DNA of 35,708 bases from a virus (Duplodnaviria > Caudoviricetes): IMG/VR virus record IMGVR_UViG_3300042429_000698, positions 1 through 35,708 of that record. The stretch is one strand, 5' to 3'. Numbering within the stretch: position 1 is the first letter of the stretch; each line of letters starts with the position of its first letter. Positions 1 to 35,708 of this stretch are shown here, in pieces. The notes under the pieces were generated by a model. It saw nothing but the letters and a program-made list of their open reading frames with translations. It had not been told where the DNA came from and searched no databases. The position numbers and the translations under genes were made by a program.

Positions 1-2615
1 CCTCCTGCTGCAAGTCCTGCATTTTGTGTTCCTGCACCTGCAAGTGGGCCGTATCTTGAATTTGACATTGCTCCACCTGCTGACCAAGATGTGCCGTTGT
101 ACTCTTCAGTACAAGTTTCCTTTGTATATGATGCAAAAGCAATACCTTCGTTTTGTGTTCCTGCTGCTGCCAAATAAAATTTTGAAACTGTCATTGCTCC
201 CCCTACTGACCAAGATGTACCGTTGTATTCTTCTGTGCAAGTAAGGGCTGTCCCCGCACCTGTGTCACCTCCCATAGCAAGACCTGCATTCTGTGTTCCC
301 GCTCCTGCTAATAATCTTCTTGCAGTTATCAACGCACCTCCTGCTGACCAAGATGTGCCATTGTATTCTTCTGTACATGAACAATATGCACCCCCCATAA
401 CAAGTCCTTCATTCTGCGTTCCTGCTCCTGCTAAAGCACTTCTTGCTGTTATCAACGCACCGCCTGCTGACCAAGATGTGCCATTATATTCTTCTGCACA
501 GGTTAAGGCTGCATTTATAACACCTCCTGCCGCAAGTCCTGCATTTTGTGTTCCTGCTCCTGCTAATTCTTGTCTTGCTATTATCATTGCACCACCTGCT
601 GACCATGTTGTGCCATTATATTCTTCGGTACAAGAAACTACACCTCCTGCTGTACCTCCTGCTGCAAGTCCTGCATTTTGTGTCCCTGCTCCTGTTAAAT
701 AACCTCTTGCCGTTATTAGTGCACCCCCTGCTGACCATGAACCAACACCTCCAAACCCATAGTAAGATACCATTGGTTTTCTATTAACAGAGTCAAACCA
801 CATACACATTCCTGTTTGTGCTATATAAGGTCTATCTGGATATTGTGCTGTATTATATGATGAATCTAAACTACGGTCAACGATTTCAGTTGGTGCGTTG
901 TATTCTTCAGTGCAAGTTCTAGCAACACCACCTGCTGCACCTCCTGCTGCAAGACCTGCATTTTGTGTTCCTGCTCCTGCAAGTGGGCCATACCTTGCTG
1001 TAGCTAATGCCCCTCCTACTGACCAAGATGTGCCATTGTATTCTTCAGTGCAAGACATACTCACACCCGTATACCCCCCAAAAACAAGTCCTTCATTTTG
1101 TGTCCCTGCTCCTGTTAAATACGGTCTTGCTGTTATCAATGCACCTCCTGCTGACCAACTTGTACCATTGTATTCTTCTGTGCAGGAAATAACCGTATTA
1201 TATGTACCTCCCATAGCAAGTCCTGCATTTTGTGTTCCCGCACCTGCTAATAGTTGTCTTGCGTTTATCATTACACCACCTACTGACCAAGATGTGCCAT
1301 TGTATTCTTCTGTACATAATGCAGGAGAAGGAGTTCCTCCCATAGTAAGACCTGCATTTTGCGTACCTGCTCCTGCACAAAAATATTTTCCTGTTATAAC
1401 TGCACCACCTGATGACCAACTTGTGCCATTGTATTCTTCTGTGCATAGTACTGCTACAGTTGTAAAACCACCTGCTGCAAGACCTTCGTTTTGTGTTCCT
1501 GCTCCTGCCAAAGCATATCTTGCTGTTATCATTGCACCCCCTGCTGACCAACTTGTACCATTGTATTCTTCAGTACAAGTTAATAGATTAGTCCCACCAA
1601 AAGCAAGTCCTGCATTTTGTGTTCCTGCTCCTGCTAAATAACCTCTTGCTGTTATCAAAGCACCTCCTGCTGACCATGAACCCACTAATGATGTGCTGCT
1701 CTTGTAGGAAATCATTGGTATATTGTTTGTCTTATCATACCACAAACACATTCCTGCATCAACTAAGTTAGGTCTTTCAGAATATTCTGCTGTATTATAT
1801 GATGAGTCTAAGCTACGGTCAACAATTTCTATTGGTGCGTTGTATTCTTCGGTGCAGGCTACATTATCACTTGTAAACCCTCCTGCCGCAAGTCCTGCAT
1901 TTTGCGTTCCTGCTCCTGCTAATGTATCTCTTGCCGTTATCAATGCACCCCCTGCTGACCAAGATGTGCCATTGTATTCCTCTGTATTAGATACACCAAC
2001 ACTTGTAAAACCTCCTGCCACAAGTCCTGCATTTTGTGTTCCTGCTACTGCTAAAGAGCTTCTTCCTGTTATTAACGCACCCCCTGCTGACCAAGATGTG
2101 CCGTTGTATTCTTCGGTGCAGGATAGAGATGTAGAGCCTCCTGCTACAAGTCCTTCATTCTGTGTTCCTGCCCCTGCAAAACTTCTTCTTCCCGTTATCA
2201 ATCCACCACCTGCTGACCAAGATGTACCATCATATTCTTCTGTACATGATACACCTGCATTTACATAGCCTCCTGCTGCAAGTCCTGCATTTTGCGTTCC
2301 TGCTCCTGCTAAAGCTCTTCTTGCTGTTATCAATGCACCCCCTGCTGACCATGATGTGCCATTGTATTCTTCTGTGCAAGTTACATTATCACTTGTAAAC
2401 CCTCCTGCCGCAAGTCCTGCATTTTGCGTTCCTGCTCCTGCTAAATTTCTTCTTGCTGTTATTAGTCCACCTCCTGCTGACCAAGACGCACCATTGTATT
2501 CTTCTGTGCAAGTTACATTATCACTTGTAAACCCTCCTGCCACAAGTCCTGCATTTTGCGTTCCTGCTCCTACTAATAATCTTCTTCCACTTATCAACGC
2601 ACCACCTGATGACCA
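1..2615 (-). repeat. Coding tandem repeat: 18 Kelch-like blades (123-138 nt) grouped as 3 x 6, with a 939-nt super-period
   Basis: Trp codons (cca on +) start at 2613, 2481, 2349, 2217, 2091, 1959 | 1674, 1548, 1416, 1287, 1155, 1023 | 735, 603, 471, 348, 210, 84. The linker EEYNAP(I/T)EIVDRSLDSSYNTA is repeated at about 1782-1850 and 841-910. Confidence 0.95.
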
Positions 2616-3320
2616 AGAACCTACTAATGATGTGTTAATACAATAAGAAACCATTGGCATCTTACTTGTGGTGTCAAACCAAATACACATTTTATCCGCA
2701 TCTATTGGTGCTGGTCTTGATTCTGACGATGTTATTAATGCACTTGTTCCAGATGAACCACTTCCACCAGTTACTCCACTACTACCACTACTTCCACTTG
2801 TACCCGAACTACCAGATGAACCACTTGCACCCGTGTTACCACTTGTTCCTGATGAACCGCTTGCTCCTGAACTACCCGTTCCCCCACTTGTGCCTGATGA
2901 ACCACTACTCCCACTTGTGCCAGAACTTCCTGATGAACCACTTGTCCCATTTTGACCAGCAAGTACACTAAATGATAATGAACTACTACCAATTGTTATA
3001 TTGCCACTTGTGGTTAAATAAAATGTTTTACCAGAATAAGTTAATCCTGATAGTACCAAAACTTCAATCCCAGCATAAACATCTTCATTAATATTCATAT
3101 CATAATCACGAACCAAAGATGAACTTTCAACTCTATATATACCGTTATCTTGTTGTAGTGATTGATTCCAAACCAATATTCTATCGCCATAACTAACAGA
3201 AATACCATCAATACTTATTGGTAATGATGATAATGATACATCTAACGTTGTTGCAACTTTACATGGGCGTTTTTTTGTTACAGAAATATTCTGCCCATAT
3301 AAATCAATTCTTGTTGGCAT
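1..3320 (-). CDS. Tail fibre / receptor-binding protein, 3'-truncated by the window edge: N-terminal fibre anchor domain, Gly-X-Ser tract, then at least three six-bladed Kelch-like beta-propellers
   Basis: Not in the ORF track because it has no stop inside the window. Manual translation from ATG at 3320: MPTRIDLYGQNISVTKKRPCKVATTLDVSLSSLPISIDGISVSYGDRILVWNQSLQQDNGIYRV (VATT..IDG..GDRILV.NQ..NGIY phage fibre N-terminal motif), then GTSGSSG repeats, then 18 repeats of consensus WSAGGALITARxxLAGAGTQNAGLAAGGx(4-9)CTEEYNGTS. One frame through to position 3 (at least 1106 codons). The plus-strand ORFs at 223, 898, 1723, 2356 and 2668 are same-phase antisense shadows. Confidence 0.9.
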   Translation of the reverse strand, partial: MPTRIDLYGQNISVTKKRPCKVATTLDVSLSSLPISIDGISVSYGDRILVWNQSLQQDNGIYRVESSSLVRDYDMNINEDVYAGIEVLVLSGLTYSGKTFYLTTSGNITIGSSSLSFSVLAGQNGTSGSSGSSGTSGSSGSSGTSGGTGSSGASGSSGTSGNTGASGSSGSSGTSGSSGSSGVTGGSGSSGTSALITSSESRPAPIDADKMCIWFDTTSKMPMVSYCINTSLVGSWSSGGALISGRRLLVGAGTQNAGLVAGGFTSDNVTCTEEYNGASWSAGGGLITARRNLAGAGTQNAGLAAGGFTSDNVTCTEEYNGTSWSAGGALITARRALAGAGTQNAGLAAGGYVNAGVSCTEEYDGTSWSAGGGLITGRRSFAGAGTQNEGLVAGGSTSLSCTEEYNGTSWSAGGALITGRSSLAVAGTQNAGLVAGGFTSVGVSNTEEYNGTSWSAGGALITARDTLAGAGTQNAGLAAGGFTSDNVACTEEYNAPIEIVDRSLDSSYNTAEYSERPNLVDAGMCLWYDKTNNIPMISYKSSTSLVGSWSAGGALITARGYLAGAGTQNAGLAFGGTNLLTCTEEYNGTSWSAGGAMITARYALAGAGTQNEGLAAGGFTTVAVLCTEEYNGTSWSSGGAVITGKYFCAGAGTQNAGLTMGGTPSPALCTEEYNGTSWSVGGVMINARQLLAGAGTQNAGLAMGGTYNTVISCTEEYNGTSWSAGGALITARPYLTGAGTQNEGLVFGGYTGVSMSCTEEYNGTSWSVGGALATARYGPLAGAGTQNAGLAAGGAAGGVARTCTEEYNAPTEIVDRSLDSSYNTAQYPDRPYIAQTGMCMWFDSVNRKPMVSYYGFGGVGSWSAGGALITARGYLTGAGTQNAGLAAGGTAGGVVSCTEEYNGTTWSAGGAMIIARQELAGAGTQNAGLAAGGVINAALTCAEEYNGTSWSAGGALITARSALAGAGTQNEGLVMGGAYCSCTEEYNGTSWSAGGALITARRLLAGAGTQNAGLAMGGDTGAGTALTCTEEYNGTSWSVGGAMTVSKFYLAAAGTQNEGIAFASYTKETCTEEYNGTSWSAGGAMSNSRYGPLAGAGTQNAGLAAG
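2742..2958 (-). repeat. Collagen-like (Gly-X-Ser)n coding tract
   Basis: GTSGSSGSSGTSG... with Gly at every third residue. Confidence 0.9.
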
Positions 3321-3332
3321 ATATAATTTTTA

Positions 3333-3340
3333 TATAAATA
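3333..3340 (-). promoter_or_regulatory. TATTTATA putative phage late-promoter motif
   Basis: 12 nt upstream of ATG 3320 on the sense strand. The same octamer precedes five other genes. Confidence 0.65.
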
Positions 3341-3342
3341 GT

Positions 3343-6300
3343 TTAATTTTTTTCTAATGCTTTTAATCTTGATTCCATATTGGTTATTAATTGTTTTTGC
3401 TCTTGTATTAATTGGTTTTGCTCTTGTATTGATTTTATTAACAATGGTACAAATTGGTCGTATCTTAAACCTTTTATATCAGTTTCTGTATCATGGATGA
3501 ATCCACCAAAATCTTTACCATCTAATAAGGTTTCAACTTCTTGAGCAATTAAACCATAATGTGTTCTTATACCTTCTCTTGGTGTAATAACTTGTTTAGA
3601 TTCTTCTTCACCATTCTCATTTATTATTGTTTCACTTGTTACTACATTTTGACCAACCTTCCATTTAAATGATACAGGTCTTAATTTATTTATAAAATCT
3701 AAACCTAAATCGGAATCAACAATATCTTTCTTTTCTCTTTCATCAGATGTTTGTATTGTTCCAGTTGCCGCCCATACTGCTGACCACCTTATACCACTAG
3801 CACCTAATGAATATGCATTATCTGTACCTGGTTGAGTGTTACCCCCACTTGTTATTCGCATTCTTTCTGCTAAACCATTTGGGTAGTTTGATGTAGCAAA
3901 AATCATATTAAATCCATAATCAGCATTAGTTGCGTTAACTTTACTTGCTTTAATATATCCAGCTTCAGTTATATCACCTACAGTTCTATAATTCCCACTT
4001 AAAGATAATTTACCACCTACTCCTTGAGCATATACTGTATTATCTTCTATATTTATTGTTCCCGATAAACCTTGTACAGTTAATAATTGTCCTGGACTCG
4101 AAGTTCCAATACCTACAAATCCATTATTACCAATACGCATTCTTTCCAAAAGATTAGTAGCAGACATTGTATAAAAAGCTAAAGCACCATAAGCACTTGA
4201 ACTTATCGCATCTGTAAAAGCAGCTATTCTTGCATTCTCCCAAATATTAGAACTTAATGATATTTTGGTTTTAAATGATATACCGACACTATTACCTTCA
4301 CCACTATTTGTTTGCAATCCTAAACCTAAAGCAGCCGTATATGAAGAAGGGGATACAGTAACATCTAATTTACCATAATCATTTTGTGTACTTCCAATTA
4401 ACACATTGCCAAAGCTTGTGATACGCATAGCCTCACTTCCAGCACCTCCGTTTCCAGTAAATGTTAAAGGGAAACCTCTTAAACTTAATCCTTGTGATGC
4501 GGTACCAGCAGCGTTTGTTCCTATAATTGTTGCAACACTTGAACTTTCTGTAAGTAAAATTGCACTTGAACTATTAGCAACTTGAAGTTTTGTTTGAGGA
4601 CTTGTAGTTCCAATTCCGACGTTGCGATTTGATAATATAGTAAGTGCTGGAGTACTAAATGTACTTCCACCTGCTGTTGTTGAAGGTGTTATTTCTAAAG
4701 CATTATCTACATTCTGTTGAGATGCAATCATAAAGTTGTACTTGGTAGTACCACCTGTAAAATATAATATTTTACCACCACCATCAGTACCTAATATTGA
4801 TAATAAATTTCTTGCCGTAACACTACTACTAAATGTAGCTTCTCCTATTGAAGAAAAATTAAATATATCTCCTGCGGTTGTGTTTCCAGCATATAAACTT
4901 CCATTGCTATAAGAATTAAAATACCAACTTCTACCTGTTGTTGCCGTAGTATTATTAAGAAACAATCTTAAATTTGAAGTTGTTTTTGATATTGTTATAT
5001 CATCTCCTGCCGTTACACTACTAGAGAATGTAGCTGCTCCTGTGTTGTTTATTTGAAAATCAACAGTACCTGAAGTAACTGCACCTGCATTTCCTAAAGA
5101 TGGGTCGGTAGTTGAATCAACCGACCTTATAATTGCAAAAGTAGTATTATTAACTGCATTAGTAATCAGCCATCTTTTTGCTGCTGAAGTCCAAGAACTA
5201 TCAGCGTTAAAAATTAATTTACCATAATCTCCATATCTATTTGAAACATCATAGTAATTAGAGTACCCTTTTAATCTTGTAAGAGAAAGAGATGATTGAG
5301 TATTTGGACTACCACCTATTGTTAAATCTACACTAAACCTTCCTGTACCACTTACATCAAGTTTAAAACCACCAGTTGCAGTATTACCAATCCCAACATT
5401 TGTACCATCATCATATATAATACTATTACCAAGATTTGTTGTCCCTGTGAACTTTGGTATGTAATTACTTGTTCCACTTCCAGATATTTGACTTACTGGG
5501 CTTGTTCCAGATGTTCCACTACTACCTGATGAACCACTTGTTGCGCTAGTACCCGAACTGCCAGATGAACCACTACTTCCACTTGTCCCCAAACTACCAC
5601 TTGTACCACTAGAACCGCTTGCACCCAAACTACCACTTGTTCCAGATGAACCACTTGTTGCACTAGTACCCGAACTTCCACTTGTTCCAGATGAACCATT
5701 ATTACCTATAATAACACCACCATATATTTTTAATATACAATTGGGTGTTGGTGGCAAATTAGAACTATTTATTACTAATGTTGTACCTGATAAAATTTCA
5801 TAATCAATACTATATTGTTGTAATTGACCATTATAAAAAAACAAATGACTATTTGTTTCAACAAATGATGATATTGTAAAAGTTCTATTACTATTATTTT
5901 GTGTTCCAGATATTGATAATTCAGTTAAAGGTGATGCACTAGTTCCACTACTACCACTTGTCCCACTTGTACTTGATGTACCACTACTACCACTTACCCC
6001 CGAACTACCTGATGTACCATTAACACCAATAACTATACCCCCAAATACCTTTAATATATAATTATTTGTTGGTGCACGATTCACTGAACTAATTGTTAAC
6101 TGATTTCCAGATATTGTATAATCAACACCATAATCTTGCAATTGTCCATTTATGAAAAATAAATGTGCCCCTTCATCAACTAATGAATCTAATGTATAAA
6201 CTCTATTTGCCCCATCTTTGGCACCAGTTACACCAACTTCAGTTATTGGTGTAGGGCTAACCCCACTTGTTCCTGAACTACCTGACGCACCAGAACTGCC

Positions 6301-8625
6301 TGTACCACCACTTGTTCCTGAACTACCTGATGTACCATCTGTTCCACTTGTTCCTGAACTACCTGACGCACCAGAACTGCCTGTACCACCGCTTGTACCA
6401 GATGAACCACTACTCCCACTTGTACCAGAACTTCCAGACGCACCAGAACTTCCAGTGCCACCACTACTGCCTGATGTCCCACTCGTACCAGACGAACCAG
6501 CAATCGCACCAACTGATGTTAATACAAATGAATAATATGATGTACCTTCTGTATAATATTTAATATTATGATTTGTGCTATCTAAATTACTAACATATAT
6601 CCTGACAATCATTCTATTTGTTGGGTCAATAGTTGTTGTTGGTAATACCAAATCCAAATTTGTTTCAATGGGAGTTACAGAATCGACCCAACCAATTAAT
6701 GCTGTATTTGTTGGTATTGATGGGCCAATTGTCCCACCTGAAAAATTGGTTAATTGAATTTGAGCATATGTTTCTAAATGATCATTACTTGCTGGTTTTA
6801 AGAAGTGTAAATGGAATCTTTGCGTACCCCCAGGTATAACAGCAAATCCCAATTGTGGTGTAATATAATCAGAAATTAGTATATTATTTGTATTACCATT
6901 AATTAATGTTGTTATAATTGTTTGTGCCGCACCTGATGGTTCTACTGATAAAACTTTAAACCCACTAACATCTGAATTCTGACTTTCATTTAAATAATAT
7001 GATTGACCTGCTGATATACCACTCACTCCACTTGAGCCTGCTGTACCGCTACTACCACTTGTCCCCGAACTACCAGATGTACCACTACTTCCACTTGTCC
7101 CCGAACTACCACTTGTTCCCTCTGTACCACTTGTACCTGTTGTACCGCTACTTCCACTTGTCCCCGAACTACCACTTGTTCCATCCGTTCCACTTGTTCC
7201 TGAACTACCTGATGTACCCTCTGTACCGCTTGTTCCTGACGAACCAGAACTTCCGCTTGAGCCTGATGAACCAGAACTACCACTTGTCCCCGAACTGCCT
7301 GACGTACCCTCTGTACCACTCGTTCCCGAACTGCCTGACGTACCCTCTGTACCGCTTGTTCCTGACGAACCAGAACTTCCGCTTGTTCCTGACGAACCAC
7401 TACTTCCACTTGTCCCCGAACTACCTGACGTACCTTCTGTACCGCTTGTTCCAGAACTACCTGATGACCCCGAACTACCGCTAGTGCCACTAATAAATGT
7501 CACACTATTATATAATTTTAAAATATCTGTACTTATTGGTGGTGATAAATAATTAATTAAAGTAATTTCATCGCCATCAATAGTATAATCTTCATTATAA
7601 TTCATCAACACACCATTTATAAAAAATAAATGATTCAACTCATTAATAATTGTCGATGCTGTGTATGTAATATTTATACCATTCTTATCCCCAACCAAAC
7701 TAATTTCTGCTAAAGGCGTGCCACTTGTTCCTGATGAACCACTTGCACCTGAACTACCCGTTCCCCCACTTGTACCTGATGTACCACTGCTACCTGTTTG
7801 ACCTGAACTACCTTGACCTCCACTTGTACCTGATGTGCCACTGCTACCAGTTTCTCCAGAACTACCTTGTCCACCACTTGTGCCTGAACTCCCAGAACTA
7901 CCACTCGTACCATCCGTTCCGCTTGTGCCAGAACTTCCACTCGTACCATTTACACCACTTGTTCCACTTGTCCCTGACGACCCAGTTGCACCACTTACAT
8001 TAACGCTAAAACCCGATATTGAAATAGTGTTACCTGAATTATCATAAAGATATAACATAGTTGTCCCTGAATTATATGTTCCACCTGTTACATATACTTC
8101 AGGATTAAACTCAATCCAATTTGCATTACCTCTTGTTACACCAGATATACCTTCAATTGTTGACCCAGTCCAAGCGTTCAATAATAATTTACCCTCATTA
8201 GTATTATCCAAACATTGATACCCAAAATCAATGTTAATTACCGAACCAACATTTAATGCATCATTAAATAATGTTTCATAATTTGGTATTTGATATTGAT
8301 ATGTTTTATTATTTTCATAAACGTATGCAACCATTCCAAGTTTTCTTCTACCAGAAGAAATACCATCAGAATATAAATTTATAACGTTTGGTGCGCCATT
8401 TGGCGTATTATAACTAAAATCAATTGGAATTGTGTTGGCTGAATATAAAATTGTTCCAGTCGCACCAGTTGGTATTGTGAAATTTAAATCACTTAATGAA
8501 AAAACATCATAAAACCCCCCAACTTGGAATGAACTAAAATTGGATCCTGTATTTGACTCTAGTGGGACACTATTTGGTCCAGCTAATACAACAGAAGATT
8601 TTGGATTTTTATAATTAAAACTCAT
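3343..8625 (-). CDS. Long tail fibre with collagen-like Gly-X-Ser tracts and C-terminal peptidase S74 intramolecular chaperone
   Basis: C-terminus SDEREKKDI..LDFINKLRPVSFKWK..HYGLIAQEVE..LRYDQFVPLLIKSIQE..RLKALE matches the S74 chaperone plus coiled coil. Also ERMRI/GNVGIGTTSP-type fibre repeats, five GXS tracts, and three copies of a ~70-aa HLFF(I/Y)NG..DY domain. Confidence 0.9.
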   Translation of the reverse strand: MSFNYKNPKSSVVLAGPNSVPLESNTGSNFSSFQVGGFYDVFSLSDLNFTIPTGATGTILYSANTIPIDFSYNTPNGAPNVINLYSDGISSGRRKLGMVAYVYENNKTYQYQIPNYETLFNDALNVGSVINIDFGYQCLDNTNEGKLLLNAWTGSTIEGISGVTRGNANWIEFNPEVYVTGGTYNSGTTMLYLYDNSGNTISISGFSVNVSGATGSSGTSGTSGVNGTSGSSGTSGTDGTSGSSGSSGTSGGQGSSGETGSSGTSGTSGGQGSSGQTGSSGTSGTSGGTGSSGASGSSGTSGTPLAEISLVGDKNGINITYTASTIINELNHLFFINGVLMNYNEDYTIDGDEITLINYLSPPISTDILKLYNSVTFISGTSGSSGSSGSSGTSGTEGTSGSSGTSGSSGSSGTSGSSGSSGTSGTEGTSGSSGTSGTEGTSGSSGTSGSSGSSGSSGSSGSSGTSGTEGTSGSSGTSGTDGTSGSSGTSGSSGTTGTSGTEGTSGSSGTSGSSGTSGSSGTSGSSGTAGSSGVSGISAGQSYYLNESQNSDVSGFKVLSVEPSGAAQTIITTLINGNTNNILISDYITPQLGFAVIPGGTQRFHLHFLKPASNDHLETYAQIQLTNFSGGTIGPSIPTNTALIGWVDSVTPIETNLDLVLPTTTIDPTNRMIVRIYVSNLDSTNHNIKYYTEGTSYYSFVLTSVGAIAGSSGTSGTSGSSGGTGSSGASGSSGTSGSSGSSGTSGGTGSSGASGSSGTSGTDGTSGSSGTSGGTGSSGASGSSGTSGVSPTPITEVGVTGAKDGANRVYTLDSLVDEGAHLFFINGQLQDYGVDYTISGNQLTISSVNRAPTNNYILKVFGGIVIGVNGTSGSSGVSGSSGTSSTSGTSGSSGTSASPLTELSISGTQNNSNRTFTISSFVETNSHLFFYNGQLQQYSIDYEILSGTTLVINSSNLPPTPNCILKIYGGVIIGNNGSSGTSGSSGTSATSGSSGTSGSLGASGSSGTSGSLGTSGSSGSSGSSGTSATSGSSGSSGTSGTSPVSQISGSGTSNYIPKFTGTTNLGNSIIYDDGTNVGIGNTATGGFKLDVSGTGRFSVDLTIGGSPNTQSSLSLTRLKGYSNYYDVSNRYGDYGKLIFNADSSWTSAAKRWLITNAVNNTTFAIIRSVDSTTDPSLGNAGAVTSGTVDFQINNTGAATFSSSVTAGDDITISKTTSNLRLFLNNTTATTGRSWYFNSYSNGSLYAGNTTAGDIFNFSSIGEATFSSSVTARNLLSILGTDGGGKILYFTGGTTKYNFMIASQQNVDNALEITPSTTAGGSTFSTPALTILSNRNVGIGTTSPQTKLQVANSSSAILLTESSSVATIIGTNAAGTASQGLSLRGFPLTFTGNGGAGSEAMRITSFGNVLIGSTQNDYGKLDVTVSPSSYTAALGLGLQTNSGEGNSVGISFKTKISLSSNIWENARIAAFTDAISSSAYGALAFYTMSATNLLERMRIGNNGFVGIGTSSPGQLLTVQGLSGTINIEDNTVYAQGVGGKLSLSGNYRTVGDITEAGYIKASKVNATNADYGFNMIFATSNYPNGLAERMRITSGGNTQPGTDNAYSLGASGIRWSAVWAATGTIQTSDEREKKDIVDSDLGLDFINKLRPVSFKWKVGQNVVTSETIINENGEEESKQVITPREGIRTHYGLIAQEVETLLDGKDFGGFIHDTETDIKGLRYDQFVPLLIKSIQEQNQLIQEQKQLITNMESRLKALEKN
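5500..7995 (-). repeat. Five (Gly-X-Ser)n tracts (about 7725-7995, 7015-7490, 6262-6500, 5938-6020, 5500-5700) separating globular domains
   Basis: Visible in the translation. Includes an exact 47-nt direct repeat at 6263-6309 and 6344-6390. Confidence 0.9.
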
Positions 8626-8643
8626 TAATTAACTTATTATTTA

Positions 8644-8651
8644 TATAAATA
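8644..8651 (-). promoter_or_regulatory. TATTTATA putative late-promoter motif, inside the perfect palindrome tatttatataaata (8638-8651)
   Basis: 18 nt upstream of ATG 8625. Confidence 0.65.
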
Positions 8652-8699
8652 TACAAAATCTATTTTTTACATTCATTAATATTATATGTAGTTCACATT

Positions 8700-11600
8700 T
8701 TAAGAACAACCTCCATAATTAATTGTCATCGCACCATTAGAAGCGACCCCATACCTAAAACCACTATCTGTATGGTAGAAATACAAGGAATAATTATTCC
8801 AGTCATCAATATTGTTTTGACAATTAGATAAAGTACGGTAGAATTTACCTCCAGCATCAAGAGAACCAAGTGTTATTGTCCCTTTATAATAAAAAGTACT
8901 TGTTGTACCCGTACATGCACAAACAAGCGCACCTAAACCACAACCTATAATTGCATTACAAGTCGAACCTATTGGTGTTTGTGATGGTGTTGGTGTAACG
9001 GTATTTGTTGGAGTAACGGTATTTGTTGGCGTATTAGTTGGAGTGTTTGTTGCTGTTTTAGTTGGAGTATTTGATGTTGTTGGTGTATTTGTTGGTGTAT
9101 TTGTAGGTGTATTTGATGCTGTTGGTGTAATTGTATTTGTTGGTGTATTTGTATTTGAGGGAGTATTTGTTGGTGTTGTTGTTTGTGTTGGTGTTATAGT
9201 TGGTGTTGGTGTTGGTGAAAGGCATATTGTATTACCTGTTATAGTACCTAAAGAATTAAACCCATAACAAATACCATCTTTACCAAAAATTCTTTCCCCT
9301 CCCCAAGTTGAGGCATCACTAGTTTCACAAGAATTTTGGAATTTATAATATGTAGAACCATTTGCACCATTAAACGTTGAATATCTTCCCCATATAAATG
9401 CATTTGGTGTGTTACAAACTGTTGAACAATCATTTAACTCACTAATATCTCTGCGAACTGAAAAAAGTTTACATAATGGTAATGTAGGTGTGACTGTTGC
9501 TGTTGGTGTTGCTGTATTAGTTGGTGTTATTGATGGTGTAGGCTGAACAACACAACTAACACTTTGTGATATTTGTATAATACCATTACTACACATAAAT
9601 GAATAAGAACTTAATGTATCTGAAATTGATTTTGCATTATAATAAATAGAACCAGTTAAATAATCACATGATGAAGGTGATGTTTCAACATTTGATATAT
9701 TTTGTTTACACATTGTTTCACCATATGAAGGGACACTAATATTGAAATAAATATTATCATTTGTAGTTAATGGAGTTCCAGATGGGACTCTAACATAACC
9801 TGTAAATGTATTACCAGTTATTGGACAATTATTATTATAAGTTAGATTTGAGGCTGTAAATGTCCTAGCATAACAAAAAACTGTTGTTGGTGTGACTGTT
9901 TGTGTTGAGGTAACTGTTTTTGTTGGCGTTATTGAAGGTGTGTTAGATGGTGTTGATGTTGGTGTAATTGAAGGTGTGTTAGATGGTGTGTTAGATGGTG
10001 TTGATGTTGGTGTAATTGTTGGTAGTGGTGTGACACCAGTACATGGAATTGCAGCATATGACCCTTGAAGGGGTAAATAATGCCTCCAAGGTGTAGGACT
10101 TGAAAAGTCAGTAAAAAAGCTAATAAATGTATAACAAATTCCATTTAATATTGCTTTAAATGGTTCATTTGTGAACCCACTTGTACCAAAAGAATCAACA
10201 CCACTTGGTCCATTACTTAAACAAGCTGAATTAGTTTCATAAATTTCTATATTATTAAGTGTACCACTTAAATTTGCAAATGCACTATAAATTGTAAATG
10301 TTGTTGGTGATCCACCATTACAAGCATCTGTACAACCTGTCCAAGATGTATAATAATTACCAGTATTTGCTTTGCTAAATGTATGGGCATAACAAAATGG
10401 TGTTACTGTTGGTGTTATAGTATTTGTTGGTGTGTTTGTTGGTGTTATAGTATTTGTTGGTGTATTTGTTAGTGTTATAGTATTTGTTGGTGTGTTTGTT
10501 GGTGTTATAGTTATTGTTGGTGTTATAGTTCTTGTTGGTGTTATTGTGTTTGTTGGAGTATTTGTTGGGGTATTTGTTGAAGTAATTGTTGGTGTTGGTG
10601 TTGGCAAAATAGTTGGGCAAGATAACACCATTTCAAAAACCCCTCCAATTTCTTGACTGACTACTTGAACATTAACAACTGTTGGGTAATTTAATGTCTT
10701 TGTGAATCCAGAGGAAACATAACCATTAAAAGTATTTGAACTAATAACAGTTGATGAATTCCAAACCACATTAAAACTTGCATTAGTATTTGTAACAATA
10801 TCTATAACAATAGGACCAGTATTAACACCAACATCAAATGTGTAATTATAATTTGCTTTTTGACCAATATTATTTACAATATTTGTATCACAATTTGCAG
10901 TAAAACTATAATTACCATAACTTGTTGGTGTTTGTGTATTCGTTGGTGTTTGCGTGTTAGTTGGTGTTTGGGTGTTAGTTGGTGTATTTGTTGGTGTTGG
11001 TGTATTTGTTGGTGTTGGTGTATTTGTTGGCGTAGATGTATTAGTTGGTGTAGATGTATTAGTTGGTGTAATAGTGCTAGTTGGCGTATTTGTTGGTGTT
11101 TCACTATTGGTTGGGGTAATTGTGTTAGTAGGCGTATTAGTAGGTGTAACCGTATTTGTTGGTGTATTTGTTGGTGTCTCAGTAGGTGTAGGAGTATTTG
11201 TCGGTGTTTCAGTAGGTGTAGGTGTGTTTGTTGGTGTCTCGGTATTTGTCGGAGTAATCGTATTTGTCGGAGTAATCGTATTTGTCGGAGTAATGGTATT
11301 AGTTGGTGTATTTGTCGGTGTTGATGTGTTAGTTGGTGTTGTCGTATTAGTTGGTGTTTGAGTATTTGTAGGTGTATTTGTGCTTGTAGGTGTAGGTGTG
11401 TTTGTTTTTGTAGGAGTATTTGTTGGCGTAACCGTATTTGTTGGTGTATTTGTATTTGTTGGTGTGTTCGTATTTGTAGGCGTTGGCGTCTTTGTTGGAG
11501 TTGCAGTATTTGTTGGTGTTGGTGTTGGTGTAACACATAAAGTTTTACCTGTTATAACCCCAAGCGAATTTGTGGCATAGCAGTAATCATCTTTACTAAA

Positions 11601-12800
11601 GTTCTTTGCTTCTACCCAATTACTATCATTATTATTCAAACATGATTCAAAATCAATATAATATTTTTGGCCAATTTCACCGTTAAATAAATTTGTTTTT
11701 CCGCATATTTCGGTATTTGATGGTAATCCACAAACACCATAACAAGATAATGTAGCTGGGCTTGATGAATCTAAATAGACATCAAAACAATTGCAATTAT
11801 TTATATCTGGAATTAATGAATTACCTCTAAAATATAACTTATTATTATTATTCATTAATCTAAAATTCGTATTGCTAAATGTTGTATAAACATGATAATA
11901 ATCTTGTGGAATTGTAAGTCCACTATATATTACAGTTAAGCCAGCATATAATAAATTTGTGGCTACTGGTACTAATGCAGCAGGATCACTATATTCATTA
12001 ACACCAATATTACTAACAAGATTATTGTTTGTATTTAATTTAGGTATAACCCAAGTGTACCAAGAATATCCAGTTGTTAAATATGCTGGCACTTCATGTG
12101 TCTTAAACAAATATGCTTGAATTAAATTACCATAATCATCAAATCCACCACTAGTTTGTGATATTTTTGCTGTTCTAACTTGTGGAGCATTTACCCCCCA
12201 ACCAGAAAATGATATATATCTATTAAGTTGACTACTAAATGTATCACCGCTTGTTGATGGTCCAATACCATTTGAAAATCCCCTAAATAAACTACCTCCA
12301 GATGACATCCAAGAATTAAATTCCAAATTCAAACTGACTGGCTCAATAAATAAATAAGCATCATATTCTTCTGGTGATGTTGGAGTAACTGTTGGCGTTA
12401 TGGTCGGTGTTGAAGTGTTTGTCTTTGTTGGAGTTAAAGTTGGTGTTTGTGTATTAGTTGATGTTATTGATGGCGTTGGCGTCTTTGTTGGCGTCTTTGT
12501 TGGTGTCTTTGTTATAGTTGGTGTTATGCTTATAGTTGGTGTTATAGTTGGTGTTGGAGTTGGAGTTGTACATAATATTTCAACTGTTACACCAAATAAA
12601 AATTCATCTCTTGTTATATTAGTATATATTGGCACACTATTAATTGTATCCAAATATACATCAAATGGACCTTTTGAATGTGATGATGAATTTAATTGTA
12701 AGAAATACCTTGAACAAGAAGTAACACCTGTTATGATGTTCTCAATGCTATTTTCGCATATTGGATCAGTATTTATTACAATTAATTTATATGTTGCCAT
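8700..12800 (-). CDS. Mucin-like Thr/Pro-repeat multidomain structural protein (putative fibre or adhesin) with Cys-bounded modules
   Basis: 1366-aa ORF. Six TPTNT-type tracts alternate with ~85-120-aa Cys-rich domains, two of which are clearly homologous (FNG..G..YY..F.SC..W...F.KD..CY..NSLG.ITG.T.C). Confidence 0.8.
8972..12570 (-). repeat. Thr-Pro-Thr-Asn low-complexity coding tracts (longest about 10920-11532, ~200 codons)
   Basis: gttggtgt/gtattt-rich blocks at about 12375-12570, 10920-11532, 10395-10605, 9885-10030, 9480-9545 and 8972-9220. Confidence 0.9.
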
Positions 12801-13352
12801 TTAACAATTTATTATTTTGAAAAAACTACAAGAATCCACATCTTTTATGGTAACAATAACTTGATTTGACCCAGAAAATCTATTAGGTACATCAATACTC
12901 ACGGGTAATATTCCTGTATTCGTTATTGTTGCAACATAAGTTTCATAATTCCCATTTATGTCTGATACATAAATACCAAATGGTGGCGTTCCTGTTATAC
13001 TTGTTAAAGTTATTTTATTATTTGATGTTGCAATTGGAATATATCCAGGTGTTGAAGATGGAGTTGGTGTTGGAGTTGGTGTTATTGATGTTATATTTGT
13101 TATACTATAAACAATATCGCAATCTATATAACAATTTAATTTCTTTGTTGTTCTGCACCCCTCACTATCTTGAATAATAATGGTAACTTGTGGAGATGAA
13201 TTAAATATAATAGGTAAACTATATGTTATATTACCAACCAAAGGCAATGATGTTACTTGACCCAGATAGGTCTCATTACCCCCAAATGCATCAGATACAT
13301 ATATATTTAAAGGCGTTGTTCCACTTATACTACTAATGATGATGTTTGTCAT
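12801..13352 (-). CDS. Small structural protein made of two homologous ~72-aa beta domains joined by a TP linker
   Basis: ISSISGTTPLNIYVSDAFGGNETY..QVTIIIQDSEGCRTTKKLNC versus LTSITGTPPFGIYVSDINGNYETY..QVIVTIKDVDSCSFFKIINC. Abuts or overlaps both neighbours. Confidence 0.8.
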   Translation of the reverse strand: MTNIIISSISGTTPLNIYVSDAFGGNETYLGQVTSLPLVGNITYSLPIIFNSSPQVTIIIQDSEGCRTTKKLNCYIDCDIVYSITNITSITPTPTPTPSSTPGYIPIATSNNKITLTSITGTPPFGIYVSDINGNYETYVATITNTGILPVSIDVPNRFSGSNQVIVTIKDVDSCSFFKIINC

Positions 13353-15508
13353 ACGGAACAGCTAATATTATATATTATTTTTAAGTTTATGGTTAAAACT
13401 TGCGATGTTATGCTATTATTAGGTTCGGCAATTATATTTAATTTATTCGTAACCAAATCATATGAAACACTATCAATACCAGATATTGCCTCAACCAATG
13501 TTTTTATTGCATCAACATAAACTGAATCTGTCGGAACATCTGTTCTAGTATAACCAGTAAAAAATGAATTACTATTTGTTAAACCACTTGGCTGCAATGT
13601 ATATTCTACCTTAAATATTGCAGAATTTAATGAACATTTAGGATCCAGTATTGTGGTTGATCCACTAAATTCAGCATTAACTAAATCAGAGAACCCCTCA
13701 TTTAGGAAATCCAATAATCCGAAATTATTTAAAGGTTGTAATACAAATGTCTGTGAATTAACTATATATGTTTGGTATGACGTGGTAACTGTAAAGCAAT
13801 TTATTGCTGTTTCTCTTGTTAATGTACAACCATTGGAATCCGCTATCGTTAAACTATAATTACCACTAGTTAATCCACTTGCTATTATTGATTGCGGATT
13901 ACCACTCACATTACTTGACCAGTTAAATGTAAAAGGGGGAATCCCTTTTGTTATCAATGCCGTAATTACAGCGTCATTACCGTTCACACAAGATGTTGGG
14001 TATAATGAAAAATCAACACCATTGCTCGATGTTACTTGAATATTCTTTGTTTGCTCGCAGCCTGTTGAATCAATAACCCTTAAAAGATATTGACCCTCTG
14101 TTAAGTTTTGGAATGTTACCCCAGTTAAATTTGTATCAATAATTGATGTTGTATCCAAATAGTAATCAAAGGGTGGTGTAGCGCCTGTGCTAACGTAAGC
14201 AAATAAACTGCCGTTATTTGATGCACAAGTTGTCCCACTTAATGAATGATTTAATGTGAATTTATTCTCTGCAATTATTATAATTTCACTATCATAATAA
14301 CATCCAGCAGAATCCTCCATATATGCCGTATACGTACCACTACTTAAATTCTCAAAAATATAATTTGTTGATGTTGTGGTAATAATTGTTGTATCACCAC
14401 TTGATTTTATCAAACCATAATTATATGGTCCCGTTCCACCAACAACGCTAATATTTATTAAACCATCTGATGCCGAACAAGTTGAGTTAGTCCCATCTAT
14501 TGAAACTGATGTAACCCCATTATCATTATTTAATGATGCGGTAAAATCTAATGTACATAACCCAGCATCAATAACTGAAATATCATAATTACCAGAAGTC
14601 AATCCAGTCATTACAAAATTTCTATCATAAGTTATATCATAATACCCAGTATTGGCTGAATAATAGAAGGGGGCTGTGCCACCACTTATGGTAATATCTA
14701 ATTTACCAGTTGCGGTAAAACAAGTTGGTTGCGTTAAAATAATTTGTACAACACCTAATGAAGCGGTATCAGTCACTTCAATATTTTTAATTTTTGAATT
14801 ACCTTGTCCATCTGTAACTTGTACAGAATATACTCCAGCAGTTAAACCAGTTAATGTACTGCCTGTTGTATTGTCAACCCAAAGATAAGAATATGGTCCA
14901 GGATTTGTTTGACCCGTTACAAATATTTTACCTGTTGGTGTTGAATAACAAGATGAATTATTAATAACATATAAACCAAAATCAAAAGCATTTGATGTAT
15001 TAATAATAAAACTTTCTGTTTTTGCCGTACAACCACCAAAATCATTAGCCGTTAAATAATATGTTCCAGCACTCAAACTTCCAAATTCAACTAAATCTGA
15101 ATTATTTGTTTGATTATATACTAAATTACCATTAGTAGAATAAAGATTATATTCAACAGCAGAAAATTCAGATGTTGTTGATACTGAAACTGAACCATTA
15201 TTTTCCGCATTATTTGTATTAACTGTAGATTGAATTGACGCACAACAACCGCTAGAAACTGGTATATTTATATAAAATTCTAAATTCTGGTCTAATGTCG
15301 AATCATTAACCCTAACACCATATGTTGCACCAGATAACCCGGTTTTATATATCGGAAATACTTCAGTTGTTATACTTACCCCCAAAGGTGGGTCAACCCA
15401 CTCAATTGTATATGGTGCAGTTCCACCAGTTAATGATAAAGATATAGCACCAACATTTATGTTTGAACAATCCCCAGTTACGCTTAAAAAATAATCAAAT
15501 GCTGCCAT
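13349..15508 (-). CDS. SprB-repeat-containing structural protein
   Basis: About 7 repeats of the type C...G.I.(L/I)..(S/T)GGT.PY.Y.W....LTGL.AG.Y.V.V.D..GC, e.g. GPYSYLWVDNTTGSTLTGLTAGVYSVQVTDGQG and SGLTSGNYSLTIADSNGC. Confidence 0.8.
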   Translation of the reverse strand: MAAFDYFLSVTGDCSNINVGAISLSLTGGTAPYTIEWVDPPLGVSITTEVFPIYKTGLSGATYGVRVNDSTLDQNLEFYINIPVSSGCCASIQSTVNTNNAENNGSVSVSTTSEFSAVEYNLYSTNGNLVYNQTNNSDLVEFGSLSAGTYYLTANDFGGCTAKTESFIINTSNAFDFGLYVINNSSCYSTPTGKIFVTGQTNPGPYSYLWVDNTTGSTLTGLTAGVYSVQVTDGQGNSKIKNIEVTDTASLGVVQIILTQPTCFTATGKLDITISGGTAPFYYSANTGYYDITYDRNFVMTGLTSGNYDISVIDAGLCTLDFTASLNNDNGVTSVSIDGTNSTCSASDGLINISVVGGTGPYNYGLIKSSGDTTIITTTSTNYIFENLSSGTYTAYMEDSAGCYYDSEIIIIAENKFTLNHSLSGTTCASNNGSLFAYVSTGATPPFDYYLDTTSIIDTNLTGVTFQNLTEGQYLLRVIDSTGCEQTKNIQVTSSNGVDFSLYPTSCVNGNDAVITALITKGIPPFTFNWSSNVSGNPQSIIASGLTSGNYSLTIADSNGCTLTRETAINCFTVTTSYQTYIVNSQTFVLQPLNNFGLLDFLNEGFSDLVNAEFSGSTTILDPKCSLNSAIFKVEYTLQPSGLTNSNSFFTGYTRTDVPTDSVYVDAIKTLVEAISGIDSVSYDLVTNKLNIIAEPNNSITSQVLTINLKIIYNISCSV

Positions 15509-15512
15509 TTTT

Positions 15513-18488
15513 TTAACAAATTATATTTACATCAACCCCAACATTTATAGTTAATAACTTATTTGATGCAATATCATCAACACAATCCAAATCAATAAAA
15601 TTAACCACACCATCTGATGGGTTATTATAATTTATATCATAATACTCCAAATTAGATAAAGCACTAATTAACGCATTACCCCATTGCGCATTTGTTGGTA
15701 CATCATTATTCCCAATACCATCATAAAACTTAATTTTTGAAACAATTTTTGAATTTAAAATTATTTCACTATACCAAGTAGTCAATACATTACTACCATC
15801 ACAAGATAAATTATATTCAGTTAATGCACCATTGATTACATTACCCAAAATAACACTAAATGAATCAGTTGGGGTAGCAATCATAGTAATCCCATTCTTT
15901 ATACATATATCTGAAAATATTGGTGAAGTAATGTAATCATCCCCACTCGTTATTGCAGTTAAAGAACTTATACTATAATTAGTTGTATCACTTAATGCTT
16001 TAGGCTTTGTGCCAAAAACATTTTGCATAAGTCGCTTATAAACATATTTTTGTTTGTGGAATATAGAATTCTCAAACTTAATACCCCCCATCCAAAGTGT
16101 TGTGGCTGGTATCATTTGTTCAACCATTTTAATCCAATAAGGATTAATCCCTTCAACAAACTTAATTAAATTCTCATATGTATATTTATTTGTTGGTATT
16201 CCAACCGCATATGGTGCTTCAATGTATTTCCAAAATATTGATTGTAATGTAGGGTAACCCCCTGTCTTACCATCAGTTATGTACATCCTATTACGAACAT
16301 TAATCATATTCTTCGTAAATGTTGATGCAAATTCAAAAAACGATTTTGATTTTGGTTGTGGATTTATAATTGTTGAATCAGTACCCCCAGTTGTCGGATA
16401 CGGGAACGTTAAGCCACTTTGTGGTATGGGGTAATCATAATCCTTAGATTGAACCCAAACGTCATACAGAAGCCCTTGTGCAGGATTTAAGAATAAACTA
16501 ATATTCTTCACATTTAATAATAATCTTTCATCGTTTACAAAATAATAAGCATTATAATTACCATCAACCGATACTCTCATCAATGTATTATCTCTTGACC
16601 AAGATTTTTTGTTATCAACATATTTGGATAATGTAAAACCTTCATCAATGTAGGGGAATTTCCTAAATATATCCAAATACTTATTACCATAAGTGAATGG
16701 TTGAAATTCAGTACCATATTCAGCACTCGCCCCTGTCCCAACTTTTGTTGTTATTTCTAAACTCTTATGTTTTGACGTTAATTGATACCAACCAGCACCC
16801 ATCTGGAAAAATAGTTGACTACTTTTCTTTGGTTGTGGATAGCCTGTTTCTCTATCCAATGGATAATTTTCAGTATTGAAATTTACATTTATTAAACTTG
16901 TATTTTCAGTTACGGAAGAATACGTTATACCATTAAATTTATAAGTACTAACTGTTGTAATTGGGTCAATATCAATATATGTCCCAGTTTGTAATTTTGT
17001 TAATTCTGTATTAAATTTTATTAAATTTATTTTCTGGTCAGCCAAATATATATGCTCGTTAAATTCAATTAATGCCTCTGGCGCACCAAATAATCTAAGA
17101 ATAAATTCAATTGACCTTCTAGTTCCTTTTGACTTAAATAAATAAAAAGAATTAATAACCAAATTCCTATAAAAAGAATAATTTAATTCCAAAGGTGTTT
17201 GCGAACGGTTATATGCTGGATATTTGAAATCGCTATTATTTCCAAAAATGGATTCCATTAATGTCTGATCCGTTAAGAATTGGAAATTCTCCTCCCACCC
17301 CAATGTTTGCCCCAAATTTAATAATAATTGAGATGGGATATCATTCTTTGGTGTGTAATTAACCGAATTCATATGTGCCAAAGAATCAATGAACTTTTTA
17401 ACCTCATCAAAACTTCTTCCATATATTTGCAACATGCTTTCAATTCTCCTATCAAATGTATCAAACTCTTTTAACGAATCTGAAACAAAAAATCTGGATA
17501 TTAAATTTGTTCTTGCATTATCAAAATATGTCGCAATATCTTGAACATCATTTAAATATTTTGTAAATTGTTCCGATAATATATCAATATTCCAAATTCC
17601 ATCTAATGGAAATGATAAATTTGTATTAACCAAAGTGAATTGCCCATTATCATTTTCTTGAGGAACTTGTAATGTCATTGTGTAAATAGGTGATGATAAT
17701 GTATTTAAAATATATTGCTCTAATTCATCAAAATTGCTTTTTAAAATTAAATTATATAAGAAATTACTAGGTCTAATTATAAATGAATCTACACTAAATG
17801 AGCTTGACGTGCCAAATGGTGAACCAGAAACTGTTATATTTAAAATCCCCTCATTTAAACTATCACTTGCATTTAAAATAACTAAAGGATATGAAACACC
17901 ACTTATAGATAAAATATAATCAGCATAATATTGCGTCAAATTTCTATATTCAGATACCTTAATCTCTTTTGTCATTAAATTAGTATCAGAATTAACACTA
18001 AAATCAACCCCAAGTGGATTATGTATTTTAGATACATCAATGTCAAAAGTTGTATCATCCGTTATCGAATCATAAACAATATTTGTTGCTGTATACCCTG
18101 TGATTAAATCATTGTCATAGAAATTAACATCAATAGATGCTGGGAAATTATTTATAATTTTAGTTATTGATACAGATAATCTTTTAGATAATGAACCATA
18201 CATAACAAAACTCATTACTTGAGTTATATCATAATTGGGATAAACATCAAACTCCTTGGATAATACCGTTCTGACATCCCCAATATCACTAATACCCAAA
18301 CTCTCCAAGTTAATGCCCGCATCAAAAACATTTGTATAAAATTTACGAGGAATTCTTTCACTTATATAGGGGGTAAATTCAAAAGTACTAGAAGTTAAAC
18401 CCCCACCAGTAACAAGCTGATATCCAACTAAATTATCAAATACACCACCACCACTACCAGGGCTATTTTTAATGTAAATTTTTGGCAT
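15513..18488 (-). CDS. Putative baseplate wedge protein (T4 gp7 / P2 gpI-like core) with extensions
   Basis: Motif IPSQLLLNLGQTLGW...FYRNLVINSFYLFKSKGTRRSIEFILRLFG...EFNE is typical of the gpI/gp7 helical core. Lies in the baseplate cluster. Confidence 0.7.
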   Translation of the reverse strand: MPKIYIKNSPGSGGGVFDNLVGYQLVTGGGLTSSTFEFTPYISERIPRKFYTNVFDAGINLESLGISDIGDVRTVLSKEFDVYPNYDITQVMSFVMYGSLSKRLSVSITKIINNFPASIDVNFYDNDLITGYTATNIVYDSITDDTTFDIDVSKIHNPLGVDFSVNSDTNLMTKEIKVSEYRNLTQYYADYILSISGVSYPLVILNASDSLNEGILNITVSGSPFGTSSSFSVDSFIIRPSNFLYNLILKSNFDELEQYILNTLSSPIYTMTLQVPQENDNGQFTLVNTNLSFPLDGIWNIDILSEQFTKYLNDVQDIATYFDNARTNLISRFFVSDSLKEFDTFDRRIESMLQIYGRSFDEVKKFIDSLAHMNSVNYTPKNDIPSQLLLNLGQTLGWEENFQFLTDQTLMESIFGNNSDFKYPAYNRSQTPLELNYSFYRNLVINSFYLFKSKGTRRSIEFILRLFGAPEALIEFNEHIYLADQKINLIKFNTELTKLQTGTYIDIDPITTVSTYKFNGITYSSVTENTSLINVNFNTENYPLDRETGYPQPKKSSQLFFQMGAGWYQLTSKHKSLEITTKVGTGASAEYGTEFQPFTYGNKYLDIFRKFPYIDEGFTLSKYVDNKKSWSRDNTLMRVSVDGNYNAYYFVNDERLLLNVKNISLFLNPAQGLLYDVWVQSKDYDYPIPQSGLTFPYPTTGGTDSTIINPQPKSKSFFEFASTFTKNMINVRNRMYITDGKTGGYPTLQSIFWKYIEAPYAVGIPTNKYTYENLIKFVEGINPYWIKMVEQMIPATTLWMGGIKFENSIFHKQKYVYKRLMQNVFGTKPKALSDTTNYSISSLTAITSGDDYITSPIFSDICIKNGITMIATPTDSFSVILGNVINGALTEYNLSCDGSNVLTTWYSEIILNSKIVSKIKFYDGIGNNDVPTNAQWGNALISALSNLEYYDINYNNPSDGVVNFIDLDCVDDIASNKLLTINVGVDVNIIC

Positions 18489-19381
18489 TATTCTATTATA
18501 TTATCAAAGTTTTTGCTTATATCAATATCATCATTTCTATCCTCCCTAACCTCATACAATAATTCATTAAATTGATTTCTAACCTCAAATAAATTATATT
18601 GTCTGTATATATTATTAGATGGATCGTATAAGGTATAAACCCCATCCTCAACAGATTTAGTCTGATTACCAAATATTCCAATTGCTAATGTGGAGATGTC
18701 ATGTTCAGCAATCTCAATCTCCAAAGTTGTTGGGTTGAAATAAGTATTACTTATAATAATGCTTTGATTCGGCTGTCCAATAAATGGAGTTGCATTTGTC
18801 TTATTAGAAGGAGAACTACTCGGACTCAAAGTTAGAAAAACCAAGTTTGTATTATTATCAACATAACGATAACGAATTGATTTTTGACTAGTATTAACCT
18901 CATTTGTAACAATCGGCTCACAAAAAAATGATGATGTGATTATTCTAAAAAAATTAGGAACTTTTTGGCTATTATTTAAGTATTCCACACGATATCCAAC
19001 CAATTCTTGGGGTACTTCAAATTTATTCCTAAAATCATCTGGAACGTCATCTAAATTAACCACAATACCTTTAACATTTGGTAACGCACTTAAAACACCA
19101 CAATCATTTATTTTTGTTCTTATTTGCGCTGGTCTTAAATATAATGTATAATAACCAAGTGAGATAAATTCTGACGCTGGTAATGTTAAATTATATAATC
19201 CACCTAAAATTTCAGTAGGATATTCACTATCAAAATAAGGTTTTAATATGGTTGTTGCATCCAATCTTTTTTGAGAAATCAAATCAGTCTGATCCCTAGT
19301 TGGCGCATATACCATAACTATCTCCACATCTTCTGGACTAACATCACTAGGTCTAACTGTTCCATATGTACCAATTGCCAT
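18488..19381 (-). CDS. Hypothetical virion structural protein
   Basis: 297-aa ORF, TAATG overlap with the next gene, preceded by the TATTTATA motif. Confidence 0.75.
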   Translation of the reverse strand: MAIGTYGTVRPSDVSPEDVEIVMVYAPTRDQTDLISQKRLDATTILKPYFDSEYPTEILGGLYNLTLPASEFISLGYYTLYLRPAQIRTKINDCGVLSALPNVKGIVVNLDDVPDDFRNKFEVPQELVGYRVEYLNNSQKVPNFFRIITSSFFCEPIVTNEVNTSQKSIRYRYVDNNTNLVFLTLSPSSSPSNKTNATPFIGQPNQSIIISNTYFNPTTLEIEIAEHDISTLAIGIFGNQTKSVEDGVYTLYDPSNNIYRQYNLFEVRNQFNELLYEVREDRNDDIDISKNFDNIIE

Positions 19382-19397
19382 AATATCGTATTTTTAT

Positions 19398-19405
19398 TAT
19401 AAATA
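19398..19405 (-). promoter_or_regulatory. TATTTATA putative late-promoter motif
   Basis: 16 nt upstream of ATG 19381. The context taaacTATTTATA is identical to the copy at 3333. Confidence 0.65.
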
Positions 19406-19415
19406 GTTTATTTCT

Positions 19416-20462
19416 TTATTTATTTGTGAATTTGAAATACCCATATCCATATTTTTCCATATCTTGTAATGTCTTAACTTCCCCAAGCCTCTGAACTTTC
19501 TCATAACCTGAATTTTTTCCCCTCTCCACAAATACATTTGAAAAAATCTGAACATCCGAAACTGACTTCATTAATGCTTCATTCTTTGTTATTGGTTTTA
19601 GTTGTGTTGAATCCTCAGTTAACCCTTCGCTATTAGCCTCAAAAGTCGTTATACCTAAAGGATAATCAACATACTTAATGTCTTGTATTGTATAGGCTGT
19701 AAAACTATTATTTATATTTGTAACCCTACCATAAGGAACACCATCTTTAAAGACATCAACACCAACCAAATAACGCTTATTACCGTATAACGATAATTCC
19801 AATAAATTAGATTTTGTATATCCCGTAACCTTAACATTACCTTCATATAAATAATCTTCAATATCAATACCAGTATCCCCAGTGAAAATATAATCATAAC
19901 TCAAAGGAGTATTCCTCCACGCACCGCCACTAGGGGTGAATGTCGCAGTACCACTTGGATTACCATCTTTCTTATTTTTATCGAAAGGTATTGTTATTGT
20001 TTTGCTAATAATATTTGTACCAAAATTATTCTTTTGAGTTAATTTTATCCCATAACTACTACTTGTTTTTTGATAGGTATGACATTTACTGACCGTATTC
20101 ATAACTTCACTAGCACTTTGATCCCCCCAATACACCTTATACTCAGAATCTTTGGTATATGCCGTTCTAACTGATGTATTATATATGCAATACTCATAAG
20201 GACTTTTACCAGAAAAAACAAAATTTAAAACCGTATCTTTTTGCAAAATTGCCCCATCAAATTCTGAATAATATCCAGCATCAACAACATCTTGTGTCAA
20301 TAATATTGGTATGGTTAATCCAGTTAAGGTTGATGTACCATTAACACCACTAGTTAATAAACTTGTCATCCCAGTATACACACCAAAAGTATTACCACTA
20401 TAAGTAACTTCTTTAACTATAGACGATAATGATTCTGGGGATATTTTAATTTTATATATCAT
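19416..20462 (-). CDS. Hypothetical structural protein with a PKD-like Ig domain
   Basis: YKVYWGD...HTY...YGIKLTQKNNFGTNIISKTITI resembles the PKD signature. TAATG coupling. Confidence 0.65.
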   Translation of the reverse strand: MIYKIKISPESLSSIVKEVTYSGNTFGVYTGMTSLLTSGVNGTSTLTGLTIPILLTQDVVDAGYYSEFDGAILQKDTVLNFVFSGKSPYEYCIYNTSVRTAYTKDSEYKVYWGDQSASEVMNTVSKCHTYQKTSSSYGIKLTQKNNFGTNIISKTITIPFDKNKKDGNPSGTATFTPSGGAWRNTPLSYDYIFTGDTGIDIEDYLYEGNVKVTGYTKSNLLELSLYGNKRYLVGVDVFKDGVPYGRVTNINNSFTAYTIQDIKYVDYPLGITTFEANSEGLTEDSTQLKPITKNEALMKSVSDVQIFSNVFVERGKNSGYEKVQRLGEVKTLQDMEKYGYGYFKFTNK

Positions 20463-21052
20463 TACTTTTTAGTTATGTACTCAAACCAATTCATTGGATT
20501 CTTCTTCACCCCAATTTGGCTACCATTATTAATATCATAATACTCATAAGTATGCGTACCATAATTTAGATTTAATTTATAATAAAAATCAAAAACTTCA
20601 TTTAAATTATACTTATCATTTGTAGGTAATTCCGCTTGGCATCTATTTGACATTCTTTTAATTGACCCTGTTTGCCCATTAAAAAATGTCGCACTAACAT
20701 AAAATGTATCAATATTTAATATATTAACATCCTTCAGCCAATAAATAAAAAACCCCTCTGTATTCTCTGTATAATCTAAAAGATATGTTGGAATAATTAT
20801 ATCCCCAGATTTAACACCATTGCTTGCTTGTAAAATTGTTGTCAAATATAGTTTTTGAGATTTACTAAAAGGCGAATCATAATAATCCAATTTGAAAAAA
20901 GAATTATTGAAATTATTATTATTAAATTTTATATTATCTGCCAAAAAATCATTGCTTGGGGTTAAATACGTTGAATTCCAATTTAATTTGGAAGACAAAT
21001 CAACCCCATTGTAAAAATTAAAATTTATATTTAAACTATAATCTATCGCCAT
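20462..21052 (-). CDS. Hypothetical structural protein (possibly the C-terminal part of a split gene)
   Basis: 196-aa ORF tightly packed in the operon. Motif NSFFKLDYYDSP..EGFFIYWLK..FYVSATFFNG. Confidence 0.75.
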   Translation of the reverse strand: MAIDYSLNINFNFYNGVDLSSKLNWNSTYLTPSNDFLADNIKFNNNNFNNSFFKLDYYDSPFSKSQKLYLTTILQASNGVKSGDIIIPTYLLDYTENTEGFFIYWLKDVNILNIDTFYVSATFFNGQTGSIKRMSNRCQAELPTNDKYNLNEVFDFYYKLNLNYGTHTYEYYDINNGSQIGVKKNPMNWFEYITKK

Positions 21053-21056
21053 TATA

Positions 21057-21962
21057 TTAATTTTTTATACATCTAATAGAATATCCATTATTCCTATCAT
21101 CACATTGGAAATCCAAATTATCATTGTTATATTTTAATTGAACTATTTTAGCAAAATTACTCCCGCAACCATTAGTAGTACTTGTCCAATATGTAGTGGT
21201 CTCCCCAAAATAAATAAAATCACTGCCATATGCAAATTCTCTTCTACCAGCAGGATAAGCATTAAACCCACTACTATTCGTCGCTCCATCATTTGGTAAT
21301 TGCCACCAAACAGATCCGCTTGTTTTCATCTTCCCACCAGAAACACCATTACCCCCTAAATAATTAGATAACGTTTCAAAATCAGTTAGTGTCGGCACTC
21401 TATAACCTGTTGGGCATAAACTAATTGCATTACTTACTGAATAAAAATTATACAAATAACCAAAACAACTATCTATACTATTATTATTATACGCACAATA
21501 AGCGCCACTTCTTAATATCTTCCAACTATTATCATTTGTCACATTAGGTATAGGTGTACCATTATCATATCTTGTTGTTCTTAGATTTTCTGTAAACCAA
21601 GTTTGTGTACCAATAGTAGCCGTGCCATAAAAATTACCATCATAATCCCTAACATATGTAGTACCAGAACAAACATTAACATTTGTTAATGTACCTCCAG
21701 AATTAACATTAAATACAACCCCATTTGTGCTACTAACATACCAACCTGCCGCCAATTTAACCCTATTAGTATCATACAAAATATCACCAATCTCAATGGT
21801 CTGGGGCGTTCTTTGTGTTGACACATATAACTTATCGCAATCACCCACACAAGTTGTTGGAGTTGTTACACAAAATATTGATGAACAAGCATCTCCACTA
21901 GTAGCATGATTAAACCAACTTGAACAAGAAGGTGATGGTGCATATATATTAAATTCACTCAT
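21057..21962 (-). CDS. Fib_succ_major (FISUMP, C-type-lectin-like fold) domain protein with an N-terminal Cys-rich module
   Basis: DYDGNFYGTATIGTQTWFTENLRT..GYLYNFY..LCPTGYRVPT..NSSGFNAYPAGRR..YWTST..GYSIRCIK matches the family signature. Confidence 0.88.
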   Translation of the reverse strand: MSEFNIYAPSPSCSSWFNHATSGDACSSIFCVTTPTTCVGDCDKLYVSTQRTPQTIEIGDILYDTNRVKLAAGWYVSSTNGVVFNVNSGGTLTNVNVCSGTTYVRDYDGNFYGTATIGTQTWFTENLRTTRYDNGTPIPNVTNDNSWKILRSGAYCAYNNNSIDSCFGYLYNFYSVSNAISLCPTGYRVPTLTDFETLSNYLGGNGVSGGKMKTSGSVWWQLPNDGATNSSGFNAYPAGRREFAYGSDFIYFGETTTYWTSTTNGCGSNFAKIVQLKYNNDNLDFQCDDRNNGYSIRCIKN

Positions 21963-21963
21963 A

Positions 21964-22521
21964 TTATGTACAATTTTGATTAAATACTATTAAGTTATTA
22001 GATGAATAATACCTTAACTCTGTCGCTGATGGTGTTGGTGTCGGAGTTGGTGTTACACTATTGGTAGGCGTAACTGTTCTTGTTGGTGTTGTAGTTACAG
22101 TTATAGATGGTGTTATAGAAGCTGTTGGTGTCATAGATGAAGTTATAGATGGAGTTGGCGTATTACTTGAGGTTATTGTCGGTGTGGTTGTTTTAGTTGG
22201 TGTTATAGTTGGTGTAACCGTACTAGTTGGGGTAACCGTAGGTGCATTAGTTCTAGTTGGAGTTGGGGTAACAGTCTTGGTTGGTGTAGGGGTTGGGGTA
22301 CTAGTTTTTGATGGTAGGGGGAAGCCTTCTATTAATCCGCTATGAGAAAACCTAACTACTTCATAATCAATTACTGCGTTGATAGAGTTACTTAATATAT
22401 CCTCACCGTAACTATTTATCGTATCTTGTTGACCAACATTATCAAAATCCATCTTAATGGGTAAACTTATTGTTATATCATTAAGTTTAGGTTGTAGTAA
22501 TCTATATTTATTCACACTCAT
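21964..22521 (-). CDS. Hypothetical structural protein: short N-terminal domain plus Thr/Pro tract
   Basis: 185-aa ORF with a TP repeat at about 22025-22315. Overlaps the upstream gene by 14 nt. Confidence 0.75.
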
Positions 22522-24172
22522 CTACCAATGGTTTTACAATTAATGAAGAAGAACTATCCCCAACATTTGTTGATTTATTCACTTTTTGAGTATAATAATC
22601 ATACCCCTCTGGAAACAACTTAAAAACATTATTAACAAATGGATAGAAAGAATTATTTATAAAAGGATAATTAACCCCATTATTATTTTCATCAAAAAAC
22701 CCAACATCATATATATCCCTCCACCTAAATTGCCCATCAACTTTTGAATAGAAAGCATAATTTGGAACATCATAAGCAAATTTAAAATCAACAGTTTCAA
22801 CATAATCTGAAAAAACTTTCAACACCAATTTGTTATGTGGCTTATAATAATATCCAGATTTATTATTATCATAGTTTGAAACTCTAAAAACTTCATCAGA
22901 ATGTTTTATTTTATGATATAAATCAGCAATAACTATTTCCTCTTGGGTATATTCATTATATTCACAAAAATCGCCATCAAGATTATCATCACTTAGTTTA
23001 AAATACTTAAATTGATTTCTTTTATCATCAAAATAACTCTCAACATTAATATTGGTATTTGAACTTGATGTTGAATCATCCCACCAAGGATTAACTGGTT
23101 CTGTTATATTGAATAACCAACCTTTTTTAATTACATCAAAAAACCCAGAATAACCTTTATATACCATTGTTAAGTATATTTCAGTTAATGGCCTGTTTTG
23201 GTTATCAACAAGTGTTTCAATATTTAGATCATTATTTGATATAAAATTATATGAAATATTTGATGTCTTTTTTAAGAAAGAAAACTCATCTCCAATAAAA
23301 CTTAAAACTTTTGGTTCATCAAATGCACCAGTTTCAAAACCAGCCTTTGTTGGTACAATATCATTTGAATTTTTAATAACTTTATGTTTTCTAACATAAT
23401 ATTCGGATGTAGTTTCTCCACTATTTCCAATAGAAATAACCCTCCTTAATGTACCTAACTTATTATCAGAAATATTATTATTAACTCTTAATATATTTAA
23501 AACATATTCATCTGAACCGTATGATCCATCACCAAATGAAAATATTTCATACAATCTAACAATTGAATCAATTTTAATTGCAACCCCATCTGTAGCAGTT
23601 AAATTGTGGGGTAATGAACATCTAATTCTAATTAAATTAAACCCATCTTCAATAATAACATCAGTAACAAATGGTATTCCTTCTTCTGCCACCCAATCGT
23701 AAAATCTATTATCTATCTTTATATTTAAATTTTGCTTACTATCACCACTAAATGGATAAGTTATGTAATAATCCCAATTATATTTAAAAGCATTAACTGA
23801 TTCATAACCAAAAGAATTTGGGACGTTTGGTCTAAAGAAATCAAATTCATATCCAGGTAAAAACCCTTTGTCAACATTTGATATTGAAGAGGTATCTTTA
23901 TTGTTAATATTATATATTAATTGTGACTTATATTTACTATCAGTTGTACCAGAATAAAAATTATCATATAAATAACTAATTTTAAATGTTGGTCTAATAT
24001 TATATGATTGTGTTTTTTCTTTATTATATAATTCTTTTAAATCAACGGTAATATCTCTATCAAACTGAATAAGTTCTTTCTGGGTATTATCCAAGTTAAT
24101 AGCCAATTGTGTGTTGGTTTCATCACCAACTTTATTCTTATATACACTAGGAACAATATTAAATTTATTCAT
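22508..24172 (-). CDS. Hypothetical baseplate-associated structural protein
   Basis: 554-aa ORF overlapping both neighbours, in the baseplate cluster. Confidence 0.75.
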
Positions 24173-27100
24173 TTAAATATTTTGTTTTAAACTTATCCAA
24201 AGCAGATGCCCCCTTCTTTATACCAAAATAAAAATAAAATGGCGCACCAACTAAAAACCTATTCTTTTTATTGCCGTATTTAGTTGCTTGGTTTTTGTCA
24301 TTATATAAATAACCCCTATCATTATTATATGTTAAAACATTTTCATTATTATAAAAATATCTTTCTTTATTATATGGATTTAATCTATTTTTAAGTGACG
24401 CCAAATCTGGTTTAATCCTATCTAAATTTTGATAATTATCTGTGATTATAGTACTAGTATACCAACTATTATCTTGATTACCAAAGAAAAGATTACCCCC
24501 TTTAGCATCATTTAATTCCCATTGATAAAACGGCACTATTTGTGATTTAATGCCAAAATATTTTGGCTTCAACTCATTATTTAATGCTCTAAAATTAACT
24601 CGACCTGGTGTTAAATAATCTTTTAATTGTAAATCATCTTGAGATGATGAATAAAATATCCCAATAACTGGATTGTCTTTCTTATCATATTGAATTGATA
24701 TTTCTGAATCAGCACTATTAGTCATTGTATAAAATTCAGATGAAAACTTATCAACCCCAAATTCAGAATTTATTGATAATAATTGACTATAATCCCCATC
24801 CGTTTTCTTGTAGTCCCTTGAAAATAAATCATTAATATTTTTTAAATTCCTAATGAAATTACCATTAGTTATTCTACTAATTGCAAATAAATTAAGAATA
24901 TCTGAATTATCCCCGTAACTTGTTGGCTCTATTTTATCTAATACAAAAGAATAATATTCAAAATTATCACTATTATATCCATATAATGAATTTTTATAAC
25001 CCAAATCCATTATTGTTGTTGGGAACATTAGATTTTTAACATTTTCTTTATTCATAGTCCTACCAACAAAAGTACTATTACTTTTAGAGAAAGGTGAACT
25101 ACGATAATAAAAATTAGTCGTTTTGGCATCAAAATATATCAAGTCATTACAATATGATTCATCATCAATGATTGCTTGGTTTTTATTATTATATTTAATT
25201 TTGGTTTGTATTGGAAATGCAAATAATGATCCATTTACCCAGTTATTAACAAAAACTTCTGATACAACACCCCTACATAAAGCATAAAAATATCTGAATC
25301 TATTTACCCATTCATTATAAGTCCTTAAATCTTTTGGAATATCTAATATTGCTCTATCTACAAAACTATAACAACCATTTGTCACCGGGTCATTTTCAGC
25401 GCATTTAGAATCAACCTGAAAACTTGTACCCCTGCCTGTATAACAACCTAAACTAACCATATTATTACAAGTATTAAGTGTTGTTAATAAATTTTCAGTC
25501 ATAGTAAATCCAGAGAAATCTTGGGGGGAATACCCTGTGTCACTTGCTGGTATTGGATTATCTGCAAATTGTTCTGACCCAACAATTTCATAAGTTGCAA
25601 ATCCTAAATTCTGTTGTAAGGCTGCTGCTTGACCATTATTAATATAATATGTATTAACCGTACTTGACGACCAAGATGAACCATCCAAATAATCTGATGT
25701 TGGTAGTCTATCTGTCCTAAATATTGTTTTATTATTAACAAATAATTCACTAAAATAATTATTATCCCCAAATGAAGCTTGTGTTGTATATGTGTTATTA
25801 TATGGTTCTTCCCCTCTCAATAGTCTTTTTATAAAATTACTCCTTTTATTATTTGCAACCATATCTAAACCAAGATAATAAGTTGACATATTTGATAAAT
25901 TATCAGATAAATCATACCCATTTGTTGACCGAATACTGCGCGAGTCAATTTTAAATGTTGTTACTCTCTTTAATAAATTACTATCATTAACTTGTAATCC
26001 TTGTAAATTTCCAGAAAAAGAATTTGAAAAACTAAATCCTTTTGGTTTTGACGCCTCACCAATTAGATTGCCAGAATAGTAACCATGCGCATTTGTCCTA
26101 AATGGATATGCTTGATTTGCCCCAAATCCTATACTAGAATTTATGGGTCTTAAAAAATATGAATCAAACATTATTTCATTTGAAACATTTGTTTGTTGGA
26201 CTGAATATGTTTCTAGTGGTTGAATTGGTATATTTAATCTTGTGTTTGTTTTTATACTTATTTGATTAGTATTGGCAAATCCAAATATTTTACCTAAATT
26301 ATATGTATTTTCGTAAAGTGGTGAATATGGATCAACCCCCCTTTGTAATATTAAAACATACTGATTATCAATATCATTAAAATAATTTATAATACCATCA
26401 TTTTTTGAAATCTCTGAAAAAATTTCATCTTGCCATCGACTTAAATTTGGATTTTTACCTTCTGCAAAGTCAAAAATTAATTCTGTTGACCTTGGCCTTA
26501 GACATTGCCAATTAAATGACCCATCAGCCAAGGTTGAATTTTGATTTGATTTACTTTTAAACTCACTTACTGTCATACCAGTTACAACTTGATAAAACTC
26601 AATATCTGCTGGAAACAAATATTTATTAATATCAACACCGTATGGTAACATATATTTTTTCTCTAATAAACTTTTTGGATTTGATGGGTTAGCGTATTTA
26701 ACAACCACCTCACTATTATTTGTTTCTGCTGATATTTTTGTTGTTGCAGTATAACCAGATATGAAATTAATATCTTTTGATTTATCAAAATTCAAAAATG
26801 TTAATAATGTACCAGATTCTCTATTTTCACTAGCAACTATAACTAAAACATTATCACTATGTTGTTCTTTATTATTTTTACTAGCAAATGTAACGTCAAT
26901 CCTTGTATTACCTTTAAAATAATTCTCCCTACTATTAAATTTATTAATCCTTTCAGCAGGGGGTAACCCAACTGCAACTGCAGCAACTTGTGTTCTGGTT
27001 GATGGCATCAAATAAATATTTGAAAATAAGGCTCTAAATCTATATGGTTTATTAATATCATAAGTTTGACCAATATACGCTTCAGTTGATAATGAAACAA

Positions 27101-29090
27101 TATTATCCAAATCAATCAATAGTTCTTCTTTTAAATTTACCCCAAATGTTGTCTTACTTTTTATTATTGTCTCGACTTTAGATGTTACGGCATCCCTATA
27201 TAACATAGGATTTGCCAATTGTGCAATTAAACCCCCAGTTGGTATTCCACTATCTGACAACTCCATATCATTATCCCCACAATCACAAAGTTCACAATCT
27301 GGATATGTTATCATAGGTAAATTTAATTTTTGGAATTTAAAATTCTTAACTTCTTTAAATGCTTTAAAAAATCTAACTGTTGCTGCCACAACTATACCAC
27401 CTAATGTAGCAAACCCTAATATCAAACCAACTGCTGGGAATGATGTTGCTGCTTGAACAAATAAAAATGCTGATAAAATAGGTAATGCAACAGCAATAGC
27501 ATAAGTTAAAGGTACTGCAAATAAATTCCATAAAAATTTAACAAAATGGAATACAATTAAAAGAACTCTACCTGGCGTTGAAAATAAAAGAAATAATATT
27601 GAAAATAGAAAAAATAAAAAATCAAAATTCCTAACCCCATCATTAACTGGATATTTATTAATTGTAGCATCACATGATGTATCTGCAATTTCTTTAATCC
27701 CAATAAAATTACCCTTACTACTACCGCCCCTATATTGGTCAATTAAACTTGATACTGTATAAACTTTATTTGATTTAAATTCATAAAAAGTATCCTCACA
27801 CCTTATTGCCGCATCACTATTTGTATAACCAGACCAATCCAATCCAAAATAATATGAACCAGCAAGTTGATTTTTATTATCATTATTGGAATTCATTGGG
27901 TCAATAGTGCCAAGATTATTCCATCCATATTCTTTAATATTTGGAACAAGAAAATATGCTCTTTTTGTTTGTTCACTTATCTTTGTGGATTGCTCCCATT
28001 TAATCTTAAATCTATATTTACCTTTTGTTGGTATTCCTATGCTTGGGTCATTTGTTATTATCTTATCTCCATTCTCATTTGTAATAACATATTCTAAATT
28101 CATAGGTAATTCAACAACCCAAGAACCATCTGAATCTATAACATTACCTACTCTATATGTTTCTAATATAGGCAACCCTTTTTCATCTTTATTTAATGTT
28201 TGCCTTATTGCTAATATACTACCTGGACCCGTTTCCAATCCACATAAATTACCAAAATCATCTTTTGGTTTACAATTTGAACGTATTCTTTTATTTGATG
28301 CTGTACTAAATATTGACCCAATAAATATTGCAGTTGGTTGTATGTCAATATTTACATCATCCCTTAAATCAAAATCAGACCTATTAATAGAAGAATCACA
28401 AGTTTCAGGATCCCCCCACAATGGAGAAATATTAATACCTTTTGATATTGACACAATTTGGGGCAAAGAACTTAAATCTGTTGATTGTTGATATTGATTA
28501 TTATCAAATTGTCCTTCAGTTGCCATACCCATCCTTATCAAATCTTGGGGTGTTAATGAATATTCCCCCATATCTGATAAATCCAAATCCATTAAAATAC
28601 TATAACTACCGATTGGTACACCAAACATCATATAATCCCCACTTGAATTTGTCTTTACAGTATATTTATAATACTTTTCATAAACTTCTATGGCTTGACC
28701 ATCAAACATAACATCATCTATTGTGGGGAATGTTCCAGTTGCAACGTGACCAGGATATGATGGTTTATACGGTAATAAATTATACCTATAACCATCTTCA
28801 TTCTTTTCTGTTATTGTCTTATATGGGTATATTGATGTGATTAACTCATTATCAGAATCATCATCACTTAATGGAATAAAAATTGATACCCTAGCATTTG
28901 GAATACCAAAACCGTTGTTTGCCGTAACCCTCCCAACAACAACACCATAATTAGCGCAGTCTAATGTGTAAACATCAGATTGCCTTATTTTAAAAGATAA
29001 AATCTCAAGGAATTCAATATTTTGATCCAACTGAAAATTGACAATTTTATCTTTACCAATTTCAGTCCTAATTCTAAAATTATTTTGCAT
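24165..29090 (-). CDS. Large structural protein: N-terminal carboxypeptidase-regulatory/prealbumin-like domain, central hydrophobic (putative transmembrane) segment, CxxCxC motif
   Basis: YGVVVGRVTANNGFGIPNARVSIF...KTNSSGDYMMFGVPIGSYSI, a ~90-aa apolar stretch FDFLFFLFSILFLLFS...LGGIVVAATVRFF, then YPDCELCDC. Confidence 0.8.
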   Translation of the reverse strand: MQNNFRIRTEIGKDKIVNFQLDQNIEFLEILSFKIRQSDVYTLDCANYGVVVGRVTANNGFGIPNARVSIFIPLSDDDSDNELITSIYPYKTITEKNEDGYRYNLLPYKPSYPGHVATGTFPTIDDVMFDGQAIEVYEKYYKYTVKTNSSGDYMMFGVPIGSYSILMDLDLSDMGEYSLTPQDLIRMGMATEGQFDNNQYQQSTDLSSLPQIVSISKGINISPLWGDPETCDSSINRSDFDLRDDVNIDIQPTAIFIGSIFSTASNKRIRSNCKPKDDFGNLCGLETGPGSILAIRQTLNKDEKGLPILETYRVGNVIDSDGSWVVELPMNLEYVITNENGDKIITNDPSIGIPTKGKYRFKIKWEQSTKISEQTKRAYFLVPNIKEYGWNNLGTIDPMNSNNDNKNQLAGSYYFGLDWSGYTNSDAAIRCEDTFYEFKSNKVYTVSSLIDQYRGGSSKGNFIGIKEIADTSCDATINKYPVNDGVRNFDFLFFLFSILFLLFSTPGRVLLIVFHFVKFLWNLFAVPLTYAIAVALPILSAFLFVQAATSFPAVGLILGFATLGGIVVAATVRFFKAFKEVKNFKFQKLNLPMITYPDCELCDCGDNDMELSDSGIPTGGLIAQLANPMLYRDAVTSKVETIIKSKTTFGVNLKEELLIDLDNIVSLSTEAYIGQTYDINKPYRFRALFSNIYLMPSTRTQVAAVAVGLPPAERINKFNSRENYFKGNTRIDVTFASKNNKEQHSDNVLVIVASENRESGTLLTFLNFDKSKDINFISGYTATTKISAETNNSEVVVKYANPSNPKSLLEKKYMLPYGVDINKYLFPADIEFYQVVTGMTVSEFKSKSNQNSTLADGSFNWQCLRPRSTELIFDFAEGKNPNLSRWQDEIFSEISKNDGIINYFNDIDNQYVLILQRGVDPYSPLYENTYNLGKIFGFANTNQISIKTNTRLNIPIQPLETYSVQQTNVSNEIMFDSYFLRPINSSIGFGANQAYPFRTNAHGYYSGNLIGEASKPKGFSFSNSFSGNLQGLQVNDSNLLKRVTTFKIDSRSIRSTNGYDLSDNLSNMSTYYLGLDMVANNKRSNFIKRLLRGEEPYNNTYTTQASFGDNNYFSELFVNNKTIFRTDRLPTSDYLDGSSWSSSTVNTYYINNGQAAALQQNLGFATYEIVGSEQFADNPIPASDTGYSPQDFSGFTMTENLLTTLNTCNNMVSLGCYTGRGTSFQVDSKCAENDPVTNGCYSFVDRAILDIPKDLRTYNEWVNRFRYFYALCRGVVSEVFVNNWVNGSLFAFPIQTKIKYNNKNQAIIDDESYCNDLIYFDAKTTNFYYRSSPFSKSNSTFVGRTMNKENVKNLMFPTTIMDLGYKNSLYGYNSDNFEYYSFVLDKIEPTSYGDNSDILNLFAISRITNGNFIRNLKNINDLFSRDYKKTDGDYSQLLSINSEFGVDKFSSEFYTMTNSADSEISIQYDKKDNPVIGIFYSSSQDDLQLKDYLTPGRVNFRALNNELKPKYFGIKSQIVPFYQWELNDAKGGNLFFGNQDNSWYTSTIITDNYQNLDRIKPDLASLKNRLNPYNKERYFYNNENVLTYNNDRGYLYNDKNQATKYGNKKNRFLVGAPFYFYFGIKKGASALDKFKTKYLNE

Positions 29091-29153
29091 TATATTCTTT
29101 ATTGATTATAAATATTTTAGTATACATTATTTATAACTTATAAAGAATATTGC
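29087..29153 (-). promoter_or_regulatory. Long imperfect inverted repeat covering the TATTTATA motif (29107-29114) and the start of the 1641-aa gene
   Basis: Arms atattctttat-tga-ttataaata (29092-29114) and tatttataa-ctt-ataaagaatat (29128-29150), 13-nt loop, plus a gca/tgc pair reaching into the ATG. Confidence 0.7.
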
Positions 29154-29168
29154 GGTAAAATAAATAAA

Positions 29169-31001
29169 TTAACCGATTGTTAAACCATTATTTGTTTTCA
29201 CTTTAACTCTAATGTCTTTTTCTGGATATCTTATGTGATATATTTCATTTGGTTCAGCAAAAATAGTTTCATCAATAGCAGCAATAGTTCTACTCGATGT
29301 ATTTGAATAAGGCATAGATGTTTCACCCCCAGAATAATTTCCACCAACTTGATTGGTGAAAACCAAATCAGATATTGAAATTACCCCATTTAATTTTTGA
29401 ATACTACTCTTTATTTCAGATACGTTAATGTCATTACCCAACTGAATGCTTTGTGGGATAAAATACCCATTAATTGTTGAAATTACATTATTTATAATAT
29501 CTTTTGATGTGAAACCTGGGGAAATTGTAATTGATGCCTCAACACTAACATCAATCACTTTTGCTGACGATACAACAATATAATCATTTATCATTCTATA
29601 ATTTGATAAATAATTTGCAATATTATCCGTTAAAAATTTTGAATTATCTGAAATTAATTTTCCTTTTGAATCATAAGATAATACAAGAATCTGTATCTTA
29701 TTATCCACCTCTTGAACTGCAACCTTTGCTGGCGATCCAAATTGGGAAGGCATATTTCTAATAATTGCCTCATAATCATTAATTGTTACCGCTCTTTTTT
29801 GTGCAGCAAAATTAAAAGATACAAAATTTCTAACCTCTTCTGTTGTAGGTAATCCAGCGCCACCAATGGCAGGAAATAAATTATTAACCCTTAATGAATT
29901 AATAACAGAAGATTCTTGTGCTGGATTTCCAGCATTTATTCTAAAAGAATTAACTCCAATTTGATTAATAGTATTTGGTCCTAAATTTGTATTCAAACCA
30001 CCCCCAACTCTATATTGAACAAATAAGGTGCTATTAGGTTTTAATGTTCGACCCAATGAAAAGTTATTCAAATAATTTTGCAATGTCGGTAATTGACCTG
30101 TTGTAGTAAATTGGTTTAATTGTTCCAATGCTGTATTAACCCCATTACCAAATGTTATTTTTTTAAATCCCTCTGGGGTAAATTCGCTCACAAATCTATT
30201 ATCTGTCTGAATATATTTACCAACCTTTATACTAGCATTTCCCGTATCTTTTGATGGGTCAATGATGAAAACCCTATCCTCTGCCAAAGAATCAACCTCG
30301 TACCATTTATTGGTATCACTTATAAAGTCAGAATATGGGGGTATTGTATTTATTTGACCATCTTTAAGCAATACACTTGTTATACCCAAAACATTCTTAT
30401 CTGGTAAAAATAATTCAAAAAATGGTCTAACATCAGATGAGGTTATAACTCTTTTAAATACTTTTGTAACACCATTGATAACTGGCTCACGTTTTGTTAA
30501 TGTATAATTAATAATAATATTATTTAATTTATTTGGTATAACCGTTCTATTTGGTATTCCTTGCCCATCATAATCAGATGAAAAGTCAATGTCATTTATT
30601 GTTTCAAAAATAATTCCATTACCCAAAACTTGCGCACCCCTTTCAAGAACACCAGCGTATGTTGCATCAGCTTTATCACCAAATACTGGAACAGTTATTG
30701 AAAAATCACATAAAGTTAAAGATGGTCGTTGTCCAGGTATTTTTAACCCATATGTCCTTGCAATATTATATATTGATGACTTTTGTTGTGCATATTGCAA
30801 AACAGTTTCTTGCAAACTTCTATCAATATGGTAATGCAAATTATCTGCCACCGCAGCATTCAAATCAAGGAATACAGAAAATATTGAAGCATCATTAAAA
30901 TCATTTATTAAATCAGGATAATAAGCCTTAACATAATTTAATAATTCTGTTCTTATACTTTGAAAATCCCTAACACCATATGATATTTTTCTATCTGACA
31001 T
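29169..31001 (-). CDS. Baseplate wedge subunit (T4 gp6 / baseplate J-like)
   Basis: RDFQSIRTELLNYVKAYYP..DFNDAS..LDLNAAVADNLHYHID..SIYNIARTYGLK, YRVGGGLNTN, and AAQKRAVTINDY. Confidence 0.9.
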   Translation of the reverse strand: MSDRKISYGVRDFQSIRTELLNYVKAYYPDLINDFNDASIFSVFLDLNAAVADNLHYHIDRSLQETVLQYAQQKSSIYNIARTYGLKIPGQRPSLTLCDFSITVPVFGDKADATYAGVLERGAQVLGNGIIFETINDIDFSSDYDGQGIPNRTVIPNKLNNIIINYTLTKREPVINGVTKVFKRVITSSDVRPFFELFLPDKNVLGITSVLLKDGQINTIPPYSDFISDTNKWYEVDSLAEDRVFIIDPSKDTGNASIKVGKYIQTDNRFVSEFTPEGFKKITFGNGVNTALEQLNQFTTTGQLPTLQNYLNNFSLGRTLKPNSTLFVQYRVGGGLNTNLGPNTINQIGVNSFRINAGNPAQESSVINSLRVNNLFPAIGGAGLPTTEEVRNFVSFNFAAQKRAVTINDYEAIIRNMPSQFGSPAKVAVQEVDNKIQILVLSYDSKGKLISDNSKFLTDNIANYLSNYRMINDYIVVSSAKVIDVSVEASITISPGFTSKDIINNVISTINGYFIPQSIQLGNDINVSEIKSSIQKLNGVISISDLVFTNQVGGNYSGGETSMPYSNTSSRTIAAIDETIFAEPNEIYHIRYPEKDIRVKVKTNNGLTIG

Positions 31002-31002
31002 A

Positions 31003-31479
31003 TTATATATTTATTATAACAAATTCACTACCAGCAAAACTATTATTGTTTGTGGTATATTCTATTTTTATTTTTGCAGTATTTTGGTATGTACCATTAC
31101 CTGGTGAACGATAAACCTTATCCCTTGATGATAACCCCACATCATCCACACTTAATCTTGTTGATTGAATTTCTTCATCTTGATTTAATGGTTCAATGGT
31201 TATTTTATTTATAACTAAATTTGGTATATATTTGGAAATTGAATCCCTAATATCAGTTTCAATAACATCAAACGAAACTATATCCAATGGTTCAAATAAA
31301 AATTCATACAATCTTGTACCAAAATCTGGTAAATAATATCTGCTACCTTTTCTTGTTAATAGTAAATGTAATAAAGATGCTCTAATCTCATCTGACGCAC
31401 TCTCTGTCATTTTAACAGCATCACCCCTTAACGATGTGTCAAAAGGGAAATCAACACCATATGTAAAACCTTCAGCCAT
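31003..31479 (-). CDS. Baseplate wedge / sheath-initiator protein (T4 gp25 / GPW-like), 158 aa
   Basis: GVDFPF..IRASLLHLLLTRKGSRYYLPDFGTRLYEFLFEP..IRDSISKYIPNLVI. Start moved to ATG 31479 (MAEGFTYG), downstream of the promoter motif. Confidence 0.92.
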   Translation of the reverse strand: MAEGFTYGVDFPFDTSLRGDAVKMTESASDEIRASLLHLLLTRKGSRYYLPDFGTRLYEFLFEPLDIVSFDVIETDIRDSISKYIPNLVINKITIEPLNQDEEIQSTRLSVDDVGLSSRDKVYRSPGNGTYQNTAKIKIEYTTNNNSFAGSEFVIINI

Positions 31480-31494
31480 TATACTTTGTTTGTA

Positions 31495-31502
31495 TATAAA
31501 TA
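31495..31502 (-). promoter_or_regulatory. TATTTATA putative late-promoter motif (leftward)
   Basis: 15 nt upstream of ATG 31479. Confidence 0.65.
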
Positions 31503-31544
31503 TGTGTTTTTTTATAAATTTGCAACCCAATTTAATTTATTGTA

Positions 31545-31552
31545 TATTTATA
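31545..31552 (+). promoter_or_regulatory. TATTTATA putative late-promoter motif (rightward)
   Basis: 11 nt upstream of ATG 31564. Orientation flips together with the gene. Confidence 0.65.
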
Positions 31553-31563
31553 TAAAAAAAATT

Positions 31564-31824
31564 ATGAAAACATTAAGACTATCAGAGGCTGGGTTATCCA
31601 GACTAATTAAAAAAATTGTTGAAGAAAAAGAAAGTGAAGGTCTTTTTATGGACTACCATAAAGAAGGTAAAGCAAAAACTGGCAAAAAAGCACTATCTAT
31701 GATTAAAAAAATTATGGATAAACTTTCAACAATGAAAGATAAATTTGAGAATAGTAATTTTGCATTTAGTGAAGCTGATGTAAAAAAACTTGAACGTATT
31801 TATGACACATTGAGTGGAAAATAA
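31564..31824 (+). CDS. Small charged hypothetical protein (86 aa) with N-terminal LRLSEAGLSRLIKKIVEE motif
   Basis: ATG after an A-run and the TATTTATA motif, followed by a terminator. The only credible plus-strand gene. Confidence 0.8.
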   Translation: MKTLRLSEAGLSRLIKKIVEEKESEGLFMDYHKEGKAKTGKKALSMIKKIMDKLSTMKDKFENSNFAFSEADVKKLERIYDTLSGK

Positions 31825-31833
31825 AAAAAAATG

Positions 31834-31872
31834 AAAACCCCCAATTCTAAATTAATAGGTTGGGGGTTTTTT
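31834..31872. terminator. Bidirectional intrinsic terminator between convergent genes
   Basis: Stem aaaacccccaa (31834-31844) / ttgggggtttt (31860-31870), with a T-run on + and an A-run on the other side. Confidence 0.85.
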
Positions 31873-31893
31873 ATTTAACAAATTGTATCAAAT

Positions 31894-34644
31894 CTACGAT
31901 TCACAACTCACACACTCATTAATATTTCTTGCAAATGATTGTGCTGAACTCTGGCTAAACTGATAGTAAAGCGTCTTAACCCCCTCTTCATGTGCATATA
32001 GATATAATTGATTTATATCCTTTGCTGGAACTGATGGGTGTATCATCAAATTTAATGACTGTGATTGGTCAATAAATTTTTGCCTCTGGGCTGCTTGTAA
32101 TATCAACTCTTTTGGTGATATTTCAATAAATGATTTAAATACCTCTTTTGTGGGGAAATCCAAATGCTGAACCGATCCATCTTTCTTTAAAATACTTTCC
32201 CAGGTATCTGGTGTATTTAAACCATACTTATCCAATTCAATTTCCAAAAATGGATTCTTATAAATTGTTTTTGATTTAGCCAAATCTTTAATAAAATAAT
32301 TTGATTTGATTGGCTCAATACCCATACTTACTTGCCCTAGAATAAAAGAACTTGACTTGGTTGGGGCAATAGCAATTAATGTTGTGTTGGCATAACCCTC
32401 TCTTAAACATTTATATCCCTTCTCTTCATATAAATATTTTGAAGCTAATTCAGATTTTTCTTTAATTGTTTTAAATATTTGATGATTTAATTGCTTTGCC
32501 ATCAAAGATTCAAATTGAATTAATTTAGATTGGAATAATGAATGGTAACCCAAAACCCCCAAACCAATTGCTCTGTGTTGTGATGCAAATCTATTAGCTC
32601 TTTTCATACCAGCCATTTTACCTGACTTCAATATAAATTCATCCATAACTGCATTTAAGAACATTGTATAAACCTCAATTGCATCAGTCTCAATTATCTC
32701 ATCCCAATGAAGTAAATTCAATGAACCCAAACAACAAACAAACGAGTTTAATGAATCTGTTGGTAATTGAATTTCTGAACAATTAAAAGTCTTTAGTCCA
32801 TTTGATACAAAAATATGTTCATCATTATATACTGTTGGGCAATAAACTGGCTCATTATCTACTTGTTCAATTGAAACGACTTTTGCTCTTTTCTTAGTAT
32901 TATCTCTATACTCCCTATCTTCAATAATAACATTCTTTCTTGTTAAGAACCCAGTTTTTTCTTCAATAATTAAAGCATCATTTTTACTTCCAAAAATTAA
33001 TCTCCAACAATCTTTAGATGTATAATATTTATGCCCACCCTTACCATCAGGTAATAAACTTTGACCTTCTTTTCTTAAAAGACGAATAGAACAACTAAGA
33101 CCTAAATTAGTACATAAAATTTGTAACTCACTTAAAAATTCTTTATTGATATCAGCATAGGAAATTTGTATTGGTTCACCTTTGCTATCACTCTTAAACA
33201 CAGTTCCATCAGCATACAATAAACCTCTTAAATACGCCCAAATAGTATCCTCATTTGATTCCCAAATCCAAGATGGAACATAACCTTTTTCAAAATTTAA
33301 TGCTTTTTTAAGTGTTCTTGATGTTAATCTTTTTTTCTTAACAAGAGATTGACTAACTTTTGAATCAAAGAAAGTTGCTGGTTTTCTAGTTCTTGTCCCA
33401 ACTATATCACCTGTCTGATTTTTAACACCATATGTATCACAACCATACTTATAATGTATTTTATTAAATTTTTCTTGGATATCATCAATCAAATCAAAAT
33501 CATTCTCCCAAACATCAATCATCAAATTATCCTTATCTTGAGTTCCATCTGATTGATATAAACCCAACAAGTAAGCCTCATCCTGCATATCTAATTCACC
33601 AAACAAACCTTTATTTGTTTGTAATGCAACATAATCACCAATTTTCAAATCCTTTGCTTCAACTCTTACAATATCTTTTGTAGTGTCATTAAAAACTGGA
33701 ATTCCATGATTAAATGTTACCTTTTGGGTCATTCCATTTGAATATGTTATTTTTAGAATTTCAGCATCCTCATTCCTCAATAACATAGGAGTTGATTTAA
33801 CTTCCTCTTCACCATTAAACAACACCAATTCATCACCCATCTCATATAACTCTTTTACAGTTAGATATCCTTTTGATGTGACAACTCTTTGGTCTTCTGT
33901 TAAACATAAATTTGAGGCAGTTATCTCCATACCCAACTCTTTGTAGGGGGAATTGTTATTTGAGTTATCCTTAAACATAATATATGGAAAACCAAACTCA
34001 TTACGTCTTTGAATAATCTTTGCCCAGATTTTTCTCTTGCTTGGGTCACCCCCCTTCATATCATTAATCCAATTATCTGTAACAGTAACACCATATTGTA
34101 AATTCTGGATTGGATTACCTTCTGTTCCAATATCAAGAAACTCCATAATATCCTCATGTTCAACTGGCAACCAAACTGCACATGCACCCCTTCTTGCCTC
34201 TGATTGTTTGCAAACATCAACTACTGTGTCATACACCCTTGCATAATGAACTGGTCCATCTGCTGTACCACCTGTTGATATTTTAGTTCCCCTTGCTCTA
34301 ATATTACCTAAATAAGCACTAGTTCCACCACCATATTTTGACATCATACCAATCTCCCTTCCAGCATTCAAAATACTGTCCAAAGTATCATCAATATTGG
34401 ATCCATAGCAGGATATGGGCAACCCCTTTTCTTTACCAAAATTAATCCATACTGGTGTAGAAAGGCTATAAAAACCCCTTGCCATATATTCCTCAAACTT
34501 AACAGCAAACCCATCAATTTTTAAATACCCCTCTGCTTTATTAGCAATATCTTTAATCCTTTGCTCGGGGGTTTCACTAATATACCCCCTTGATAAGAAA
34601 AGCCTGCTCTCATCATTTAACCAATAATATTTTTCTTTATTCAT
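31894..34644 (-). CDS. nrdA: Class I ribonucleotide reductase alpha subunit, intein-containing (541 aa after splicing, no ATP cone)
   Basis: STPVWIN, PISCY, GGGTS, RRGACAVWL, SNL|CSEI, VCCLGSLNL, RAIGLGVLG, IAPTKSSS, DQSQSLNL, KTLYY, and C-terminal CVSC. Confidence 0.97.
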   Translation of the reverse strand: MNKEKYYWLNDESRLFLSRGYISETPEQRIKDIANKAEGYLKIDGFAVKFEEYMARGFYSLSTPVWINFGKEKGLPISCYGSNIDDTLDSILNAGREIGMMSKYGGGTSAYLGNIRARGTKISTGGTADGPVHYARVYDTVVDVCKQSEARRGACAVWLPVEHEDIMEFLDIGTEGNPIQNLQYGVTVTDNWINDMKGGDPSKRKIWAKIIQRRNEFGFPYIMFKDNSNNNSPYKELGMEITASNLCLTEDQRVVTSKGYLTVKELYEMGDELVLFNGEEEVKSTPMLLRNEDAEILKITYSNGMTQKVTFNHGIPVFNDTTKDIVRVEAKDLKIGDYVALQTNKGLFGELDMQDEAYLLGLYQSDGTQDKDNLMIDVWENDFDLIDDIQEKFNKIHYKYGCDTYGVKNQTGDIVGTRTRKPATFFDSKVSQSLVKKKRLTSRTLKKALNFEKGYVPSWIWESNEDTIWAYLRGLLYADGTVFKSDSKGEPIQISYADINKEFLSELQILCTNLGLSCSIRLLRKEGQSLLPDGKGGHKYYTSKDCWRLIFGSKNDALIIEEKTGFLTRKNVIIEDREYRDNTKKRAKVVSIEQVDNEPVYCPTVYNDEHIFVSNGLKTFNCSEIQLPTDSLNSFVCCLGSLNLLHWDEIIETDAIEVYTMFLNAVMDEFILKSGKMAGMKRANRFASQHRAIGLGVLGYHSLFQSKLIQFESLMAKQLNHQIFKTIKEKSELASKYLYEEKGYKCLREGYANTTLIAIAPTKSSSFILGQVSMGIEPIKSNYFIKDLAKSKTIYKNPFLEIELDKYGLNTPDTWESILKKDGSVQHLDFPTKEVFKSFIEISPKELILQAAQRQKFIDQSQSLNLMIHPSVPAKDINQLYLYAHEEGVKTLYYQFSQSSAQSFARNINECVSCES
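32782..33906 (-). mobile_element. Intein with LAGLIDADG homing endonuclease (375 aa)
   Basis: Starts CLTEDQRVVT (residue 247). Block B VTFNHGI, endonuclease motifs AYLLGLYQSDG and AYLRGLLYADG, ends VYCPTVYNDEHIFVSNGLKTFN before +1 Cys. Confidence 0.95.
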
Positions 34645-34656
34645 TATATTTGTTTT

Positions 34657-35634
34657 TTAAAATAAATCATCTTCTGTTATGCTCTTACTTTTTTTATTGT
34701 AATCTATACTTTTTTTATAGAAGAAATCCCCCTCCTTTGTTGATAAAATCTCCACATCAAACCATAATGTCTTCTCAATCTCTGTAAAATCAACCTCAAA
34801 TACTGGCTTCATTCCAATTCTATTTAATGAATTGTTAAATCTATTCTGAATGAAATGTTTAATTGTATCTTTTGATAAGAAACTTAACTCTCCATGCTCA
34901 AATATCCAATCCAATATTCCACATTCAGCAGCATATGCTTTATGGCAAGCAGAAACAATCAGTTGCTCAAATTCGTCATCAAACCATTCTGGATTTTCTT
35001 CCTTAATAATATTGATAAGTTCTGATCCAAAATTACCGTGAATTTCTTCTTCCTTTGAAGTTGCCTCAACCACATTTGAAATACCCTTGAATAAATTCTT
35101 CTCCTTGTTAAAGGACATCATAATCAAGAACTGGCTAAATAAACTCACATGTTCAATAAACAATGAAAATAATAATACAGACTTTGTGTACATTTTATTC
35201 TCTTTGCTCCTTGTTCCATCCAAATATTTTGATAGATAACTAATTCTATTCTTTATGGCAGGAATTTCAATAACTGTCTGAAACTCATTTTCCAACCCAA
35301 GAATTCTTAATAATTGCGCATAAGCATCCTTATGTCTTACTTCCGACTCGGCAAATGTCATACCAACATCACCAATTTCAGTTATAGGCATTCTCTTATA
35401 CAAGTCAGCCCAGAATGTTTTTACATTAACCTCAATTTGTGCAATTGCCAACATTGACCTCTTAATAACTTCCCTCTCCTCATTAGATATTTTTGTCTTA
35501 TAATCATCAATATCTGTTGTGAAATTGAATTCAGAATGTATCCAGTATGAATGTCTTATTGCATCTTTATATGCTAATAATGATGGATATTCATAAGGCA
35601 AAATATTTACCCTCTTTTCAAAAATGTTCTTCAT
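34657..35634 (-). CDS. nrdB: Class I ribonucleotide reductase beta subunit (class Id-like)
   Basis: AIAQIEVNVKTFW, ESEVRHKDAY, FIEHVSLFSQF, SKEEEIHG, and C-terminal DFFYKKSIDY..DDLF. Confidence 0.97.
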   Translation of the reverse strand: MKNIFEKRVNILPYEYPSLLAYKDAIRHSYWIHSEFNFTTDIDDYKTKISNEEREVIKRSMLAIAQIEVNVKTFWADLYKRMPITEIGDVGMTFAESEVRHKDAYAQLLRILGLENEFQTVIEIPAIKNRISYLSKYLDGTRSKENKMYTKSVLLFSLFIEHVSLFSQFLIMMSFNKEKNLFKGISNVVEATSKEEEIHGNFGSELINIIKEENPEWFDDEFEQLIVSACHKAYAAECGILDWIFEHGELSFLSKDTIKHFIQNRFNNSLNRIGMKPVFEVDFTEIEKTLWFDVEILSTKEGDFFYKKSIDYNKKSKSITEDDLF

Positions 35635-35708
35635 ATTCCTTTTTTTATTTGGTTAAGATAAATATAAAACCAGAAAATAAAAGTATTCAATTTTAATTAT
35701 AAAATCAA

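What the first reader, a model, noticed from the sequence alone, without database searches (positions are those of the whole stretch)
1..2740. Uncalled fibre gene with tandem Kelch propellers: constant framework and two hypervariable loops per blade (antibody/VLR-like receptor array)
Seen: 18 blades share an almost invariant scaffold (WSAGGALITAR / LAGAGTQNAGL / CTEEYNGTS), often identical at DNA level. Differences concentrate in two windows. After the Arg: RLL, RNL, RAL, RSF, SSL, DTL, GYL, YAL, YFC, QLL, PYL, YGPL, QEL, SAL, FYL. After the GG: FTSDNVT, YVNAGVS, STSLS, TNLLT, FTTVAVL, TPSPAL, TYNTVIS, YTGVSMS, AAGGVART, VINAALT, AYCS, DTGAGTALT. Known: in Kelch domains such as KEAP1 these are the DA and BC loops that form the ligand-binding face. 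Inference: near-identical framework DNA acts as crossover sites for shuffling loop cassettes among blades, giving a reverse-transcriptase-independent way to diversify a multi-headed receptor-binding protein.
Basis: partly seen in the sequence, partly recalled or inferred. Interest (0 to 1): 0.85.

Follow-up and report, generated by a model that had tools for sequence, protein, structure and literature searches.

The report
Mosaic three-propeller phage fibre gene
A lake phage gene encodes a fibre-like protein with three predicted six-bladed Kelch propellers whose whole heads, part-heads and single surface loops have been exchanged with other blades and other phages, likely by ordinary recombination, and which likely serves to grip host cells; no antibody-like shuffling machine was found.

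Summary
Observation mostly right; mechanism half right. Window 3320→1 (minus strand; 1131 aa in the independent record L004) encodes a collagen-like stalk and three six-bladed Kelch propellers (model pLDDT 88; Z 28 to Keap1). The two variable windows align with the DA and BC loops. Frameworks are 83% alike in DNA, not 'often identical'. Mosaicism is real at three scales: propeller 2 is 92% identical, blade for blade, to the first propeller of another phage's gene; the last 2.5 blades share a 309-nt tract with a third phage, starting just after a different loop; 11 pairs of identical 7-codon loops occur against 0.03 expected. But 25 same-strain assembly pairs show no loop replacement, no silent cassettes or reverse transcriptase were found, and loop pN/pS is about 1. 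Best reading: a likely trimeric virion adhesin diversified over evolutionary time by homologous recombination in the frameworks, working like Podospora HNWD repeats or T-even gp38, not like VLRs. The family is very large (594 viral loci), and this scan noted it on other DNA at least nine times. I found no paper describing it. Binding is untested.

The parts
1..3320 (-). Fibre gene, 1106 codons here, open at the contig end; 1131 aa in L004 (6001-9396)
   Evidence: 0 differences from L004 over these 3320 nt
2874..3281 (-). N-terminal domain (aa 14-149) like phage head-decoration / virion structural proteins; likely virion anchor
   Evidence: phrog_2647 E 6.6e-12, phrog_24595 E 1.5e-7
2742..2957 (-). 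Collagen-like G-x-y (GSS/GTS) stalk, aa 122-193
   Evidence: PF01391 E 1.3e-7; coordinates
2616..2717 (-). Beta-hairpin module (CxWFD...PMVSY) before propeller 1
   Evidence: homologous hairpin forms the predicted trimer interface
1839..2615 (-). Propeller 1, blades 1-6; blades 1, 2 and 6 carry copies of one 81-87 nt patch with loop FTSDNV (2571-2491, 2445-2359, 1923-1840), also in the neighbouring paralog
1677..1838 (-). Linker 1 with hairpin
   Evidence: 95-96% DNA identity to linkers of L002 and of the paralog
897..1676 (-). Propeller 2, blades 7-12; 1695-835 is 92.1% identical over 861 nt, without gaps, to the first propeller of a gene in L006, same blade order
738..896 (-). Linker 2 with hairpin (predicted trimer interface)
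1..737 (-). Propeller 3, blades 13-18 (blade 18 cut by the contig end); 308-1 is a tract shared with L015 (293 of 309 nt) that begins right after a different post-Arg loop
3343..8625 (-). Context: upstream collagen-like tail-fibre gene with S74 chaperone; block 3867-4604 is replaced in L004

Best explanation
The gene encodes a likely virion-attached, predicted trimeric fibre whose three predicted Kelch propellers likely bind host-surface molecules through their DA and BC loops, and whose blades are a mosaic of DNA patches shared with other blades, a paralog and other phages, likely moved by ordinary homologous recombination in the conserved frameworks. Steps: (1) shown: constant framework, two variable loops, Kelch homology; (2) predicted: six-bladed fold with both loops on the ligand face, and a trimer held by the linker hairpins, which would give nine heads of three kinds per fibre; (3) shown: shared tracts at three scales (whole propeller, 2.5 blades, 60-110 nt single-loop patches) and a framework-only conversion between near-identical strains; (4) inferred: crossovers and gene conversions start in 25-60 nt of framework homology, end beside the unlike loops, homogenise the frameworks across the whole gene pool and re-pair post-Arg with post-GG loops, while point mutation and indels create new loops; (5) inferred: host-range or adhesion selection keeps the diversity. 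The process acts over evolutionary time, not in each infection.
For: Fold: AlphaFold with a 50-row alignment, pLDDT 88.1, pTM 0.83; best structural matches KLHL17 Z 29.2 (rmsd 2.1, 236 aligned), KLHL12 Z 28.6, Keap1 Z 28.4; the profile hits Keap1 at E 2.6e-9 and aligns Arg, GG, Tyr and Trp with the Kelch consensus; DA and BC loops form the Kelch binding face (PMC4668279, PMC3597819; passages). Virion role: head-decoration-like N-terminus, collagen stalk; neighbours are fibre and baseplate genes; among 120 listed homologs, 7 carry an S74 chaperone, 3 collagen, 2 Mtd_N, 1 a tail-fibre repeat; a Kelch protein is part of the virion of jumbo phage CBB (PMC5259590, passages). Trimer: score 0.46, best of 3 controls 0.00; the mark was reached by 20 of 30 solved pairs and 1 of 23 single chains (rough here: own alignment, three copies); runs agree in at least 62% of contacts, pLDDT at least 86; interface in the linker hairpin and C-terminal strand. 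Mosaicism: unit 2 vs L006 92.1% over 861 nt; 309-nt tract with L015, loop RLL vs YRF just before it; L001 vs L002 10 differences in 1950 nt over units 2-3 but unit 1 with wholly different loops; among 89 seven-codon loops from 148 blades, 11 of 3916 pairs are identical in DNA vs a null mean of 0.027, 0 of 1000 shuffles reaching it; of 19 identical-loop pairs among 308 blades only 2 share the post-Arg loop and 6 the blade index; identity decays away from the shared loop (adjacent frameworks 0.92 and 0.93 vs background 0.80 and 0.85; far framework 0.855 vs 0.805; post-Arg loop 0.56 vs 0.49); L053 carries a 51-nt exact copy of the next blade's framework where the 98%-identical L054 differs at 7 sites; four-fold sites in frameworks are 63% identical vs 39% expected from codon use, and nearly alike within genes (0.643) and between loci (0.625).
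Against: No experiment shows the protein in a virion or binding anything; the host is unknown. Positive selection was not shown: in 10 orthologous blade pairs pN/pS is 0.14 in frameworks, 0.37 in the post-Arg loop and 1.02 in the post-GG loop; loop pN does not exceed loop pS (Fisher p 0.47), which fits relaxed constraint as well. All-pair values (post-Arg 1.42-1.49) are near saturation and not a valid test. Loop exposure was inferred from alignment to Kelch domains, not computed from coordinates. Pfam Kelch_1 recognises 1 of 50 family members, and only at E 0.014. Some shared loops could be whole-blade duplications followed by divergence (L071 blades 2/4 and 3/5). Breakpoint positions are blurred because 80%-alike frameworks extend any alignment up to the next loop.
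Confidence: 0.65

Rival explanations
1. Same protein and same recombination, but the propellers are non-specific decorations, spacers or decoys; the loops vary only because they are free of constraint.
For: Loop pN/pS about 1, not above; propeller genes are unchanged between strains whose other fibre genes differ (window vs L004; L029 vs L030); N-terminus resembles head-decoration proteins.
Against: Variation sits on the Kelch ligand face; the first post-Arg residue is aromatic/His in 126 and Arg/Lys in 57 of 308 blades, the first post-GG residue aromatic/His in 143 of 308, as expected of binding surfaces (inference); whole heads are swapped while stalks and linkers persist.
Confidence: 0.2
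2. A dedicated antibody/VLR-like system shuffles loop cassettes at a high rate within lineages.
For: Loop patches are copied out of register; contigs of lake runs show small clustered variants in blades 17-18 and alternative blade ends in the paralog.
Against: 0 loop replacements in 25 same-strain assembly pairs from 13 strain groups (groups from repeated sampling are not independent, and assemblies give majority alleles); no silent cassettes: 96 of 96 framework-motif hits in 5 sequences lie in long frames; no recombinase or RT among 17 window proteins; no RVT_1 in 5 records; no adenine bias in loop differences (0.595 vs 0.623 and 0.657 vs 0.601 expected).
Confidence: 0.06
3. The propellers act inside the infected cell as substrate adaptors that bind host proteins, as Kelch domains do in eukaryotes and poxviruses.
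For: Closest solved folds are cytoplasmic adaptors.
Against: Collagen stalk, head-decoration-like N-terminus, structural-gene neighbourhood and S74/Mtd_N fusions in homologs.
Confidence: 0.06
4. The mosaic pattern is an artefact of assembling repeats from mixed lake communities.
For: Exact framework runs up to 63 nt; short joints in run contigs did prove to come from another co-occurring phage.
Against: Two separate records give the identical gene; shared tracts carry their own substitutions (68 of 861 and 16 of 309 nt), so they are not the same molecule; exact contig pieces of 128-284 nt from other runs bridge blade and linker junctions.
Confidence: 0.03

Closest known systems
Podospora anserina HNWD genes (het-d, het-e, het-r), WD40 propeller repeats (PMC1805685, PMC2873952; abstracts read)
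   Same: Propeller repeats in a multigene family exchanged within and between genes, concerted evolution, variable residues on the interaction face, repeat-number change.
   Different: Fungal intracellular NLR with WD40 repeats; four positively selected codons shown there, not shown here; here the variable parts are two loops with indels, the frameworks are about 83% alike, and whole heads move between phages.
T-even gp38 adhesins (PMC3157838; passages read)
   Same: Phage host-recognition protein with conserved glycine-rich motifs between hypervariable segments; exchanges occur in or near the conserved motifs.
   Different: Unrelated fold, one small domain with four segments exchanged between allelic genes; here 18 blades per chain exchange also out of register, and binding is untested.
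Kelch six-bladed propellers (Keap1, KLHL12, KLHL17; designed SAKe proteins)
   Same: Fold, GG/Tyr/Trp/Arg consensus, variable DA and BC loops.
   Different: Shorter blades (39-49 aa), far higher internal identity, units start at the Trp strand and end at the Tyr strand, tandem on a fibre, no BTB domain.
Kelch-domain virion proteins of jumbo phages (Pectobacterium phage CBB gp550/552/554; PMC5259590; passages read)
   Same: Kelch propeller in a large myophage; one detected in virions; structurally similar to the model (E 1.8e-11 and 1.2e-9).
   Different: 12-15% identity, single propellers, no near-identical framework or mosaicism reported.
Lamprey VLR assembly (PMC3308329; passages read) and diversity-generating retroelements
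   Same: Patchwork copying guided by short homology between repeat modules (VLR); variable binding face on a phage fibre (DGR).
   Different: No incomplete recipient gene, no silent cassette array, no deaminase or RT, no adenine bias, no within-lineage diversification seen.

Membership tests
Kelch-repeat beta-propeller | Six four-stranded blades superposing on solved Kelch domains | tested here: met
   Model pLDDT 88; Z 29.2 KLHL17, 28.4 Keap1, rmsd 2.1-2.3 over 236 residues; prediction, not a solved structure
Kelch-repeat beta-propeller | GG after strand B, Tyr in strand C, Trp in strand D | tested here: met
   Columns; profile alignment to Kelch proteins, Keap1 E 2.6e-9; definition from PMC4668279
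Kelch-repeat beta-propeller | Pfam Kelch_1 match over the curated cut-off | tested here: inconclusive
   No hit for the window protein; 1 of 50 members at E 0.014; two more distant homologs do hit
Phage fibre / receptor-binding protein | Trimeric fibrous stalk with virion anchor, in a structural module | tested here: met
   Collagen repeat, head-decoration-like domain, fibre and baseplate neighbours; trimer model 0.46 vs best control 0.00; all by prediction or homology
Phage fibre / receptor-binding protein | Present in the virion and binds a host receptor | not testable with these tools
   Uncultured phage, host unknown
HNWD-like concerted repeat diversification (works like; not a member of the gene family) | Repeat exchange within and between genes | tested here: met
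HNWD-like concerted repeat diversification (works like; not a member of the gene family) | Positive selection on interaction-face codons | tested here: inconclusive
   pN/pS 1.02 and 0.37 in loops of 10 orthologous blade pairs vs 0.14 in frameworks; no codon-model test run
HNWD-like concerted repeat diversification (works like; not a member of the gene family) | Repeat-number variation | tested here: met
   Relatives have 1, 2 or 3 units; the paralog in L004 has a three-blade middle unit
VLR/antibody-like programmed assembly | Array of non-expressed donor cassettes beside an incomplete gene | tested here: not met
   All 96 framework-motif hits in window, L004, L001, L015, L018 are in long frames; only fetched stretches examined; the window's genome is a fragment
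VLR/antibody-like programmed assembly | Diversification within one lineage | tested here: not met
   0 loop replacements in 25 same-strain pairs; consensus assemblies hide minor variants
Diversity-generating retroelement | Reverse transcriptase gene | tested here: inconclusive
   None in the window or in 5 related records, 2 at least 90% complete; own genome incomplete
Diversity-generating retroelement | Adenine-specific variation without indels | tested here: not met
   No adenine excess; loop lengths 0-12 aa

The most novel reading that the evidence does not exclude
Lake jumbo phages share one recombining library of propeller heads and loop cassettes: trimeric fibres display nine Kelch heads of three specificities, and framework-guided gene conversion re-pairs DA and BC loops across blades, paralogs and unrelated phages fast enough to retune host range, a phage counterpart of the fungal HNWD recognition repertoire and a natural version of a loop-grafted binding scaffold.
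Probability: 0.3. Interest if true: 0.72.

Novelty: new variant of a known kind. Interest (0 to 1): 0.46.

Why it matters
The family is very common in aquatic phages (594 loci in IMG/VR; 706 proteins at E 1e-50 or better among 7980 scored) yet five literature searches found no paper on it; subscription papers and all supplements were outside my view. If these heads bind hosts, they are a large unrecognised class of phage adhesins that diversify without a reverse transcriptase, and single 300-aa heads are easy to express and test. The mechanism itself (recombination in conserved motifs between variable segments) has precedents in gp38 and HNWD, so the surprise is moderate.

Tried and rejected
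First fold used a single sequence with wrong unit boundaries: pLDDT 54, not used. Single-sequence search of solved structures: no hit. tblastn of unit 2 against 50,697 GenBank phages: no match; the low-complexity filter may be responsible, since phrog_27227 matches at E 2e-143. Joints in run contigs at blade 7 and at the first hairpin looked like loop variants, but 2 of the 3 inserted strings I checked are stretches of another co-occurring phage (L042-L051): rejected as variants. Depth differences along the gene and uncovered units in run X19 were not used: contigs cannot rank parts of a gene. No raw or long reads were offered (22 runs, all contigs). The linker-pattern scans gave only 6 viral contigs already known and 3 metagenome contigs. 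All-pair pN/pS rejected as near saturation. Rows dropped: 12 of 160 blades as duplicates; 41 of 349; 8 of 33 locus pairs were not same-strain (7 without a match, 1 with a 381-nt piece). The blade parser misses some divergent blades. Alignment A3 held an empty row and was redone. 'Kelch' in PMC11972413 was an author's name; PMC7029224 has no mention of Kelch or propellers.
Full report
What is there. The window is a 35.7-kb fragment of a large AT-rich myophage: all long genes lie on the minus strand and include ribonucleotide reductase with an intein, baseplate wedge proteins and several fibre genes. The stretch is held by lake-water metagenomes (18 of 22 listed runs). CheckV rates the 42.6-kb sister record at 15% complete, which implies a jumbo genome. 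The finding is the 3' part of an open frame that starts at 3320 and runs off the contig. A separate record, L004, has no difference over these 3320 nt and gives the full 1131 aa: an N-terminal domain like head-decoration proteins, a collagen-like stalk, a hairpin module, and three units of six blades, 313 aa apart, joined by linkers that end in the same hairpin. Downstream in L004 lie a 2OG-Fe(II) oxygenase and a paralog with 6+3+6 blades.

Observation check. The loop lists are right and the entropy contrast is strong: 0.45 bits in frameworks against 2.4-3.1 bits at most loop positions, with 18 of 18 loop pairs distinct. The claim of frequent DNA identity is overstated: mean 82.6%, identical segments in 0 of 153, 1 of 136 and 1 of 136 pairs, longest exact run 63 nt. 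Frameworks are still more alike at four-fold sites than codon use explains (63% vs 39%), and about as alike between loci (0.625) as within genes (0.643), so the blades behave as one common pool.

Structure. Unit 3 folded with a 50-row alignment gives pLDDT 88.1 and matches KLHL17, KLHL12 and Keap1 at Z 29.2, 28.6 and 28.4 (Foldseek agrees). The family profile hits solved Kelch proteins by sequence and aligns the Arg, GG, Tyr and Trp positions, which puts the post-Arg window in the DA loop and the post-GG window in the BC loop. These loops make the binding face of Keap1 and other Kelch domains (PMC4668279, PMC3597819; passages). Exposure was not computed from coordinates. Three copies of linker plus unit 3 scored 0.46 against a best control of 0.00; the mark was reached by 20 of 30 solved pairs and 1 of 23 single chains, counts that hold only roughly here; runs agree in at least 62% of contacts, pLDDT at least 86; the interface is the linker hairpin and the C-terminal strand, leaving the loops free. 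This supports, and does not show, a trimer with nine heads.

Mosaicism. Whole heads: window 1695-835 is 92.1% identical over 861 nt, gap-free, to the first propeller of a gene in L006 that has another N-terminus, with all six blades in the same order; L001 and L002 differ at 10 of 1950 nt over units 2-3 but have different loops throughout unit 1. Part heads: window 308-1 shares 293 of 309 nt with L015, beginning right after a different post-Arg loop (RLL vs YRF). Single loops: an 81-87 nt patch carrying FTSDNV sits in blades 1, 2 and 6 and in the paralog. Among 89 seven-codon loops, 11 of 3916 pairs are identical in DNA against a null mean of 0.027, never reached in 1000 column shuffles. In a wider set of 308 blades, 19 pairs have identical post-GG loops; 2 of them share the post-Arg loop, 6 the blade index, 8 the gene; conversely 12 pairs share the first framework plus post-Arg loop and none has the same post-GG loop, though about half of these are similar loops of orthologous blades. 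Identity falls off with distance from the shared loop. L053 holds a 51-nt exact copy of the next blade's framework where L054, 98% identical, differs at 7 sites: a recent out-of-register conversion that moved no loop.

Rate and machinery. Of 33 locus pairs compared, 25 were same-strain (13 groups); none shows a replaced loop. Window and L004 differ by a replaced block in the neighbouring S74 fibre gene but not in this gene. Contigs of four lake runs show a three-base patch in the framework of blade 17 and a four-base change in the last loop at part of the depth, a weak hint of small conversions in the population; other joints were traced to another phage. No silent cassettes (96 of 96 motif hits in long frames), no RT in the window or 5 related records, and no adenine bias. 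In 10 orthologous blade pairs the loops take far more amino-acid change than the frameworks (Fisher p 1.6e-5) but pN/pS is 1.02 and 0.37, not above 1.

Mechanism. Shown: constant scaffold, variable loops, shared tracts at three scales. Predicted: fold, loop face, trimer. Inferred: recombination starts in framework homology, ends beside unlike loops, keeps frameworks alike and re-pairs loops; new loops arise by mutation and indels; the heads bind host surfaces. Support for a virion role is indirect: architecture, neighbours, fusions in homologs to S74 (7), collagen (3), Mtd_N (2) and a tail-fibre repeat (1) among 120 listed, and a Kelch protein in the virion of phage CBB (PMC5259590; passages).

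Comparison and novelty. It works like Podospora HNWD repeats (PMC1805685, PMC2873952; abstracts and section lists; lead taken from earlier notes) and like gp38, where exchanges fall in or near conserved motifs (PMC3157838; passages). It fails the defining tests of VLR assembly (PMC3308329; passages) and of DGRs. The family is large (594 viral loci; 706 proteins). Five searches found no paper on it (listings only); supplements were not seen and may hold annotations of such genes. This scan noted the same family in at least nine other windows; those notes agree but are not evidence. What this window adds is traceable donors for two of its three heads and a trimer model. Verdict: real, a new variant of a known kind, interest 0.46.

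Noticed in passing
window 3867-4604 vs L004 4915-5454: In the upstream S74 fibre gene a block before the chaperone is replaced between two otherwise 99.9% identical records (1760 vs 1694 aa); both versions start after the same repeated GIGTTSP motif, a likely module swap.
   Followed up: partly
L004 10085-13165: Paralog with 6+3+6 blades; the three-blade middle unit cannot close alone. Run contigs suggest other versions: in X1 its first blade joins a loop YVNAAVA (also in L017, L072) and then a linker; in X1, X5 and X7 another blade end precedes its second linker.
   Followed up: partly
L004 9437-10024: 2OG-Fe(II) oxygenase gene between the two collagen-stalk propeller genes; could modify fibre proteins (inference).
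   Followed up: no
window 8700-12800, 21964-22521: Large Thr/Pro-repeat, Cys-containing proteins without Pfam match in the structural block; mucin-like, possibly flexible virion appendages.
   Followed up: no
window 31894-34644: Ribonucleotide reductase large subunit with an intein carrying a LAGLIDADG domain.
   Followed up: no
window 13349-15508, 21057-21962, 3321-3345: SprB repeats, a Fib_succ_major domain and an AT-rich leader without an obvious Shine-Dalgarno site hint at a Bacteroidota host (recalled association, untested).
   Followed up: no
L006 5974-16665: One locus holds at least seven propeller genes, mostly single heads; L042-L051, L012, L049, L074, L075 hold triplets.
   Followed up: partly
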